From contig CAZBHK010000001.1 of assembly GCA_964491895.1 (NCBI GenBank), forward strand, positions 9,870 through 73,869: a DNA stretch of 64,000 nucleotides. The letters run 5' to 3'. Position 1 is the stretch's first letter. Every line of letters begins with the position of its first letter. The notes under the pieces were generated by a model. It was given only the letters and a program-made list of their open reading frames with translations, was not told where the DNA came from and ran no database searches. The DNA is from an uncultured Pseudomonadota bacterium (GTDB taxonomy: Bacteria; Babelota; Babeliae; Babelales; UBA12411). This document shows, in pieces, positions 1 through 64,000 of this stretch. The translations under genes were made by a program, and so were the position numbers.

Positions 1-1848
1 TTTGAGTACTTTATTTCTACTCACGGAGCTAGAAAAGGTCTTTCAGATACAGCTCTTAAAACAGCTGATTCTGGATATTTGACACGTAGACTTGTTGATG
101 TTGCGCAAGACGTTATTATTACAATGAAAGATTGTAATACATTAGGGCAAATAGGTATTTCTGACTTAAAAGTAGCTGGCGACGTACTAACCCCAGTATC
201 TTCACGTGTTTTTGGTCGTATTATAGCAGAAGATTTGATGGATGATGTTTCTGGTAAATTAGTTTTACCACAAGGTACATTGGTTGATGAAGCTGCTGCG
301 GCTAAGATTGATGATGCAACTATTTCAGAGATTCCAGTTAGATCTGTTTTAACATGTCAGTCAAAACGTGGTGTTTGTGCTTATTGTTATGGAATGGATT
401 TAGCTTCAGGAAATCTTATAGATATAGGATCTGCTGTTGGTATTATTGCTGCTCAGTCTATAGGAGAGCCTGGAACACAGCTTACCATGAGAACTTTCCA
501 CGTAGGAGGAGTTGCTGGTGGTTCTGTAGAACGTAATATAAATACAGCAAGGTTTGAGGGAGTTGTTCAGTTTAGGGGTATTTATAAGATTCAGAATCGA
601 GATGGTCAATGGATCGTTATGAATCGTAGAGCTAAGCTAGCAATTGTTTCTGATGATGGTAGAGAGCTTGATGTTATTAAGTTAGAACAAGGATCTATTG
701 TTTTAGTTAATAATGAAACTAAGGTTAAGGTGGGCACTAAGCTTGCTACATGGGATACACATTTGAAGTCTATCCTGACTGATAAAGCAGGAACTGTGCA
801 GTTTGTTAACCTTATTGAAAACGTTACATATCATGAACAGTATGATGAAACTACCCGTAAAACTATTAAGGTTGTATTAGAGCGTAAAGATGAAAAGCGT
901 CAGCCTTATATAGCAGTTATTGGAAAGGATGACGAAGAAGAAGCTCGTTATTATATTCCAACAGGTTCACAGCTTTATGTTAAAGAAGGTGACGAGGTTG
1001 TCCCAGGAGATGTCCTCTCTAAACTTCCACGCAAGGAAAGTAAGTCCAAGGATATTATTGGAGGTCTTCCAAGAGTAGCGGAGTTATTTGAGGCACGTAT
1101 ACCAAAAGATACAGCAATTATTTGTGAGGTTGATGGTGTAATCAAGTTTGGTGGAATACATAGAGGTCAACGTAGAATTACTATTACGGCGGTTGATGGT
1201 ACAGAATTTGAGTATAGTATACCACGTAGTAAGTATCTTTTAGTTGAAGATGGTGAACAGGTTAGAGCAGGTGATAATTTAACCAGTGGTATATCGAACG
1301 TACATGATATTTTAAGAATATTGGGTCCGGATGAACTCCAAAAATATTTGGTACAAGAGATACAAGAGATCTATTTACTTCAGGGCGTTACAATTAATGA
1401 TAAGCATATAGAGGTCATTGTTCGCCAAATGTTGAATAAGCTTCGTATAACAGAGCCGGGTGATACCAACCTTATAGTTGGAGATCGTATAAGTAAGCTT
1501 CAGTTGAAGAATATTAATAAGCTTCTTGCTATGGAAGGCAAGAAACCTGCAACGGCAAAGCCAATTTTAATGGGTATAACGAAGGCTTCTTTAGGAACTG
1601 AGAGCTTCTTATCAGCAGCATCATTCCAAGAGACGACAAGAATACTTACAGAGGCGGCTATTAGAGGGCAGGTGGATTATTTATACGGCTTGAAAGAAGC
1701 TATAACAGTTGGTAAACTCATACCTGCTGGTACTGGAGTTCCTTCTTTTAAAAAGAAATATTTAGGTGATGATATTTCTGATTTAGAGAGGCAAGCGAGA
1801 GAAGAAGAGTTGCTTGAAAAGAGACTTGATGAAATATCGCTTAGTTAG
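1..1848 (+). CDS. rpoC: DNA-directed RNA polymerase subunit beta' (C-terminal part; 5' end outside window)
   Basis: Frame 1 is open from base 1 (FEYFISTHGARKGLSDTALKTADSGYLTRRLVDVAQD...), a conserved beta' block, through the TAG at 1846-1848. The listed ORF 79..1848 starts only at an internal Met. Confidence 0.95.
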   Translation, partial: FEYFISTHGARKGLSDTALKTADSGYLTRRLVDVAQDVIITMKDCNTLGQIGISDLKVAGDVLTPVSSRVFGRIIAEDLMDDVSGKLVLPQGTLVDEAAAAKIDDATISEIPVRSVLTCQSKRGVCAYCYGMDLASGNLIDIGSAVGIIAAQSIGEPGTQLTMRTFHVGGVAGGSVERNINTARFEGVVQFRGIYKIQNRDGQWIVMNRRAKLAIVSDDGRELDVIKLEQGSIVLVNNETKVKVGTKLATWDTHLKSILTDKAGTVQFVNLIENVTYHEQYDETTRKTIKVVLERKDEKRQPYIAVIGKDDEEEARYYIPTGSQLYVKEGDEVVPGDVLSKLPRKESKSKDIIGGLPRVAELFEARIPKDTAIICEVDGVIKFGGIHRGQRRITITAVDGTEFEYSIPRSKYLLVEDGEQVRAGDNLTSGISNVHDILRILGPDELQKYLVQEIQEIYLLQGVTINDKHIEVIVRQMLNKLRITEPGDTNLIVGDRISKLQLKNINKLLAMEGKKPATAKPILMGITKASLGTESFLSAASFQETTRILTEAAIRGQVDYLYGLKEAITVGKLIPAGTGVPSFKKKYLGDDISDLERQAREEELLEKRLDEISLS

Positions 1849-1921
1849 GCGCGTAGCTCAGTGGTAGAGCATTGCTTTGACGTAGCAAGGGTCAGCGGTT
1901 CGATCCCGCTCGTGCCTACCA
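1847..1921 (+). tRNA. tRNA-Val (anticodon GAC)
   Basis: Hand-folded cloverleaf: acceptor AGGCGCG/CGTGCCT, D arm GCTC-AGTGGTA-GAGC, anticodon arm TTGCT-TTGACGT-AGCAA, T arm AGCGG-TTCGATC-CCGCT, encoded CCA. The first 2 nt lie inside the rpoC stop codon. Confidence 0.9.
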
Positions 1922-1955
1922 TTTGGTTAAATAATTAAAAATTTGGTGTAAACAT

Positions 1956-2210
1956 ATGATAATAAATAAGAAAACAATAATAACAAAGTTTGCCAAAACA
2001 GATAAAGATGTTGGTTCAGTTGAAGTGCAGATAGGGTTACTAAGTAGCCGTATTAATCAGATATCAACACATCTTAGGACATTTCCTAAAGATAAACACT
2101 CACAAGTAGGCTTGCAAAAACTTGTTGGTAAAAAGCGAAAGCTTGAGACTTATCTCAAGCGTACAGACAAGGCAAGCTTTGAGAATATTATAAAACAATT
2201 AAATAAATAA
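1956..2210 (+). CDS. rpsO: 30S ribosomal protein S15
   Basis: 84 aa. GSVEVQIGLLSSRINQISTHL...KDKHSQVGLQKLVGKKRKLETYL is a typical S15 sequence, and the classic rpsO-pnp pairing is present. Confidence 0.93.
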   Translation: MIINKKTIITKFAKTDKDVGSVEVQIGLLSSRINQISTHLRTFPKDKHSQVGLQKLVGKKRKLETYLKRTDKASFENIIKQLNK

Positions 2211-2220
2211 ATTTGGATCC

Positions 2221-4308
2221 ATGATTAAAAAATATAAATTAGATGCACTTGGTTTAGAAGTAGAATTAGGCAAATATGCTCGTCAAGCAAATGGTGCGGC
2301 TTGGATTAAATCGGGAAATAATATAGTTTTAGCTACAGTAGCAGCTTCAAAAGAAGCTAGAGATTTTATGGGATTTTTCCCACTTACTGTAGAATATAGA
2401 GAAAGAATGTCTGCAGCTGGAAAGTTTCCTGGTGGATATATAAAACGAGAAGGGCGTCTTTCAGATTTTGAGGTTTTGAGTTCTCGTTTAATAGATAGAC
2501 CTATTCGTCCATTATTTCCGCATTATTATTTTAATGAAGTTCAGCTTCTTGCTACAGTGTTGTCTTCAGATGGTAAATTTCCGTCAAATATATTGGCGTT
2601 AATTGGTTCATCTTTAGCTCTTACTATTTCTGACATACCATTTCTTGGTCCTATTGGAGCTGTTAGAGTTGGTAGAATCAATGGAGAATTAACATTTAAT
2701 TTTGGTCATGAAGAGAAGAAAAATTCTGATGTTAATATAACTGTTGCTGGCACAGCAGAAGGTATATTAATGGTAGAGGGTCATAGTGATTGTCTTAAAG
2801 AAGAAGAGTTAACAGAGATTCTTTTTAAAGCTCATGAGATTATTAGACAGCAGGTTCAATGGCAACTTGAAATACAAAAAGAGATTGGTAAGCCTAAGAA
2901 TGAAATGGTAACTAGTTTTGATTGGGCTGATTGGAAACTTAAAATTAAGTCTGTATTACCAGTAAATTTTACAGATCGATTTTTTGCAGACAACAAGATT
3001 GAACGTGGTCTTGCAATGAGTAAGCTTCGTTCTGATATACATGTTAAATTTGTAAAAGAATTAGAATCTAAATTAGTTACTACAACACAGATAGATTATT
3101 TGTTTGATGAGATAATTAAATCAGCAATGCCGGATGCTATTATAGCTAAAAATAAGCGTATAGATGATCGAGCATTTGATGTAGTTCGTCCTATTAGTAT
3201 AGATATAGGATTATTGCCACAAGTGCATGGCTCTTCAGTATTTCAAAGGGGAGAGACACAGGCTCTTGTATCTGCAACACTTGGTACAGGTCAAGATGCT
3301 CAGAAAATTGAGCCACTTATTGGTGATTTATTAGAAAAAACTTTCTTATTGCATTATAATTTCCCTCCATTTGCAACTGGTGAAGTTAAACCAATTCGTG
3401 GTGTTAGTCGTAGAGAAATTGGTCATGGATACTTGGCTGAACATTCATTTGATAGTGTACTTCCAAGTGCTGATGAGTTTCCTTATACAATCAGAGTTAT
3501 ATCTGATGTTTTAGAATCTAATGGTTCATCTTCGATGGCTACAGTTTGTGGTACAACAATGGCATTAATGGATGCTGGTGTTCCACTTAAGGATATGGTT
3601 GGTGGTATAGCAATGGGTCTTATGAAAGATTCAAAAGGTAATTTCCAAACACTTACTGATATCTTGGGTACAGAGGATGCTTTTGGTCTTATGGATTTTA
3701 AGGTTACTGGTACTGAGAAGTATATTACAGCTGTTCAGATGGATATTAAGGATAAGGGTGGATTATCTAAAGAGATTTTAGATAGCGCATTAGCACAAGC
3801 TAAGAAAGCTCGTCTACATATTTTGGCAGAGATGAAAAAAGTTTTAGCTGCTCCACGTTCTGAGATATCTTCGCTTGCTCCTCGTATACATAAGAGCAAG
3901 ATTGATCAGGATAAGATTGGTTTAATTATTGGACCTGGCGGTAAGACAATTAAGGAGATTATTCTTAAGACTGGTGTTGAAATCGATATTGATGATGATG
4001 GTACAGTTAAAGTTTTTAGTAGAGATGAAAAGTCTGCTAAAGAAGCATTGAATATTATCAAGAGTTTAGCTGGAGACATAGAGTTAGGATCTACATTTAC
4101 TGGTAAAGTTAAGAAGATTTTTGATTATGGTTTATTAGTAGAGCTCTTTCCTGGTAAGACTGGACTTGTGCATATATCTGCACTTTCTAGAGCTAATCAG
4201 AAAGATTTTGCAAATAAGTTTAAACCAGAAAGTGATATCTTAGTTAAAGTTGTTGACGTAGATAGAAGAACAGGTCGTATTCAGCTTGTTGCTCCAGAAC
4301 TTGAATAA
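2221..4308 (+). CDS. pnp: polyribonucleotide nucleotidyltransferase (PNPase)
   Basis: 695 aa with two RNase PH-like halves (FPLTVEYRERMSAAGKFPGGYIKREGR; SNGSSSMATVCGTTMALMDAGVP), then KH (GPGGKTIKEI) and S1 (GKVKKIFDYGLLVEL) domains. Confidence 0.96.
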   Translation: MIKKYKLDALGLEVELGKYARQANGAAWIKSGNNIVLATVAASKEARDFMGFFPLTVEYRERMSAAGKFPGGYIKREGRLSDFEVLSSRLIDRPIRPLFPHYYFNEVQLLATVLSSDGKFPSNILALIGSSLALTISDIPFLGPIGAVRVGRINGELTFNFGHEEKKNSDVNITVAGTAEGILMVEGHSDCLKEEELTEILFKAHEIIRQQVQWQLEIQKEIGKPKNEMVTSFDWADWKLKIKSVLPVNFTDRFFADNKIERGLAMSKLRSDIHVKFVKELESKLVTTTQIDYLFDEIIKSAMPDAIIAKNKRIDDRAFDVVRPISIDIGLLPQVHGSSVFQRGETQALVSATLGTGQDAQKIEPLIGDLLEKTFLLHYNFPPFATGEVKPIRGVSRREIGHGYLAEHSFDSVLPSADEFPYTIRVISDVLESNGSSSMATVCGTTMALMDAGVPLKDMVGGIAMGLMKDSKGNFQTLTDILGTEDAFGLMDFKVTGTEKYITAVQMDIKDKGGLSKEILDSALAQAKKARLHILAEMKKVLAAPRSEISSLAPRIHKSKIDQDKIGLIIGPGGKTIKEIILKTGVEIDIDDDGTVKVFSRDEKSAKEALNIIKSLAGDIELGSTFTGKVKKIFDYGLLVELFPGKTGLVHISALSRANQKDFANKFKPESDILVKVVDVDRRTGRIQLVAPELE

Positions 4309-4331
4309 ATAGAAAATATTTATTATTAGCT

Positions 4332-4859
4332 ATGTTAAACAAGAAACTATTACTAGCCTTAGCTCTGTTGATATTTCCGTTTTGTGCAAAAAAAACACAT
4401 AATCATGTCAATACTAGTATTTTTATTGAGATGCCAAGAAATTTAACAGTTTTTGAAAATATAGCTCCCATGATCTATGATGTTACGTGGGAGCATTTTC
4501 AAACGGTTGGTTTTGATCTTGCTTATAATCAAAATAGTGAATTTAAATTATCAACAGATATTAGAGCATTAGAATATCCAGAACAATTTATTTCTCCAGA
4601 CCTTTTACCATATATGTTTAAGGTAAAGATGGAATTGGAGTGTAAGTTATTTAGATTGGATAAACTTATTGTTACTAAAACATTTAAATTTTTTAAATGG
4701 ATAAATAGACCCAAAAATCCTATTTTTAACTGGACTTATATAGAAGATCAGTATAAAACAATGTTTGAGGATTCTGTAGCGAGAATTGATCAATTTTTTA
4801 GGCCATATTTAATTAAAAAAAAATCAGTATTTGATTTATATCAAGAACAAGAGAAATGA
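4332..4859 (+). CDS. putative lipoprotein (LptE-like by position only)
   Basis: 175 aa with an N-terminal hydrophobic signal ending ...LIFPFC. It lies immediately upstream of, and overlaps (ATGA), the holA-like gene, as in the lptE-holA arrangement of other Gram-negatives. No sequence motif was recognised. Confidence 0.3.
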   Translation: MLNKKLLLALALLIFPFCAKKTHNHVNTSIFIEMPRNLTVFENIAPMIYDVTWEHFQTVGFDLAYNQNSEFKLSTDIRALEYPEQFISPDLLPYMFKVKMELECKLFRLDKLIVTKTFKFFKWINRPKNPIFNWTYIEDQYKTMFEDSVARIDQFFRPYLIKKKSVFDLYQEQEK

Positions 4860-5809
4860 ATTTTGAAACTTTTTTAAAAGAGTCAAAAAGTAAATCTTTT
4901 TGGAATAAAAAAGAGTTACTTTGTTTTGTGGGTAAAATGTATCCACTCCTTTTCTTTACAAAGCTGTTTGAATTTATTGTGAAAGAACAAGTTTGTGATA
5001 AGCCCATCAATGTTGCTTGGCAGGAAAAGGATAGAGTAGAATTATATTCTCTTTTACAACAAAGTTTCTTAGGAGAACGCTCTATATTGTTTTTAGGTGA
5101 ACTCTTATATAAAAAAGAAGATTCTTTTTTTAAAGATGTCATATCATATAATGGTGATAATAAACTTATTTTTTTTGTTAATGATGAGATATCTTTAAAG
5201 GGTTTAGATAAAGAACACATTGTTATTTTAGATGATATTATTAATCCAAAATTATTTACCAGGTTACTTACTTTTTTTAATAAAGAAAATTTAGTTAAAA
5301 AAACTGTATTAATCGATAATATTTTTTCTAGAAGTCAAAGTTTATCTTTAGAAGCAGCTTGTAGAATTTTTGATTATTTAGAATTGGTCAATGTGCAATC
5401 GGCTGCAAAGTTTAAGCAATATATTGCTTTGTTAATATATCCTGACAAATCATTTTTTACGTTATCTAATTATTTTTTTTCTAGGAACAAACAATTTTTC
5501 AAGTTATGGGAAGAGCTTGCTGATGATTTTGGACCATTGTTTTGGATAAGTTATTGGTCTGAACAAATTTGGAAGGCGCATCATGTTTGTAAATATATGA
5601 AACAAAATAATATAGTTCAAGCAAAGAAAATGAGCCTAGGATTACCATTTTCCTTTACCAAAGGTTATTGGCAAGACTTCTCACAACAAGAGCTTATTAA
5701 TGAATATAGTTTTTTATATCGCTCAGATTGTGCTTTAAAATTAGGATCAACATTCCCTTTGCTTGATTTATTTTATTCTAAACATTTTCAAAAAGAATTT
5801 ATTGCATAA
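4856..5809 (+). CDS. holA: putative DNA polymerase III subunit delta
   Basis: 317 aa. Size, position after an LptE-like lipoprotein and a helical C-terminal region (LWEELADDFGPLFWISYWSEQIWKAHHV...LYRSDCALKLG) resemble delta-subunit domain III. The similarity is weak. Confidence 0.45.
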   Translation: MNFETFLKESKSKSFWNKKELLCFVGKMYPLLFFTKLFEFIVKEQVCDKPINVAWQEKDRVELYSLLQQSFLGERSILFLGELLYKKEDSFFKDVISYNGDNKLIFFVNDEISLKGLDKEHIVILDDIINPKLFTRLLTFFNKENLVKKTVLIDNIFSRSQSLSLEAACRIFDYLELVNVQSAAKFKQYIALLIYPDKSFFTLSNYFFSRNKQFFKLWEELADDFGPLFWISYWSEQIWKAHHVCKYMKQNNIVQAKKMSLGLPFSFTKGYWQDFSQQELINEYSFLYRSDCALKLGSTFPLLDLFYSKHFQKEFIA

Positions 5810-6743
5810 TTGGTTGTTGTGCAGCATTTAGGGTAAGTACTTTGTTATATACAGAACTAATAAAATTTGCAGTAGTATTGCTTAAGGCTTCTTCGTTATC
5901 TTCTGTTTCACCATATAGTAGCTTGGATAATCCTGTAGCTGATTTAGGATAGACAAGTTTAATCTCACCTTCTACTTTTAGATTATGAGCTTCCATGACC
6001 TCTTTAAGCATGTCTTTAGCATCAGAGATAGAGCCAACCTTATCTATGAGATTTAGTTTAAGTGCTTGATTACCAGTAAATATTTTACCATCAGCCCAAA
6101 CTTCTCTATTTTTAAGATTTAGTTTTCTACTCTCAGCAACATCTTTGGTAAATTGGTTATAAGTATCATCTAGTACATTTTGAAAGAATATCATTTCTTC
6201 AGGAGTAATCTCTTTTAACGGGCTTGATAAAGTTTTAAATTTACCTGATTGTATAAGTTTAACACTGATATTATGATAATTTAAAAATTCTTTTACATTT
6301 GGAAGTTGTGCTATAACACCAATGCTTCCTACTAGAGAAGATGGATTAGAAATAATCTTATCTGCAGCAGAAGCTATATAATAAGCTCCAGATGCACCTA
6401 AGTCACCAATCATTGCTATTACTGGTTTTTTTAATTTAAATTTTTTTAATTCATTTGCTATAGCTTGAGAAGCACCAGGAGCACCACCAGGTGAATTAAT
6501 TTTTAGTAATATGGCTTTAATACGATCTTCTTTTAAGAATTTGTATATTTGTGTTACTACATGAGTTGGATCAGTAATTAAACCGTTGATCTTAATTGTT
6601 CCTACATATGTATTAGGATGAAGAGTTTCTTCTATGTTTTGTTTAATAGCGATGTAGAATGGTTGTATTAACGATAATATTATTATTACAAAGAAAATAT
6701 TTTTGAGACTAAAAATATTTTTCTTTTTTGTTTCTTGTTCCAT
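5799..6743 (-). CDS. sppA: signal peptide peptidase SppA (36K type)
   Basis: 314 aa with an N-terminal TM. INSPGGAPGASQAIANEL...IGDLGASGAYYIASAADKI...GSIGVI match the SppA/ClpP-fold Ser-Lys protease motifs. Confidence 0.88.
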   Translation of the reverse strand: MEQETKKKNIFSLKNIFFVIIILSLIQPFYIAIKQNIEETLHPNTYVGTIKINGLITDPTHVVTQIYKFLKEDRIKAILLKINSPGGAPGASQAIANELKKFKLKKPVIAMIGDLGASGAYYIASAADKIISNPSSLVGSIGVIAQLPNVKEFLNYHNISVKLIQSGKFKTLSSPLKEITPEEMIFFQNVLDDTYNQFTKDVAESRKLNLKNREVWADGKIFTGNQALKLNLIDKVGSISDAKDMLKEVMEAHNLKVEGEIKLVYPKSATGLSKLLYGETEDNEEALSNTTANFISSVYNKVLTLNAAQQPIMQ

Positions 6744-6820
6744 TTGGGAATCCCTCCATAAGATTATTAAACTACAGTGTTATTGTAGCCTAACATACCA
6801 AGCTTTTCTAGTAGTATGGT

Positions 6821-7009
6821 TTATAATAATGAGATATCAGATTCTTCTTCTGTAGAAGTTTCTTCAAATAGATCTGGTGTTGATCCGCAGTTTGGGCATA
6901 CCCATTCTGCTGGTAGTTCAAAGAAATCTATTGGATTTCTATTCGAATCTAACTCAGCTGTTTCTTCGTCATAAACAAATCCGCATACTGTACATGTATA
7001 ATTTATCAT
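6821..7009 (-). CDS. rubredoxin
   Basis: 62 aa with two CxxC knuckles in rubredoxin context (YTCTVCGFVYDEE ... WVCPNCG). Confidence 0.9.
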   Translation of the reverse strand: MINYTCTVCGFVYDEETAELDSNRNPIDFFELPAEWVCPNCGSTPDLFEETSTEEESDISLL

Positions 7010-7102
7010 TTTCTACCTCTTAAAGTTTAAGTAGAATAAATTTTAGGATTGAGTTGTAGATAAAGCAAGTATTAGTTGTTTGAATTTGAAATTAGAGGGT
7101 AT

Positions 7103-7828
7103 ATGCATAAAGTATCAATTGTTGCTCATAGAGGTTTTTCTAGTAAATATCCGGAAAATACAGTTATTGCATTTGAAAAATCATTGGGTATAGCAGATTG
7201 GATTGAATTAGATGTTGAGTTATCTAAGGATGGTTCTGTTATTGTAATGCATGATGATACTTTGGATAGGACTACTAATGGTACTGGTAAGGTTTATGAA
7301 AAAACTTTAGAAGAATTAAAAAAGTTGGATACAGGAAGTTATTTTGATAAAAAGTTTATTGGAGAAAGAATACCGACACTGGAAGAGGTTTTAAAGTTAA
7401 AAAGATTTAAAATTAATATAGAGCTTAAAATTCGAGGTAGTTTTGTAGTAGATGATCTTATTCAAAAATCTGTAGCATTAGTGAAAAAATATAATTATGA
7501 AGATGTTATTTTTTCTTCGTTTGATCATGATGCAGTTAAAAAGGTTAAGTTACTAGATAAGAGTTTGAAGGCTAATCTAATTATTTATAAAGATAAATTT
7601 CAAGGTGATATTGTTGACTATGTTTTAAAACATTTTGCAGATGGTGTGCATATGCATAAAGATTTTATTACATTGGATTTAGTTAATAAACTTTATGTTA
7701 AAGAACTTAATATTGGTGTATATACTGTTAATGATATGCAAATTATGAAAAAGTTTATTAGATGGAATATAGATTTTTTGTTTACTGATTATCCGGATAA
7801 AGCATATGTGGTTTTGGGGAAAATTTAG
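7103..7828 (+). CDS. glycerophosphodiester phosphodiesterase family protein
   Basis: AHRGFSSKYPENTVIAFEKSL...ELDVELSKDGSVIVMHDDTLDRTTNG is a GDPD signature. ATG at 7103 is preferred (AGAGGG SD-like sequence 4 nt upstream) over the listed TTG at 7076. Confidence 0.85.
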   Translation: MHKVSIVAHRGFSSKYPENTVIAFEKSLGIADWIELDVELSKDGSVIVMHDDTLDRTTNGTGKVYEKTLEELKKLDTGSYFDKKFIGERIPTLEEVLKLKRFKINIELKIRGSFVVDDLIQKSVALVKKYNYEDVIFSSFDHDAVKKVKLLDKSLKANLIIYKDKFQGDIVDYVLKHFADGVHMHKDFITLDLVNKLYVKELNIGVYTVNDMQIMKKFIRWNIDFLFTDYPDKAYVVLGKI

Positions 7829-8658
7829 ATGTTTGCTATTGCAAGACGATCTTTTTCAGCAAGATCTTTTTTTATGGATATATTGGTAAAGTTATTATTT
7901 TTTAGTAGCTGTATTACTTCTTTGCCTTGGGTATCACCTATTTCAATAAGAAGTTGAGGTATATTTTTGAATAAAGAATTTTTGTTTAAAAATATTTTTG
8001 CTTGTTCTATTATTTTTCTTATTAAGAAAAATCCATTTTCGTTTGCGACTAGTGCAATTTTATTTTCCCATTTAGTAATTTCTGGATTCATGATTAGCCA
8101 ATCAGATTCTGATACATATGGAGGATTACCAACAATGAGATCAAATGTTTTATGATGTACAGCTTCATATAGATCAGATTTTATAAAATCTACATTATGA
8201 ATATCGTTATGTCGTTTATTTTCTAAAGCGAGATCGATTGCTTCTTGTTCAATATCTAGACCAATGACACGAGCTTTAGGCAAAGCTTTGGCTAAGGCTA
8301 GAGTAATACATCCACTACCGGAACATAGATCTAGGATATTTAATGGAATATTCGGTAGTTTTTTTATAAGATCAGAACTCCATTCTTCGGTTTCAGGTCT
8401 AGGTATTAGAATGGGTGGTTTTACTAAAATATCGAGATTACAGAATGGCACAGAACCCAAAATATATTGTAATGGTTTTTTATTGATTCGTTCATTAACC
8501 CATTTGAATAGAGTTATTTCTTGATCTGATGTTAATTGAATAGTTCTGTTAAGTAATAAGAAAGATTTATTTTTGCTGGTTATTTTTTGTACTAACCACC
8601 AGGCTTCTTGTTCTGGAATTTCTATAGCTATTTTCTTTACTAACTTAATGACATTCAT
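7825..8658 (-). CDS. prmC: release factor glutamine N5-methyltransferase
   Basis: 277 aa with the SAM motif LDLCSGSGCITLALA and the catalytic GNPPY motif. Length and layout are PrmC/HemK-like. Confidence 0.88.
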   Translation of the reverse strand: MNVIKLVKKIAIEIPEQEAWWLVQKITSKNKSFLLLNRTIQLTSDQEITLFKWVNERINKKPLQYILGSVPFCNLDILVKPPILIPRPETEEWSSDLIKKLPNIPLNILDLCSGSGCITLALAKALPKARVIGLDIEQEAIDLALENKRHNDIHNVDFIKSDLYEAVHHKTFDLIVGNPPYVSESDWLIMNPEITKWENKIALVANENGFFLIRKIIEQAKIFLNKNSLFKNIPQLLIEIGDTQGKEVIQLLKNNNFTNISIKKDLAEKDRLAIANI

Positions 8659-8660
8659 TC

Positions 8661-9542
8661 TTATCCTAAAAGATCTTCTACGTATTCATTAGGGTTGAAC
8701 TGCTTTAAATCTTCTAAAGATTCACCAAAGGTAATGTAGATTATAGGAAGTTTTAATTCTTGTATTATAGAAAATACAATACCACCTTTACCTGTTCCAT
8801 CCATCTTCGTTAGAACTAAACCGTTTAGATTGGTTGCGTCATTAAATACTTTTGCTTGTTGAAATGAATTTTGTCCTAGCATTGAATCTATAGTTAACCA
8901 AGTACTGATTTCATTTTCAGGTAACTGTTTATTAATAATTTTTCTCATTTTTTCAAGTTCACGCATTAAGTTTGCTTTGGTTTGAATTCTCCCAGCAGTA
9001 TCTATAATAAGATGATCAAATTTTTCTGTAATAAATTTATTACATGCATCAAATATTATTGAAGAAGGATCTTGATTAGTTTTTCCTATAAAAACGTCAA
9101 CTTTAATTTTTTTACCCCATTCTTGTAGTTGTTCAGTAGCGGCAGCTCTAAAAGTATCGCCAGCTACAAGTAATACCTTCTTATTTTGTTGTTTTAATTG
9201 ATTAGCCAGTTTGCCTGCAAATGTAGTTTTTCCTGTACCATTAACGCCTACAAGCATAAGTATTTTAGGAATATGAATATCAGGTTGTTTTAGATCTTTA
9301 ACAAGTAGTATTTTAAGTTCTTCTTTTAGGTCTATTCCAGACTTGATTTTATGTCCAATTTCTTTTTTTAAAGATTCAATAATTTTACGTGTAGTAGTTA
9401 TTCCAGTATCTGCTGATATTAGAAGGATTTCTAATTCTTTTAGTAGGGGTTCATCAACTTTATCTTTTGAGAATAAAGAACTGACCTTTTCTGTAAAGTT
9501 GGAGTATATTTTTTTGATTTTTTCTTTGATGAAATTCAACAT
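8661..9542 (-). CDS. ftsY: signal recognition particle receptor FtsY (short form)
   Basis: 293 aa NG domain: GVNGTGKTTFAGKLA (G1), DTAGR (G3), TKMDGTGKGG (G4/5 region). Confidence 0.93.
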   Translation of the reverse strand: MLNFIKEKIKKIYSNFTEKVSSLFSKDKVDEPLLKELEILLISADTGITTTRKIIESLKKEIGHKIKSGIDLKEELKILLVKDLKQPDIHIPKILMLVGVNGTGKTTFAGKLANQLKQQNKKVLLVAGDTFRAAATEQLQEWGKKIKVDVFIGKTNQDPSSIIFDACNKFITEKFDHLIIDTAGRIQTKANLMRELEKMRKIINKQLPENEISTWLTIDSMLGQNSFQQAKVFNDATNLNGLVLTKMDGTGKGGIVFSIIQELKLPIIYITFGESLEDLKQFNPNEYVEDLLG

Positions 9543-9663
9543 TTTTAAATCCTTGATTTATATCAGTATAAAAGTTTTTTAGAACCTTTCCAATCTTATT
9601 CAATATATTGACAAATGGAAATAATATTGTTTATTATTAATAGAATAAGATTTCTATTAATTT

Positions 9664-10986
9664 GTGGGTATTATGAATAAGAATGTTATAGTATCATTTT
9701 TAATAATTCTTTTTTTTGGGATGTTATTGGCTACGCCATGGGGTGATCTTGGTATTAGTAAGGCTGAATATGATGCTGTTTTGGCTGAAGAGCAGCGTAG
9801 GGGTTATGGGCCTGCTGGACCAGCAGATCTTGATAAAGAAAAGGTTGTTCAAGAGTTTAAAAAAGAACATAAGGTTTTGCCTATTTACGGAGGAGTTAGG
9901 TTGGTTGGAAGCCCGGATGATGATGTTAAATGGTTTACAAGAGAGCTTATTCCATTAATAGCCAATGCAACTCCACAAGAACTAGTTTTATTGCTTGAAA
10001 CTTATCATTTAAAATCTCGTAATTTTTCTAATTTTATAGGATTGCTTCGTGAATGTGGGTGTTATTTAACAAGAAAAGGGAAAAGTACTCAAGCCAAGAA
10101 TTTTAGGTCATTGTATGAAGATGAAGTTCTTAAAGCAACAAATAGGCTATTGAAAAATATGAGATTTGGTAAAAGAAATACAGATGATTTAAATTTTGTT
10201 TATACTGAATTGGCTTCTGGTGAGTTATTTGATACTTTTGTTGTTCTTAATAAAATAATTAATCGAATAAAGACTTTATATCCTAGGGTTAATGTAAATT
10301 TAAAAGTCATTTTGATTGATATGATTTACAATAATAATTTTAAAATTTCAAATATTAAAAATGAAACTGTCGAAAATGGAAGACATAAAATTGTATTTAA
10401 TAAGGGATATGTTAAGCAATATCAAGCCATTCGACCAGATGCATTAAGTGGTATTTATAATAAGGGATATTTGGTAGAAAATGGTGGATATTTAGAACAA
10501 TTTGTCAGATGGTTTAGTAATATTGAAGGTATAAATTTAGAAATTATTACATACTCTTCTTTTAATGATTATAGAAAAGATCTTATTTTAAATAATCAAT
10601 TGAATTTAGCACCGAATTTATTTGTTGCTGCTGATTTAGACGGAGATTCTCGCGCTATGTTTCATAATTTTTTATTAGCTTATTTTAACAAAATTCATCA
10701 AATGGTAGATTCATTAACTTGGCCATATAATCAGACGGTTAATTTACAGTCTATAAATCTAGCAAAGAAAGGGGTTCAATTTATTAGAGGTTATGATATG
10801 AATAACGATGATGTAAATCGATGGGCTGTTTTGAAGGTTGGAGATTTTTTAGAATTAGCCGATATTCTACCTAATAATTATAGAATTACTGCGTATGAGA
10901 TTAGGTCAGATGGTTATATTAAAGAATCTAATAATATACAATATAAAAATTTAGATAATTTTGGAGAAGATATTAATAATTTATAA
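9664..10986 (+). CDS. hypothetical membrane-anchored/secreted protein
   Basis: 440 aa long ORF with an N-terminal hydrophobic segment (VIVSFLIILFFGMLLA). No recognisable motif. ATG at 9673 is an alternative to the listed GTG. Confidence 0.55.
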   Translation: MGIMNKNVIVSFLIILFFGMLLATPWGDLGISKAEYDAVLAEEQRRGYGPAGPADLDKEKVVQEFKKEHKVLPIYGGVRLVGSPDDDVKWFTRELIPLIANATPQELVLLLETYHLKSRNFSNFIGLLRECGCYLTRKGKSTQAKNFRSLYEDEVLKATNRLLKNMRFGKRNTDDLNFVYTELASGELFDTFVVLNKIINRIKTLYPRVNVNLKVILIDMIYNNNFKISNIKNETVENGRHKIVFNKGYVKQYQAIRPDALSGIYNKGYLVENGGYLEQFVRWFSNIEGINLEIITYSSFNDYRKDLILNNQLNLAPNLFVAADLDGDSRAMFHNFLLAYFNKIHQMVDSLTWPYNQTVNLQSINLAKKGVQFIRGYDMNNDDVNRWAVLKVGDFLELADILPNNYRITAYEIRSDGYIKESNNIQYKNLDNFGEDINNL

Positions 10987-11589
10987 TATCTTTTGCATTT
11001 TAAAGCTATTTTCTGCACGTTGCAGGAAAAGCTTGAGGCGTCTATAGTCGTTGCCTGTTAATAGAGAATAGGTTTTACTGAATTCATGTAGTCTTTCTTT
11101 GGATAGAAGGTTAAGATCTTCAAATTGTTTTAGGATGCCTAGTAGAAGTTCATCAAGGTTGCCGATATTATTTTGGAATGAGAATAGTAAATGCATAAAG
11201 TCAGGATTTGATAAGAATTTAGTTACTATGTCCTTATTACATCTGGATACAAAGGCATGAATTTTTGAAGGTTTTGGAGGTACTATATAAAATAGGCCTT
11301 GTTTATTCATATACCCTAGAATTTGTACTTTGAATGTAGTTTTTAAAAATTCAAAAATTTGAGGATGTTCAGATCGCAGTTCTTCTTCTGTTTTTTGATA
11401 AGGAAAGGGATATCTTATAGGGTCCATGGATCCGGTATTTATATTAACAACAGTGCCTAGGATGGTATAGTCTTCATTTGATACTGATACTATTGAACTA
11501 AAGTTAGGAAAATCATCCCAAACCCAGGATTGAGCAAGAAAATATTCTAGTGAGCTTTCTATCACTTCAGCAAAGGCATTTTTAAACAT
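10981..11589 (-). CDS. hypothetical protein
   Basis: Long ORF. ATG at 11589 is preferred (GAGGA 5 nt upstream; ATGTTTAA overlap with the rnhB stop). No motif recognised. Confidence 0.55.
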   Translation of the reverse strand: MFKNAFAEVIESSLEYFLAQSWVWDDFPNFSSIVSVSNEDYTILGTVVNINTGSMDPIRYPFPYQKTEEELRSEHPQIFEFLKTTFKVQILGYMNKQGLFYIVPPKPSKIHAFVSRCNKDIVTKFLSNPDFMHLLFSFQNNIGNLDELLLGILKQFEDLNLLSKERLHEFSKTYSLLTGNDYRRLKLFLQRAENSFKMQKIL

Positions 11590-12283
11590 TTTTATCCTCA
11601 AATAGGTTTTTTTGTTTTCCCTTTTCTATAACATAGATAGGGTTTTTTAGATAACTTTTTCTATGGATAATAGTTTCTCCATATCTACCCAGGAGGCTCC
11701 AGTGTTCTTTCGTACCATATCCCTTGTGCTGTCCTAAGTTAAATACAGGAAACAATAGGTTCATTTGTTCCATAATCTTGTCTCTTGTAACTTTGGCTAC
11801 AATAGATGCTGCAGCTATTGAGCTAGATATACTTTCTCCATATGGAAAGCTATGGATTTCTAGCCCTGGATGAGAAAAGATATCTTCTAGTTTTAAAGGC
11901 ATAGCGTCAATTAGCACATATTTGATGCTATTAAGTTGAACCCTTGGGTTTTCTATTAGTAATAAAAAAGCTCGCTTCATCGACTCTAAAGTTGCCTGAT
12001 AGATATTTATACGGTCTATAGTTTTCCAGCTACAGACTACCGAACTATGGATACAGTTCTTATTGATCCAGTTATAGGCGAGGATTAGTTCTTTATGGGT
12101 TAGGAGTTTAGAATCCTTTAGTAAGTGGTATTTTGTATTTATAGGGATTATCGCAGCAGAGATGACTACAGGTCCAGCTAATGGACCACGTCCGGCCTCA
12201 TCGATACCACAAATTTGTAGATTTTTTTTCCATGCTTTTTTTTCAAAAAATAGGGCTTTATAACGTAAAATCCCTTTTTTCAT
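11582..12283 (-). CDS. rnhB: ribonuclease HII
   Basis: 233 aa with GIDEAGRGPLAGPVV (the DEAGRG catalytic motif) and ...DSKLLT.... Confidence 0.92.
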   Translation of the reverse strand: MKKGILRYKALFFEKKAWKKNLQICGIDEAGRGPLAGPVVISAAIIPINTKYHLLKDSKLLTHKELILAYNWINKNCIHSSVVCSWKTIDRINIYQATLESMKRAFLLLIENPRVQLNSIKYVLIDAMPLKLEDIFSHPGLEIHSFPYGESISSSIAAASIVAKVTRDKIMEQMNLLFPVFNLGQHKGYGTKEHWSLLGRYGETIIHRKSYLKNPIYVIEKGKQKNLFEDKNV

Positions 12284-12379
12284 ATAGAATTACTCCTATG
12301 CCTGTTTGACATCAAATTATTTTCAGGCAGACTATATTAAGGTACAAGCATATCAAATTTAATATTTTAGGAGAAGATA

Positions 12380-13099
12380 ATGTCATACATACCTACAGAT
12401 GACAAGTTTCGAGTAAAGGATATTTCTATGCCTTCTACTGAACTTAGAGTCAAAGAATTACTTAGAGAACGTGGATGGACTACTAAGGTTTTAGCAGAAA
12501 AGACTGGTATGTCCGAGAGTTATCTTACACATATAAAAAATGGCACAAGACGTTGGAATGAAGATGCTCTTAAAAAATTAGCCAAAGCCTTCGAATTACA
12601 CCCAATAGATTTATTTGCTCAAAGAAAAAATAGAACAGATAATGTAGAAAGCTCTGTAAAATTACCAGAAAAAACTGAGGTAGATCTAGAACTTAAGGTC
12701 GTTCCTGTTATGAACGAGATTCCATCTAATCCGTCACCTTATAACAACCAGCTTTTACAAATTACTACAGGATATAAGGATGTATTCGTTCCTGTTTTTA
12801 ATAACAAGGACGAGTCTATGTTCTGTTACATGATAGAAAATAATACTTTAGCGCCTAAGTTTATTAAGGGAGATTCTCTTATAATTTCACCTGAAACATG
12901 GGCTAGATCTGGAGACGTAGCAGCCGTAGAATATGGCAACGATAATCCAGTTAAGGCTATTATGCAAGTTACATATATGGATGATTTTATCGTATTAGAG
13001 CATGTTGGACATAAACAGTCCCCTGTAGCTTTAATAAGAGGAAAAGATTATTTTAGGATTATTGGTAAAGTAATATATCGATACCAAAAAATGAGTTAA
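12380..13099 (+). CDS. XRE-type HTH / S24 (LexA/CI-like) repressor
   Basis: N-terminal HTH (LRERGWTTKVLAEKTGMSESYLTHIKNG). The C-terminal S24-like domain (ENNTLAPKFIKGDSLII ... VKAIMQV ... IIGKVI) has Thr where LexA has the nucleophilic Ser. Confidence 0.7.
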   Translation: MSYIPTDDKFRVKDISMPSTELRVKELLRERGWTTKVLAEKTGMSESYLTHIKNGTRRWNEDALKKLAKAFELHPIDLFAQRKNRTDNVESSVKLPEKTEVDLELKVVPVMNEIPSNPSPYNNQLLQITTGYKDVFVPVFNNKDESMFCYMIENNTLAPKFIKGDSLIISPETWARSGDVAAVEYGNDNPVKAIMQVTYMDDFIVLEHVGHKQSPVALIRGKDYFRIIGKVIYRYQKMS

Positions 13100-13129
13100 T
13101 TAAACTCTCCTGGAAAAGATTGTTTGTAC

Positions 13130-13160
13130 AAAAGCCAAGTTGTAAAACTTGGCTTTTTTT
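13130..13160 (+). terminator. rho-independent terminator after the repressor gene
   Basis: AAAAGCCAAGTT-GTAA-AACTTGGCTTTT stem (8 GC/AU pairs plus A:T extension) followed by a T7 run. Confidence 0.8.
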
Positions 13161-13292
13161 ATTTATAGGGAGCCTCTAGTAAAAAACTCAAGACAATGTT
13201 AGAATTAATGCGATTTGTAAAAGAAGGTATCGTTAGTGCGTAGGCACTATCTCCTTCCTATTATGTTATGTGATCTATGATGGGAGAACCAA

Positions 13293-13703
13293 ATGATACG
13301 ATATGAGACGTTAATGCTTTCTAATCCGGATATATCCGAGGCAAACGTACAGTCCTTGGAACAACAGATAGAAAGGATTGTTACTGAAGCTAAGGGAAAG
13401 CTACTTTCATTTGAGTATTGGGGAAAGTATAGACTTTCTTATCCAGTAAATAAGAATGAGTATGGCGTATATTGTCTTGCTAGATATGAGCTACCAGAAG
13501 AGAATATTACTGCGGCTATTAGTAACTTACAGCTTTATTTCAGAATCAAGGCAAATGATATTGTTTTAAGACAAGTATGTAAGAGGCTTGGTAAAGGAGC
13601 ATCTTTGGAATATATGAAGCCAGAATCTATGGATTTTTCAAAACCAGATATGGCTCCAATGGTTGATAATACAGATGACTCAGATGATAGAATAGCAGGT
13701 TAA
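13293..13703 (+). CDS. rpsF: 30S ribosomal protein S6
   Basis: MIRYETLMLSNPDISE...FEYWGKYRLSYPVNK is a typical S6 sequence with an acidic C-terminal tail. It lies directly upstream of rpsR. Confidence 0.92.
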   Translation: MIRYETLMLSNPDISEANVQSLEQQIERIVTEAKGKLLSFEYWGKYRLSYPVNKNEYGVYCLARYELPEENITAAISNLQLYFRIKANDIVLRQVCKRLGKGASLEYMKPESMDFSKPDMAPMVDNTDDSDDRIAG

Positions 13704-13708
13704 GGATT

Positions 13709-13996
13709 ATGGGAAAATTAAAGCTTAAAATTAGTCAACGTTTAGTAAGAAAAAAGATAAGAAAAAAACAGACATTTTTGACTAAAAAAATCTGTCGTTT
13801 TTGTGGATCTAAGAATCAAGAAGCAGAGTTGGATTATAAGAATACTCGTATGTTAAGAGGGTTCATTACAGAGCGTGGTAAGATATTACCTTCACGTGTT
13901 TCTGGAAACTGCTTTTTTCATCAACGCGCTCTTGCTTCACACATTAAAATTGCAAGGACTATGGCATTATTACCATATACACCTATGCATATATAA
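13709..13996 (+). CDS. rpsR: 30S ribosomal protein S18
   Basis: CRFCGSK...DYKNTRMLRGFITERGKILPSRVSGNCFFHQRALASHIKIARTMALLPY matches the S18 consensus. Confidence 0.93.
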   Translation: MGKLKLKISQRLVRKKIRKKQTFLTKKICRFCGSKNQEAELDYKNTRMLRGFITERGKILPSRVSGNCFFHQRALASHIKIARTMALLPYTPMHI

Positions 13997-14017
13997 GTAA
14001 TTAAATTTTATAAAAAT

Positions 14018-14045
14018 TTTCCCCAGGATTTTATTCCTGGGGAAA
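14018..14045 (+). terminator. strong hairpin between rpsR and typA (terminator/attenuator candidate, no U-tract)
   Basis: TTTCCCCAGGA-TTTTAT-TCCTGGGGAAA forms an 11-bp stem. On the + strand it is followed by AAATTAATT rather than a T run. Confidence 0.35.
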
Positions 14046-14063
14046 TTAATTAGTTTTGGAATT

Positions 14064-15881
14064 ATGGATAAGTTAAAACATAGAAATAATTTAAGAAATA
14101 TAGCTATTATTGCTCACGTTGATCATGGGAAGACTACTCTTGTTGATAGGCTTTTAACGTTTACAGGAACGGTTTCTGCTGCTGTGGCTACAGATCGTAT
14201 TATGGATAGTGGTGATATAGAAAAAGAGCGTGGTATTACTATTCTTGCAAAGAATACATCAATATTATTACCAAATTTAAAAATCAATATTGTTGATACA
14301 CCAGGCCACATGGATTTTGGTGGTGAAGTAGAACGTACTTTGCAAATGGTTGAAGGATTTTTACTTTTAGTAGATGCTGCAGAAGGACCATTGCCAGGCA
14401 CACGTTTTGTATTGCAAAAAGCTTTAGCTCTTAATTTAAAACCTATTGTTTTAATAAATAAGATTGATCGTAGTGATGCGGATATTCCATTGACTGAATC
14501 TAAAATTCAAGATTTATTTTTAGAGATTGCTACTGATGCTTCACAACTAGATTATGTTGTTTTATATGGTTCTTCAAAAAAAGGCTTTGTTTCCACTAAT
14601 CCAGAAGCTAGAGATGGAGACATGCAGCCGCTTATTGATGTTATCATTAAAACAATTCCTGAGCCTGTGCAAATTTTGGATCATCTACAATTATTAGTAA
14701 CAAATCTAACCTATTCTGACTATCTTGGAAGAATAGCTATAGGCAAAATTTTAAATGGCACTATTTCATTAGGGAAAATAGTTGTTCCTTGTGCTGGTAA
14801 TGATATTGGTAAACCCATGAAGATTACTAAGCTTTATCAATTTGAAGGTTTAGAGCGTAAAGAGGTTGATTTTGCAGAGTTTGGAGATATTGTAGCTATA
14901 GCAGGTTTTGAAGAAGAAATTGCTATAGGTTCAACAATTTGTGATGTAGATACTCCTAAGCCTGTTGCGTATACTCAAATAGATGAACCTACATTAAGTA
15001 TTAATTTTTCTATTAACGATTCTCCGTTTTATGGTAAAGAAGGCAAGCTTCTTACTTCTAGACAGATTCGTGAACGGTTACAAAAAGAGTTAAAAACAAA
15101 TGTAGCTCTTCGTGTTGAAGATACAGATTCAGCAGAAACTTTGAAAGTTTCTGGTAGAGGCCAACTACATCTAAGTATTTTGGTAGAAAATATGAGACGA
15201 GAAGGGTTTGAGTTGTCTCTTTCTGCTCCTGAGGTTATTTATAAACAAATTGATGGAAAACGTAACGAGCCTATAGAACTTTTGACTTTGGATATTAATG
15301 AAGAGCATCAAGGTGCCTTGATTGAAATCTTGGGTAAACGTAAAGCGATCATGCAAAATTTGGAACCATATGGTGAACGCAAGGTGCGTGTAGAGTTTAC
15401 CATACCTGCAAGAGGTCTCATTGGATTTAGAACACAGTTTGTTACAGAGACACGCGGTACTGGTCTTATGAATCATAGATTCCTTGAATATCAATCATAT
15501 CTTGGTGATATTGCTCGTAGAGTTAAAGGTGCTTTAATTTCTATGGAAACAGGTACAGTTACTCCATATGCTTTAGATAGTATAAAGGATAGAGGTACTT
15601 TGTTTGTAAGTGCTGGTAGTGAAGTTTATCAGGGAATGATTATTGGTGAGCATAGTAGAGAAAGTGATCTTGAAGTTAATCCTACTAAGAAGAAAAAGCT
15701 AACTAATATGAGAGCATCTGGTTCAGATGATGCTGTAATGTTAGCACCAGCAAAAGAGATGACGTTAGAAATGTGTTTAGATTGGATAGCACCAGATGAG
15801 CTCATCGAAGTTACTCCAAAAAGTATTAGACTTAGAAAGAGATTTTTAAAATCTCATGAAAGAAAAAGAAAAACAGAGTAA
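14064..15881 (+). CDS. typA: translational GTPase TypA/BipA
   Basis: 605 aa. LRNIAIIAHVDHGKTTLVDRLL, DTPGHMDFGGEVER and NKIDR are present, with BipA-type C-terminal domains. Confidence 0.94.
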   Translation: MDKLKHRNNLRNIAIIAHVDHGKTTLVDRLLTFTGTVSAAVATDRIMDSGDIEKERGITILAKNTSILLPNLKINIVDTPGHMDFGGEVERTLQMVEGFLLLVDAAEGPLPGTRFVLQKALALNLKPIVLINKIDRSDADIPLTESKIQDLFLEIATDASQLDYVVLYGSSKKGFVSTNPEARDGDMQPLIDVIIKTIPEPVQILDHLQLLVTNLTYSDYLGRIAIGKILNGTISLGKIVVPCAGNDIGKPMKITKLYQFEGLERKEVDFAEFGDIVAIAGFEEEIAIGSTICDVDTPKPVAYTQIDEPTLSINFSINDSPFYGKEGKLLTSRQIRERLQKELKTNVALRVEDTDSAETLKVSGRGQLHLSILVENMRREGFELSLSAPEVIYKQIDGKRNEPIELLTLDINEEHQGALIEILGKRKAIMQNLEPYGERKVRVEFTIPARGLIGFRTQFVTETRGTGLMNHRFLEYQSYLGDIARRVKGALISMETGTVTPYALDSIKDRGTLFVSAGSEVYQGMIIGEHSRESDLEVNPTKKKKLTNMRASGSDDAVMLAPAKEMTLEMCLDWIAPDELIEVTPKSIRLRKRFLKSHERKRKTE

Positions 15882-15889
15882 GGTTATTA

Positions 15890-16744
15890 ATGACTTGTTT
15901 ATTACCTATAATTTTTGCATTGTTGGGTGCTTCAGAATATTTAGGTTATAAAGAAAATAGATGGCAGTCGTGTAACACAATTCAAGAAAAAGTTATTAAT
16001 CAGTATCTACCACAAGGTAGTTCTATACATGAATTAAAAGAGAAATACTTTTTAAAGCAATTGTGTTACATTGCCACGAATGATTCATTAAAGCTTAAAA
16101 GCTTTTTACAAAAACATAACAGCAATTTGGATGTACAAGATTTTAGTCCGAATGAGTTTGGTGTTGCTACTATTTTAACATTACAGCTGAAATGGCTTTA
16201 TGGAGCAACTCAAGTTGAGATTGTTAAAAATAATCAGATATATCCTGCAATAGAAATTAAAAATAGTGGATTTTCAACTTTTAAGGTTAATAATGAAATT
16301 ATTAGTAAGTTGAAAACTGATAATGGTGATGAAGTTTGTATTAAAGAAGCTGGTAATGTTTTGCATGGATTAGATTTAGTTGAATATCTTTCTGATTTAG
16401 AAACTAAGATGGTTGTTAGTGATGAATCTTATTCACATATTGTTTTTCCTATGGTCGATTTTGAGTTTTTAGATGATGATTGGTTAAAAGGTATGAGACT
16501 TGGTGCTCATGTAGTTACACGATCATATAATATGGTACGTTATAAGATGCATCATTTTGGTATTAATTTAAAGAGTATAGCCGTAATCAATATGACCAAA
16601 TCTATTTTTTTTGATTTAGAAAAAAAACTAATAATTGATAAGCCATTTTATATATGGATTAAGCGGCCTAATATTTCTATTCCAATATTTTCAGCATATG
16701 TATCAGAAAAGAATTGGAAAAATCCAATTAATGTTTGTCTTTAA
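15890..16744 (+). CDS. secreted protein with serpin-like C-terminus (divergent, short)
   Basis: 284 aa with a signal-like N-terminus. LIIDKPFYIWI fits the serpin signature pattern as I recall it ([LIVMFY]-x-[LIVMFYAC]-[DNQ]-[RKHQS]-[PST]-F-[LIVMFY]-[LIVMFYC]-x-[LIVMFAH]). VFPMVDFEF resembles the LPKFKxE strand. Confidence 0.35.
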   Translation: MTCLLPIIFALLGASEYLGYKENRWQSCNTIQEKVINQYLPQGSSIHELKEKYFLKQLCYIATNDSLKLKSFLQKHNSNLDVQDFSPNEFGVATILTLQLKWLYGATQVEIVKNNQIYPAIEIKNSGFSTFKVNNEIISKLKTDNGDEVCIKEAGNVLHGLDLVEYLSDLETKMVVSDESYSHIVFPMVDFEFLDDDWLKGMRLGAHVVTRSYNMVRYKMHHFGINLKSIAVINMTKSIFFDLEKKLIIDKPFYIWIKRPNISIPIFSAYVSEKNWKNPINVCL

Positions 16745-18041
16745 AACTTATTTCATTTCTTAGCTTAAAGATACCATAAAGATTTATTGTTAAAAGTAGC
16801 ATTCCTGTAATAGACATTATCATTAGGTTATGTCTTTCTTCTCCAATGAATGAGAATAGTATTAGGGTGCAAAAGGCATATAAAAAATAGGCTTTTTCCC
16901 CATATTTAGCAGATATGAAAGATGCAGCTTTTTGTCCTGCTGAGAAGTAAGCAATAACTGTTGAATATCCAAGTAAAAAGATAAATATGGGCCAAATTAT
17001 TTTTATATAAGGAAAGTATAGTTCTAATGCGGAGGCTACAACGTAGTCTTCGTGGATACCATTCGTCCATACACCTGTAACAAGTATTAAGAGAACACTT
17101 AATGTACATATTACAAATGTATCAAGGAAGATACCCACAATTCCTAGTACAGCTTGTTTATGTGGATCTGTTTCTTGTGTTTCGCTGTGAATAATAGAAG
17201 CATATCCTACTCCAATATCTCCAGAGTAACAGGCTCTTCTTACGCCTTGTGATATTGTTATTATTAAAGAACTTCCTAAGAATGCTCCAACAGCTGCATG
17301 TCCAGTAAATGCTGATTTAAAAATAGAATAGATAACAGATAGAAAAACTGTTCTTGTTTCAAAAAAAATCCATAAACTCATTAATGAAAATAGCACTATG
17401 AAGATAGGAATCATTACACTGCTAATGCGTCCTACTAGTTTGACGCCACCTTTACTTGTAAATAATACAGCAATTAAAAGAAAAATCGTGACATAAAATC
17501 TATTTATATTCCAAGTTGCTGAAATGCTATGACTCATGATTCTAAAGATATAAATTTCAACACCATATATGCATAATAGAACGCTTGCTAAATATGGAAT
17601 AAATTTGGTTTTGAATACTTTTTGTAGAAAGATCATAGGCCCTCCATTATAGGTGCCTTGATCATTAGTTATACGGTATTTAATTCCTAAGAAAATTTCT
17701 GAATATTTTACAATCATTCCTAGTAGAGCGGTAATCCACAGCCAAAATACTGCGCCAGGACCACCAATTTGTACGGCTGTTGCGACACCAACAATATTTC
17801 CTATACCTATTGTTCCTCCAATGGTTGCAAAAAAAGCATAAAGAGGGTGTATACCACGACCATGTTTTTTTTCAGGACCAAGTAGATTTATGAAACGTTT
17901 GAATATTTGAGGCAGTTGTATTATTTGTATCCAGTTGGATTTATATGAGAAATATAATCCTAAGATTACAATTGCAGGCGCACCTATAAAATTCCAAAAA
18001 GTATTATCTATTTTATCTAGAAAATCTAAAAATTGTTCCAA
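16728..18041 (-). CDS. alanine/glycine:cation symporter (AGCS family), copy A
   Basis: 437 aa, polytopic. FFATIGGTIGIGNIVGVATAVQIGGPGAVFWLWITALLGMIVKYSEIFLGIKYR matches the AGCS/AlsT signature region. Confidence 0.88.
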   Translation of the reverse strand: MEQFLDFLDKIDNTFWNFIGAPAIVILGLYFSYKSNWIQIIQLPQIFKRFINLLGPEKKHGRGIHPLYAFFATIGGTIGIGNIVGVATAVQIGGPGAVFWLWITALLGMIVKYSEIFLGIKYRITNDQGTYNGGPMIFLQKVFKTKFIPYLASVLLCIYGVEIYIFRIMSHSISATWNINRFYVTIFLLIAVLFTSKGGVKLVGRISSVMIPIFIVLFSLMSLWIFFETRTVFLSVIYSIFKSAFTGHAAVGAFLGSSLIITISQGVRRACYSGDIGVGYASIIHSETQETDPHKQAVLGIVGIFLDTFVICTLSVLLILVTGVWTNGIHEDYVVASALELYFPYIKIIWPIFIFLLGYSTVIAYFSAGQKAASFISAKYGEKAYFLYAFCTLILFSFIGEERHNLMIMSITGMLLLTINLYGIFKLRNEISFKDKH

Positions 18042-18042
18042 T
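17670..18042. repeat. 373-nt block identical to 19028..19400 (5' part of AGCS copy A)
   Basis: Compared by eye at an offset of 1358 nt with no mismatch seen. Identity stops 1 nt beyond the start codon on one side and at A17669/B19027 (t vs c) on the other. Confidence 0.8.
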
Positions 18043-18085
18043 TAATTTCCCTTTAATCGCATAGTTAAAATAATATATTAGCATA

Positions 18086-19399
18086 TTAACGTTTGTCTTT
18101 AAACCGTATTTCATTTCTTAGCTTGAAGATTCCATAAAGATTTATTGTTAAAAGTAGCATTCCCGTAATGGACATTATCATTAAGTTATGTCTTTCTTCT
18201 CCAATGAATGAAAAAAATATTAAGGCACAAAAAGCATATAAGAAGTAGCCTTTTTTCCCATACTTAACAGATACGAACATTGCGGCTTTTTGTCCTGCTG
18301 AGAAATAAGATATAACAGTTGAATATCCAAGTAGGAAGATAAATATAGGCCAAATTATTTTTACATAAGGAAAATATTGTTCTAGTGCAGCTGCTACAAC
18401 ATAATCTTCATGGATCCCGTCTGTCCATACCCCGGTAACAAGTATTAAGAGAACACTTAGCGTACATATCACAAATGTATCAAGTAAGATTCCTATAATG
18501 CCTAGCACTGCTTGTTTATGTGGATCTGTTTCTTGTGTTTCGCTGTGGATAATAGAAGCATAACCTACTCCGATGTCTTCGCTGTAGCAAGCTCTTCTTA
18601 CGCCTTGTGATATTGTTATTATTAATGAGCTTCCTAAGAATGCTCCAACAGCTGCATGTCCAGTAAATGCTGATTTAAAGATAGAATAGATAATAGAAGG
18701 AAAAACCGCTCTTGTTTTAAAAAAGATCCACAAACTCATTAATGAAAATGATACAATGAAGATAGGAATTATCACGCTGCTTATGCGTCCTACTAGTTTT
18801 ATACCACCTTTACTTGTAAATAATACAATAATTAAAAGAAAAATGGTTACATAAAGTTTATTTAAATTCCAAGTTGTTGAAATACTATGACTCATGATTC
18901 TAAAGATATAAATTTCAACACCGTATATACATAATAGAATGCTTACTAAATATGGAATGAATTTGGTTTTGAATACTTTTTGTAGAAAGATCATAGGCCC
19001 TCCATCATAGGTACCTTGATCATTAGCTATACGGTATTTAATTCCTAAGAAAATTTCTGAATATTTTACAATCATTCCTAGTAGAGCGGTAATCCACAGC
19101 CAAAATACTGCGCCAGGACCACCAATTTGTACGGCTGTTGCGACACCAACAATATTTCCTATACCTATTGTTCCTCCAATGGTTGCAAAAAAAGCATAAA
19201 GAGGGTGTATACCACGACCATGTTTTTTTTCAGGACCAAGTAGATTTATGAAACGTTTGAATATTTGAGGCAGTTGTATTATTTGTATCCAGTTGGATTT
19301 ATATGAGAAATATAATCCTAAGATTACAATTGCAGGCGCACCTATAAAATTCCAAAAAGTATTATCTATTTTATCTAGAAAATCTAAAAATTGTTCCAA
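18086..19399 (-). CDS. alanine/glycine:cation symporter (AGCS family), copy B
   Basis: 437 aa tandem paralog of copy A. The first 123 residues are identical, with scattered substitutions afterwards. Confidence 0.88.
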   Translation of the reverse strand: MEQFLDFLDKIDNTFWNFIGAPAIVILGLYFSYKSNWIQIIQLPQIFKRFINLLGPEKKHGRGIHPLYAFFATIGGTIGIGNIVGVATAVQIGGPGAVFWLWITALLGMIVKYSEIFLGIKYRIANDQGTYDGGPMIFLQKVFKTKFIPYLVSILLCIYGVEIYIFRIMSHSISTTWNLNKLYVTIFLLIIVLFTSKGGIKLVGRISSVIIPIFIVSFSLMSLWIFFKTRAVFPSIIYSIFKSAFTGHAAVGAFLGSSLIITISQGVRRACYSEDIGVGYASIIHSETQETDPHKQAVLGIIGILLDTFVICTLSVLLILVTGVWTDGIHEDYVVAAALEQYFPYVKIIWPIFIFLLGYSTVISYFSAGQKAAMFVSVKYGKKGYFLYAFCALIFFSFIGEERHNLMIMSITGMLLLTINLYGIFKLRNEIRFKDKR

Positions 19400-19400
19400 T
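19028..19400. repeat. 373-nt block identical to 17670..18042 (5' part of AGCS copy B)
   Basis: See the partner repeat. The remainder of the two genes is visibly diverged (many silent and replacement differences). Confidence 0.8.
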
Positions 19401-20139
19401 CAATTTTTCCCTTATAAATAAGTTTTGCATTGGCTGTTAATATTACTTGTTCATTTTTCATTGTGCATGAAAGATCGCCCCCAGACATTCTTATAACACA
19501 ATAATCTAGGTTATCAAATTTATTTAGTGTAGTCATCACTGACAATGCACCAGAGCTACATGAAAGTGTATATCCACAGCCACGTTCATACACAAGCATA
19601 TTATAAGTATTAGGTTCTTCTGATGGCCAAATAAATTCAACATTGGTTCCATTTGAAAAATCGGGGTGTTTTTCTAGAGAACCACCATTAGCTTTTAGCC
19701 AAGTAGGGGTAGTTTCTTGAAAAACAATGAAATGTGGATTAGGTGCATGTACTACATGACCGTTATAACCATTAACGATTTTTTCACACTGGTAGGTTGC
19801 TTTTGAAACGATTGTAGTTATTGATTGATGTTGGATTCGGCATTCAATTTGTTTGCTGCCCATTTCTATAAAGAAGTTATTTGGAAAACTATGATGTGTA
19901 TACAGGTGTTGTGCTAGGCATCTTAGACCGTTAAGACAAAGCTGTCCTAATGAACCATCGGAATTATAAATAATACCTTGAGGTAAACCATTATTAGTAA
20001 GTATTAGTACTCCATCGGCACCTATTCCAAAATTTCTGTCGCAGAGCTTTTTTATATCTGGTAATGGCTGTTGATTATCTTTATAAAAATCTAAAACAAT
20101 AAAATCATTGCCTAGAGATTGATATTTGAAGAATTCCAT
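19384..20139 (-). CDS. dapF: diaminopimelate epimerase
   Basis: MEFFKYQSLGNDFIVLDF, with the two catalytic Cys contexts LNGLRCLAQ and GYTLSCSSGA. 251 aa. Confidence 0.88.
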   Translation of the reverse strand: MEFFKYQSLGNDFIVLDFYKDNQQPLPDIKKLCDRNFGIGADGVLILTNNGLPQGIIYNSDGSLGQLCLNGLRCLAQHLYTHHSFPNNFFIEMGSKQIECRIQHQSITTIVSKATYQCEKIVNGYNGHVVHAPNPHFIVFQETTPTWLKANGGSLEKHPDFSNGTNVEFIWPSEEPNTYNMLVYERGCGYTLSCSSGALSVMTTLNKFDNLDYCVIRMSGGDLSCTMKNEQVILTANAKLIYKGKIDWNNF

Positions 20140-20142
20140 TGC

Positions 20143-21054
20143 TTAGAAATTGAATACCTTGTTTAAGTATGCTCTTCCTGAATCAGCTAGTATAATAACC
20201 ACAATATCATTTTCGGACAATTGTTTTGCTTTTTCTAAGGTCACTTGCATTACTGCACCGCTTGATATACCAATTAAGAGTCCTTTATGTGCAATTTTTT
20301 TTGTAAGTTCAAATATTGGTTCATCTTCAACTGGTACTATTTCGTCTATAACGGATCTATCTAATGTATCACTGATTACATCAACACCAATACCTTCGGC
20401 TTTATATTTTTTAGGGACTGCACTTGAAAGTCTAGATGTTGCAGCATCAACGCCTATTATTTTTATGTTAGGATTTTGTTCTTTGAGGTATTTTCCTACT
20501 CCTGAGATAGTGCCACAGCTACCCATACCGCAGATAAAATGAGTAATTTTGCCATCAGTTTGTTTCCATATTTCCGGACCAGTTGTTGAATAATGTGCTT
20601 TAGGATTGGCAGTGTTATAGTATTGGTTTGGCATGAATGCGCCTGGGATTTTACGTAGTAGTTCTTTTGCCTTGGCGTGGTAACCATTAGGATCTTCTAG
20701 GTTGTCTGTATCGGGGCAAACATAAACTTGTGCACCATATGCTCTTAGTGCACCTATTTTTTCTGTACTAGTTCTATCTGGTACAGTTATTATTACATCA
20801 TAGCCTTTATAGGCACCTATCATTGCTAGAGCTATACCTTGATTGCCGGATGAAGCTTCTATGATTGTACCGCCTGGGTTTAGTAAGCCGATAGTTTCTG
20901 CTTCTTCGATCATAAAAAGAGCAGCACGATCCTTAATGCTTCCCCCTGGATTGAGGTATTCTAGTTTTGCTAATATTTGTGGTTTAGTGCCGAGTTCTAG
21001 TTGAATCATTGGTGTGTTACCAATAAGTTGTAAGATATTTTTATACTTGTTCAT
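20143..21054 (-). CDS. cysteine synthase / CBS-family PLP-dependent enzyme
   Basis: 303 aa. NPGGSIKDRAALFMIEEAE carries the PLP lysine, plus GMGSCGTISGVGKYLK and SSGA motifs. CysK, CysM and CBS cannot be distinguished by eye. Confidence 0.8.
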   Translation of the reverse strand: MNKYKNILQLIGNTPMIQLELGTKPQILAKLEYLNPGGSIKDRAALFMIEEAETIGLLNPGGTIIEASSGNQGIALAMIGAYKGYDVIITVPDRTSTEKIGALRAYGAQVYVCPDTDNLEDPNGYHAKAKELLRKIPGAFMPNQYYNTANPKAHYSTTGPEIWKQTDGKITHFICGMGSCGTISGVGKYLKEQNPNIKIIGVDAATSRLSSAVPKKYKAEGIGVDVISDTLDRSVIDEIVPVEDEPIFELTKKIAHKGLLIGISSGAVMQVTLEKAKQLSENDIVVIILADSGRAYLNKVFNF

Positions 21055-21156
21055 TATAACCCTTTGTTATGCAAAACATTTGTTCTATATGCAGAAGTAT
21101 AGTACATTTATTGCTGATTAGCATTTTAAAAATAATTTTTTTGGAGAAGAATTTTT

Positions 21157-22569
21157 ATGATTCGTGTTCGGTTTGCTCCATCTCCTACGGGCTATATGCA
21201 TTTAGGTAATATAAGAGTGGCATTGTTAAATTATCTATTTGCACGTCAAAAAAATGGCAAATTTATTTTAAGAATTGAGGATACGGATCAAAAAAGAAAC
21301 ATTGATCTTGGAGATCTTAAGATTGTACAAGATCTTGACTGGTTAATGTTGACCTATGATGAGGGTCCAAGGATTGGAGGTCTCTATGCTCCATATCTGC
21401 AATCTGAGCGAACTAATATTTATAAAGAAAAATTACAAGAACTAATAGATGCTAGCAAGGTTTATAGATGTTTTTGTACTGATCAAGAATTAGAGGTTAG
21501 GCGTGCAAGGCAAATAGCCTTAGGGTATCCACCACGTTATGATCGAGCATGCTTAGGAATGTCTGATGATATGATTAAACAAGAGCTTGTCGAAGGTCGA
21601 CTATTCATATGGAGGCTGAAACTTAATGAAAATGCAGTTGTTGAGATTGATACCTTGGAACGTAATAAAATAAAATTTGAACTTAAAAATTTTGGTGATT
21701 TTGCACTTACTCGTTCAGATGAGAGTTTTACTTTTATGTTTTGTAATTTTGTTGATGATTGGTTAATGGCTATAACCCATGTTATAAGAGGAGAGGATCA
21801 TCTTTCTAATACAGCTATGCAGGGAGCTCTTTATGATGCATTTGCTGTGCCACTTCCCAAGTTTTGGCATTTACCAATCTTATGTGGACAGGATGGGAAA
21901 AGACTCTCTAAAAGAGAATTTGGGTTTGCATTAGAAGATTTAAAAAAGGCTGGTTTTTTACCATATGCTATATGTAACTATTTGGCTGTTTCTGGTAGCA
22001 CCTTTAAGGAAGAGATTCAGAGTCTAGATGATTTATCCAAGAATTATAATTTTGATCATATACATTCAACAGGGCATATAAGATATGATGTTGAAAAGCT
22101 CAAATGGTTTAATCATAAATGGATGATGAAGTTAGATAGTCATGATTTAATAGCTTATGTGAGACCATTATTATCTGAAAAATTTTCTGTATTAGATGAT
22201 AATAAATTAATTTATCTTCTAGATAAGGTTAAAAATGATGTTAAAACTTTAGTTGAATTAGAGCCAGAATTGGCCTTTTATGTTAGTGAGCCTAATATGG
22301 AATTTCAGGATTTAGAACAAGAGTTTGGCCTAGAAGCATCTCAAAAGGCACTAAGACTAGTATTAGATAGAATTGAAGATATACAACAACCAGATTATTT
22401 CCTTAACGGTATTAAAAGGGTTGCTAAAGAGATGGGGCTTGACTTGAAGGTCTTATTTGGAGTTTTGAGGTATATGCTTACTGGTAAGTTTCAAGGTCTT
22501 GGAATTAAAGATCTTTTAGAAATTTTAGATACTGAAGTGTTGGTTAATCGTATTAATCGATTTAAATAA
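21157..22569 (+). CDS. gltX: glutamyl-tRNA synthetase
   Basis: VRFAPSPTGYMHLGNIRVALLNYLFAR...ILRIEDTD (HIGH-type motif) and GKRLSKRE (KMSKS-type motif). 470 aa. Confidence 0.93.
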   Translation: MIRVRFAPSPTGYMHLGNIRVALLNYLFARQKNGKFILRIEDTDQKRNIDLGDLKIVQDLDWLMLTYDEGPRIGGLYAPYLQSERTNIYKEKLQELIDASKVYRCFCTDQELEVRRARQIALGYPPRYDRACLGMSDDMIKQELVEGRLFIWRLKLNENAVVEIDTLERNKIKFELKNFGDFALTRSDESFTFMFCNFVDDWLMAITHVIRGEDHLSNTAMQGALYDAFAVPLPKFWHLPILCGQDGKRLSKREFGFALEDLKKAGFLPYAICNYLAVSGSTFKEEIQSLDDLSKNYNFDHIHSTGHIRYDVEKLKWFNHKWMMKLDSHDLIAYVRPLLSEKFSVLDDNKLIYLLDKVKNDVKTLVELEPELAFYVSEPNMEFQDLEQEFGLEASQKALRLVLDRIEDIQQPDYFLNGIKRVAKEMGLDLKVLFGVLRYMLTGKFQGLGIKDLLEILDTEVLVNRINRFK

Positions 22570-22810
22570 GCTTATTATCGATTAATCTGTTTGGTAATTT
22601 TTCTAAGGTTATTACAATGCCACCTTTTTGGAATAATTCCATAAAATAGAGAAATTCTTCTTCAAAGTCTGGTATAACAAAAAATTCAAGAATATCATTG
22701 TTTTTATCAAGGGTTCTATCAAAAACCCAGTTTTCTTCATTTTTTAAAATACCGGTAACAAACCATAACTTATTGCGTAGAATTTTAGCTTTATAGTATG
22801 AACAATACAT
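22562..22810 (-). CDS. hypothetical small protein
   Basis: 82-aa ORF overlapping the gltX stop by 8 nt (convergent). No motif recognised; coding status rests on ORF length only. Confidence 0.4.
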   Translation of the reverse strand: MYCSYYKAKILRNKLWFVTGILKNEENWVFDRTLDKNNDILEFFVIPDFEEEFLYFMELFQKGGIVITLEKLPNRLIDNKLI

Positions 22811-22883
22811 AATAATCCCTCACTTTTACTTTATATCATTTTTATCAAAAATCCCAGTCTCTTTATAATTATTTTTAATAATA

Positions 22884-22913
22884 TTGACTATTTGAAATAA
22901 TATCATGTAATCT
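22884..22913 (+). promoter_or_regulatory. candidate sigma70-type promoter of the structured RNA
   Basis: TTGACT (22884-22889), an 18-nt spacer, then TAATCT (22908-22913). The alternative is TTGAAA (22892) with TATAGT (22916). Both would start transcription at about 22920-22930. Confidence 0.35.
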
Positions 22914-22927
22914 GAATATAGTTAGAA

Positions 22928-23139
22928 AATAACGAAGTGGTTACACAGTCTACCTCGTGTAGTTGAAGGGTGTAATAATCCGCTATCTTGACCACTTTGT
23001 GAAAAATCGGGGGCGATTATAAGGTCTGCCTTGTGCAGCTAAAGAGGCGTAAGAAGCCTGCTATAATAGTCACTCTCGTCTAGTTGATCGTAGGGCTAAG
23101 GCAACTGTTTTCTTTTGTAAGACAGTTGCCTATTATTTT
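22928..23139 (+). ncRNA. unclassified structured leader RNA / sRNA with three homologous modules and an intrinsic terminator
   Basis: A locally GC-enriched stretch in a 404-bp AT-rich divergent intergenic region. A 10-bp helix 22932-41/22991-23000 encloses module 1 (22953-75). A 6-bp helix 23016-21/23062-67 encloses module 2 (23029-52, about 18/23 identical to module 1). Module 3 (23073-99) abuts the terminator stem. Confidence 0.6.
23100..23139 (+). terminator. intrinsic terminator of the leader RNA
   Basis: GGCAACTGT (23100-08) pairs with ACAGTTGCC (23122-30), followed by TATTATTTT. It lies 75 nt upstream of the transporter start codon. Confidence 0.7.
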
Positions 23140-23214
23140 GTTCCAGGCTGGCAATTTTTTTAAAACTTTCATATAATCAAAGTTTAACTTCTTTAAAGAT
23201 AATGAGAGTTTATT

Positions 23215-24390
23215 GTGAAAAAAATATCTTTGCCAGTACGGCTGGTCATAGTTCTATTATTTGTTTTTATTTTTGGTAGCTATGTTAATAAAGAATTGAT
23301 TCGTGTATTTTATACGTTTAGCCTAGCCTTTAAGGAATTGTTAAGTTTATTTTTACCATTTATTGTTTTCTTTTTTATTGCCGCGGGTATTTTATCATTT
23401 AAGAAGAATGCTGCTAAGGTTTTATTTTTTATAATGACCTCTATCATTCTTTCTAATACTTTAGTAGCTATGTTTACCTATGGGGTGAGTTGTTTTACCT
23501 TATCTTTTATCACTAAAGGGATAGATGTAAAAGAGCTTTTATATCCTGGTGACAATATAAAACCATTTTTTAAGTTACCAGCATTATCAGATATTGTTTC
23601 GCTATATACCTTATATATTATGCTTTTAGCATTAGCTATAGGTTTAATATTATCATTTACAAATTTCCTTAGAATTGAAAAATTTATTCAAAATGGAAAA
23701 AAGATAGTAGAAAATATTTTGAATAAGGGTTTTATCCCATTCATTCCAGTTTATGTTATTGGTTTTTTATTGGAGATAAAATATAGGGGTGGTTTCATGA
23801 TGCTCTTCCAATCTTATGGAAAAGCATTTGCTCTTATGGTGTTAATGCATTGGGTTTATTTATTCATGGTGTATGTAGTAGCCAGTGGTTTTAATATTAG
23901 TGAGGCTTTATTATACATAAAGACATCTATGGCAAGTTATTTAACTGCATTTAGTACTATGTCTAGTACTGCTACTATTCCTGTTACTACAAAATGTGCA
24001 GAGCAAAATACTGGTAATGCAGGTCTTGCAGCAGTTGCTTCACCTATTATGGCAAATGTTCATTTGATAGGAGACGGTATTTCTACTCCTATTTTATCCT
24101 TAGTAAGTATGTCTATTTTTTTAGGCTTTATTCCAGGTATTGAGCAATATTTGAAATTTGTATTTTATTTTTGTTTAACAATGCTTGCCACTTCAGGTGT
24201 TCCTGGAGGTGGTGTTATTGCTGTTATTCCAGTTTTAAAATCTGTCTTAGGATTTACTCCAGAGATGGTAAGTGTTATGTTGACTCTCTATTTTCTACAA
24301 GATTCTTTTGGTACTGCAGCCAATGTTATGGGAGATGGAGCGTTAATGATTATAGTTAATAAGTGGCTTAAACGTTTTAAAATTTTTTAA
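23215..24390 (+). CDS. dicarboxylate/amino acid:cation symporter (DAACS family)
   Basis: 391 aa, polytopic. AFSTMSSTATIPVTTKCAE, SGVPGGGVIAV and QDSFGTAANVMGDGA match the SDF/DAACS signatures. GTG start preceded by GAGAG. Confidence 0.85.
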   Translation: MKKISLPVRLVIVLLFVFIFGSYVNKELIRVFYTFSLAFKELLSLFLPFIVFFFIAAGILSFKKNAAKVLFFIMTSIILSNTLVAMFTYGVSCFTLSFITKGIDVKELLYPGDNIKPFFKLPALSDIVSLYTLYIMLLALAIGLILSFTNFLRIEKFIQNGKKIVENILNKGFIPFIPVYVIGFLLEIKYRGGFMMLFQSYGKAFALMVLMHWVYLFMVYVVASGFNISEALLYIKTSMASYLTAFSTMSSTATIPVTTKCAEQNTGNAGLAAVASPIMANVHLIGDGISTPILSLVSMSIFLGFIPGIEQYLKFVFYFCLTMLATSGVPGGGVIAVIPVLKSVLGFTPEMVSVMLTLYFLQDSFGTAANVMGDGALMIIVNKWLKRFKIF

Positions 24391-24423
24391 TTTTAGCAGC
24401 AATTATTTTTGAAAGGACTTTTT

Positions 24424-25623
24424 ATGAAAAAAGAAGGTAAAATTGGTTTAGGTGCAGCGGCTGTTATAGGTATTAATGCTATGATAGGAGCAGGGGTTGT
24501 TGGTATGCCTGCAGTTATATTAGCTTCTGGTTCAGGTCCTGCAGGAATTTTGGGTTATACATTAACAATAGTGATTGCGATATTTATTGGGCTATCTATA
24601 GCCAATGTTGCAGAAATATATCCAGAAAAGGCATGGAGCTATGCTTACGCTGCTAGATGGGGTGGCCATACAGTTGGTATGGTTTCTGCATGGTGTTATG
24701 TGATTGGTGTGCTTATTGCAATGGGTTTTATAGCACAACAAACAGGTGTTTGGGTACATGATTATTTTTTACCAAATACTAATCCACAGTTAATAGGAGC
24801 ATTGATTTTAGTGATTCTTGCTGGACTAGTATTAGCTGGAGCAGAAGCTTCATCATTCGGTCAATATATTATTGTTGCTTTTGTATTGATACCACTTATT
24901 ATTACTAGTTTTATTTGTTGGTTAAATTTGAATCCTATTGTTGTTCAAAATTTTTCGATTGTTGATATTAGGATAGGTTCGGTATTTTCTATAGCATCAA
25001 CAGCCTTGTATACACTTATGGGTTTTGAAAGTATTGCTTCTTTATATTCGTCTATTAAGAATCCTAAGAAAAATGTTTCACGGGCATGTGTTATTTCTAT
25101 TTTGATAGTTGGAAGTTTATATATGTTTTTTGCCAGTGGGGTTTTGTTATCAATACCTGAAGCTTTTTTTATTAATGGTTTAGATCAGAGCTTGGCAAGT
25201 ATCATATCTCAGGCATTTCCTAAGTTTACATATTTATCCACCTTACTTTTAATTGGTGGATTATTTGCAATGATAGGAACATTACATTCTATGATATGGT
25301 CATTGAGTTCTTTATTAACTGATGTGTTAGAAAAATCTAATTCAAAAGTTGTTAAAAATCTTTTGAGAGAAAAAGTTTGGAATAATACAATTTCTATATT
25401 GGTAACATCAGGCGTTATTATGTTAACAGCATTATTTATAAAACCTGGTACAATTCTTTCTGCTACGGTTATTTTTATTGCATTAACATATGCGTTATCT
25501 TCAAGTTTATTATTTTTTGAAAAAAAGGCATGGTTATCAGGTAAAAACATTATTACTTTATTGGCTGTTTCTGGGTGTTTAGCAATGATGTATTTTGCAT
25601 TTAGTGAAATTATTGCTTTGTAA
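24424..25623 (+). CDS. APC-superfamily amino acid permease
   Basis: About 400 aa with about 12 hydrophobic segments and an N-terminal GINAMIGAGVVGMP motif typical of APC permeases. ATG at 24424 is preferred over the listed TTG at 24409. Confidence 0.65.
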   Translation: MKKEGKIGLGAAAVIGINAMIGAGVVGMPAVILASGSGPAGILGYTLTIVIAIFIGLSIANVAEIYPEKAWSYAYAARWGGHTVGMVSAWCYVIGVLIAMGFIAQQTGVWVHDYFLPNTNPQLIGALILVILAGLVLAGAEASSFGQYIIVAFVLIPLIITSFICWLNLNPIVVQNFSIVDIRIGSVFSIASTALYTLMGFESIASLYSSIKNPKKNVSRACVISILIVGSLYMFFASGVLLSIPEAFFINGLDQSLASIISQAFPKFTYLSTLLLIGGLFAMIGTLHSMIWSLSSLLTDVLEKSNSKVVKNLLREKVWNNTISILVTSGVIMLTALFIKPGTILSATVIFIALTYALSSSLLFFEKKAWLSGKNIITLLAVSGCLAMMYFAFSEIIAL

Positions 25624-25683
25624 TTATTATATTTTATTGGTCAGAGTAGCATAAGTCTTTTTGGCCAATTTTATTCTTTAAAA

Positions 25684-25713
25684 TTGACCATTGGCATCTT
25701 ATCATGGTATAAA
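25684..25713 (+). promoter_or_regulatory. candidate extended -10 promoter of the OMP gene
   Basis: TTGACC (25684-89), an 18-nt spacer, then TGgTATAAA (25705-13). Confidence 0.4.
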
Positions 25714-25760
25714 CAAAGTTGGAGGTTATAAATTAAGTATAAAAAAGAGGAGAACCTACT

Positions 25761-27146
25761 GTGCGTATCTGCACTAATAAAAAATATTTATTTTTTTTAA
25801 TTTTTATCTCAGGATCATGTTTTTCCGCACCTGTTAATATGTACAATGATCCGGTTGTTTTCCATAATATAAATGGAATAAACCCTTTTCCTCCACAGGC
25901 GAAAAAGAGAATGCATAGTATTGATTTTGCTCCATTTTATCAATCTTCCAATAATGCTAAAAATATTCATGGCGAGAAGGTACCAGCAGGAGATAGAATT
26001 GGTCGTTGGAATATGCTTGGGCTATTACAAGGTCAGGCTGCTGCTTCTGGTAATTTAAATAGTGTCCAACCAGCTGGTTTTTTAGGAGATTTAACACCTA
26101 CTTTAAGTACGGCTATTTTAGAATTAAATCGTGTTCCAGGCCAAGGAAATAACTATTTGGATGAAAATTTTAGTGATAGTACACATACATTTGGATATTA
26201 TTCTGTTCCTTTGGATTATGAAAAAGTTGGTGTGCGAGGCAATATAACCTTTAATTTAATGGATAATTTAAGTTTTAGTATTAAGGGTGGTTTTGCTTAT
26301 TATAAACAAAGTCCAATTTTTAATGATTTAACCAATATTTCTACTAATTATAGTTTTTCAGATCTTGATATAGCGTTGACGCAGACCTTTCTTGATATAG
26401 CGTTGACGCAGACCTTATTGATGTTGGATGGTAAGCGTCAGGCGATTGCTAATGAGATAGGTCTTAACCTTGATTCATATTCAGCAACAGGTTTTGAAGA
26501 TATTTATCTTTCTATACTTTGGAATGAACGTTTTGGTATGGATGATGATGAAGGTAATCATGTAGTTACAGTTGTTCCTTATTTAGAAGCAGGTGTTTGG
26601 ATACCAACTGGTGAGAAAAAGGATCAAAATATAGCTTTTTCATTACCCATGGGTAATGATGGATTTTGGGCATTTACGGCAGCTGGAGGTCTTAATTTTG
26701 ATTTCATAGATTCACTTTATGTAGGTTTTGGTGGAAATATATCGATTTTTAATGATCAAATACAAAGAAACTATAGGGTTCCTTCAAGTAATAAGCAGAG
26801 TGCAATATATCCCTGGAAGACAACAATTAAGAAAAGGCCAGGTATAAGCTGGAATTTACATGCTGGGGCTAAGGCAGAGAATTTTGTTGAGTTCTTATCT
26901 CTATATGTTAATTATATATATTCAAGGCATGAGAAGGACAATATATCTGTTTTAAATTATGCTTCCTTGTTTAAGCCAGATAAGCTAGAATATGAGTCTG
27001 TATGGTCTAGCCAGAATGTGCATGCTGGTTTTGAATATAAGGTTACAAAGAACTTGTGTTTTGGAGTAGCTATTCAGTTTCCGATTACTGGAAAGCAAGT
27101 CTATAAGACAGTTACTTTACAGGGTGATCTTAGATTTAATTTCTAA
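25761..27146 (+). CDS. putative outer-membrane beta-barrel protein (porin-like)
   Basis: 461 aa. GTG start with an AAGAGGAG SD sequence and a signal peptide (LFFLIFISGSCFSAP). Gly/aromatic-rich alternating segments and the C-terminal ...LRFNF (terminal Phe) are typical of OMPs. Confidence 0.6.
   Translation: MRICTNKKYLFFLIFISGSCFSAPVNMYNDPVVFHNINGINPFPPQAKKRMHSIDFAPFYQSSNNAKNIHGEKVPAGDRIGRWNMLGLLQGQAAASGNLNSVQPAGFLGDLTPTLSTAILELNRVPGQGNNYLDENFSDSTHTFGYYSVPLDYEKVGVRGNITFNLMDNLSFSIKGGFAYYKQSPIFNDLTNISTNYSFSDLDIALTQTFLDIALTQTLLMLDGKRQAIANEIGLNLDSYSATGFEDIYLSILWNERFGMDDDEGNHVVTVVPYLEAGVWIPTGEKKDQNIAFSLPMGNDGFWAFTAAGGLNFDFIDSLYVGFGGNISIFNDQIQRNYRVPSSNKQSAIYPWKTTIKKRPGISWNLHAGAKAENFVEFLSLYVNYIYSRHEKDNISVLNYASLFKPDKLEYESVWSSQNVHAGFEYKVTKNLCFGVAIQFPITGKQVYKTVTLQGDLRFNF
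26364..26417 (+). repeat. 27-bp in-frame tandem duplication (x2) inside the OMP gene
   Basis: cttgatatagcgttgacgcagaccttt followed by cttgatatagcgttgacgcagacctta (26/27 identical), encoding LDIALTQTF / LDIALTQTL. Confidence 0.95.
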
Positions 27147-27257
27147 GTGGGCATATAAAAGCGGATTTTTTTGACAAAAATCAGATTTTTCGTATATTTT
27201 ATATACTCTGATGGAGTGTATAATATTAACCAAAGTATCGTAGGATGGTGTTTTTTA

Positions 27258-27470
27258 ATGGCCAAAAAAAAATATAACGTAGAAGTTAGGGTTATTGGGA
27301 ACATAGAGCGTTCTCTTAGACAACTCAAAAAAAGAGTAGAACGCGAGGGTGTTGTTAGAGATATGAAGCGTCAAGTTTACTTTGAACCGCCAACACAAAA
27401 AAGACGTAAAAAGCTTATGAGAGCGATCAAGAATAACTTTATTAAAAATCAAATGGCTGAGAATATATAG
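27258..27470 (+). CDS. rpsU: 30S ribosomal protein S21
   Basis: MAKKKYNVEVRVIGNIERSLRQLKKRVEREGVVRDMKRQVYFEPPTQKRRKK matches the S21 consensus. The internal ATG at 27258 is used; the upstream 29 codons of the listed ORF look non-coding. Confidence 0.9.
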   Translation: MAKKKYNVEVRVIGNIERSLRQLKKRVEREGVVRDMKRQVYFEPPTQKRRKKLMRAIKNNFIKNQMAENI

Positions 27471-27484
27471 TTTTTAAGGGGATA

Positions 27485-27847
27485 ATGACACACGCTAGAG
27501 ACATAAAACAGGAAAAGCGTAAAGCATTTTTCTTAAGAGAGATTTCTCAATTGATTTATGAGCTTGCTAAGGATGAGCCGGCTCTTCTAGATGTTGTTAT
27601 AACTAAGATTGATTTTTCGCCTGGAGATGGTATGTGTTATGTGTTTTTCTCATCTCATTTAGGTAAGGAAGCCTATATGAAAGCGTTGGATCTTTTGAAG
27701 TTATATAAGCCCTCTCTTAGAACTGCTCTTTCAAAGATTAGAGAAGCCAGGTATGTTCCAGATATAAGATTTTTTTATGATGAGTCTATGGAGAAATCTA
27801 GACGCATTGACGAACTATTAGATCAAGCTAAAAAAGAAATTAAATGA
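27485..27847 (+). CDS. rbfA: ribosome-binding factor A
   Basis: 120 aa. The sequence ...ITKIDFSPGDGMCYVFFSS... and LRTALSKIREARYVPDIRFFYDESMEKSRRIDELL match RbfA conserved blocks. Confidence 0.8.
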   Translation: MTHARDIKQEKRKAFFLREISQLIYELAKDEPALLDVVITKIDFSPGDGMCYVFFSSHLGKEAYMKALDLLKLYKPSLRTALSKIREARYVPDIRFFYDESMEKSRRIDELLDQAKKEIK

Positions 27848-28860
27848 AGTCGAAGTCGACATTTTCTAAAAAAACAGAGTTCTCAGAAGATCTAACCATA
27901 AAGATTAGAGATGGTCTTATTTCTACTCTTATGCGTGAGTCATCAGCTATACTTTATCTTGTAGATAATTTTCCAGATACAGCAATTAAAATTGTTGAAA
28001 AAATATTAGAGTGTAAAGGACACGTTGTTTTTTGTGGACTTGGGAAATCAGGGTTAATTGGTAGAAAGATAGCTGCTACTTTTTCTAGTATGGCTATCCC
28101 ATCAGTTTTTTTACATCCTAGTGAAGCTCTTCATGGAGATTTGGGTTCTGTTCGGCCAGATGATTTAATTATATTTTTATCCAAAAGTGCTTCTGGTGAA
28201 GAATATTCACAGATAATCCCACTTTTAAGATCACAAGGTAATTTTCTTATTTTAATTTATTGTACTGAGGGTAATCTAGCGAATAAGGTTGATTTACTAA
28301 TTAAGCTTCCATTTAAGAGAGAAGCTTGTGAGTTAAATTTAGCGCCTACTAGTAGCTCTACTCTTATGTTGGCCTTTGGAGATGCCTTGGCTATTGTAGC
28401 TAGTTCCTTACGTGGTTTTAGTAAGAACGATTTTGCTAGGTTTCATCCCGGTGGTAAGTTAGGTAAAAATCTTTTACTTAAAGTTTGTGATTTTATTAAT
28501 GATTATGATGTTCTACCATTAGTATATCCCAGCACACCATTTTATGAGGTGCTTCTTACAATGACATCAGGAAAGCGTGGTGTTGGTATCGTTGTTGATT
28601 ATCAAGGCAGACCATTGGGTGTAATAACTGATGGAGATTTACGTAGAGCATGTGAAAGTGGAGCTGTTGTCTTTGAGAAAAAGGCTGCTGAGATAATGAG
28701 TACGGATCCTAAAGTTGTCGCTCCAGATATTAGGGCGCTTACTGCTTTAGAAATAATGGAAGATCATAATATTACAAGCTTAATAGTTGTCGAGAATGAA
28801 AAGATAATGGGCTTAGTACATATTCATGACATCATTAAATCTGGTATAAGTCGAGTATGA
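27844..28860 (+). CDS. kdsD: arabinose-5-phosphate isomerase (KdsD/KpsF family; SIS + tandem CBS)
   Basis: GLGKSGLIGRKIAATFSSMAIPSVFLHPSEALHGDLG is the SIS domain, and the C-terminus carries a CBS pair (GVGIVVD...GVITDGDLRR; ITSLIVVENEKIMGLVHIHDI). Confidence 0.85.
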   Translation: MKSKSTFSKKTEFSEDLTIKIRDGLISTLMRESSAILYLVDNFPDTAIKIVEKILECKGHVVFCGLGKSGLIGRKIAATFSSMAIPSVFLHPSEALHGDLGSVRPDDLIIFLSKSASGEEYSQIIPLLRSQGNFLILIYCTEGNLANKVDLLIKLPFKREACELNLAPTSSSTLMLAFGDALAIVASSLRGFSKNDFARFHPGGKLGKNLLLKVCDFINDYDVLPLVYPSTPFYEVLLTMTSGKRGVGIVVDYQGRPLGVITDGDLRRACESGAVVFEKKAAEIMSTDPKVVAPDIRALTALEIMEDHNITSLIVVENEKIMGLVHIHDIIKSGISRV

Positions 28861-29612
28861 ATATTCTTATAATATTTTTGATCTCGTTATGTTATGGTTC
28901 ATTTTTAAATGTTTTAGCACATAGGCTTGTTTCTGATAAGAGTTTATTTATAAAACGATCAAAGTGCCCGTATTGTGATAGCATTATCTCATGGTTTGAT
29001 AATATTCCTCTTATTTCTTGGTTGTTTCTTAAAACTAGATGCAGAAAGTGTAAGAACAAGATTTCTGTTCTATATCCACTAACAGAATTGATTACCGCCA
29101 TCTTGCTTACATTGTTATTTGTAAACCTAGGTTATGGCTTCCCAATAGGTGTATACGTAGCTAACATAGTTTTTATTACGGCATTAATTTGTGCTGCTAG
29201 AACAGATCTTGAAGCCATGGTTATTCCACAGATTTTTACTTTATGGTTAGTGCCGCTAGGTATTGTTTTTTCATATTTAAATTTTTTAACTATTAATGTA
29301 TATGAAAGTATTATAGCGGCAGTTGTAGGTTATGGTATTTTATGGGTCATTGCTTGGGGATTTAAAAAAGTTACAAATAAGGAAGGGCTTGGTGAGGGTG
29401 ACATTGAACTTTTAGCAATGATAGGATCTTTTATTGGGCTAGAGGGAATGTATTTTGCGTTGATGATCGGTTCATTGGTTGGCTTAGGTATAGGAATTAT
29501 ATATCTGTTTATAACTAAACAAGGTAAAAATACTCCGATACCTTATGGTCCATTCTTAGTTTTTGGTGCTTTAGTTTATTTTTATACCAATTATTTGATA
29601 CAAATTATTTAA
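28857..29612 (+). CDS. pilD: prepilin peptidase (A24 family)
   Basis: CPYCDSIISWFDNIPLISWLFLKTRCRKCKNKIS is the Zn-knuckle N-terminus. Catalytic Asp contexts are ARTDLEAM and GEGDIELL. The protein is polytopic. Confidence 0.88.
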   Translation: MNILIIFLISLCYGSFLNVLAHRLVSDKSLFIKRSKCPYCDSIISWFDNIPLISWLFLKTRCRKCKNKISVLYPLTELITAILLTLLFVNLGYGFPIGVYVANIVFITALICAARTDLEAMVIPQIFTLWLVPLGIVFSYLNFLTINVYESIIAAVVGYGILWVIAWGFKKVTNKEGLGEGDIELLAMIGSFIGLEGMYFALMIGSLVGLGIGIIYLFITKQGKNTPIPYGPFLVFGALVYFYTNYLIQII

Positions 29613-30473
29613 TATATTTTTATCCAATTCAGTTGGATACGAATTTCCAGAATCATAAGATTTTCTAAAGTCATAAGAATTAAATACTTTTTCTATTTGG
29701 GAGCAATGGTAATCACCAGCATAAAGAATTAAAGCTTTATTTTGAGATGTTAAGATATTTGTAAGAGCTTCTATTTCCATGATATTAAGATTTGAAAGAG
29801 CATTTGGTATTGCTTCAGGAAAATGTAAAAATTCCAGATTGATACCCATATTAATTAGATCACCTATAGTTTTCATATGATTATTTTTAATTAAAGGCAG
29901 GATTATATCTGCATGTTTTTGAATTTCTTGTTTAAATAGATCCCATGATTTTTTTAATTTCTGGTAATGAGAAGCATTAATGGATTTAAGTTTTTTTAAT
30001 TTTTTTTCAATAGGTGATTGTCCTGAAATTATTTTTTTGACATAGTTTGTTATATGCGATATTGAGGAATATTTATATTCTTTTGGGAATGCTAGAATTT
30101 TATTTCTTTGAGTATCTGTATTAATAAATGATATTTTGCTAAATCTTTTTTTATTTAGATGGTGTCCATAATCAGATATAAAAGAATTTTTTAAAGTATC
30201 ACCAGTTCCTATGTTAATAGTACCATCATACCCAAATTGTAGTTCCCATAATAAATCTAATTTTATATGAGAATATTTATCTAAACTATCTAGTATTTTG
30301 AGAAATTGTTTTTGTGATTCTGATGTAGATTTTCCATCCTTATGCCAATCAGATAAGAGTGCTACTTTTTTATTGTCATTCTCAAAGATTTGTAGTCGAA
30401 TAAAACGAGCATCTAATGTTTCTAAGAATAATAATAGTATTAAGGCAAATAATCTTTTCATGTAAACCCCCAT
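29571..30473 (-). CDS. secreted hypothetical protein, paralog of 34233..35003 (GX2H...E...R...GX2H pattern)
   Basis: 300 aa with a signal peptide (MKRLFALILLLFL; the alternative ATG at 30461 is more likely). Blocks shared with the paralog: LLSDWHK / FGDYHK, DLLWE, INTDTQRN / IDVENRS, LYAGDYH / VSGNNH. Confidence 0.6.
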   Translation of the reverse strand: MGVYMKRLFALILLLFLETLDARFIRLQIFENDNKKVALLSDWHKDGKSTSESQKQFLKILDSLDKYSHIKLDLLWELQFGYDGTINIGTGDTLKNSFISDYGHHLNKKRFSKISFINTDTQRNKILAFPKEYKYSSISHITNYVKKIISGQSPIEKKLKKLKSINASHYQKLKKSWDLFKQEIQKHADIILPLIKNNHMKTIGDLINMGINLEFLHFPEAIPNALSNLNIMEIEALTNILTSQNKALILYAGDYHCSQIEKVFNSYDFRKSYDSGNSYPTELDKNILNNLYQIIGIKIN

Positions 30474-30513
30474 TTATGTAGTCTATAAAAGAATAATATG
30501 TATTGCAAAAGGC

Positions 30514-30963
30514 TTAATTGGCTAGTCCATCTTTTACATGTGTAATGTTACGATTCTCGTCTATAGTCCATACGTCGATATTACCTTTACCTGTAAGATC
30601 GGCTATGGCTGCTGCGACAAAATTGTTATTATTGGCATGGGTATTTTTTAGATGATTTTTTGTTGTTTTGAGCTTTCCAATGAAATAGTTAATGCCTTCT
30701 TGACTATTTGAAATGTTAAAGCCATAAGTATAGTGAAAGTTTATTCCTGGTTTCCAGCCTATTTCTTTGAGGTTTGGATTATATGTTCCATGTTCCATAA
30801 AGTACATTTGTTGTGCTGAATGTAGTGAGGCTAGATTGATGGCAACTTCTGCTTGTTTTGCTTTAGATATATAATTAAAGTAGTAGGGTATTGATAAGGA
30901 TGCGAGGAAGACTATTATTGAAACCACTACCATTAATTCGATAAGGCTAAATCCTTTTTTCAT
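30514..30963 (-). CDS. type IV pilin / pseudopilin-like protein
   Basis: MKKGFSLIELMVVVSIIVFLASL is a class III signal: G-1/F+1/E+5 with a hydrophobic helix. Confidence 0.85.
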   Translation of the reverse strand: MKKGFSLIELMVVVSIIVFLASLSIPYYFNYISKAKQAEVAINLASLHSAQQMYFMEHGTYNPNLKEIGWKPGINFHYTYGFNISNSQEGINYFIGKLKTTKNHLKNTHANNNNFVAAAIADLTGKGNIDVWTIDENRNITHVKDGLAN

Positions 30964-31907
30964 ATTTTTTCGAATATTTCGGTTAACTCATTTTCTAATT
31001 CAGGTAACGGTTTTTTGATAGAGACACCGGATGCATTGATGTGACCACCACCACCAAAGAGTTTTGCTATAGCGTTCACGTCAGTTTTTTTGGAACGTAA
31101 CGAGATTTTAAATTGATGGCCTTCTATTTCACATATAGTGGCAATAACGTCTATTCCAGCAATCTGACTTAAAAAATTACTTAATCCTGAGATTGTCGAT
31201 TGTTCAAGGTTATATTTTTTGAATAGGGCTCGTGTTATGACTACCCAGGCTGCTTTTTTGTTAGATGATATTTTGACGTTACTTAAAACTTCACCCCAGA
31301 GTTTAATGATATTAGGATTTTTATTTATTAAAAGTTCTTCTTTAAGTGTAAATAATTTTGCACCTTTTTTCATTAACTCTGCTGTTGTTTCTAAGGTGGA
31401 TACATAGGTTGCATTTGTTTGGAATACTTGTGTATCGTAGATGATTCCTAATAATAGACATTCTGCCATGTATGTATCGATAAGTTTTGGATTCCATATT
31501 TTTAATAAATTATAAAGTATTTCACAGGTACTAGATGCCTTAGGTTCAATTAAATTTATTGAGGCATTAATGCTATTACTAATGTGGTGATCTATGTTTA
31601 TAAATTGAATTTGTTTAAACTCAGTAGGATAATATAGACGTTCATAGTTAGCAGTATCAAAAGCTATTATTAAATCTGGAATTTGTGAGTGTTTATTTAC
31701 AAGGAATTTGTTAGGGTGTCTTGTAATTTGGGAATCAGGCTTGGATGGATAAATTGTTTCTACTGATTTATTAAGTTTATTTAAAACATGTTCCATTGCA
31801 CAGCAGGCGGATATACCATCTGGATCTGGATATAGATGAGTTAGTAGTGTAATTCGGTTAGATTTATTAATAAGGGTCCAGGCATTAGTTATTAAATTTT
31901 GATCCAT
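30960..31907 (-). CDS. nrnA: DHH/DHHA1 phosphoesterase (NrnA-like oligoribonuclease/pAp phosphatase)
   Basis: 315 aa with the motifs HLYPDPDGISA, DTANY, NIDHH and FGGGGH. Confidence 0.8.
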   Translation of the reverse strand: MDQNLITNAWTLINKSNRITLLTHLYPDPDGISACCAMEHVLNKLNKSVETIYPSKPDSQITRHPNKFLVNKHSQIPDLIIAFDTANYERLYYPTEFKQIQFINIDHHISNSINASINLIEPKASSTCEILYNLLKIWNPKLIDTYMAECLLLGIIYDTQVFQTNATYVSTLETTAELMKKGAKLFTLKEELLINKNPNIIKLWGEVLSNVKISSNKKAAWVVITRALFKKYNLEQSTISGLSNFLSQIAGIDVIATICEIEGHQFKISLRSKKTDVNAIAKLFGGGGHINASGVSIKKPLPELENELTEIFEKI

Positions 31908-32547
31908 AATATTTTTCTAATAGCTCCTTGGAATAGGCTCCTTCTCTTAGAACCTTTATGTTGTCTGGTGATGTAGCGTCTAGGATTGTGGAAGCTAAAG
32001 ATTCCTTTTTTTCTTCAGGACTGTCAACAAAAAAAGCTACCTTTGCTAGTAAATTTTTTTCAATTTCTTCAAACTTAGTTGGTGCAGGCATTGAAATAGT
32101 ATTTGCGCTAGTTGAAAATAGACCATTAAATGATTTTAATAAATTAAGTAATCCTTTATGGTTAGGTATTCTAATAGCGATGGTATCATAACCAACTGTT
32201 ACGAAGTTAGGCAAGTTTTTTTTTGCTTTAAAGATAATGGTTACAGGTCCAGGCCAGATTTTATCGATAAATGCTTCAATTTTCAGAGGTACTTTATCTA
32301 CAAATAATTTTAATTTTTCTTTTGTATCTATTAAAATTATAAATGGTTTTAAACGTTTTGCTTGTTTAAATGTTTCTATTTGTTTAAAAGATTCTTCTGT
32401 AATGCTTGCTAAAAATCCATAAACAGTATCAGTAGATACTATAGATACTTGATTTTTTTGAAGCGATTTCTTTAATAATTTAAAATCACTAAGATTATTC
32501 CAAGATAAAGTAAGAAAATTAGACTTTTTGTAATAAATTTTTGACAT
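31885..32547 (-). CDS. tsaC: L-threonylcarbamoyladenylate synthase (YrdC/TsaC family)
   Basis: 220 aa. VSIVSTDTVYGFLA, GPVTIIF, IAIRIPNH and LFSTSAN are YrdC-domain blocks. Confidence 0.8.
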   Translation of the reverse strand: MSKIYYKKSNFLTLSWNNLSDFKLLKKSLQKNQVSIVSTDTVYGFLASITEESFKQIETFKQAKRLKPFIILIDTKEKLKLFVDKVPLKIEAFIDKIWPGPVTIIFKAKKNLPNFVTVGYDTIAIRIPNHKGLLNLLKSFNGLFSTSANTISMPAPTKFEEIEKNLLAKVAFFVDSPEEKKESLASTILDATSPDNIKVLREGAYSKELLEKYYGSKFNN

Positions 32548-32740
32548 TGTTGTTAGATAAAATTATTTTAAATTGAAAGAAATGTTTTCTAAATTATTGT
32601 GTTTGAAATTTTTTTAAATCTTTGTTTTCCTATAGCTTTACATTATTACAATAATAAATTTAATACAATAATTTTTAAAAAAAATAGCAGTTTTTTAAAA
32701 AACCAAATGCCAGGGAACTGGTAACAGGAGAGGTGAAAGT

Positions 32741-34153
32741 ATGAGTTCCAACTATGTAGGAAGTCAATCCTCCAAAGTTCAAGATGGACTTGTAGGTAGA
32801 GTTAGAAGTTATAATGAAATAATTGAATTTTTAAGTTCTAGAAGAGTTATAGATCATAACGAATCAGCCTTACATCGAATGAGACAACTGGATATAGCAT
32901 TCGATAGTCTTTCTACTAGATTTGATTTGATTTTAATAGGTGGATGTAATGGTAAAAGCTCAACAATAAATTTTACATCAAAGCTTTTAAATGAAGAAAA
33001 TTTTAAAGTTGGAACAGTATATTCAAGTCATTTCCTATCTTATAACGAACGGATTGCAGTTAATTCTCAAGTAATTAATAATAAGCAGTTTGCAGAATAT
33101 ACCAATGACGTTATCAATGTTGTTGAACAAAATAAAATAGATGCTACTGCATTTGAAATACTAGCAATGGCTGCACTTTTATTTTTTAGAAGTGAAAAAG
33201 TAAATATTGCTATATTTGAAGTGGGTATAGGTGGTAAGTTTGATGCGATCAATGCATTTACTCCAAAAATATCAGCTGTTACAAGAATAGCAGAAGATTA
33301 TATAGATATTCTTGGTGATAGTTTAGATAAAGTCACAGAAGATATGATGGGGATTGCTAAAAAGGACTGTTGGTTTATATCCGCAGAACAAAGTAAGCTC
33401 CGTTTACAGAAAATGAAAGAGTTTTCTGATGTTAATGGTGCTATATGGGCAATGCCAATAAGAAAGCTTGCAACACTTCCATATATATATGAACAGCTTT
33501 ATGGTAAATCTGCATCTTTAGCAGAGCGGATAACTCAGCTTTATGTTGAAGATATTAGAAAGCAGTTTTCTCCATTTCTTAGAGGCAATCTTCTTGCTAC
33601 CACAAAAGGTCAAAGAGGTCGTCCTACTTTAGAGGCAAAGCGTCAAGCTGAACTAAATCCTGTAAAAACATTGAAAAGTTTTTGGAATGAAGAATTTACA
33701 TTAGTACGTGGATGTTTTGAAGTTTTGGATAAAGAAAAACCAACTATTCTTTTAGATAATGCACATAACCTTGAAGCAATAATAAATCTTTTTTTAGGAA
33801 TTCGTCTTTTACATTATCAACGTCCTATTAAAGGATTAGCGCTTATTTTATGCTTGAAAGATTTTATTAAATCACAAGAAGTTATTAAGCACATACGTTA
33901 TTTATTAAAAAGAGTTAATGGTCAAGTATTTTTCTTACCAATTAAGGGTGATGCAAATTATATTAATCCAGAAAATTTATCCCAATTAGCAAAGACTGTT
34001 AATATAAAAGCAAAAGCATGCAAGACATTTGCTGAGGCATTCGATGCAGCTAAAAAGGTTGTTGATGAAAGACAGGGCCTTGTTTGTATAAGCGGCCATG
34101 CATCTTTAATCACAGAGTATTGGAAAGATAAAGGAATAAAGAAATTTAATTAG
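32741..34153 (+). CDS. Mur-ligase-family protein, FolC-like (folylpolyglutamate synthase-like)
   Basis: 470 aa. ILIGGCNGKSST P-loop, IAIFEVGIGGKFDAINA and LLDNAHN blocks follow FolC order. The protein is divergent with insertions. Confidence 0.6.
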   Translation: MSSNYVGSQSSKVQDGLVGRVRSYNEIIEFLSSRRVIDHNESALHRMRQLDIAFDSLSTRFDLILIGGCNGKSSTINFTSKLLNEENFKVGTVYSSHFLSYNERIAVNSQVINNKQFAEYTNDVINVVEQNKIDATAFEILAMAALLFFRSEKVNIAIFEVGIGGKFDAINAFTPKISAVTRIAEDYIDILGDSLDKVTEDMMGIAKKDCWFISAEQSKLRLQKMKEFSDVNGAIWAMPIRKLATLPYIYEQLYGKSASLAERITQLYVEDIRKQFSPFLRGNLLATTKGQRGRPTLEAKRQAELNPVKTLKSFWNEEFTLVRGCFEVLDKEKPTILLDNAHNLEAIINLFLGIRLLHYQRPIKGLALILCLKDFIKSQEVIKHIRYLLKRVNGQVFFLPIKGDANYINPENLSQLAKTVNIKAKACKTFAEAFDAAKKVVDERQGLVCISGHASLITEYWKDKGIKKFN

Positions 34154-34176
34154 AAACTTGGTGAGTAGTAAGAAGG

Positions 34177-34209
34177 TTAGCGAGGAAATTAATTCCTCGC
34201 TAATTTTTT
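34177..34209 (+). terminator. rho-independent terminator
   Basis: TTAGCGAGGAA-ATTAA-TTCCTCGCTAA (11-bp stem) followed by T6. Confidence 0.85.
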
Positions 34210-34232
34210 AAAATAACGATGAGGATTAACAG

Positions 34233-35003
34233 ATGTTTAAAAAAATTGTTTTTATAGTTTTTTCTATATCTAATATTTTTTCTTATCCAATTAGTTACTA
34301 TAAAATAGTTTTTAAAGATGGTAAATATATAGAATGTTTCGGAGATTATCATAAAGTTGAAGATACTCCTAATCAGGAATCAGTAAATTTACTAAATTAT
34401 ATAATAAGGCTTGATAAAGAAGGTAGGTCAGTAGATTTATTATGGGAATCATCTGAAAATTTAGATGTTAAGTGGAATGGCAAATCTTTGCTTGTTCATG
34501 GGTATAAAGAATTAAAGAATCAACTAAGAAATGTACAGTTAATAGACGTAGAAAATAGGTCTCTTGATTTTATTTATGCATTTCATTATTTTTTTTGTGA
34601 TGGTGAAAATGAAGCAATGATAAAAGAGATTAATAAAAATATTAGTTTAAATATTGTTCTTAGTCAGATAGAAAAATATTTATATTCTGTTGATAAAGAT
34701 GTGCGAGAATATCCATTTGTATATGAACTTGTTAAAAGTCTTAAATTTGAATTAAATAATATTATTAAATATAAGAATAAGAAACTTTATGAGTTGAATG
34801 AAGAAGAATATTTAATAATTAAACCTGCGATAATGGTTTTATTTTATTGGTTTATGAATGTTGAACTTTTACTAAAAATTTTATCATCTAAGAAAAAGCA
34901 CATAATTATTGTTTCTGGTAATAATCACATAATAAATATTGTCAATTTTATAAAATTGACTACGCCTTATGTTCATAGCTCTTCTAAGATTATAGAAGCT
35001 TAG
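34233..35003 (+). CDS. secreted hypothetical protein, paralog of 29571..30473
   Basis: 256 aa with a hydrophobic N-terminus. It shares FGDYHK, DLLWE, IDVENRS and IIIVSGNNH blocks, in the same order, with the 300-aa ORF. Confidence 0.6.
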   Translation: MFKKIVFIVFSISNIFSYPISYYKIVFKDGKYIECFGDYHKVEDTPNQESVNLLNYIIRLDKEGRSVDLLWESSENLDVKWNGKSLLVHGYKELKNQLRNVQLIDVENRSLDFIYAFHYFFCDGENEAMIKEINKNISLNIVLSQIEKYLYSVDKDVREYPFVYELVKSLKFELNNIIKYKNKKLYELNEEEYLIIKPAIMVLFYWFMNVELLLKILSSKKKHIIIVSGNNHIINIVNFIKLTTPYVHSSSKIIEA

Positions 35004-35009
35004 CAAAAC

Positions 35010-35936
35010 TTAAAATGATATTGATTGTTTGCTTAAAACTTCGGCTTTACCTTCCATAAATAGCATGTCCTTATCTATTTCTTTTAAAAAATTGATTATT
35101 GGATCAGCATACTCTGGATGTTTTAACGCTAGAGAAATTGTAGCTTTGAGCCAACCTAAAGGGTTGCCTACATCGTATCTAGTTCCTTGAACCTTATATG
35201 CAAATACTTTTTCTCCATTATTAAGTAGTTGGGAAATAGCGTCTGTTAATTGAATTTCTCCAGAATGGCCTGATGCTGTTGCTTGTATTGCATCAAATAT
35301 ATTTGGAGATAAAACATATCTGCCTATTATTGCAAGATTTGAAGGAGCATCATTAGGTTCAGGTTTTTCTACTAAACTTTTGACTTGGAAAAGATTAGGG
35401 GAGAACTGTTTTTTTATTGCTACAACACCATAGTGTTTAGTATCTTCTATAGGTACTTCCCTTACGGCAATAACGTTACATTTTTCTTGAGTTGCGATTT
35501 TTATAAGTTGAGAGATTGCGGGTGTAGGTCCAGTAATGATTTCATCTGGTAATAATATTGCTACATGCTCTCTTCCTACGGCGTGTCTTGCTGTCCAAAC
35601 TGCATGACCTAGTCCAAGTGGTTCTTTTTGTCGTACATAAGAAAATTCTGCATTTTCTATTAGTTTTGATATAGAGGCTATTAGATATTTTTTATTTTTT
35701 TGTTCTAATGTAAAGTCTAGTTCTGGAGCTATATCAAAATGATCTTCTAATGCTTTTTTTGTTCTTCCGCTTACTATTACAAAATTATTAAGGTTAGATT
35801 TAATGCCTTCTTCTATTATGTATTGTATTGCAGGCCTATCTACAAGAGGGAGCATTTCTTTAGGAATAGCCTTTGTTTGTGGTAAGAAGCGTGAACCCAA
35901 GCCAGCAGCAGGGATGATTGCTTTTTTAACTTCCAT
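35010..35936 (-). CDS. galU: UTP--glucose-1-phosphate uridylyltransferase
   Basis: KAIIPAAGLGSRFLPQTKAIPKEMLPLVDRPAIQYIIEE, RQKEPLGLGHAV and VEKP are GalU hallmarks. Confidence 0.92.
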   Translation of the reverse strand: MEVKKAIIPAAGLGSRFLPQTKAIPKEMLPLVDRPAIQYIIEEGIKSNLNNFVIVSGRTKKALEDHFDIAPELDFTLEQKNKKYLIASISKLIENAEFSYVRQKEPLGLGHAVWTARHAVGREHVAILLPDEIITGPTPAISQLIKIATQEKCNVIAVREVPIEDTKHYGVVAIKKQFSPNLFQVKSLVEKPEPNDAPSNLAIIGRYVLSPNIFDAIQATASGHSGEIQLTDAISQLLNNGEKVFAYKVQGTRYDVGNPLGWLKATISLALKHPEYADPIINFLKEIDKDMLFMEGKAEVLSKQSISF

Positions 35937-35959
35937 ACTTATCTCTCCTTGTATTTCTT

Positions 35960-36994
35960 TTAAAATTGCTCTAAAAATCTTATTTTACCACTGTGGAATA
36001 ATCTTATGTCATTGATGCCATACTTGATCATTGCTAGTCGTGTTAGCCCAAAGCCGAAAGCAAAGCCCGAGTATTTATCAGGGTTGATTTTGCTGGCCCT
36101 TAGTACATTTGGGTGAATTAATCCACCAGGGAAAACTTCTATCCATTTTGTGCGTTTACATACACCACATCCATCTTTACAAAATGGACATTCCATATCT
36201 ATTTCTACTCCAGGTTCGACAAATGGAAAAAAACCAGGACGTATTCTTATATTTAAATCTTTTTTATTGAAGAGCATACTTAAAAAAGTTTTGGCGGTAG
36301 CAAATAAATTTGCCATGCTAATATTTTTACCTATGAGAAACCCTTCACATTGCATGAACATTATGTCATGAGAAGCATCTGTGGCTTCATGTCTATAACA
36401 TCTTCCTGGAACTACTGCAGCAATAGGTAACTCTTTTGTTTCCATTGCATGAACTTGGATAGGAGACGTATGTGTACGTAAAAGTGTTTTAGGAAGATTG
36501 GTCCAAAATGTATCATACATATCTCTGGCAGGATGATCTTCTGGAATATTTAGGCCTGTAAAGTTGTAGTATTCAGTTTCTACTTCAGGACCATCAAGGA
36601 TTTCATAACCCATTGATAAAAAAATATCTTCTATCTCTTCTACTATTTGAGTATATGGATGTAGAGAGCCTTTTTGGATGTCTGTTTTATAGGCAGTTAC
36701 ATCAAAGTTTTGTTTTCTTAATTTTTGAGCTTGGGTTTCTTTTTCTAATAATGATAGATAACGTTTTTCAATTTCAGATTCTGCATCACTTTTTAATTTA
36801 TTTAGTAATGGTCCGAATGTACGTTTTTCTTCTGCTGATAAGTTTTTTATCTCAGAAAATAAAAGTGTAATTAGACCTTTTTTACCAAGAAAATTAACAC
36901 GAACAGCATCTAACTCTTTTAGAATAGATGCTGTTTTTAATTCATTAAAAAGTTGCTTTTGCAGCTCTTGTATTTTATCTTTCAAGGCCTGCAC
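35960..36994 (-). CDS. pheS: phenylalanyl-tRNA synthetase alpha subunit
   Basis: 344 aa, GTG start. Class II motifs are present: LLRTHTSPIQV, PGRCYRHE...DASHDIMFMQCEG and FGFGLTRLAMIKYGINDIRLF. Confidence 0.93.
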   Translation of the reverse strand: MQALKDKIQELQKQLFNELKTASILKELDAVRVNFLGKKGLITLLFSEIKNLSAEEKRTFGPLLNKLKSDAESEIEKRYLSLLEKETQAQKLRKQNFDVTAYKTDIQKGSLHPYTQIVEEIEDIFLSMGYEILDGPEVETEYYNFTGLNIPEDHPARDMYDTFWTNLPKTLLRTHTSPIQVHAMETKELPIAAVVPGRCYRHEATDASHDIMFMQCEGFLIGKNISMANLFATAKTFLSMLFNKKDLNIRIRPGFFPFVEPGVEIDMECPFCKDGCGVCKRTKWIEVFPGGLIHPNVLRASKINPDKYSGFAFGFGLTRLAMIKYGINDIRLFHSGKIRFLEQF

Positions 36995-37087
36995 ATTTAT
37001 TCCTAAATTAACATTGTTAAAGATATTTTTTAGATATTAACATCTTTTTAGGAATTTGATAAGTCAGTTAGTTTTATAATGCAGCTA

Positions 37088-37531
37088 TTACTTTAGGTGG
37101 CTGCGATTAATATCTCTTAAAAGTGAGTTCATAGATACTGATTCGATATTTTCTAGAAATGCATCTTCTATTTCTTTGCATTCAAATTCAAAATCGGCAG
37201 CAAGTTCTGCACGGCAAGATTTGTTTTTTTGATCATGTTTGTTTTCTTTACTAGGATTTTTTTTTGTAGTTTTAAAACTTTGTCTTATGCATTGTTCTAA
37301 GACATGTTTAATACTTGCTATTTCTGATTCAAGAAGGTCTGTACGTTTAGGAAAGCGTGATTTTTGTTGTTCTAGTATTGACATTAATTTGTATGCTTCT
37401 TCAAAGCTGCCATCTTTATTTGCTATTACGTTTGCAATACATCTATTTACAGGTGATTGATATTTTGGTGCAGCAACAGATATATTTAAAGTTGTTAACA
37501 TTGCTATTAATATTATATTTTTATAATTCAT
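37088..37531 (-). CDS. hypothetical secreted protein
   Basis: 147 aa with a signal peptide (IILIAMLTTLNISVAAP). No motif recognised. Confidence 0.5.
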   Translation of the reverse strand: MNYKNIILIAMLTTLNISVAAPKYQSPVNRCIANVIANKDGSFEEAYKLMSILEQQKSRFPKRTDLLESEIASIKHVLEQCIRQSFKTTKKNPSKENKHDQKNKSCRAELAADFEFECKEIEDAFLENIESVSMNSLLRDINRSHLK

Positions 37532-37960
37532 AATAAATCCTTACCTTAATAAATTATTATTTATTTTAATTGTGTTCCTAATTTTTTATTTGTTGTTTTT
37601 ATCATTTTAATTAATGTTTTTTAATGCCATAAATATTATAGTAATAAAGTTTATGTCGTATTTAAAAGGCTTTTCTTCGAAATAATTCGTAATTGTATGG
37701 TTGTATTATTGAAAAGTCAATGAAAAGACTTAATCTAATTAGATAATTTAAAACAATTAGTGACAAAAAATAGATATGGTGGAAACAATAGATACAATCT
37801 TTATAAAATCAATTCTCTGCTTTCAGAGGTTGTTATTGGTCGTTTATCTTAAGTAAAGCATTTTTAGCTATTTTTGCTTGCTATAAAAATAGATTATTGG
37901 TTTGAAAACATTGATTTTGTTTGACAATATGGCAAGCTATATATAACTTTTAAACTTGTC

Positions 37961-38035
37961 GCCGAGGTAGCTCAGTGGTAGAGCAACAGACTGAAAATCT
38001 GTGTGTCGCTGGTTCGATTCCGGCTCTCGGCACCA
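37961..38035 (+). tRNA. tRNA-Phe (anticodon GAA)
   Basis: Acceptor GCCGAGG/TCTCGGC, D arm GCTC-AGTGGTA-GAGC, anticodon arm ACAGA-CTGAAAA-TCTGT, T arm GCTGG-TTCGATT-CCGGC, encoded CCA. TTGACA lies 35 nt upstream. Confidence 0.92.
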
Positions 38036-38102
38036 ATCTTATTTATTCCCTTAATGCATTTTTTTTATTAAAATTAGAGTAGATATAACGTTAGGGGATA
38101 TT

Positions 38103-39410
38103 ATGTTTAATTTTTTATCTAATAAATTTTCAGGAATTTTGAGTTGGGTTAAGGACAAAGGACGCCTTAGCGAAGAGAATATTTTTGATGCTGAGACTCA
38201 GGTAAGGGACGCTTTATTAGAGGCAGATGTTCCATATCATGTGGTTGATGAGTTCGTTAATAAGATTAAGGAAGAAGTTATAGGTCAAAAAATAACTTCT
38301 AAGGTTAATCCTGGTCAATTATTAATCAAGATAGTATATGATCAATTATTGTCTTTTTTAGGTGGGAAAGATAGTAATAAGATTACATTTCAGATTCCAT
38401 CGGTTATTATGATGATGGGACTTCAAGGATCAGGGAAGACAACAACTATTTCCAAATTGGCTAATTGGTTATTATTAGAGTCTCAAAAACGTGGTAAAGC
38501 TAGAAAGATTTTATTGGCGTCGGTTGATTTTTATAGACCCGCAGCTATAGATCAGTTAGAGCTCTTAGCAAAGCAAATAAATGTAGATTTCTATAGAGCT
38601 AAACATACAGATGTTGTTAAGGCAACTAGAGAGATAAGAGAAGCTTATAAGGATAAGGGCTATGAATATTTATTTTTAGATACTTCTGGTAGGTTACATG
38701 TCGATAATGAGATGATGGGAGAGCTTAGAGAGATTGATCTTATTATGTCACCTAAGTATAAGATCTTGATCTTGGATTCTATGACGGGACAGGAATCTTT
38801 GAAAATAGCCCAGGCTTTCGAACAAGATATTGGTTTTTCTGGAGTTATTTTGACTAAGATGGATAGTGATACTAGGGGTGGCGCAGCTTTTTCGTTTAAG
38901 TATTCCTTAAAAAAGCCAATTTATTTTGTAGGTTCTGGTGAGAAGGTTAATGACCTTGAGCTTTTTATTCCTGAGCGTATGGCATCTAGAATATTAGGTA
39001 TGGGAGATATTTTGACTCTTATTGAGAAGGCAGACCTTCAGGGGAATGGGTTGCAGGATGATGTTGCATATAAGATGATGAGTGGTGGATTTAACCTTGA
39101 AGACTTTTTAAAACAGTTAGATATAATAAGTAAGATGGGTTCCATGCAAAAGTTGGTAAGGTATTTACCAGGGATGCCTAATATAACACCAGAGGCTATA
39201 GAAGCTGGTGAGCAGGAGGTTAAGAGGTTTAGAGCCATTATTTCCTCTATGACTGTAAAGGAGCGAAGGTTTCCTCAGTTATTGGATGCTTCAAGAAAGC
39301 TTAGAATTGCTAGGGGTTCTGGTACAAATGTGCAAGAAATCAATAAATTGCTGCAGAGATTGCAGCAAAGCAAGCAATTTGCTAAAATGTTTAAAAAAAT
39401 TGGAAGATAA
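38103..39410 (+). CDS. ffh: signal recognition particle protein Ffh
   Basis: 435 aa. GLQGSGKTTTISKLA, DTSGR, TKMDSDTRGGAA and a Met-rich M domain (MGSMQKLVRYLPGMP). Confidence 0.95.
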   Translation: MFNFLSNKFSGILSWVKDKGRLSEENIFDAETQVRDALLEADVPYHVVDEFVNKIKEEVIGQKITSKVNPGQLLIKIVYDQLLSFLGGKDSNKITFQIPSVIMMMGLQGSGKTTTISKLANWLLLESQKRGKARKILLASVDFYRPAAIDQLELLAKQINVDFYRAKHTDVVKATREIREAYKDKGYEYLFLDTSGRLHVDNEMMGELREIDLIMSPKYKILILDSMTGQESLKIAQAFEQDIGFSGVILTKMDSDTRGGAAFSFKYSLKKPIYFVGSGEKVNDLELFIPERMASRILGMGDILTLIEKADLQGNGLQDDVAYKMMSGGFNLEDFLKQLDIISKMGSMQKLVRYLPGMPNITPEAIEAGEQEVKRFRAIISSMTVKERRFPQLLDASRKLRIARGSGTNVQEINKLLQRLQQSKQFAKMFKKIGR

Positions 39411-39437
39411 ATTATTGTTTCAACCGTGGGATGTATT

Positions 39438-39683
39438 ATGGTAAGAATTCGTTTAAGTCGTATTGGAAAAGTAAATAGGCCTTATTGGCGTATAGTAGTT
39501 ATTGATTCTCGTGATAAGAGAGATGGTGCCTTTATTGATAATTTAGGTTCTTATGATCCAATTAGGAAACAGATTCTAAATATTAATTTAGAAGGTATTA
39601 ATGGTTGGGTTGCTAAGGGTGCTCAGTGCAGTGACTCTGTTAAAAGATTGATTAAGCAGCATAAAAAAGGCGTTCAAGCCTAG
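39438..39683 (+). CDS. rpsP: 30S ribosomal protein S16
   Basis: MVRIRLSRIGKVNRPYWRIVVIDSRDKRDGAFIDNLGSYDP. The internal ATG at 39438 is preferred over the listed GTG at 39426. Confidence 0.92.
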   Translation: MVRIRLSRIGKVNRPYWRIVVIDSRDKRDGAFIDNLGSYDPIRKQILNINLEGINGWVAKGAQCSDSVKRLIKQHKKGVQA

Positions 39684-39695
39684 GTAAAGGATAAG

Positions 39696-39929
39696 ATGTT
39701 AATTAGGCTTGTAGAGCATGTTGTTAAAAGGTTGGTCGATAAGCCTGAAAATGTTATTGTCCAAGAGACAATGGCAAGTCAGACCATTATTATAAAGCTT
39801 AAGGTCGACTCTGAAGATTTGGGGAAGGTTATAGGGAAAGAGGGGCGCATGGCAAGGGCTATACGTACCTTAGTTCATGCTGCAGCGCTTAAAGATGGTA
39901 AGCGTGCGGTTCTTGAGATATTGGATTAA
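39696..39929 (+). CDS. KH-domain RNA-binding protein (YlqC/UPF0109 family)
   Basis: 77 aa. LVDKPENVIV...DLGKVIGKEGRMARAIRTLV, in the conserved position after rpsP. Confidence 0.85.
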   Translation: MLIRLVEHVVKRLVDKPENVIVQETMASQTIIIKLKVDSEDLGKVIGKEGRMARAIRTLVHAAALKDGKRAVLEILD

Positions 39930-39937
39930 ATTTTTTC

Positions 39938-41281
39938 GTGAAAATTTCAATTCTGACCATTTTCCCTGAGTTATATGATGCATTTTTAAAAACAAGTATT
40001 ATAGCAAGAGCTCAGGAAAAAGGTCTTTTGCAGTTTAATATTATACGATTTTCTGATCTATGTGAGCCCAAGGTCCGTATAGATGAGCCTACTGTTGGTC
40101 CTGGCGTTGGCATGATTTTGACACCTAGTGTTGTTGAATCAGCTATTGAGATTGCTGAGGCTAAGTGGGGCAAGGGCTATAAAATATTTTTTTCTCCTAG
40201 AGGTACGCCTCTTAAGCAATCAACTTTGAAAACTGTTTATTCTAAAATTGAACCTAATAATAACGATAGTATGCACTTAATATTGATATGTTGTCGATAT
40301 GAGGGTTTGGATGAACGTGTTTTAGAAACTTATGCTGATAAGGTAATATCTATAGGTGATTATGTTCTTATGGGTGGTGATTTACCTGCACAGGTATTAC
40401 TTGAAGGTTTATTAAGATTACTTCCTGGTGTTGTTGGTAAAAAGGAGTCGGTTGAAAAGGAGTCTTTTGAGGGTCCCTTTTTGGACTATCCACAATATGG
40501 GCTTCCGGTTGAATGGAATAAACAAGTTATTCCAGAGGTATTACGTTCTGGTAATCATGCCATTATAGAACAATGGAGAAAAGAGAAGTCTATAAAGAAA
40601 ACAGTTTTAGAAAGATTTGATTGGCTTAGAAAGAATAAGCTTTCTAAGAACGATAAGGACCTTGTAAGAAGTTTTATACCAAAGCATTATGTAGCGTTGA
40701 TGCATAATGATGTAATATTAAAGGCTTTTAATAAGGTTGGTAATACATCTATTACTTCTATAGATATTCATGATATTTCTAGGTCTAGTGCTACCTATGG
40801 TATAGAAAATGTCTTTTTGGTTAGTGCTCTTAAGGATCAGCATGCAATACTTGAGAAGTTTTTAGATTTTTGGATGTCCTCAGAGGGTAAGAAATATAAT
40901 ACTACTCGTTTTGAGGCTATTAAGAAGGTGGTACCAGCTTTTGATTTTGATCAGGTTGTAGAAGTTATTTATAATAAAGAAGGTAAAAAACCTATTATAA
41001 TTGCAACTTCAGCCAAGATACAAAGTGAAGTAAAGTCATTAGACTATTATAGTCAAGAAGTTATTTGGAAACAGGATCGGCCTGTTTTGTTTGTTTTTGG
41101 TACGGGCCAGGGACTTTCAAGTGAATTTTTACAAAAATGTGACTATTTATTCGGACCTATTAACGGATTGATTGATTATAATCATTTATCGGTTAGGTCT
41201 GCGGTTTCTATAGTCTTAGATAGGTGGTTGGGATTAAATCCAGATTTTGATATAGTTAAATCCTTTGATATATTAGAATAA
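39938..41281 (+). CDS. trmD: tRNA (guanine37-N1)-methyltransferase TrmD fused to a second SPOUT-like RNA methyltransferase domain
   Basis: Residues 1 to about 245 are TrmD (ILTIFPELY..., CCRYEGLDERV, IGDYVLMGGDLPAQVL, LRSGNHAIIEQWR). Residues about 250-447 (VALMHNDV...TSIDIHDISRSSATYG...LFVFGTGQGL...YNHLSVRSAVSIVLDRW) resemble the stand-alone TM1570-type predicted methyltransferase. Confidence 0.8.
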   Translation: MKISILTIFPELYDAFLKTSIIARAQEKGLLQFNIIRFSDLCEPKVRIDEPTVGPGVGMILTPSVVESAIEIAEAKWGKGYKIFFSPRGTPLKQSTLKTVYSKIEPNNNDSMHLILICCRYEGLDERVLETYADKVISIGDYVLMGGDLPAQVLLEGLLRLLPGVVGKKESVEKESFEGPFLDYPQYGLPVEWNKQVIPEVLRSGNHAIIEQWRKEKSIKKTVLERFDWLRKNKLSKNDKDLVRSFIPKHYVALMHNDVILKAFNKVGNTSITSIDIHDISRSSATYGIENVFLVSALKDQHAILEKFLDFWMSSEGKKYNTTRFEAIKKVVPAFDFDQVVEVIYNKEGKKPIIIATSAKIQSEVKSLDYYSQEVIWKQDRPVLFVFGTGQGLSSEFLQKCDYLFGPINGLIDYNHLSVRSAVSIVLDRWLGLNPDFDIVKSFDILE

Positions 41282-41331
41282 TAAGGGTATTATAAAGGTA
41301 AAATTAGCTTTTAATGCACAGAGGAAGATAC

Positions 41332-41748
41332 ATGAAAGCAGGAACACTTACACGTGAAACTATAATGGAATTGAACACAGAGGGTGTTAAATATCCAGAG
41401 TTTAGAATTGGTGATACTATCGAGGTCGGTTTGGTTATTCAGGAAGCTGGTAAGAAGGACCGTATCCAAAAGTTTGAAGGTGATGTTATTGCTTTCCATA
41501 ATAATGGAGTAGCAACAACGTTTACTGTTCGTAGAATAAGTGCAAATAATGTTGGCGTTGAGAAGATTTTTCCATACTATTCTCCTACTATAAGTAGTAT
41601 AAAAGTTATGAAACGTGGAATAGTTAGACGCGCTAAACTACACTATATTCGAGATCTTGTTGGAAAAGCATCAAGGATTAAAGAAAGAGTTTTAACCAAA
41701 GAGCAAAAAGCTGCATTTAAAGAAGCAGAACCACAACTAGAACAATAG
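41332..41748 (+). CDS. rplS: 50S ribosomal protein L19
   Basis: YPEFRIGDTIEVGLVIQEAGKKDRIQKFEGDVIAFHNNGVATTFTVRRIS..GVEKIFPYYSP. ATG at 41332 is preferred (GAGGA 7 nt upstream). Confidence 0.92.
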   Translation: MKAGTLTRETIMELNTEGVKYPEFRIGDTIEVGLVIQEAGKKDRIQKFEGDVIAFHNNGVATTFTVRRISANNVGVEKIFPYYSPTISSIKVMKRGIVRRAKLHYIRDLVGKASRIKERVLTKEQKAAFKEAEPQLEQ

Positions 41749-41779
41749 TTTTTTGTTAACTGGGAGAGTGCAATAATAC

Positions 41780-42253
41780 ATGTCCAAAAGTATTATTAAC
41801 TTTTTTTTTATAATTATATGTTTTACAACTTTGACGTCCTGTTCTAAAAAAAATAACACAAGAATCGAGCCGTCTGTGCAAGTACTTGATAGTTTGCGAT
41901 TATATGAAGCAAAGCAGGTTGATGTACCAACACCAGTAGGCTATCTTCTTGTGAATTCAAAAACAGAACCATTGACTAATGAGGATTTATCTTCGCTATG
42001 TTATTTAGGTGGTTTGTCTATAAAAGAAGCAACAGATTTTTATTATAAAAATATGGAACTCCTTGGTTGGGGGATTCATGATTTCTCTAATAAGAATGAA
42101 GGTCTTTTATTTTGTAAAAAAGGTAGAAGAACATGTGCTATTTCAATACGCTCAGATGTAAAAGAAGAGAAAAGTAAAATTCATATATTCATGCACAATA
42201 ATAATATTAATAATTCTAAAGATATTAATTCTAAAAAATTAATGTTTAATTAA
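41780..42253 (+). CDS. hypothetical lipoprotein
   Basis: 157 aa. The signal plus lipobox-like LTSC (FFFIIICFTTLTSCSKK) suggests a lipoprotein. Confidence 0.5.
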   Translation: MSKSIINFFFIIICFTTLTSCSKKNNTRIEPSVQVLDSLRLYEAKQVDVPTPVGYLLVNSKTEPLTNEDLSSLCYLGGLSIKEATDFYYKNMELLGWGIHDFSNKNEGLLFCKKGRRTCAISIRSDVKEEKSKIHIFMHNNNINNSKDINSKKLMFN

Positions 42254-42265
42254 AATGGGGTATTT

Positions 42266-42448
42266 ATGTATACGATGTTGAAAGGGTTGGCTTTATTTCT
42301 TTCAATTATTATTTTTATGCCATTAGTTTTTTTTCTATTGGTGGGTGGGATTGGACGTTCCTTTTCATTGACTGTAGATAGGACATCTTGGCTGGCAAGA
42401 ACGAATATTAAGTGGATCAGATCCATAGCAAATAGATTTTTTATATAG
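42266..42448 (+). CDS. hypothetical small membrane protein
   Basis: 60 aa with one clear TM (LALFLSIIIFMPLVFFLLVGGI). Coding status is uncertain. Confidence 0.35.
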   Translation: MYTMLKGLALFLSIIIFMPLVFFLLVGGIGRSFSLTVDRTSWLARTNIKWIRSIANRFFI

Positions 42449-42526
42449 TAAGAGCTTTCAAGAGCTTAAGATAAGTACAACAAATATAGAGTAGACTCTA
42501 TTGGTTAATTCAGAATAGGATTTTTT

Positions 42527-43258
42527 ATGAAAATAAAAATCATAGCATCAATGTTATGTTCATTAATATTTTTAACTAATGTTATATCATGGCCCATGGC
42601 GCCTATTGCCTCAATAAAATCAGCTGATGCTTTGGATCATTGGTTATTAGAGGCAGCACAAAACGTAGGTTATTTATCACACCAGTTACCTGAAACATTT
42701 TTAAAAGATGTGCCGGGATTTTCTATAGAAGAATTTAATGCATTTTTTAAAGAGGTTGTTGCTGGTCGCAAGATGAAGAATGAATTTATGACTAGTGAAA
42801 CATTTTTTCAAGCATTGCTTGATAGTTCTATGCAACTTTCTCGCATCGATATGGCAATAAGAATAGGTAGCGGGGAAGTTAGTACATATAGACCATTGTT
42901 AACAGTTAGGGCGAAAGGTTATGCAAATCATTTTTATCAAATGGCAGCGGTTATTTTATTAAATATGGCTCCATATGTTAGTCCTAAAATAAGAGATACT
43001 GTGGAATTAATTGCATTACAAAAAATGAAAGAGCAACCTTCATGGCAAGGGCTTAAGGATATGCTTGAACTGTTAGATAGAATTTTTATAGAGTCTAAAA
43101 TATTTCAAAAGAACATGATTCAAGAATTAGAGTCGAGAGAACGTACTATTATACAATCAGGAGCTTCTAGAAATAATGCACTAATTGCTGGAGGAGTTGC
43201 TGCTTGCACTGCTATTGCAGCATGTTTAATTGCATTAAAATATATTAGAAGAATATAA
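42527..43258 (+). CDS. hypothetical protein with N-terminal signal and C-terminal TM anchor
   Basis: 243 aa with an N-terminal hydrophobic segment and C-terminal ALIAGGVAACTAIAACLIAL. No motif recognised. Confidence 0.5.
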   Translation: MKIKIIASMLCSLIFLTNVISWPMAPIASIKSADALDHWLLEAAQNVGYLSHQLPETFLKDVPGFSIEEFNAFFKEVVAGRKMKNEFMTSETFFQALLDSSMQLSRIDMAIRIGSGEVSTYRPLLTVRAKGYANHFYQMAAVILLNMAPYVSPKIRDTVELIALQKMKEQPSWQGLKDMLELLDRIFIESKIFQKNMIQELESRERTIIQSGASRNNALIAGGVAACTAIAACLIALKYIRRI

Positions 43259-43259
43259 A

Positions 43260-44636
43260 TTATTGAGGAGAGGCCACTAAGGCTTCTCCTACTTCATTAA
43301 TTTTACCAGCGCCTATAGTTATAAATAGATCACCTTCTTGTAGTGATTTTTTTAATTCTTCTGTGATTTCATTAAATGTTGCGCAATAATAAATTATCTT
43401 ATTTGGATTTTTTTCTTTAATAGCCTTAATTAAATTTTCACTTGTTATACCAGGGATTGGAATCTCACTTGCTGGATAAATATCTGCTAAGTAGATAATA
43501 TCAGGTGAAGCCGTTGCTAATAAAGATACAAACTCATCCCATAATTTTTGTGTACGTGTGAATCTATGAGGTTGGAAAGCGGCAATAAGTCTTTTTTTAG
43601 CTCTTTTTTTTGCTACTAATAGTGTATTTTCTAATTCTACAGGATGATGCCCATAGTCATCGAAAATGTCTGCACCATTAAAATTTCCTTTAAATTCAAA
43701 TCTACGTTCTACACCTTTGAATGTAAATAAGGCTTTTTGGATATCCTCAAAAGGAACAGAAAGCTCTAGACACACAGCTATTGCTGCTAATGAATTTAGG
43801 ATATTATGTTTACCAGGGATGTTCAAAGTTATTTCACCAATTAGATTTTTAGAATAAACGTTAAAGATTGAATATGTTGATTCTAAAGAAATAATTTCAC
43901 CACGAATATCTGTATCTGAGCTAAGTCCATATTTAATAATAGGGATGTGTGTAATAGGCATTATTGATTGGATCCCAGGATCATCAATACAAACAAAGCC
44001 TTTGCCATAAAATGGAAGCCTTGCTAAGAAATCTCTAAATGTTTGTTTGATATCGTCTATGTCTTTATAGGTATCTAGGTGATCGGCATCAATGTTGGTT
44101 ACTACTGCTAAGCTAGGGTTGAGATATAAAAGTGAGCGGTCACTTTCATCAGCTTCTGCAATAATTAAATTTCCATTACCAAATTTTGCATTATTACTAA
44201 AATTTTTAAGAATTCCACCTACAATAACAGAAGGGTCTTTACCTGATTCTATAAGGATATGTGAAATAATTGAAGTAGTTGTTGTTTTGCCATGAGTCCC
44301 TGAGATTGCAACACTGTGCTTAGTTCTCATTATTTCAGCTAACATAATCGCTCTAGGGATTACAGGAATTCCTTTGTTTAAGGCACAAGCTACTTCAGGA
44401 TTTTCTTTATTTAATGCTGAGGAATATATGAGAACATCTACATCATGAATATGATCTTTATTGTGGCCTTGGTATACATTGCAGCCTATTTCTTTTAGAT
44501 GATCTATTGTTTTAGAATGTGTACATAGATCACATCCCGATACAATATAACCTTGGTGTTTTAGTATTTCTGCGATACCGCTCATTCCTATTCCACCGAT
44601 ACCGATGAAGTGTAGATGTTTTTTCTTGTTGTACAT
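43260..44636 (-). CDS. murC: UDP-N-acetylmuramate--L-alanine ligase
   Basis: HFIGIGGIGMSGIAEIL, AISGTHGKTTTTS and DDYGHHP are MurC blocks. 458 aa. Confidence 0.94.
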   Translation of the reverse strand: MYNKKKHLHFIGIGGIGMSGIAEILKHQGYIVSGCDLCTHSKTIDHLKEIGCNVYQGHNKDHIHDVDVLIYSSALNKENPEVACALNKGIPVIPRAIMLAEIMRTKHSVAISGTHGKTTTTSIISHILIESGKDPSVIVGGILKNFSNNAKFGNGNLIIAEADESDRSLLYLNPSLAVVTNIDADHLDTYKDIDDIKQTFRDFLARLPFYGKGFVCIDDPGIQSIMPITHIPIIKYGLSSDTDIRGEIISLESTYSIFNVYSKNLIGEITLNIPGKHNILNSLAAIAVCLELSVPFEDIQKALFTFKGVERRFEFKGNFNGADIFDDYGHHPVELENTLLVAKKRAKKRLIAAFQPHRFTRTQKLWDEFVSLLATASPDIIYLADIYPASEIPIPGITSENLIKAIKEKNPNKIIYYCATFNEITEELKKSLQEGDLFITIGAGKINEVGEALVASPQ

Positions 44637-45796
44637 TATTTAGTTTCCCAGTATTTGACTAAGCGAGAAAGTGCTTCTTGTAAAATATCTCTATTTCTTG
44701 CAAAACATAGTCGTATATAATTTTTTGAGCTTGGACCAAATGTTCCTCCAGGAACGGTTGATACACCAGCTTCTTTAATAATATCTAAACAGAGCTTAGT
44801 TGTATCTTCTTCTTTCGTTTGTACGAAAGTATAGAATCCTGCAATTGGATTTTGGAAGTCGATAATACCAGCTTTTTTTAGCGGAGTTAACATTTTGACG
44901 GTAAGATCTCTGTTTTTTTTCACATACTGATGAAATTGATCTGTAAGATGTGGATTATTTAATGCAGCTAATGCAGCATACTGCCCGATTACAGAAGAAC
45001 ATATAAATATAGAGTCTTGCATTACATAAGCCATAGGAGCTAGTGACTCTGGTACAACCATGTATCCAATTCTCCAGCCACTTAAACCAAAGTTTTTTGA
45101 GAATGATGAGACTTTTATTACATGTTGAGAAGCCTTAGTAAATGGTGTTACTGAGAAGAACTCTCCTTCAAATATATAATCTGAATAAACTTCATCTACA
45201 ATTAAATAAATACCTTTTTCTTCACACCATGATATTAAATCCAAGATATCATTTTTTGCAGAGAGGGTGCTTGTTGGGTTGGATGGGTTAGAAAAAATAA
45301 TCATCTTTGTTTTATTTGTAGTTGCTGCTTTAATTTCTTCTATGGGAAGATTCCATGAGATTTTATCATTTTCTTTTTTTAATGATGAGACATATATAGG
45401 TTTAGCTCTAGCGATTCTTGCTAAGTTTATGTATGACGGATATGCAGGTTCTGGAAGGATAACTTCATCTTTATCTGTTAATAATAAAAGCATTAGAGCT
45501 GTTAAGGCTCCATTGCATCCATGAGTAATAATAATTTGTTTGGTTGTAATGTTTACATTGTGTTTAGCTGTCAATGTTTCGGCTAACTTTTCTCTAAGTT
45601 CTAATAATCCTGAGCCATGACCATAGTAATCGGCTTTGTTACTTGTAACAATTTTTTTTACATAATCTTTGATTTCTTTTATTGGAGCATCAACTTTTAG
45701 ACCACCTTGAGATAAAGAAATAATATTCGGATTATTACGAGCGAATTCTTCCATTTGTTTTATTGCGGAAAGTTTTATATCTATCATATTTTTCAA
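44636..45796 (-). CDS. class I/II pyridoxal-phosphate aminotransferase
   Basis: 386 aa. NPSNPT and SSFSKNFGLSGWRIGY (PLP-Lys) are present. Substrate cannot be determined by eye. Confidence 0.8.
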   Translation of the reverse strand: MKNMIDIKLSAIKQMEEFARNNPNIISLSQGGLKVDAPIKEIKDYVKKIVTSNKADYYGHGSGLLELREKLAETLTAKHNVNITTKQIIITHGCNGALTALMLLLLTDKDEVILPEPAYPSYINLARIARAKPIYVSSLKKENDKISWNLPIEEIKAATTNKTKMIIFSNPSNPTSTLSAKNDILDLISWCEEKGIYLIVDEVYSDYIFEGEFFSVTPFTKASQHVIKVSSFSKNFGLSGWRIGYMVVPESLAPMAYVMQDSIFICSSVIGQYAALAALNNPHLTDQFHQYVKKNRDLTVKMLTPLKKAGIIDFQNPIAGFYTFVQTKEEDTTKLCLDIIKEAGVSTVPGGTFGPSSKNYIRLCFARNRDILQEALSRLVKYWETK

Positions 45797-45809
45797 TCGG
45801 TTAACAATG

Positions 45810-46400
45810 TTAACGAAAAGTTGGAGTGTTTAAAATTATTACAATTTCCTTATACGTAAGGAGTAAGGTTGTAAAAAAAGATATTAATATTAATACACGA
45901 CATGTTAAGTTTAGAATAATATTTTTTTTATATGTATTACTACAAAAAAATGAATTAAAGAATGTAGCAATTCCACATACTACTATAACTATCCAAAGTG
46001 GCCAAGGTGTTTGCAAAATAAGATAGAGGAGATGTGTTACACTTGTTTTTATATAAGGTGTGCCAGATATTGCAAGCGTGAACATATTTATGGTTAATGC
46101 TATTAACCATGTGAATAGCTCAGGATATTTAATTTTTTTATTAAATAAAAATTTAAAAGTTTTTGTTATAAGGACTTTGCCTCTAGATATAGGCATACAT
46201 AATACAAAAAATGACCATGTTAATAATGAAAGATGTATTGCTACTAATGGATTGTAATTATTAAAAATTGGTTTGATTAATAAAATAAATAGTATTAGAA
46301 ATATAGAGAATTTTATTAATGGAAATTGTTCTGGATCTGTATATATTTGTTCTAGTTTTTTTTCTATATCATTACTCATAAATGTCCCCTTATTTTTCAA
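45810..46400 (-). CDS. hypothetical polytopic membrane protein
   Basis: 196 aa with 5-6 hydrophobic segments. No motif recognised. Confidence 0.5.
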   Translation of the reverse strand: MKNKGTFMSNDIEKKLEQIYTDPEQFPLIKFSIFLILFILLIKPIFNNYNPLVAIHLSLLTWSFFVLCMPISRGKVLITKTFKFLFNKKIKYPELFTWLIALTINMFTLAISGTPYIKTSVTHLLYLILQTPWPLWIVIVVCGIATFFNSFFCSNTYKKNIILNLTCRVLILISFFTTLLLTYKEIVIILNTPTFR

Positions 46401-46410
46401 AAAGAACTTT

Positions 46411-46486
46411 TGGTGGAGCTAACCGGGGTCGAACCGGTGACCTTTCGAATGCCATCCGAACGCTCTACCAGCTGAGCTATAGCCCC
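46411..46486 (-). tRNA. tRNA-Ala (anticodon GGC)
   Basis: The reverse complement folds as GGGGCTA-TA-GCTC-AGCTGGTA-GAGC-G-TTCGG-ATGGCAT-TCGAA-AGGTC-ACCGG-TTCGACC-CCGGT-TAGCTCC-A-CCA. The G3:U70 Ala identity pair is present. Confidence 0.92.
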
Positions 46487-46499
46487 ACAGCTATATAAG

Positions 46500-46700
46500 T
46501 CTAGGTGAATTAAGTAAAAAAAACAACTTCGTGAACTACCGACCACCAAGTTTACGCTCTGGTGGCGGCTTCCTGCTTCGCTCCATGGATAACTAGACTA
46601 CTACTAAGAATAGTCCCCGCCATAGCATGGTCCACAGGCTTATATTCGGACCGTCCCGGCCCTATTTGCAATAACGCAACTTTCTTTATATTGATTGCCG
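46500..46700 (-). ncRNA. putative omega (right-end) guide RNA scaffold of TnpB
   Basis: The 3' end of tnpB plus downstream sequence is conspicuously GC-rich with several local stems on the minus strand: GGTCC..GGACC, GGCGG..CCGCC, GACTA..TAGTC, CCACCA..TGGTGG. It ends in a T8 run (forward A8 at 46516-23). Assigned by analogy to characterised TnpB systems. Confidence 0.4.
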
Positions 46701-47763
46701 CATTTATATCCCTATCTATAATAGCACCACAATACTCACATTCGTAAGTACGTGTTGATAAAGATAGTTTTTCCTTGATCTTGCCACATTGGGAACAAGT
46801 CTTAGAGGATGGAAACCAGCGATCAATCATTATCACATTCTTACCTGACCATTGTGATTTATACTGTAGTGTTTTTGTAAAAAAATGCCATCCACAATCA
46901 CCAATAGATTTAGCAAGTTTGTGATTTTTCATCATTCCTTGCACATTTAGATCTTCTATTGCAAAACTAGTATCGTGGTTCTTGTATACTAATTTTGCTG
47001 AGATCTGATGTGCTCTATCTTGACGTTGACTTGTTAGTTTTTCATATATTTTTGCTACCTTTTTTCTAGCTTTAGCTCTGTTAGCTGAACCTTTAATCTT
47101 CTTGAAAAATTTTCTTTGTGCAGATTTCAATCGCTTTTGATTCTTATAAAGATATTTATGGTTTGGTTCTTTATCACCTGAGCTAGTTATTACAAAATCT
47201 TTTATGCCAAGGTCTATACCTAGTGTTTTATCTCCTTCTATAGGAGAAGATACAGGCGTTAACACATTTGTATCTACTAATACACTAATAAAATACTTAT
47301 CTGTCGGAGTTTTACTTACTGTACAAGTTTTAATCTCACCAGAGAATTTTCTATGTAATTCAATTTTAATACGTTTGATTTTAGGAAGGTTAACAAAATT
47401 CTTATCAAGATCTACTTTTACATGCTGTGGGCATTGATATGACTGTCTTCCATTATATTTACTCTTGAATCTTGGAAGCTGAGTCTGTCCTTTGAAGAAG
47501 TTTTTATACGCTGTATCAAAATTGATCAATGAAGCTAGAAGTGACTGACTATTTACCTCTCTCAACCAGCTTATTTTCTTTTTAAGAGTAACTAACTCAT
47601 TTTGAAGGTCTATCCTAGATAAAGTTAAGCCAGTTTCTTTATAATGTAATTGTCTTCTAGTAAGAGCCCAGTTGTATACCCACCTAACACAACCAAAATG
47701 TTCAGCAAAATTTTGTCTCTGAATTGCATTAGGATATATTCTATACTTATATGCCTTAAGCAT
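46552..47763 (-). CDS. tnpB: TnpB (IS200/IS605-family OrfB, RuvC-like RNA-guided endonuclease)
   Basis: 403 aa. MLKAYKYRIYPN...FGCVRWVYNWAL N-terminus; RuvC D (LGIDLGIKDF), E (FAIEDLNVQGM), a Zn ribbon (CSQCG...CEYCG) and D (DRDINAAINI) are all intact. Confidence 0.92.
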   Translation of the reverse strand: MLKAYKYRIYPNAIQRQNFAEHFGCVRWVYNWALTRRQLHYKETGLTLSRIDLQNELVTLKKKISWLREVNSQSLLASLINFDTAYKNFFKGQTQLPRFKSKYNGRQSYQCPQHVKVDLDKNFVNLPKIKRIKIELHRKFSGEIKTCTVSKTPTDKYFISVLVDTNVLTPVSSPIEGDKTLGIDLGIKDFVITSSGDKEPNHKYLYKNQKRLKSAQRKFFKKIKGSANRAKARKKVAKIYEKLTSQRQDRAHQISAKLVYKNHDTSFAIEDLNVQGMMKNHKLAKSIGDCGWHFFTKTLQYKSQWSGKNVIMIDRWFPSSKTCSQCGKIKEKLSLSTRTYECEYCGAIIDRDINAAINIKKVALLQIGPGRSEYKPVDHAMAGTILSSSLVIHGAKQEAATRA

Positions 47764-47957
47764 ATCTTACTCTCCCTTTGAAAACCTATTACCATAATAC
47801 CAGAAGAACAATCTTTATAAAAATATTTTTAGACATCCGGTTTATCCGCTATCCATCGCCACCCAAATCTAAGAGATTTTGTATGGCGAATTCCGCGGAA
47901 ATTTGTTAAAACTAAAAAACATTTATTTAAAAATTATATTTTGAGTATTCTATATCT

Positions 47958-49340
47958 ATGAAGCAAATAAAAGAAATTTTAGATAAAAAAATTATTCTTA
48001 TTCTTAAAGAGATTATTACAAAAGGGATACCTTACCTTGTTGGAGGATGTGTTCGGGATTTAATTTTAGATCTACCTATCAAGGACTTAGATATAGAGGT
48101 GCATGGTCTTACTATAGAAGAATTAGAAATAATCTTGAAAAAGTTTGGATATGTACGTCTTGTTGGAAAACAGTTTGGTGTTTTGCGGATCGATTCATAT
48201 GATATTGATTGGTCTATTCCTAGACGAGATAGTAAGGGTAGAAAGCCCAAGGTAGAATTTGATCCAGGGATGGGAATTAAGGAAGCTGCTAGGAGAAGAG
48301 ATTTGACCTTAAATGCTATAGCAATAAACTTGAAAACATTTTTAACAACTGGTGACCAAGAGTTTATTGATCCTTATGGTGGTATAGAAGATATTAAGCA
48401 TGAAAGATTAAAAGCAGTAGATTCGGTTCTTTTTTATGATGATCCACTACGTTTCTATCGTGTTATACAGTTTATTTCACGCTTTGAGATGGAACCTGAT
48501 GAAGAATTAACAGTGATCTGTAAAAAGATCAATGTAGTGGATGTTGCAAGAGAGCGGATTTATGATGAGTTTAAAAAGTTGCTTTTAAGGTCTAGAAAAC
48601 CATCCTTAGGATTACGTTATTTGAAAAAGATTTCTAGATTAAAAGAATTGTTTCCAGAGCTTGGTGCTTTGGTCGGTATAAAACAGTCAGAAAAATATCA
48701 TCCAGAAGGTGATGCATTTGAGCATACTATGCAGTCTTTAGATGCCTCTGCAGTTTTAGAGTTGTATGAAGATGAATCTGAAAAACTTTTGGTGATGTTT
48801 GCTGTATTATGTCATGATCTTGGTAAAGCAAAAGTTAATACACAGGATGGTAGAGCGATAGGTCATGAAAAGGAAGGAGTTTCTTTAGCAGGTAAATTTT
48901 TAAAACGATTTGGAGTGACTGGTTTTTTAAGTAATGCTATTAGTAAGATGGTTTATTACCATATGATGCCATTTGCATTATTGGAGCAGAAGTCAGGTTT
49001 AAGCGCGTATAAGCGTTTAGCTAGTAAACTTTCGCCGGAAGTTACACCAAAAGAGTTAGGGTTAGTTGCATTGTGTGATCATAGAGGTAGAAATAAAAAT
49101 TCATTTGAGTCTTTACAAAATTATAAAAATGAATTTGATTATTATATGCAAAAAGTTAAAGATGCAGATGTTGAGTATGGGCCACAAAAGCCTGTATTAT
49201 TAGGAAGACATTTATTGGATATTCTAGATCCTGGTGAAAAAATGGGTGAGTTATTAAAAAAAGCTTATGAGATTCAGATAGAAGAAGGTATTTTAGATTG
49301 GGAAGAGTTGAAGCGTAGGGTTATTGCAAAGAAAGCTTAG
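47958..49340 (+). CDS. cca: CCA-adding tRNA nucleotidyltransferase with HD domain
   Basis: LVGGCVRDLILDLPIKDLDIEVHG and RRRDLTLNAIA form the pol-beta head. YHPEGDAFEHT...LCHDLGK is the HD domain. Confidence 0.85.
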   Translation: MKQIKEILDKKIILILKEIITKGIPYLVGGCVRDLILDLPIKDLDIEVHGLTIEELEIILKKFGYVRLVGKQFGVLRIDSYDIDWSIPRRDSKGRKPKVEFDPGMGIKEAARRRDLTLNAIAINLKTFLTTGDQEFIDPYGGIEDIKHERLKAVDSVLFYDDPLRFYRVIQFISRFEMEPDEELTVICKKINVVDVARERIYDEFKKLLLRSRKPSLGLRYLKKISRLKELFPELGALVGIKQSEKYHPEGDAFEHTMQSLDASAVLELYEDESEKLLVMFAVLCHDLGKAKVNTQDGRAIGHEKEGVSLAGKFLKRFGVTGFLSNAISKMVYYHMMPFALLEQKSGLSAYKRLASKLSPEVTPKELGLVALCDHRGRNKNSFESLQNYKNEFDYYMQKVKDADVEYGPQKPVLLGRHLLDILDPGEKMGELLKKAYEIQIEEGILDWEELKRRVIAKKA

Positions 49341-49349
49341 AGGATTATT

Positions 49350-50078
49350 ATGTTTGGATTTTTGTTTCAGTCATCGTCTTGGGAACTTGTAAGGCAGTCA
49401 GATTTTTTTACAAAGTTAATAATTTTTTCATTATTTATATGTTCTATAATATGTGTAGCAATTATAATTTTAAAATTTTCTTATTTTAGAAAAGAGCTTC
49501 ATCAGATGAAATCTCTTCTTGCTCGTATTAGAGGTGTTAAGTCAATAGAAAGCTTTTATGCGTTAAATGAAGAATTTTCTTCTAACCTTGGTGGTCTTTT
49601 TTTAACTGAGGGTTTGTCTGAAGTTAAGTCATTATTGAAAACAGAAAATTATTTAACTGAAAGTGATATAAATAGATTAGATGTTGCTTTGAATCAAACA
49701 ACAGATAATGCAATGCTTGAAGCTGAAAGTTATTTACCAGTATTAGGTGTAAGTGCAGCAGTATCTCCACTTATTGGTTTGTTTGGTACTATTTGGGGTT
49801 TAATTCATGCTTTTGTAAGTATAGGTCAGGAAAAATCTGCGGATTTAGCGGTTGTTGCACCCGGTATAGCTGAAGCATTAATTACAACATTAGCTGGTTT
49901 AATTGTTGCTATACCTGCTATGATATTTTTTCATTATTTTTCCAATCAACTTAGAAAGATGGAGCAGATGATGGGCTATTTGATGGAAAGATTTTTTTCT
50001 ACTGTTATACAACATTTTTCTAAGGCTAACTTGGAAAATTTGCTTGTTTCTAATAGAGAACAAGAAAAGAGAATGTAA
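49350..50078 (+). CDS. tolQ: MotA/TolQ/ExbB-family proton channel (TolQ)
   Basis: 242 aa with 3 TM segments. PLIGLFGTIWGLIHAF and APGIAEALITTLAGLIVAIPA are TolQ/ExbB blocks. It heads a tolQRAB-like cluster. Confidence 0.85.
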   Translation: MFGFLFQSSSWELVRQSDFFTKLIIFSLFICSIICVAIIILKFSYFRKELHQMKSLLARIRGVKSIESFYALNEEFSSNLGGLFLTEGLSEVKSLLKTENYLTESDINRLDVALNQTTDNAMLEAESYLPVLGVSAAVSPLIGLFGTIWGLIHAFVSIGQEKSADLAVVAPGIAEALITTLAGLIVAIPAMIFFHYFSNQLRKMEQMMGYLMERFFSTVIQHFSKANLENLLVSNREQEKRM

Positions 50079-50485
50079 TGAAAAGAATGAGACGAAGAGT
50101 TAAGCGTTTTGCTATGCCTGAGATAGTATTGACTCCACTTATAGATACAGCTTTAACATTGTTAGTCATTTTTATGGTTGCAGCTCCTATATTACAGCGA
50201 GGAATTAAGGTTGATTTACCTAAGGGTGATACTAAAGAAGCTCAAGGAAAACAAGATTTGATTGTTACAATAACTAAGGACAATAAATTATTTTTTAACA
50301 GTTCTCCAGTAGCTAAAAAAGATTTATTATCTACTGTTAAGCGAGAGTTAGGGGTACGGGATGATTTACCAGTATATGTTAGGGCGGATGAATCTATATC
50401 ATATGGAAAAGTAATAGAGATAGTAGATGAACTTAAACGATCGGGTGTTAAATACATTGCAATGTCGACACGGGCAATTAACTAA
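50078..50485 (+). CDS. tolR: ExbD/TolR-family protein
   Basis: 135 aa. PEIVLTPLIDTALTLLVIFMV TM and ...VYVRADESISYGKVIEIVDELKRSG match the ExbD/TolR consensus. Confidence 0.85.
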   Translation: MKRMRRRVKRFAMPEIVLTPLIDTALTLLVIFMVAAPILQRGIKVDLPKGDTKEAQGKQDLIVTITKDNKLFFNSSPVAKKDLLSTVKRELGVRDDLPVYVRADESISYGKVIEIVDELKRSGVKYIAMSTRAIN

Positions 50486-51134
50486 ACATTATTTTTTATA
50501 TTCATTTCTTTTTCATATTCTTTTAGTGTTAATTATTACTAAGATATCCTTGTTTGAAGGTATGCAAAAAAGCTTTATTGTCTTAGGTGCGCATTCTTCT
50601 AAGGAAACTGTTGCATATTTTAGGCCACTTAAGACGCCAAAGCAGATAGGCTCACCGACTTCTAGGATGAAGTCCGTTATTAAGGAACGGCATAGTAAAA
50701 AAAAGAAGACTGCTTTTAAAAAAACGTTAAAGAAAAAGAAGCCTATTATTAAAGAGAAGCTAGAAGAGAAAAAGATAGAAAAAAAGAAAGAGCTAGTAGA
50801 AGAGCCTGTTAAACAGGAACAACCAAAAGAAAAAACAGTCTCTGAGCCAATGTCTGTTGTATTGGGTGATGTTGCTGGGATAACATTGACTCGTTTCTAC
50901 AAGGATGTTCAAAGAGAGGTTGCAAGAGTTTGGCGACCACCAGTTGGGGTGCCTAGGGGAACAGAGTGTGTGTTGTCTTTAGAGATTGATGATAAGGGTG
51001 ACGTGAAAAAATTTGAACTTAGTGAGCGCTCAAAAGTTCTCATATATGATTTAAGTGTGTTACAGGCTGCTCGTGAATTTAAATTTGAAAAATCGCTATG
51101 GAATAGCAGTTTATTTATAACCTTTCGACAATAA
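50427..51134 (+). CDS. tolA: TolA/TonB-like energy-transducer protein
   Basis: N-terminal TM (FLYSFLFHILLVLIIT), a Lys/Glu-rich linker, and a TonB_C-like end (VARVWRPPVGVPRG...). The start is uncertain: ATG 50427, GTG 50445 and TTG 50457 all overlap tolR. Confidence 0.65.
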   Translation: MNLNDRVLNTLQCRHGQLTKHYFLYSFLFHILLVLIITKISLFEGMQKSFIVLGAHSSKETVAYFRPLKTPKQIGSPTSRMKSVIKERHSKKKKTAFKKTLKKKKPIIKEKLEEKKIEKKKELVEEPVKQEQPKEKTVSEPMSVVLGDVAGITLTRFYKDVQREVARVWRPPVGVPRGTECVLSLEIDDKGDVKKFELSERSKVLIYDLSVLQAAREFKFEKSLWNSSLFITFRQ

Positions 51135-51146
51135 TTAAGGTGAGTA

Positions 51147-52472
51147 ATGAATAAAATTATAATTATCTTAATGTTGATATCAAATCTTTTTGGCTATGAT
51201 AGTATTTTTATAAAACCAGAACCTATTGAGAGAAAAGAAGAAAAATTAATATTTGAAGCACGTGCTAATGAAGCTACTAATGGTAAGATCAAATGTCTTG
51301 TAACATGTTTTGGAGAAGAACAGCTTTCTAGTGCAATAGCTAAAGTTTTCCGTAATGATTTAGAGTTTACAGATCAATTAGAAATAGATTTGCGCAAGAC
51401 ACAAAAACAGATTACTAGTGATATTATATCTAAGTTATTTACTCAGGGCGTTTCAATATATTGTTCCTTAGAAATAAAAAATGGTTCGGTACTGGTAAGT
51501 GTTTATGATACCTCTTCTTGTCAGGAAATTTTCAAGAAAAAGTTTAATTTAGATACAAATAATCCAGTGGTTTGTGGAAATAAGTTATCTCATGAGGTTC
51601 TTCCAAAACTTACAGGGGATACCCCAGTATCTCTTTATGATCTAGCATATTGTGAATTATTAAATCCAAGACATAAGGTTATTCGTGTTGCTAATTATGA
51701 TGCTAAATTTTCATATGTTGCTGTGCCAATGAAAACAGTTAACATCATTCCATGTTGGCATGGTAGTAAGTCTATTTTATTTTATAGTCAATTAACTGGC
51801 AAGAATACGCGCCTTATGGCTATAGATTTACAGACAAATAGACACAAAGTTATATGCTCATTAGAAGGTTTAAATATGCAACCATCTGTATCTAAGGATG
51901 GGAAAAAGGTTGTTTTATGTCTTTCTTGTTCTGGCAACTCTGAGCTTTATTTTTATGATGCTGATGCTTGTGAAAAAAGAAAACAAAGATTTTTCAAGAA
52001 GATAACTAATAATGGTGGTAATAACGTAGCACCATTATTATTAGAGAACGGGGATATAATTTTTTGTTCAGATTATAAAACAGGTATTCCTCAAATTTTC
52101 TATCTTAATAGGAATACTAATACTATTAAGCAGCTTACACATGGTAGCTATTGTGCAGCACCATCTTATTGTGAAATTACTCGATCTGTTGTATTTACGC
52201 GGCCGGTGAATGGAGTATTTCAGTTGTTTAGATTACATTTAAATGATGATCTTAGTTCAAGTACCGAGGAGCAACTTACCTTTAATGCTGGTGATAAGCA
52301 TGATCCTTCTTATTCTACATGTGGCAAGTATGTTATTTTTTCTTATAGAGTGCCCTTAAATACTGGGCATATGACTACACAAATATCTGCCTTAAATACT
52401 GCAAGTGGTAAAATTAGAGTATTAACTGCTGGTAGAGAGCCAAAAAGTTCACCTGTATGGCGAAAAAAGTAA
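51147..52472 (+). CDS. tolB: TolB-like periplasmic beta-propeller protein
   Basis: 441 aa with a signal peptide. Repeated PD40-like units (PSVSKDGKKVVL..., APLLLENGDIIFCSD, PSYSTCGKYVIFS) and position after tolQRA support the call. Confidence 0.75.
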   Translation: MNKIIIILMLISNLFGYDSIFIKPEPIERKEEKLIFEARANEATNGKIKCLVTCFGEEQLSSAIAKVFRNDLEFTDQLEIDLRKTQKQITSDIISKLFTQGVSIYCSLEIKNGSVLVSVYDTSSCQEIFKKKFNLDTNNPVVCGNKLSHEVLPKLTGDTPVSLYDLAYCELLNPRHKVIRVANYDAKFSYVAVPMKTVNIIPCWHGSKSILFYSQLTGKNTRLMAIDLQTNRHKVICSLEGLNMQPSVSKDGKKVVLCLSCSGNSELYFYDADACEKRKQRFFKKITNNGGNNVAPLLLENGDIIFCSDYKTGIPQIFYLNRNTNTIKQLTHGSYCAAPSYCEITRSVVFTRPVNGVFQLFRLHLNDDLSSSTEEQLTFNAGDKHDPSYSTCGKYVIFSYRVPLNTGHMTTQISALNTASGKIRVLTAGREPKSSPVWRKK

Positions 52473-52537
52473 ATTTTTTATCTAGATTATTTATATACAT
52501 AGACGATCGAGCTTGGTTTTCTGTTGATAACTATAAT

Positions 52538-52734
52538 TCCTGGAATGATATGCTAGGATAAATTCTATACATATATGTTTTAAGGATTGCACTCCCCTAG
52601 AAAACCTATTATTATATTATCAAAGGAACAAGTTTTACAAAAGTATTTTTTTCGATCTTGGGTCTGTTCGCTATTAATTTCCCCTCAAATTAGTAGGTTT
52701 TGGATGGCAAATTTCACGAAAGTTTGTTATACTT
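52538..52734 (-). mobile_element. degenerate solo left end plus first ~12-15 codons of a second copy of the tnpB IS
   Basis: Collinear by eye with 47715-47913. For example, aattctatacatatatgttttaagg vs tattctatacttatatgccttaagc; cccctagaaaacctattattatatt vs ccctttgaaaacctattaccataat; ggatggcaaatttcacgaaagtttgttatact vs gtatggcgaattccgcggaaatttgttaaaact. Confidence 0.75.
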
Positions 52735-52800
52735 CATAGATTAGACTTATTTATATTAATAGGATCTAGGGGGAGCTTATTTATTTTTTGAGGATGTATT

Positions 52801-54732
52801 ATGAAAAGATTTCCAAATAGAAAAACTAGATTTAATCCTAAGGGACCTAATGCATTATTATTGTTAATAGTGATGCTTGGTCTATCTATTGCGTATTTAT
52901 TTTGGTACAACAGTATTAATGTTGAACGTGAGACCATTGCATTTTCTAGTTTTCTTTCACAAGTAGAAGCTGGAAATGTTAAAGAGGTTCAAATCTCAGA
53001 ACAAAATGTATTGGGCGAGTTTAAGAAAAGTGTGCCTGCGCAAATTGGGGAAGGTCAGGTTAAAAATGTTTCAGCATTTTCAACAACTATATTTTCACCT
53101 GATACATTGTGGCAAAAATTGCATGAGCATGGAGTTCTTATTAAGGTAGAGCCTCAAGATAAACAACCTTGGATACCATATGTATTTTTATTCTTAATAT
53201 TTCCAATGTTGATGGCTGGTTTATATTTTTTTCTTCGTCAAGGTGGTCAGGGTGGCGCTGGCGGTAAGATTTTTAATGTTGGTAAGAGTAGAGCTAAGTT
53301 TTTTTCACCCAATACTATTAAAATTAAGTTTAAGGATGTTGCTGGTGTAGAAGAAGCTAAAGAAGATTTACATGACGTTGTAGATTTTTTGAAAAGTTCT
53401 GAAAAATTTAAAAGGATTGGAGCTAAGATTCCTAGAGGTATTTTGCTTACAGGTGCTCCAGGTAATGGAAAAACCATGCTTGCTAAGGCTGTAGCCGGTG
53501 AAGCTAATTGTCCATTTTTTAGTGTTAGTGGTTCAGATTTTGTTGAAGTTTTTGTTGGAGTTGGTGCATCTAGAGTACGTGATCTTTTTATTCAAGCACG
53601 TAAACATGCTCCTTGCATAGTATTTATTGATGAGATTGATGCTGTTGGTCGTCACAGAGGTGTTGGTATTGGTGGCGGTAATGATGAACGAGAACAAACA
53701 TTGAATCAGCTTCTTTCTGAGATGGATGGTTTTTCAACAGAGCCAGGAGAAGTAATTATTTTAGCGGCTACTAATAGACAGGACGTTTTGGATAAGGCAT
53801 TGTTGCGTCCAGGACGATTTGATCGTAAGGTCGATGTTCCATATCCAGATCTTTCAAGCAGAGAGAAGATTTTGAATATTCATATCAAGGATGTTAAGGT
53901 TACTGATGATGTTGATCTTCATAAGGTTGCTAGAGGAACTGCAAGTTTTAGTGGTGCTGATTTGGCTAATCTTATTAATGAAGCCGCTCTTATTGCTTCT
54001 AAGGCTAAAAAAGATCGTGTAGACATGAGAGACTTTGAGTTGGCCAGAGATAAGATATTAGTGGGCGCTGAAAGAAAAACGCTTACAAGACCTAAAGAGG
54101 CAATAGAAATGACAGCTTATCATGAAGCAGGTCATACATTAGTGCTTGTGTTATCTCCAAATAGTTTACCTTTACATAAAGTTACAATTTTATCTAGAGG
54201 TGGAGCATTGGGAATGACCTGGTATCTTCCTGAAAATGATGAAGTTTCTAAGAGTGAAGAAGAGCTTATTTCAGAAATAATGGTATGTATGGGCGGTAGA
54301 GTTGCTGAAGAGATTGTATATGGTGTAGAAAAGCGTACAACCGGTGCTATTAGTGATTTAAAACGAGCAACAAAGTTAGCTTATGACATGGTTGCACATT
54401 ATGGAATGTGCGATGCTCTTGGACCTATATCTTTACCTTCTAGCGAGGGACAAAAAGAGTATTCTCAGGATACGGAAAAAAAGATAGATGAACAGGTTAG
54501 AGCTATAATAACTAAATGCTACGAAGATACAAAAAAGCTTATTTTTGAGAATAGAGAGCGTTTAGATATTCTTGCTAAGACTTTGGTAGAGCAAGAGACC
54601 TTAGATTCTGCATTGGTATATAAGCTTCTTCATATAGAGCCTAGAAAGACAATTGAAAATTTTCAAAGCAAGGAAGAAGTTCCAACCTCTTCTGAGATTC
54701 CAGTGATTACTTCTCAAGAGCTTAAAAAGTAA
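52801..54732 (+). CDS. ftsH: ATP-dependent zinc metalloprotease FtsH
   Basis: 643 aa. [31 protein letters not shown], the SRH region and the HEAGH zinc motif. Confidence 0.96.
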
Positions 54733-55505
54733 TGCAAAAAATAGATAATACCAAGGTTTGTGATATTGTTAAGGATGCTGGTAAGTTGATTATGGGTTTG
54801 CTGAAAAAAAAGCATTCTTATACTAATAAGCCTGATGGTAGCTATGCCACTGAGGCTGATTATCAAAGTGAGCAGTTTTTAAAGGATAATCTTGGTAGAT
54901 TATTTCCCGAGTTTTGGTTTTTAGGTGAAGAGACTGGACAAAGTGGTATGGGTGAGTATGGCTGGGTTATTGATCCAATTGATGGGACTACTAATTTTGC
55001 TCATGGATTTCCATATTTTGCCATTAACCTTGCACTGATATATAAAAATGAACCTATTGTAGGGATAACTTATAATCCTGTAGCAGATGAGTTATTTGTT
55101 GCTGAAAAGAATAAGGGTGCATTTTTGAATGGTAAGTCAATCAATGTTAGTGAAGAAACTAGTATTGAAAAAGCTTTTTGTAGTATAGCGATACCATACA
55201 GGAAGGTTGATTATACTGTTTTTGATAAAATTACATATAAGTTGGAGCAGTCGATCTATTCATTTAGAAAATTAGGATGTGCATCTTTAGATCTTGCTAG
55301 TGTCGCTTGTGGCAGGCTAGATGGTGCTGTGCTTAAGTATGTAAAATGGTGGGATATAGCGGCTGGAATAGTGCTTATCAGGGAAGCTGGTGGGCTTGTT
55401 AGTGAGTTTAATGGGGATGGGATAACCCAGGATTTTAGTAGTTGTTTAGGTTCTAATAGTCATCTCCATGGAAGATTTTGTGAACTTTTAGCTAAATCTA
55501 GCTGA
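54732..55505 (+). CDS. suhB: inositol monophosphatase family protein (SuhB-like)
   Basis: 257 aa. FLGEE, WVIDPIDGTTNFAHGFPYF and WDIAAG motifs. Confidence 0.85.
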   Translation: MQKIDNTKVCDIVKDAGKLIMGLLKKKHSYTNKPDGSYATEADYQSEQFLKDNLGRLFPEFWFLGEETGQSGMGEYGWVIDPIDGTTNFAHGFPYFAINLALIYKNEPIVGITYNPVADELFVAEKNKGAFLNGKSINVSEETSIEKAFCSIAIPYRKVDYTVFDKITYKLEQSIYSFRKLGCASLDLASVACGRLDGAVLKYVKWWDIAAGIVLIREAGGLVSEFNGDGITQDFSSCLGSNSHLHGRFCELLAKSS

Positions 55506-55588
55506 AATCAGCGTACGATTTTTGAAAAAAATGATATATTTGGTACTATAACTAATGGTTATAGTATTGTAAGGAAAGGACATCGGTC

Positions 55589-55786
55589 ATGGCAAGTATC
55601 TGTCAAGTATGTGGCAAGAAGCCCGGTTTTGGTAATATCGTTAGTCATGCTAATAATAAAACTAGGACAATCTTTTATCCTAACGTCCATAAAATTCGCT
55701 TTAAGAATAAGGGACAAACTAGTGTTAAAAGAGGTGCTGTATGCACTAAATGTGTAAAATCTGGAAATATAGAAAAAGTACTTTAA
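55589..55786 (+). CDS. rpmB: 50S ribosomal protein L28
   Basis: [35 protein letters not shown] matches the L28 consensus. Confidence 0.9.
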
Positions 55787-55817
55787 CAACAAACATATTG
55801 CTCTGGGAATTTAAAAT

Positions 55818-56087
55818 ATGGCAAATATTAAATCTAGCAAAAAAGATATTAAGAGAACTGCAACTCGTCGTAAACTTAATATGAGTAGACAATCAGATAT
55901 TAGAACTAGTTGTAAAAAAGTAGAAGCTGCATTGGAAGAAAAGAAAATAGATCTTGCAAAGTCTTTGCTTATAGAAGCTCAGTCCAAGATTGCACGTGCA
56001 AAGGGCAAGGGTCTATTGAAGCAAAATACAGCTTCTAATAAGATAAGCCGTTTAGCTAAGAAGGTTTCTCTGGCAGCTAAGGCATAA
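55818..56087 (+). CDS. rpsT: 30S ribosomal protein S20
   Basis: MANIKSSKKDIKRTATRRKLNMSRQSDIRT... is the typical S20 N-terminus. 89 aa, basic. Confidence 0.9.
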   Translation: MANIKSSKKDIKRTATRRKLNMSRQSDIRTSCKKVEAALEEKKIDLAKSLLIEAQSKIARAKGKGLLKQNTASNKISRLAKKVSLAAKA

Positions 56088-56107
56088 AAAACAAAAAAGG
56101 AGTGTAG

Positions 56108-56671
56108 GTGATGATGAAGTATGGTAAAACAGTATTAGTAGTAGATGCTGTTGAAGAGGCTGTTAAATTCTATTCAGATAAGTTAGCCTTTGATATTGTT
56201 GAATTAGAATCAACAGAAGGCAATCGATCTTTAACATATGCCGAACTCCGTAAAGGGAAAAGTTATATTCTTTTTCGTATTCCTAAAGTTGATGAGCTAG
56301 TAGAGTTTAGCCAAGTTAAATATTGTATGAGTCGTGGAGCTGGTCTTTATTCAGAGATGAAAAAGGGGTTAGATAAATTTTATGAACGTTGTAGAAGTAA
56401 AGGTGTTCAAATCTTAGAAGAACCTAAAGACCAACCTTGGGGACATAGAACATTTAGAGCTAAGGATCCGTTTGGATTTCATCTAGTTTTTGCTCAAGAG
56501 ATACCAAATTTTAAAAATCCAACATCTAACGATTTCTGTGGATTAAATGTTGATCCTGCAAGAGGTGATGCTGTAGTAGAGTCAATGGTTGGTCATCTTA
56601 AAAACTTTGGACTCTCAAGAAGAGCTGCAAAGAAATATGCTAAACTTTGGTTAAAGCAAAGAAAAAAATAA
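56108..56671 (+). CDS. VOC (glyoxalase/bleomycin-resistance) family protein with basic C-terminal extension
   Basis: VLVVDAVEEAVKFYSDKLAFDIV and DQPWGHRTFRAKDPFGFHLVFAQ are typical VOC beta-alpha-beta blocks, followed by about 55 extra C-terminal residues. Confidence 0.6.
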   Translation: MMMKYGKTVLVVDAVEEAVKFYSDKLAFDIVELESTEGNRSLTYAELRKGKSYILFRIPKVDELVEFSQVKYCMSRGAGLYSEMKKGLDKFYERCRSKGVQILEEPKDQPWGHRTFRAKDPFGFHLVFAQEIPNFKNPTSNDFCGLNVDPARGDAVVESMVGHLKNFGLSRRAAKKYAKLWLKQRKK

Positions 56672-56690
56672 GATCTTTTAATAGATTATT

Positions 56691-56721
56691 AGGGCTCTTT
56701 ATAAATAAGAGCCCTTTTTTA
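56691..56721 (+). terminator. rho-independent terminator
   Basis: AGGGCTCTT-TATAAAT-AAGAGCCCT followed by a T-run. Confidence 0.85.
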
Positions 56722-56794
56722 TTTCTTGAGAATAATTGATAAAATCCCTATATTATTTGAGGATCTAGTATTTTAAAATCAAAAGAGGTTTTTA

Positions 56795-57760
56795 ATGGAA
56801 AAAATTAAAGAAGTATATAGCAAGATTTATTTTTATTTTAATCAGTTTAAAAAATCTCTATTAGGTGAAATAGTTTTTATACTTTTGGCATTTTTTATAA
56901 TCAAAACTTATATAGGTGGTATATATCACGTTCCTACGGGATCAGCTGAACCTAACATACTTGTTGGTGATCGAGTTGTTGGTAATAGAATGATTTATAA
57001 ATTTTATAGAAATCCAGAACGTGGCGATTATGTAATGTTTGAAAGTCCTAATTTTAAATTTGATAGATCTAATAAACTTAACTATTTTTGGCAAAAATAT
57101 ATAGGCTTCATGGATATTCCGCTTTTAGGCTTAGAATCAGGTCCTGTTAATGTTGTTAAACGTATAATAGCTATACCTGGTGATACAGTTGAAGGAAGAG
57201 TTGAAGATGGACAAACTGTTATTTATTTAAATGGACAGAAATTAGATGAACCTTACTTGAATTCATATCCACTCATTGGTTTGAAGAAGAATGTAGGCTT
57301 TATACCATTTGATTCATTATTGGTTATTAGGACACCAGAAATTTTACGAAAACATGTAAAGCATGGTAATTATACTTATGTTCCTGGAGTGAGTTATGAA
57401 AAACAGCCTTATTATAATATGTCTGCAGATGAAGTAATTATTAATCCTTATACTTTGAAGCCATGGTTATTTTACCCTAAAGATCCTACACAAAACAGGT
57501 ATGGGAAAGTAGTTGATATTTTTGGACCTAGGGTTATTCCACAGGGTAAGTATTGGGTTATGGGTGATAATAGAAAAAATAGTGAAGATAGTAGATACTG
57601 GGGATTTCTAGATGAAAGTTTAGTACAAGGTACTGCAACTTTCATTTTATATTCCATAGATGGAGAGGAAGCTTTTTGGTTTTTAGATTGGATTAAGCAT
57701 CCAGTTACTTTTTGGTTTAAGTATGTTCGTTGGAATAGAATTTTTAAGGTTCTTAGATAG
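56795..57760 (+). CDS. lepB: signal peptidase I
   Basis: 321 aa with an N-terminal TM. GSAEPNILVGDRV (Ser box), VKRIIAIPGDTV (Lys box) and GDNRKNSEDSRYWGF are present. Confidence 0.9.
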   Translation: MEKIKEVYSKIYFYFNQFKKSLLGEIVFILLAFFIIKTYIGGIYHVPTGSAEPNILVGDRVVGNRMIYKFYRNPERGDYVMFESPNFKFDRSNKLNYFWQKYIGFMDIPLLGLESGPVNVVKRIIAIPGDTVEGRVEDGQTVIYLNGQKLDEPYLNSYPLIGLKKNVGFIPFDSLLVIRTPEILRKHVKHGNYTYVPGVSYEKQPYYNMSADEVIINPYTLKPWLFYPKDPTQNRYGKVVDIFGPRVIPQGKYWVMGDNRKNSEDSRYWGFLDESLVQGTATFILYSIDGEEAFWFLDWIKHPVTFWFKYVRWNRIFKVLR

Positions 57761-58572
57761 TGAAGCGTTTTGCTTTAAATAAGCTTGTTGGTGATAATAT
57801 TCTTAATAAGCTTAAAAAAGATAGAGCTATCGTTAAATTTAAAATTTTATCTAAAGAAGAGCTTCTTATAGCCTTTAAAAATAAGCTTATTGAAGAAGCT
57901 CTAGAGGTATCAGAAGAAACTGATAAGAAAGAGCTTCTTATTGAGATAGTAGATGTCTTGGAAGTTCTAGATGGACTTTGTAAAATATTGGATCTTTCTC
58001 AAGAAGATATTCTTGTATCAAGAAATAAAAAAAATAGTGATGGTGGTGCTTTTACAAAAGGTATTTATATTAAATCTGTTGAAGCTCCAATTGGTTCTTA
58101 TGTTTCTAATAATTGTATAAAAAATCCAGAGAAATATCCTAGTTCTGAAAAAATAGAAAAAGGTGTATACAGTTTTGTTTTTAACAAGCTTGTAAGAGAT
58201 GACACCTTAGAATTTTTCAAGAAGGTTGGAGCTACTCCTACATATCAGATTTTATCTAAAGAAGAGTTTATTAGTGCGTTGAAGAATAAGCTTATCGAAG
58301 AAGCTAAGGAAGTAGTAGAAGAAAGTAGTAAGCAAAAACTTCTTATTGAGATAGTAGATGTCTTGGAAATTTTAGATGGACTTTGTAAAATATTGGATCT
58401 TTCTCAAGAAGAGGTAGCTGAAGCTAGAAGAATCAAGAATGAAGATAGGGGCCCATTTACTAATGGTGTCTATATAGAGTATGTTGATGCTCCTGAAGAT
58501 TCTTATGTTGCAGGATATTGTTCTAAAAATCCTACAAGATACCCAGAACTTAAAAAAAAGAGGGACAATTAA
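57760..58572 (+). CDS. tandem-duplicated MazG-like nucleoside-triphosphate pyrophosphohydrolase-fold protein
   Basis: 270 aa made of two ~135-aa repeats, each NKLV(G/R)D...ILSKEE...LKNKLIEEA.EV.EE...LLIEIVDVLE.LDGLCKILDLSQEE. This fits the all-alpha MazG/PRA-PH-like pattern (KLVRD..., EExxE, ADVLE). Confidence 0.6.
   Translation: MKRFALNKLVGDNILNKLKKDRAIVKFKILSKEELLIAFKNKLIEEALEVSEETDKKELLIEIVDVLEVLDGLCKILDLSQEDILVSRNKKNSDGGAFTKGIYIKSVEAPIGSYVSNNCIKNPEKYPSSEKIEKGVYSFVFNKLVRDDTLEFFKKVGATPTYQILSKEEFISALKNKLIEEAKEVVEESSKQKLLIEIVDVLEILDGLCKILDLSQEEVAEARRIKNEDRGPFTNGVYIEYVDAPEDSYVAGYCSKNPTRYPELKKKRDN
57934..58007 (+). repeat. 74-nt near-identical core shared by the two halves of the MazG-like gene (copy 1)
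   Basis: cttcttattgagatagtagatgtcttggaagttctagatggactttgtaaaatattggatctttctcaagaaga differs from copy 2 at 2 positions by eye. Confidence 0.85.
58339..58412 (+). repeat. 74-nt near-identical core (copy 2)
   Basis: cttcttattgagatagtagatgtcttggaaattttagatggactttgtaaaatattggatctttctcaagaaga. Confidence 0.85.
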
Positions 58573-58585
58573 GTCCCTCTAACTT

Positions 58586-60523
58586 TTATTGGCCTAATAT
58601 CTTATAGGCTTCATCGAGCATTTCTGATGAGAAGCCTTCTAATCTCAAAATATCAAGAGCTATATTTTGGCTAACTTTACCTTCTTCAAGTTTGTGTGGG
58701 TATGTAAGGGTTCCATCTGGATTCTTTACAACCTTAACTTGGTAGTTTTTATAGGTAGAGTTTTTTTCTAACTCGGTAAGCTTAGGATAGTGTGTAGCTA
58801 TTAAACAAATACTGTTGTTTAATTTAGAAAGATATTTGCTGATGCTATAAGCGGCAGCTTCACCTTCTTTTGGTGCTGTTCCACTAAACATTTCATCTAT
58901 CACGGAAAAACTGAAATTTTTATCACCAAGATTCTTTATAGATTCTATAAGTTCTTGTGTTCTCAATACCTCAGTTTTAAAAAGTGAGTTACCAGAGCTT
59001 AAATCATCAACAATGTTTAGATAGGTGTTGATTTTGGCAAACGGTGTTATTGTTGCACTCTTAGCTGGAGCAATGCCTAATGTTTGTGCTAGTAGAAGGT
59101 TTATTGTAATAGCCTTCAACACTGTTGATTTACCACCAGCATTAGGACCAGTTAGAATAATATTTTGTTTTTGTTTGCTACCTAGTTCAATACTGTTTGT
59201 TACTACAGTATTTTCTGATATGAATGGATGCCAAAATTCTTCAAGCTTGATATATGGTGAATATGCATCCATATAATTTACGAAAGAATAAGTAACATTT
59301 TTATTTTGATGTTTTTTATATAGTTTTGCTATAGACATGATGGCGTCAAGTTCACCAAATGCTTTTAGAGCATCAACCATTTGATTTTTTAAAGTTCTGG
59401 TTAATCTGGATGTATATAAAATTCTTCCAACATTAGAGAACATGGAAGCTTTACCTTTAAAAGTTTCTGTATTGAGTTTTTCTAAAAGAATAGCCAATTC
59501 TTCGGAACTTTTTTCTGGTTGGCTTAAGAAGTTATTCATTGATTTCAAAGAATAACCAAAACCAACTTGAAAGGCTTTGTTTGTTTGTAGAGATTTATAA
59601 GTTTGTTCAAGTCCATTAACAAAACTATTTATTAATATTAAGCGATTTTGTAAGTTCTTTTCTAAAGCAAGTTGTTCTCTTTCTGAATGTATCGCTACAG
59701 AAGTTATAAATGCGTAATATAATCCAATTATAGAAGACAGTGCGAGAGCAGCTGTTTTATTCTTATCCCAGAAGGCTTTGCTGAAAGTATAAACATAATG
59801 ATATCCATATCCAAGGCTTAAACTGTTTAGTAGCTGGTTCATTCTTCTAAATGCACCAAAGGCAGCTTCATTATTATTTAGCGGTTTGAAAATCTTAAAT
59901 GTTGTGGCATTTTCAATATAAAGTTCTGTAAACCAGTTTTCAGCTTTCCAGAAAGATAAGATTGTATTTTCGCTTTCTTTAAATTTTGATAAAGCACTAT
60001 TGAGCTCATTAAAGAGTTTTTCATTTTTGATTAGCTCCTGAATCATAGCTTGTTGTTGTTTAAGCGTAGTTATATCACTAGAAGGTTCAGTAAGTTTTTT
60101 ACAAAGAGCGATTTCACCAAAGACTGTCTCTGTATTATTAATTTTTGAGATAAGATGTGTTTTGTTATCCTGACCGCCAAAAAAGAGTTCTATATCTTTC
60201 CAAAGACTTTTATTGCTTATAGAGTTAGCATCAAAAGTTTTAACATTTTGTGATAGTATATCGATAGCTAATTTTCGTTTTTCTGTTGTGGTTATATTTT
60301 CTGCCTTAATTTCAATTTTAGGTAATAAACCTAAAAACTTTTCGGGTTGCTTTGAAGCATCCTGAACTGGCATAGGATCAAAAGACAATAAATACTGAGT
60401 TCCTATTTGTTTATAGATATTTGGTTTGGATACCTCAGCATTGATTATTCCGAGAGTTAGAATTAAGCCTAAAAGTTTGAAGATTTTCATAAAAATCCTT
60501 TGTATTAAAAATATGCGTATCAA
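58586..60523 (-). CDS. MutS-domain-V ATPase family protein with N-terminal signal/TM and internal TM segment
   Basis: The C-terminal ~200 aa are MutS_V-like: LTGPNAGGKSTVLKAI (Walker A), SLFKTEVLR, FSVIDEMFSGT (Walker B), ATHYPKL. The N-terminus is MKIFKLLGLILTLGIINA and an internal hydrophobic stretch is AALALSSIIGLYYAFITSVAI. No mismatch-binding domain was recognised. Confidence 0.7.
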   Translation of the reverse strand: MIRIFLIQRIFMKIFKLLGLILTLGIINAEVSKPNIYKQIGTQYLLSFDPMPVQDASKQPEKFLGLLPKIEIKAENITTTEKRKLAIDILSQNVKTFDANSISNKSLWKDIELFFGGQDNKTHLISKINNTETVFGEIALCKKLTEPSSDITTLKQQQAMIQELIKNEKLFNELNSALSKFKESENTILSFWKAENWFTELYIENATTFKIFKPLNNNEAAFGAFRRMNQLLNSLSLGYGYHYVYTFSKAFWDKNKTAALALSSIIGLYYAFITSVAIHSEREQLALEKNLQNRLILINSFVNGLEQTYKSLQTNKAFQVGFGYSLKSMNNFLSQPEKSSEELAILLEKLNTETFKGKASMFSNVGRILYTSRLTRTLKNQMVDALKAFGELDAIMSIAKLYKKHQNKNVTYSFVNYMDAYSPYIKLEEFWHPFISENTVVTNSIELGSKQKQNIILTGPNAGGKSTVLKAITINLLLAQTLGIAPAKSATITPFAKINTYLNIVDDLSSGNSLFKTEVLRTQELIESIKNLGDKNFSFSVIDEMFSGTAPKEGEAAAYSISKYLSKLNNSICLIATHYPKLTELEKNSTYKNYQVKVVKNPDGTLTYPHKLEEGKVSQNIALDILRLEGFSSEMLDEAYKILGQ

Positions 60524-60570
60524 CTAAGAAAAGCTAGCTCTATTAGGCCATTTTGTAAATATGAGGTGGT

Positions 60571-61806
60571 CTATTTGATCTCTTGGTCAACGATCACAGT
60601 AATACAAGAGTCGGACCAAACGTTCAGAGTGGTCTCAACCATGTCTATGATTGTGTATATAGGTAGGATGATACCTAGAATTTGTAGGTGTTGAGCAGGT
60701 ACTCCTATGCCAACCAGGAAGGCACTGGCGAGGAAATAGCATCCCATTGGGACTCCAGCATTGCCTATAGCGGCTAGTGTAGATATTAGTACCCAGCCAA
60801 GCATCTCTGCAAGCGAGAATGTTATACCACTTTTTATACCTACGAATAGTACAGTTATTAATATAAAGGCGGCACAGCCATTCATGTTGATAACAGCGCA
60901 TAGAGGTAGACTAAAGTTAGCGATTTTTGATTTGACCTTAAGGTTTGTTTTTGCACATTTCATGGTCATAGGTAGGGTAGCATTCGAGGATTTTGAAAAA
61001 AAGGCTATAACTAAAGCATTGAACATACCTTTTACAGTCTTTATTGGAGAGATACCCTTATATATGAGTAAGAGTGGTAAAATTATGAATCCCTGTATAA
61101 TGTTAGCTAATAGTACACAGGCAACATAAAGCAGTATGCTTTGTAGTTGATATGATTCATGGGCACTTACTATGTTATAGGAAAAGATTGTAATGAATGC
61201 CCAGATACCTATTGGCATAATATAGATAATTAACTTTGTTACATTAAGAATGGCTTCAAATAAGCTGGCAAAAAAGATCTGAAGAGTCCGTTTATTTTCT
61301 TCTGGTAGTGTAAGTATAGAAAAGCTTAGTATACCAGCTATAAAGACAACACTCATGACTTTGCTATTATCACTTAACGTTTGTATAACGTTATTAGGAA
61401 TAATTTCTAGGATAAAGTCTAGATAGTTTTTAGATCCAGTAAGTGGTGCATTTATTGCACTTAATTTTAAATGTGTTTGTGTAGGGTCTATAATAATAAA
61501 AAGGATCAGTGCTATTAAAGCAGCTACTATTGTTGTAAATAGGGTGTACTTTAGAAGTTTTTTTCCAATCTGTTTCATTTCTTCAAAGCTTGTCATGTTG
61601 GAGATCGTTGCAACAATGGAAAGGAAGATTATTGGGATGCTTATAAGTTGAAGTAGATCTATGAAAATTTTAGAAATAGAGTTGGCTATTTTTAATAAAA
61701 TATTTGCTAATAGAAGTCCGTGGGCTATATACCATCCGGTAGCTATACCTAAGATTGAAGTTATTATTATAAAATAAGTTTGAGAGAAAAAGCCCTTCTG
61801 TTCCAT
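60571..61806 (-). CDS. dicarboxylate/amino acid:cation symporter (DAACS family), second copy
   Basis: 411 aa. FFSKSSNATLPMTMKCAK, AIGNAGVPMG and IIDMVETTLNVWSDS are DAACS signatures. Confidence 0.85.
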   Translation of the reverse strand: MEQKGFFSQTYFIIITSILGIATGWYIAHGLLLANILLKIANSISKIFIDLLQLISIPIIFLSIVATISNMTSFEEMKQIGKKLLKYTLFTTIVAALIALILFIIIDPTQTHLKLSAINAPLTGSKNYLDFILEIIPNNVIQTLSDNSKVMSVVFIAGILSFSILTLPEENKRTLQIFFASLFEAILNVTKLIIYIMPIGIWAFITIFSYNIVSAHESYQLQSILLYVACVLLANIIQGFIILPLLLIYKGISPIKTVKGMFNALVIAFFSKSSNATLPMTMKCAKTNLKVKSKIANFSLPLCAVINMNGCAAFILITVLFVGIKSGITFSLAEMLGWVLISTLAAIGNAGVPMGCYFLASAFLVGIGVPAQHLQILGIILPIYTIIDMVETTLNVWSDSCITVIVDQEIK

Positions 61807-61863
61807 TGAATTCCTTATATAACGTTATAATACCTATATATTCTAATGGAACTTTAGTAAATT

Positions 61864-61895
61864 TTCCACCCAAAACTCTATGTATTTGGGTGGAA
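61864..61895 (-). terminator. 11-bp hairpin between the broken GNAT gene and the DAACS gene
   Basis: TTCCACCCAAA (61864-74) pairs with TTTGGGTGGAA (61885-95). The flanks are only moderately T-rich on either strand. Confidence 0.35.
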
Positions 61896-61907
61896 TTTAA
61901 GTTTTTA

Positions 61908-62519
61908 TTATGAGGCAATTACAGGTTTTTTATAATTATTAAGTAAAAGTTTTAAGGTAATAATGCTGGCGGTAATTATAATGGCAGCAGTTTTTGGATA
62001 TTGTTGTATGATATTGTCTTTAGGTAGATCTTTTGGGGAGATCTTTAATTGTAAGTTATATATTAATGGCATTGTACTCATTATTGGATTCATAAACATT
62101 TGAGGAAGAATCACGCATTTAAATCCTACTTTTTCATATAATTTCTGTGCTGTTGTATTGTTTTTTTAACCATAAGTGTAATGATTGGTGTTTTTAATTT
62201 TTCAAGTTCTAAGATAGTATGTTGTAAAAGTTGACTATCATAGCCTTTTTTTTGAAATTCCTTTGGTTTTGTTATTCACTCTTAATACATCGGTAATATA
62301 CTTTCTGGAATTGATATATTTAAACAAGATTGCAATGTTTTCTTGTTGGCCTAAGGATTCAGATATTAAATCATTTCTGTGATCATTTAAAATTTTTTGA
62401 ATGGCTATTTTATCCCGTTCTGGTTGATACCGCTCAATAGATACTGTAAAGGTTGCATTTATAGTATGAAATAATGAAATTAGAGATATAAGTATGAAAC
62501 GATTGACTATTTTGTTCAT
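61908..62519 (-). pseudogene. GNAT-family N-acetyltransferase interrupted by two frameshifts at homopolymers
   Basis: Three collinear pieces. Segment 1 runs 62519->62238. Segment 2, in another frame, encodes ..KKGYDSQLLQHTILELEKLKTPIITLMVKK. Segment 3 encodes NNTTAQKLYEKVGFKCV... and continues into ORF 61908..62114. The junctions sit at T8 (62246-53) and T7 (62161-67). Confidence 0.65.
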
Positions 62520-62581
62520 GAGAGAACTCCTAGATGACTATCCTAACATAATGACCATTTACGTTAAATGGCATACAAAAT

Positions 62582-62620
62582 TTGTTTTTGCCTTAGTCAA
62601 CCTAAAGTAGGCAAAAACAA
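62582..62620. other. orphan 11-bp-stem hairpin in a divergent intergenic region
   Basis: TTGTTTTTGCC (62582-92) pairs with GGCAAAAACAA (62610-20) around a 17-nt loop. No gene ends next to it. Confidence 0.5.
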
Positions 62621-62701
62621 GAGATATTCACTCTATTATTTATTGCTTTTTTATAAAAAAAATGCCATTTTAAATATATATTTTCAATAAAAATCAAAGG
62701 A

Positions 62702-63454
62702 ATTACTCTAAATACAATCTTAAGTATTAAAAATCTGGTTAAGATTTATAAAGAACGTAAGCAATTAGTTTATGCATTAAATGATGTTAGTCTTGATATC
62801 AATAGGGGTGAAACATTAGCCCTATTAGGTGTTAATGGTGCAGGTAAGACTACATTGTCATCTATTTTGGCAACACTACATCCAGCAACTTCTGGAGATA
62901 TTTTATTTAATGGTATATCTATATACAAAAATATTTCTAATTATAGGAAGCAGTTAAGTTTTTGTCCTCAAGAAGCTAACCTTGATACAGAATTAAATGT
63001 AGAAGATAACTTATTGTTTGCAGGTAGATTTTATCTTGTACCAGAGAAAGAACTTCGACTTAGAGTAGATCGTCTTATAGAAAGACTTCATTTAGAGAAA
63101 TATAGGTATTTTCATATAGAAGCATTATCTGGCGGAAATAGACAAAGAGTTTTAATCGCCAGAGCTTTGGTTAATAATCCTAGGGTGGTAATCTTGGATG
63201 AACCAACTGTTGGGTTAGATCCTGATATACGACGTCAGATTTGGGAGATTGTTAAAGATCTTAAAAAAGAAGGCATTAATGTTATTTTAACCACTCATTA
63301 TTTGGATGAAGCTGAAGTTTTAGCCGATAGAGTTTGTCTTATGGATGCTGGTAAGATTATTTTTATTGAAACTGTTGAGAATCTTAAGAAGGCACATAAG
63401 CAATCAACATTAGAAGAGATCTTTTTAGAGTTAACTAGGAAAAAAAGTGAGTAA
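62702..63454 (+). CDS. ABC transporter ATP-binding protein (ABC-2 exporter type); start codon unresolved
   Basis: The frame is open from 62657 and encodes ...ILSIKNLVKIYKERKQLVYALNDVSLDINRGETLALLGVNGAGKTT (Walker A) upstream of the listed Met at 62855. LSGGNRQRVLIARAL and VILDEPTVGLD follow. There is no in-frame ATG/GTG/TTG before Walker A. Confidence 0.8.
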   Translation: MTLNTILSIKNLVKIYKERKQLVYALNDVSLDINRGETLALLGVNGAGKTTLSSILATLHPATSGDILFNGISIYKNISNYRKQLSFCPQEANLDTELNVEDNLLFAGRFYLVPEKELRLRVDRLIERLHLEKYRYFHIEALSGGNRQRVLIARALVNNPRVVILDEPTVGLDPDIRRQIWEIVKDLKKEGINVILTTHYLDEAEVLADRVCLMDAGKIIFIETVENLKKAHKQSTLEEIFLELTRKKSE

Positions 63455-64000
63455 TAATGTACAGGTGTTCTTTGCGTTATTACGTCGAGATTTGAAAGTT
63501 CTATTTCGAATTTTACCAGAACAACTTATTAATCAACTTTTTTTTGTCGTTACTAGTTTTATAACTTTTGGTAAGTTATTGCCTGCTACTGGTCTGAATG
63601 GAGCGCTTATAGCACCTGTTATTATAAGTTCTTTAATTTGGATGTTGCCACAGTTAGCGGTTTTTAAAAGTTATGATACTAGATTTGATTTAGCATTTAC
63701 TAGAAAAATTGATTTTGAAGTTTTGTTGCCTCTTCCCTCTACATGGTTAGTGCTTAGGTATATACTTGATTATTTTTTAAGTATTTTATTTGCTGTTATT
63801 CCAACTGTGATATTTGCACGCATTTTACTTGGTGGAATTATAGATTTTTCACAAGTTGATCTTTTGGCTTTTATCTTAATTACGTTAATAAGCATTTTGT
63901 TTTTTTCAGTATTTTTAATATTTATTGTATTTACATTAACATTTGAGGGTTTTAATATTCATTTATGGCCCAGAATCTTGATACCAATTATGTTTTTTTC
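63447..64000 (+). CDS. ABC-2 type transporter permease (3' end outside window)
   Basis: The frame is open from GTG 63447 (8-nt overlap with the ATPase) to the window end: VSNNVQVFFALLRRDLKVLFRILPEQLINQLFF..., with several hydrophobic helices. It is not in the ORF track because no stop is reached. Confidence 0.7.
   Translation, partial: MSNNVQVFFALLRRDLKVLFRILPEQLINQLFFVVTSFITFGKLLPATGLNGALIAPVIISSLIWMLPQLAVFKSYDTRFDLAFTRKIDFEVLLPLPSTWLVLRYILDYFLSILFAVIPTVIFARILLGGIIDFSQVDLLAFILITLISILFFSVFLIFIVFTLTFEGFNIHLWPRILIPIMFF

Follow-up and report, generated by a model that had tools for sequence, protein, structure and literature searches.

The RNA described here lies in a 404-bp gap (22811-23214) of the window, by which we mean the whole 64-kb stretch of DNA that was analysed. 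The gap is flanked by a small divergent ORF on the minus strand and by a gene for an SDF/DAACS symporter (Table 1). As the initial annotation of this DNA had pointed out, it contains a GC-rich stretch: the GC content of this island is 0.46-0.47, compared to ~0.25 in its surroundings and ~32% over the window as a whole. The region holds no ORF of note, and no conserved ORF was found in it. Its sequence is identical in two independent samples (L003 and L047). Relatives of the DAACS protein bear the names Candidatus Babeliales, Dependentiae or Chromulinivorax, by which the window was assigned to this group; the best match other than the protein itself is 61% identical. Bacteria of the Dependentiae (TM6) live inside cells, have reduced genomes and are either uncultivated or dependent on amoebae.

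Table 1. Features of the RNA locus and its neighbours, in coordinates of the window
Feature	Position	Strand	Evidence and remarks
82-aa ORF	22562-22810	-	divergent; overlaps gltX 3′ end; synteny anchor for the RNA locus
Predicted promoter	22884-22913	+	-35 TTGACT (22884-89), 18-nt spacer, -10 TAATCT (22908-13) with TG before it
Module 1, intact three-way junction	22933-22999	+	covariance model R1, 60.2 bits, E 1e-11; same junction in free-energy fold
A-rich single-stranded linker UGAAAAAUC	23000-23008	+	between modules 1 and 2; read from sequence
Module 2, intact three-way junction	23009-23077	+	covariance model R1, 64.4 bits, E 1e-12; free-energy fold agrees
Degenerate third repeat, copy of module 5′ half	23068-23098	+	direct-repeat family; hairpin UAGUC/GGCUA alone
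Intrinsic terminator	23099-23141	+	AGGCAACUGUUUU / AAGACAGUUGCCU plus tail AUUAUUUUGU; stem 23099-23131, 13 pairs
Promoter-like site CTGGCA-18-TATAAT	23148-23177	+	10/12 matches; between terminator and DAACS start
SDF/DAACS symporter gene	23215-24390	+	PF00375, E 5e-45; GTG start
APC-type permease gene	24409-25623	+	Pfam PF13520, PF00324; downstream of DAACS gene

Transcription of the region is predicted to start at ~22920, behind the pair of sigma70-like boxes that the initial annotation had proposed. A consensus scan omits this TTGACT/TAATCT pair because its -10 box matches at just three of six positions. The same promoter is found in three other lineages (L001, L008 and L044), with TTGAC[T/A]..TGAAA..TG/GG-TA[A/T].. 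as the shared pattern. The site in L001 (1747-1776; TTGACA-18-TAAAAT, 11/12 matches) is nearly the same as that of the window. In L008, a short terminator hairpin comes immediately after the promoter; its 3′ arm and tail are similar to those of the window terminator. An unrelated protein-coding gene lies next, an arrangement compatible with use of the promoter for a leader or attenuator. The contig of L044 stops just past the -10 box.

Downstream of the promoter, the initial annotation had described three homologous, aptamer-like modules, two closed by their own helices and the last fused to a terminator. This layout was seen correctly, and a repeat search finds the direct repeat in three copies (22947-66, 23023-42 and 23068-87), the third of which is identical to module 1 (22947-66) at 16 of 20 positions (P ~1.5e-4 by simulation). 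However, only two intact modules, of ~68 nt each, are present. Both form a three-way junction, consisting of a closing helix, P1, and two short hairpins, P2 and P3. In module 1, P1 pairs 22932-43 with 22989-23000 and includes the 10-bp helix noted previously (22932-41 / 22991-23000), with P2 reading G(U)CUAC/GUAG(U) and P3 (AAG)GGU/AUCC(GCU). Module 2 is likewise closed by a helix, but the 6-bp AUUAUA/UAUAAU suggested at first fits less well than the 11-position pairing of GGGGGCGAUUA (23009-19) with UAGUCACUCUC (23067-77), which has a single mismatch. This pairing has the same register as that of every other module and is recovered by the covariance-model alignment as well as by the free-energy fold. 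Its P2 is G(U)CUGC/GCAGC and its P3 AAGAGGC/GCCU(G)CU.

With module 2 in this register, the start of the supposed module 3 is the 3′ strand of module 2 P1, for which the first 10 nt of the third repeat double. As a module, this repeat is not intact: even with its filters off, the covariance model detects only two modules. Its small hairpin abuts the terminator, such that the 3′ strand of module 2 P1, the degenerate repeat and the terminator 5′ arm are contiguous. The outer stem and tail of the terminator (AGGC...GCCU-AUUAU) resemble P3 of module 2 (AGGC...GCCU-GCUAUAAU), a likeness that may point to an origin of the terminator from a third module.

The terminator itself agrees with the earlier description: it is one of two terminator-like sites found, against 0.4 expected, and the domain at 23067-23141 folds with a z-score of -4.9. 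Its tail is T-rich, but the U-tail is imperfect. From the end of the terminator to the GTG start of the DAACS gene, on the same strand, there are 84 nt. The initial annotation had further envisaged a switch through alternative pairing of the terminator 3′ arm with a downstream GGCAA. That pentamer is present, at 23150-54 and hence one base off the position first given, and free-energy folding of the window RNA yields no convincing anti-terminator, the sole competing structure seen being a weak 8-pair hairpin (GUCU+AGUU / GGCU+AGGC, 23078-85 / 23094-23102) that overlaps 4 nt of the terminator 5′ arm. The promoter-like site between the terminator and the DAACS start may represent an independent promoter of the DAACS-APC operon; in this AT-rich DNA, where 1 kb contains 9 such sites against a chance expectation of 4.8, it is weak evidence.

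A homologous array is present in a second lineage, L001, an ENA scaffold from the same organism as the NCBI MAG JAGMEA01 (Candidatus Babeliales RS_18_31). This locus shows synteny with that of the window (gltX, small ORF, ..., DAACS, APC, an unknown gene, S21, RbfA, KpsF), its DAACS protein being 61% and the flanking proteins 54-61% identical to their counterparts. Here, six tandem modules (1805-2304) adjoin the small ORF behind the conserved promoter. They are arranged as three A-B dimers (period 169 nt, 3 copies, 96% identity), with a UAAAAAU linker after each A module that is comparable to the A-rich linker of the window. P1 of the last module is followed by U6 and preceded by an A-tract, giving the array an end reminiscent of a bidirectional terminator. 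Two minus-strand genes come next and run towards the array, and no gene lies downstream on the same strand; the DAACS gene is 1.7 kb away and has its own 115-nt upstream region, which is devoid of modules. The module cores of L001 and the window align base for base, sharing UAUAA(A/G)GUCUG...CAGC(G/U)(A/C)AAGAGGNGU...CCUGCU. Module folding z-scores are strong in L001 (-4.7 and -5.2) and modest in the window (-1.9 and -0.85, single-sequence), and the structural support for the window modules therefore comes from the comparison with the second lineage rather than from thermodynamics. The NCBI MAG is broken inside the array, which implies that such arrays break assemblies and that their distribution is probably under-counted.

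From the aligned module cores of L001 and the window we built a covariance model, R1, with which the six modules of L001 score 77-94 bits and the two of the window 60 and 64 bits. P1 spans ~11 positions whose sequence differs among module types, with the arms staying complementary. The consensus of P2 is G-[U bulge]-CUGNG...CNCAG-C and that of P3 AAG-A-GGN...NCC-U-[G bulge]-CUU; the joining strand J1/2 is 4 nt long (UAAA, UAAG or CACA), J2/3 2-3 nt and J3/1 0-4 nt. Bases surrounding the junction are conserved, helix sequences vary yet still pair, and loops vary. Across the eight modules from two lineages, 96.8% of cells are paired, measured on an alignment that was fitted to the model, compared to 30-48% in slid controls. 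Ten of the 23 pairs have changed on both sides (seven in P1, two in P2 and one in P3). Modules are more alike within a genome than between genomes, and since in addition only two lineages are available, the number of independent evolutionary events is small. On this alignment, the module fold is kept by compensatory change.

Independent free-energy folding of each module gives the same three-way junction. In the window, folding is more stable for the plus strand (-18.3 and -19.5 kcal/mol) than for the minus strand (-12.7 and -12.5 kcal/mol), and all covariance-model matches are to the plus strand. In P3, the lower part (AAG/CUU) is invariant. Some folds, such as that of L001 module A, give the conserved GCUU a different partner, namely the AAG of J1/2, which is conserved to the same degree. 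A kissing contact between the loops L2 and L3 was considered and found to be indistinguishable from chance.

How widespread is this RNA? The initial annotation had matched it to no known RNA family, and Rfam gives the same answer. An Rfam 15 cmscan of the whole window at the gathering score, with models that include glycine, T-box, purine, lysine, SAM, TPP, glnA, preQ1, ykkC, 6S, SRP, tmRNA and ribozymes, returned only three tRNAs, all of them elsewhere, and none in the RNA region; at E<=10, the hits in 22780-23260 were to unrelated families, the best of them scoring 20.9 bits where the threshold is 60. The L001 array likewise has no Rfam match. No modules were detected by nhmmer, TRF or the covariance model in 79 other DAACS loci of metagenomic Dependentiae or in 12 small-ORF loci, and besides the eight modules, R1 has no match above 17 bits in ~1.1 Mb of related and control loci or in the rest of the 64-kb window. 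The upstream gaps of ~40 other Dependentiae DAACS genes (14-330 nt) are AT-rich, short, unstructured and without modules. Among homologous loci, conservation of sequence and structure, compensatory pairs included, extends to L001 but not to the upstream regions of these ~40 other DAACS genes.

Broader collections gave a similar picture. No close relative turned up when GTDB genomes were scanned with the DAACS protein. The exact module-core pattern matched 34 stretches in genomes, the only real ones being on two contigs of one Babeliales MAG, and the remaining hits were single chance matches of <=17 bits with the covariance model. Its 23 matches in viral contigs were all due to chance. JGI metagenomes gave no match to the pattern, a collection that also missed a known identical JGI contig and is thus incomplete here. 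Protein queries made from spurious minus-strand ORFs of the L001 array, meant to retrieve other arrays, had no matches. Together, these results describe a real, apparently new structured RNA family, known so far only from two Babeliales (Dependentiae) lineages.

So narrow a distribution raises the question of whether the RNA has a dedicated function at all. It might instead be a locally amplified palindromic repeat of the MITE or REP kind, or a structured terminator or insulator between divergent genes. In keeping with this, the modules are missing from related lineages that retain the promoter and the small ORF (the small-ORF loci L004, L005, L006, L151 and L152 lack the RNA), the near-identity of the L001 dimers indicates recent tandem amplification, and L008 carries what amounts to an 'empty' promoter-terminator cassette. 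On the other hand, core and fold have been conserved although the flanking proteins have diverged to the identities given above, the changes in P1 are compensatory and do not leave conserved terminal repeats, and no dispersed copies were found in the window or in the 1.1 Mb of loci. We regard an RNA without dedicated function as improbable. As for the mobile-repeat families MITE and REP themselves, these were rejected since no further copies were found in the 64-kb window or the 1.1 Mb of loci and the P1 arms differ between copies yet remain complementary.

Comparison with known systems, by their defining features and by Rfam models, suggests that the RNA resembles tandem-aptamer riboswitches, purine-type three-way junctions and Csr/Rsm sponges without belonging to any of them. 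Tandem-aptamer riboswitches include, for example, the glycine riboswitch and NAD+-I/nadA. Like these, the RNA has two homologous helix-enclosed domains in series, then a terminator and then, in the window, transporter genes. Unlike them, it has no Rfam match at E<=10, no conserved gene association and no clear anti-terminator, and in L001 there are six copies without a downstream gene. With regard to the general hallmarks of a riboswitch, a covarying aptamer-like fold is found in the eight modules (two lineages, on the alignment fitted to the model); a conserved 5′-leader position is not seen when the L001 array and the 79 other DAACS loci are considered. The 'tuning fork' of the purine riboswitch, in turn, is reminiscent of our module in that P1 carries two side-by-side hairpins of ~6-7 bp and that junction and helix-proximal bases are conserved with varying helices. 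In our RNA, however, the junction strands are much shorter (4, 2-3 and 0-4 nt), the loops are not conserved, loop-loop pairing is at chance level and RF00167 gives no match.

As in the Csr/Rsm sponges (CsrB, RsmY/Z), the RNA possesses its own promoter and terminator and a variable number of repeated units, but these units are 68-nt three-way junctions, in contrast to the short GGA hairpins of Csr/Rsm. Membership in this group was rejected, as GGA is not conserved: the position reads GGA, GGG, GGC or GGU, and the purine-rich segment around it (AAGAGGA, AAGAAGG, AAGAGGC or AAGGGU) is the 5′ strand of P3. With the antitoxin arrays of type III toxin-antitoxin systems (ToxI), only the layout of promoter, tandem RNA repeats, terminator and gene is common; the repeats of our RNA are longer and closed by their own helices. 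A ToxI-like system was discarded, the downstream gene being a PF00375 SDF transporter and not a ToxN/AbiQ-type RNase, and L001 having no same-strand downstream gene. ARAGORN found 0 tRNA or tmRNA genes in 22700-23400, and a tRNA- or tmRNA-like identity was dismissed.

Small ribozymes deserve separate mention. Both species carry a head-to-tail array with short A-rich single-stranded linkers, and the conserved bases cluster around the three-way junction, as is the case in small ribozymes. These features would fit a precursor that is cut into single ~70-nt RNAs, either through self-cleavage, in which case it would be a new small ribozyme, or through a host RNase acting at the A-rich linkers, as in processed repeat arrays. 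However, none of the known ribozyme families matches, the linkers are of irregular length (5, 8 and 23 nt) and there is no gene for a processing enzyme nearby, and we consider such processing very improbable. The hammerhead was tried as a specific candidate and rejected: J1/2 (UAAA, UAAG or CACA) does not contain the core CUGANGA, and no Rfam hammerhead model matches.

What, then, might this RNA do? We consider a stand-alone small RNA gene more likely than a transporter riboswitch, because in the other lineage the RNA is not upstream of a transporter gene. Going by its sequence, the element is a predicted autonomous promoter-to-terminator unit, whose copy number differs between lineages (2 versus 6) and whose association with particular genes is not conserved. 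Our preferred reading, to which we assign a little less than an even chance, is a lineage-restricted, independently transcribed modular sRNA gene that would act as a multi-site binder in trans, any effect on the operon being secondary. The sigma-70-type promoter would drive synthesis of an RNA of ~220 nt ending at the intrinsic terminator. Each of the two intact modules would recognise one common partner, which may be a small ligand or a protein, with the decayed third copy supplying the 3′ strand of module 2 P1 and leading into the terminator. The RNA would mainly serve as a stand-alone multivalent binder, i.e. a sponge or decoy, whose capacity would be set by the number of modules. In this genome, read-through past the imperfect U-tail may also contribute to transcription of DAACS-APC, as a secondary, lineage-specific effect of position. 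We infer multivalent binding in trans from junction bases that are conserved while loops vary, from the varying module number and from the autonomy of the transcription unit.

The initial annotation had favoured a ligand-sensing attenuator functionally linked to the amino-acid transporters. As a cis-acting tandem riboswitch or attenuator, the two aptamers would sense a metabolite, for instance an amino acid carried by DAACS or APC, and decide between termination and read-through; the ~220-nt product would be a by-product or serve as an sRNA as well. Several observations are in line with this: the RNA sits directly upstream of the DAACS-APC genes on the same strand, with the terminator just ahead of the GTG; the module is aptamer-like, with a conserved junction and covarying helices; module 2 P1, third repeat and terminator form one contiguous stretch, the alternative hairpin overlaps the terminator base, and the terminator has an imperfect U-tail. 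A gene in L008 is preceded by the same promoter and a 5′ terminator hairpin, and the two minus-strand genes that separate array and DAACS gene in L001 may have been inserted later. Yet the link to the transporters did not survive the comparison, being conserved neither in L001 nor at ~40 other Dependentiae DAACS loci, and six copies with a bidirectional-looking terminator and nothing downstream are unlike a riboswitch. Moreover, folding revealed no stable anti-terminator to oppose a terminator domain that itself folds well (z -4.9), the competing hairpin is weak and a promoter-like site follows the terminator. Such an attenuator is possible in this genome but not the best-supported reading, and we hold it to be doubtful.

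For the small RNA gene that we favour, the position of the window RNA is a point to the contrary: it is on the same strand as the DAACS gene and 84 nt upstream of its start. The imperfect U-tail, the small number of lineages with the RNA and the promoter-hairpin-gene arrangement of L008 also speak against it.

A further proposal concerns the module rather than the gene it serves. The three-way junction could constitute a new class of ligand-binding aptamer, its ligand being an imported metabolite (an amino acid or a nucleotide) or the ferredoxin-like 82-aa protein, with arrays either titrating this ligand in trans or cooperatively gating the terminator. This is unlikely in our estimation. For the 82-aa ORF, a search of 5.8 billion clusters yields just 19 homologs, and it has no sequence match in Pfam or PDB. 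An AlphaFold2 model of the protein (pLDDT 86) adopts a ferredoxin-like beta-alpha-beta-beta-alpha-beta fold, for which Foldseek returned only generic neighbours of the ACT, RAM, PII and Atx1 types (best E 0.04) and no RRM-specific match. As an RNA-binding partner the protein was set aside, its fold being generic and the ORF occurring in lineages without the RNA; a role as partner of the RNA is possible but unsupported.

A full-text search of the literature found no paper on regulatory RNAs, riboswitches or noncoding RNAs of Dependentiae. If the module were a true aptamer class, it would be the first regulatory RNA of this phylum to be described, and unusual in being presented as an array tunable by copy number. 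The locus also illustrates that an arrangement of aptamers, terminator and transporter genes seen in a single genome can be misleading when synteny in relatives is left unchecked. Compact, covarying, without an Rfam family and present in 2 to 6 tandem copies, the module is a concrete candidate for a new aptamer or protein-binding RNA class, and at 68 nt it is small enough for direct biochemical screening.

The promoter preceding the RNA in the window recurs in the comparison locus L008 (TTGACTATTTGAAA...GGTAATCT), where it is directly followed by a hairpin (AUAGG...CCUAU) and a U6 tract. The 3′ arm and tail of this hairpin resemble the window terminator. Judging from its sequence, this stretch of L008 resembles an 'empty' promoter-terminator cassette that might once have held modules, since deleted. 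The cassette is succeeded by a 262-aa gene, for which Pfam returned no match.

Coordinates of features in the window and in comparison loci
Feature	Location	Strand	Remarks
Promoter and hairpin cassette	L008 3830-3885	(-)	Same promoter as in the window
82-aa ORF	window 22562-22810	(-)	8-nt overlap with 3′ end of gltX
Last module B3	L001 2225-2312		AAAA upstream, UUUUUU downstream
PALP-family (cysteine-synthase-like) gene, DapF-like epimerase, AGCS Na+/alanine symporter	window 18086-21054	(-)	Cluster upstream of gltX
461-aa ORF	window 25761-27146	(+)	Synteny conserved, 3′ of APC permease

How does the array in L001, an ENA scaffold, end? Among the second modules of its A-B dimers, B1 and B2 are preceded by GAAGA, whereas B3 has AAAA in this position. 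The closing helix (P1) of B3 looks to have been adapted as a bidirectional intrinsic terminator common to the array and the convergent gene at 2312-2968. As to the window terminator, the initial annotation had proposed alternative pairing of its 3′ arm (UUGCC) with a downstream GGCAA. The GGCAA, which together with the ensuing T7 lies just 3′ of the terminator (23150-23161), could pair in this way; it overlaps the -35 box of a promoter-like site.

In L044 (1-30; 2-3 nt past the -10 box), L016 (1-250) and L042 (40-108), the assembled sequence breaks off where the RNA array begins or within it, and the NCBI MAG JAGMEA01, from the same organism as L001, is split inside the array. Since short-read assemblies break here, it is uncertain how many copies L001 has and how widely the family is distributed. 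L124, an unrelated metagenome locus reached via a distant DAACS homolog, carries ~50 copies of a repeat with a 76-nt period (1879-5642); this repeat resembles a CRISPR array and has no connection with the three-way-junction RNA.

The 82-aa ORF beside the RNA comes from a very small family (19 homologs), found also in lineages devoid of the RNA, and has no match in Pfam. A confident structure model predicts a ferredoxin-like fold (beta-alpha-beta-beta-alpha-beta); aromatic and basic residues are conserved, with a C-terminal KLPNR motif. In L006, a small-ORF locus without the RNA, the small ORF is immediately succeeded by PALP and DapF-like genes (region 4338-6206), which suggests a recurrent link of this ORF to amino-acid genes. 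The 461-aa ORF likewise lacks a Pfam match, and has counterparts of 457-489 aa in L001, L002 and the small-ORF loci L004 and L005.

Follow-up and report, generated by a model that had tools for sequence, protein, structure and literature searches.

Between the gene of a CCA-adding enzyme and the gene of tRNA-Ala(GGC), which are transcribed divergently, the analyzed DNA (64,000 nucleotides in total, hereinafter the window) contains a tnpB gene of the IS200/IS605 type. The locus raises the question of whether it is an intact mobile element with its own omega-RNA, where this element begins and ends, and what its position means for the neighboring tRNA. The gene order in the window is murC, aminotransferase, membrane protein, tRNA-Ala, IS, CCA enzyme, tolQ/exbD, TonB-like, TolB-like and ftsH. 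The segment 47904–46531 (minus strand, 1374 bp) was, with high confidence, classified as a non-autonomous element of the IS200/IS605 family (IS605 group) that consists of TnpB and omega-RNA only and resides in a host from Dependentiae/Babeliales. It is an intact "hitch-hiker" transposon of an ordinary type, and its host is a Dependentiae (TM6) bacterium; the source records of the neighboring proteins carry the names Candidatus Babeliales or Dependentiae. The integrity of the gene, the boundaries, the multicopy status, the membership in an omega-RNA family with covariation and the absence of tnpA were established in this analysis.

The tnpB gene (46552..47763, minus strand) encodes an intact predicted RNA-guided nuclease of 403 aa. 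The initial annotation had recognized in this ORF the full TnpB layout with an unbroken RuvC D-E-D triad and a zinc ribbon. The HMM search that it proposed revealed the domains HTH_OrfB_IS605 (PF12323, 2e-19), OrfB_IS605 (PF01385, 1.4e-22) and the zinc-ribbon/TNB domain Cas12f1-like_TNB (PF07282, 2.4e-22), all above the Pfam cutoffs, and the NCBIfam model guided_TnpB gave 331 bits (cutoff 100), which confirms the layout; the narrower NCBIfam model IS200_TnpB gave 395 bits, under its cutoff of 425. Among proteins with solved structures, the best relatives were an AI-designed TnpB-like nuclease and the ISDra2 TnpB (E = 1.3e-64). Alignment with the latter confirmed that the catalytic triad is unbroken, with D184/E270/D352 corresponding to D191/E278/D361 of ISDra2, and placed C323/C326/C342/C345 of the CxxC...CxxC zinc ribbon on the four ISDra2 zinc cysteines. 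The protein was not identified as a type V CRISPR-Cas12f nuclease, with 55 bits for the Cas12f2 model (cutoff 450) and 85 bits for C2c8 (cutoff 350), and no spaced repeat array was found at 43000–53000. In reference genomes, this TnpB has no relative closer than 51% identity, and exact-sequence look-ups for the window TnpB, P0001 and P0125 in a public index gave no match.

In order to delimit the element, other copies were compared. A cluster of nine public sequences 97% identical to the window TnpB was resolved into four loci (L081–L084). One of them, L081, comes from a groundwater metagenome and is the same locus, between the CCA gene and tRNA-Ala; a second copy, flanked by an ankyrin-repeat gene on one side and by nrdB, in convergent orientation, on the other, is represented by L082 and L083, and a third genomic context by L084. 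The copies are 93–99% identical at the DNA level in at least three contexts, which implies mobilization in trans. A gene-conversion tract links copies.

Alignment of the copies revealed that their common DNA starts with TTTAAC directly followed by AAATTTCCGCGG and ends with ...GGTGGTCGGTAGTTCAC, and the flanks are unrelated on both sides in all three contexts. Thus, of the comparisons suggested at the outset, that with other copies set both ends to the base. The right end closes with ...GGTAGTTCAC at 46531; its final bases, TTCAC (46531..46535, minus strand), are a transposon-encoded motif, and the homology of the copies stops right after it. More generally, TTCAY closes the conserved region in >100 relatives, and then the flanks diverge. 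On the other side, the putative host-side target motif TTTAAC (47905..47910, minus strand), exactly where the shared DNA of the copies starts, abuts the left end (LE; 47764..47904, minus strand), which is conserved among the copies. The initial annotation had placed the element at 46500–47915. It located the element correctly, but both of its ends had to be moved, the right one to 46531 and the start of the LE to 47904: positions 46500–46530 are host flank containing the guide and the tRNA promoter region, and positions 47911–47915 are flank beyond TTTAAC. The search for an empty site in the same species recovered none, and every other contig with the identical CCA gene breaks off within the IS; therefore, the exact boundary between the LE and the target motif was derived from cross-species comparison.

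Neither terminal inverted repeats nor a target-site duplication was found when the copies in the three contexts were compared. Instead, both ends carry subterminal imperfect hairpins, at 47899–47845 in the LE and at 46569–46538 in the right end (RE). The DNA fold of the LE hairpin has an energy of -13.4 kcal/mol (z = -2.8), and the same hairpin is present in L085, a relative with 79% identity (z = -5.6), and in L194 of the sister species (z = -3.8). Only 141 bp separate the left boundary from the tnpB start, and this segment carries a promoter-like sequence TTTATA-16-TATTAT (47821–47794, promoter scan) and, upstream of tnpB, a ribosome-binding site GGGAGAG. A decayed solo left end with the first ~12 tnpB codons (ATG -> ATC) was found at 52554..52729 (minus strand; blastn, 73% identity, E = 1.7e-22). 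It follows TATAAC, is flanked by the TolB-like gene and ftsH, belongs to repeat family D1 and represents a second, older insertion. A second complete copy in the window was thus rejected, only this truncated left-end relic being present.

The next question concerns the 3' end of tnpB, where the GC content is 0.49 (46550–46699) vs. about 0.30–0.33 across the remainder of tnpB and the neighboring genes (about 0.31 for the remainder of tnpB by itself). This stretch had been proposed to be an omega-RNA scaffold, and conservation and covariation among related copies had been named as the check. An Rfam 15 scan of the region (E <= 1) detected tRNA only and no omega-RNA family, and folding of the 3' region as a single sequence gave nothing exceptional (z = -1.45); therefore, a covariance approach via relatives was chosen. 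A single-sequence nhmmer search with the 3' region reached near-identical copies only. When reference genomes, metagenomes and viral contigs were scanned, 190 loci with 31–79% protein identity were obtained. In >100 of these relatives, one common plan was found 3' of the conserved D-x-N-A-A-x-N-I motif, namely a 6-bp hairpin with a G[GA]A loop, a GCYNNUGGA/GAAGNNRGAAGCC helix, a variable central hairpin, a terminal hairpin and GG(U/C)AGUUCA(C/U), in this order. The signature of the clade comprises the P1 hairpin with its G[GA]A loop, P2, GAAGCC, the terminal hairpin and GGUAGUUCAC. Since alignment of mixed relatives with MAFFT and RNAalifold gave only 9 pairs, with cyanobacterial sequences misaligned, a curated alignment of 14 distant relatives with a 24-pair structure and no window-like sequence was used as the seed of a covariance model, R1.

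In the seed, 92.5% of the cells were paired vs. 38–51% with partners slid, and compensatory changes were found in 23 of the 24 base pairs. When the 64-kb window was searched with R1, a single significant match was obtained at 46665–46531 (minus strand; 59.4 bits, E = 6.8e-10). It covers model positions 1–99 of 99 and ends on the same base, 46531, as the right end derived from the copies. A weak match at 53453–53536 (plus strand, E = 4.2) is located inside ftsH and was dismissed. With 47 distinct sequences, 92.9% of the cells were paired and all 24 pairs covaried; because this alignment was made to the model, the statistics of the seed provide the cleaner test. Because R1, built from distant relatives only, matches end to end, the GC-rich stretch can be regarded as a genuine omega-RNA scaffold, and both the conservation and the covariation named as the check are present among relatives, the covariation being strong. 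The scaffold comprises 135 nt (46531..46665, minus strand) and overlaps tnpB codons 367–403 plus 21 nt past the stop. Its helices are P1 (46662–46648), P2 (46638–46634 with 46576–46572), a central variable hairpin and the terminal hairpin P4 (46569–46538), which doubles as the subterminal palindrome of the right end. According to cmsearch, the inner part of P4 in the window copy contains a few non-standard pairs.

One could assume that the GC-rich region only encodes a C-terminal extension of TnpB and is no RNA element, given that the ORF spans it (codons 365–403) and that the z-score of its single-sequence fold is low only to the extent noted above. However, the homology of the protein with its relatives ends at about residue 360–370, and between the window copy and L082 the tail shows dN of 0.083, which exceeds dS of 0.037, while the base pairs are kept. 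Together with the structure-based match and the compensatory changes, this makes a purely coding region extremely improbable, and this reading is strongly disfavored. The last 39 codons (365–403) do not differ at all between the window and L084, vs. 7% in the core. Selection in these codons targets the RNA and not the protein.

The initial annotation had reported no tnpA in the window. A tblastn search with three Y1-transposase queries likewise found none there (best E = 1.0), and the same queries detected tnpA beside tnpB in many related loci with E down to 5e-40. Since tnpA is absent, the window copy is non-autonomous; the tnpA-less state is the commonest one among tnpB elements (bioRxiv 10.1101/2023.03.14.532601). 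Among relatives, L096 and L125 possess an intact tnpA and L194 a frameshifted one, and no TnpA donor for the window element was identified.

The loss of tnpA leads to the question of whether the element is an immobile relic, in which TnpB and omega-RNA look intact but which neither transposes nor cleaves and persists through slow deletion. Such a relic would agree with the lack of tnpA in the window, with the frameshifted tnpA of the sister-species copy, with the decayed solo left end 5 kb away and with the bulge and mismatches in P4 of the window copy; moreover, HpyTnpB is intact yet inactive in assays (bioRxiv 10.1101/2023.03.14.532601). On the other hand, the occurrence of copies with 93–99% identity in at least three insertion contexts, the dN/dS of 0.12–0.23 for the TnpB core between copies, the unchanged omega-RNA tail next to a core that differs by 7% (window vs. 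L084) and the retention of all catalytic and zinc residues make this reading unlikely, and an intact transposon that depends on help in trans is preferred.

The segment that would serve as the guide was predicted as GAAGTTGTTTTTTTTACTTA (46511..46530, minus strand; its first 16 nt are 46530–46515), the host flank directly 3' of the right end, with the guide length of 16–20 nt adopted from ISDra2 (PMC8612924). This T-rich segment of low complexity occurs once in the window. With the right end at 46531 known from three independent insertion contexts, the predicted guide does come from the upstream flank of tRNA-Ala, as had been expected before the ends were known. The tRNA-Ala(GGC) gene (46411..46486, minus strand; Rfam tRNA, 62 bits) is a host gene outside the element. 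The distance between the tnpB stop and this gene, first given as about 65 nt, is exactly 65 nt, and the element itself ends 44 nt before the tRNA. The possibility that tRNA-Ala is cargo or part of the element was rejected, as the tRNA is missing from the other copies and is retained at this locus in IS-free relatives. In these relatives (CCA enzyme 58–59% identical), tRNA-Ala(GGC) is divergent from the CCA gene at a distance of 107 or 75 nt; the reconstructed empty site of the window measures 93 nt, and its joint reads ...AGTTTTAAC + GAAGTTGTTTTTTTT....

Upstream of tRNA-Ala, a promoter-like motif was found at 46498..46526 (minus strand), consisting of a -35 box TTGTTT (46526–46521), a 17-nt spacer and a -10 box TAGACT (46503–46498). 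The corresponding motifs are TTGAAT, 17 nt and TAGTCT in the sister species (L205), TTGCTA, 16 nt and TAAAAC in the IS-free relative L197, and TTGTAT, 16 nt and TAAACT in the IS-free relative L202. The window motif scores below the threshold of a generic promoter scan; judging by the sequence comparison, it is likely to function as a promoter. The element ends 4 nt upstream of the likely -35 box, and the predicted guide includes this box and half of the spacer. This overlap follows from the insertion site, as the guide is whatever flanks the right end. The initial annotation had also asked whether transcription of tnpB and omega-RNA reads into the tRNA. The scan detected nothing resembling a terminator in the stretch from the right end to tRNA-Ala, so read-through is possible. 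A need of the tRNA for it is another matter: because the promoter-like motif is kept and is conserved in IS-free relatives, tRNA-Ala probably does not depend on transcription of the IS. The tRNA gene is a bystander.

At the left end, TTTAAC precedes the element in all contexts and also in L085, L091 and the sister-species copy L194; the relic is preceded by TATAAC. IS-free relatives contain TTAAC or ATAAC at the equivalent site, 0–7 nt upstream of the -35 box, and in cyanobacterial relatives with the same right end, TTAGC is common to the left junctions. Because these sequences fit, TTAAC (47909–47905) is likely to be the core of the host target, i.e., a candidate target-adjacent motif (TAM), rather than transposon sequence. 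The TTCAC of the right end deviates from the candidate target TTAAC at a single base. By analogy with the published model, this difference would spare the occupied site from targeting (bioRxiv 10.1101/2023.03.14.532601).

The transcription, RNA processing, TAM, cleavage activity and homing of the element are what we infer from these features, and the mechanism is drawn from ISDra2 (PMC8612924) and the Geobacillus elements (bioRxiv 10.1101/2023.03.14.532601). The promoter in the left end would give the tnpB mRNA, the 3' part of which (46665–46531) would become the omega-RNA scaffold, and the next ~16–20 nt (46530–46511), a copy of the host flank, would serve as the guide. TnpB with this omega-RNA would then cut element-less alleles, in which TTTAAC is joined directly to GAAGTTGTTTTTTTTA, and repair from an IS-bearing copy would restore the element (homing or retention). 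New TTAAC sites would be reached only with a Y1 TnpA acting in trans, since the element has none.

A related element was found in the same spacer and in the same orientation in a sister Babeliales species (CCA enzyme 65% and aminotransferase 71% identical). On the CCA side, TTTAAC is directly followed by AAGACACCGCGG..., then by a frameshifted tnpA pseudogene divergent from tnpB and by tnpB itself, the N-terminal 163 aa of which are 59.5% identical to the window TnpB. On the tRNA side, the omega-RNA scaffold closes with GGTAGTTCAC, 89 nt before tRNA-Ala. The junctions of the sister and window elements are offset, with 43 vs. 4 nt to the -35 box and 33 vs. 43 nt to the CCA start. We lean slightly toward two insertions into a favored spacer rather than one old insertion with later indels. 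It seems doubtful that the spacer has been occupied by the element or its lineage since before the two Babeliales species split (flanking housekeeping proteins 65–71% identical), with tnpA decayed or deleted and tnpB and omega-RNA under selection. If true, ancestral occupancy would imply that the element has kept itself at one locus for a very long time through RNA-guided retention, or else that a host function is incipient there.

A host function could be imagined in which the TnpB–omega-RNA complex binds the junction of the right end with its flank and, as TldR does, tunes the transcription of tRNA-Ala and of the genes that follow it, or in which read-through from the IS feeds the tRNA. If it existed, it would concern the promoter of tRNA-Ala and the murC operon, the -35 box of which is covered by the guide. 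The overlap of the guide with the conserved promoter-like motif, the TTCAC that stands before the target and deviates from TTAAC at a single base, the lack of a terminator-like site from the right end to the tRNA and the related element in the same spacer of the sister species could be explained in this way. However, the RuvC triad is intact, unlike that of exapted TnpBs of the TldR type, the same element occurs with other guides in unrelated contexts, the junctions of the two species lie at different distances (4 vs. 43 nt) from the -35 box, and the promoter-like motif of the tRNA itself is kept, also in IS-free relatives. Host co-option is therefore considered very unlikely, and the ordinary transposon reading is retained.

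A comparison with known systems indicated that one close parallel is provided by the ISDra2 TnpB/omega-RNA (reRNA) system of Deinococcus radiodurans (PDB 8EXA, 8BF8, 8H1J), which has the same domain order, RuvC D-E-D and zinc ribbon. In both, the scaffold extends over the 3' end of tnpB and into the right end, and the guide is derived (for the window element, by prediction) from the flank; the left end is preceded by a 5-nt target/TAM in ISDra2 (PMC8612924) and by a candidate one in the window element. However, ISDra2 is autonomous with tnpA and uses TTGAT, whereas the window element has no tnpA and its junction is TTAAC; the two omega-RNAs do not align in a simple nucleotide search. The ISGst families of Geobacillus stearothermophilus ("IS1341-type" layout) likewise contain tnpB alone between LE and RE hairpins and are multicopy; they need TnpA in trans, have a covariation-supported omega-RNA, and donor-joint homing was proposed for them (bioRxiv 10.1101/2023.03.14.532601). 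The window element differs from them by its occurrence in Dependentiae/Babeliales and by a different TnpB/omega-RNA clade. Helicobacter pylori IS605 is resembled by the sister copy L194, in which tnpA and tnpB are divergent and tnpA is beside the left end, and by L096 with its intact divergent tnpA, whereas the window copy has lost tnpA completely. With TldR, a nuclease-dead TnpB-like repressor, the window element shares a guide position over a promoter element (the tRNA-Ala -35 box). It is nevertheless not an exapted nuclease-dead TnpB of this kind, since its triad is intact, it is multicopy and it has ordinary transposon ends.

A full-text literature search found no paper that treats TnpB in Dependentiae. 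The element is of a very common kind, and the current understanding of TnpB biology is unchanged by it. From Dependentiae, a phylum of host-associated bacteria with reduced genomes, it contributes a TnpB/omega-RNA pair that is well delimited, with its ends, a candidate TAM (TTAAC) and a scaffold supported by covariation. Its copies bear traces of recombination, a process that the homing model requires. The interest of the finding is limited to three points. The first is the clean candidate set of a nuclease, its omega-RNA and its TAM, of which the nuclease with its scaffold is compact (403 aa and ~135 nt). The second is the placement at a probable tRNA promoter, a natural case of a guide lying over such a promoter, and the third is the possibly long residence of the element at this locus.

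The element at the tRNA-Ala locus was compared with the copy of the same locus from a groundwater metagenome (L081) and with the nrdB-locus paralogue (L082). Only 17 sites distinguish the window from L081, and all of them lie in one tract at positions 46855–47134, inside tnpB, where the window shows no difference from L082. Outside the tract, 67 sites place the window with L081 when the three sequences are compared. Judged from this pattern, the tract looks like either a 280–440-bp gene-conversion tract between copies or the product of chimeric assembly. The second copy is inserted at the extreme end of a convergent nrdB gene (L082 5229–5234, also L083). Its right end (GTTCAC on the opposite strand) provides the TGA stop codon of nrdB, and the NrdB terminus therefore reads ...E*, versus the reconstructed ...ELKA*.

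A related element was found in the sister Babeliales genomes GCA_023128415.1 and GCA_030640465.1 (L194 492–1045, L205 1–176 and L206 1–60). It occupies the spacer between the CCA-adding-enzyme gene and tRNA-Ala in the same orientation as in the window, and its right end is located 89 nt from the tRNA. The tnpA gene of this element contains multiple frameshifts and is divergent from tnpB, in an IS605-like layout. Every sister-genome contig with the related element breaks within it, and the element is therefore multicopy in these genomes as well.

The window also contains a decayed solo left end with the first ~12 tnpB codons (52554–52729, minus strand; 73% identity to 47908–47730), located in the spacer between a TolB-like gene and ftsH. 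It is preceded by TATAAC, its tnpB start codon has changed from ATG to ATC, and no right end is present at this site. It is the remnant of an earlier insertion by a member of the window element's family.

The region's strongest sigma-70-like match lies outside the element (TTCATA-18-TATAAT, 10/12; 47933–47962, minus strand). It overlaps the start of the CCA gene and is directed into the left end; this putative promoter could therefore add read-in transcription of tnpB. Upstream of tRNA-Ala, a promoter-like motif (TTGnnn, 16–17 nt, TA[A/G]nnn) is conserved in four Dependentiae lineages (window 46498–46526, minus strand; L205 219–247; also the IS-free relatives L197 and L202). Since genes for a membrane protein, an aminotransferase and MurC follow the tRNA on the same strand, beginning within ~30 nt, this predicted promoter may drive an operon.

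The right end of multicopy cyanobacterial relatives (L005/L007, L020/L021, L036/L047) terminates in GGTAGTTCAC, as does that of the window element. The left junctions of these relatives share TTAGC, which suggests TTA[A/G]C as a candidate target/TAM motif for the whole of this TnpB clade.
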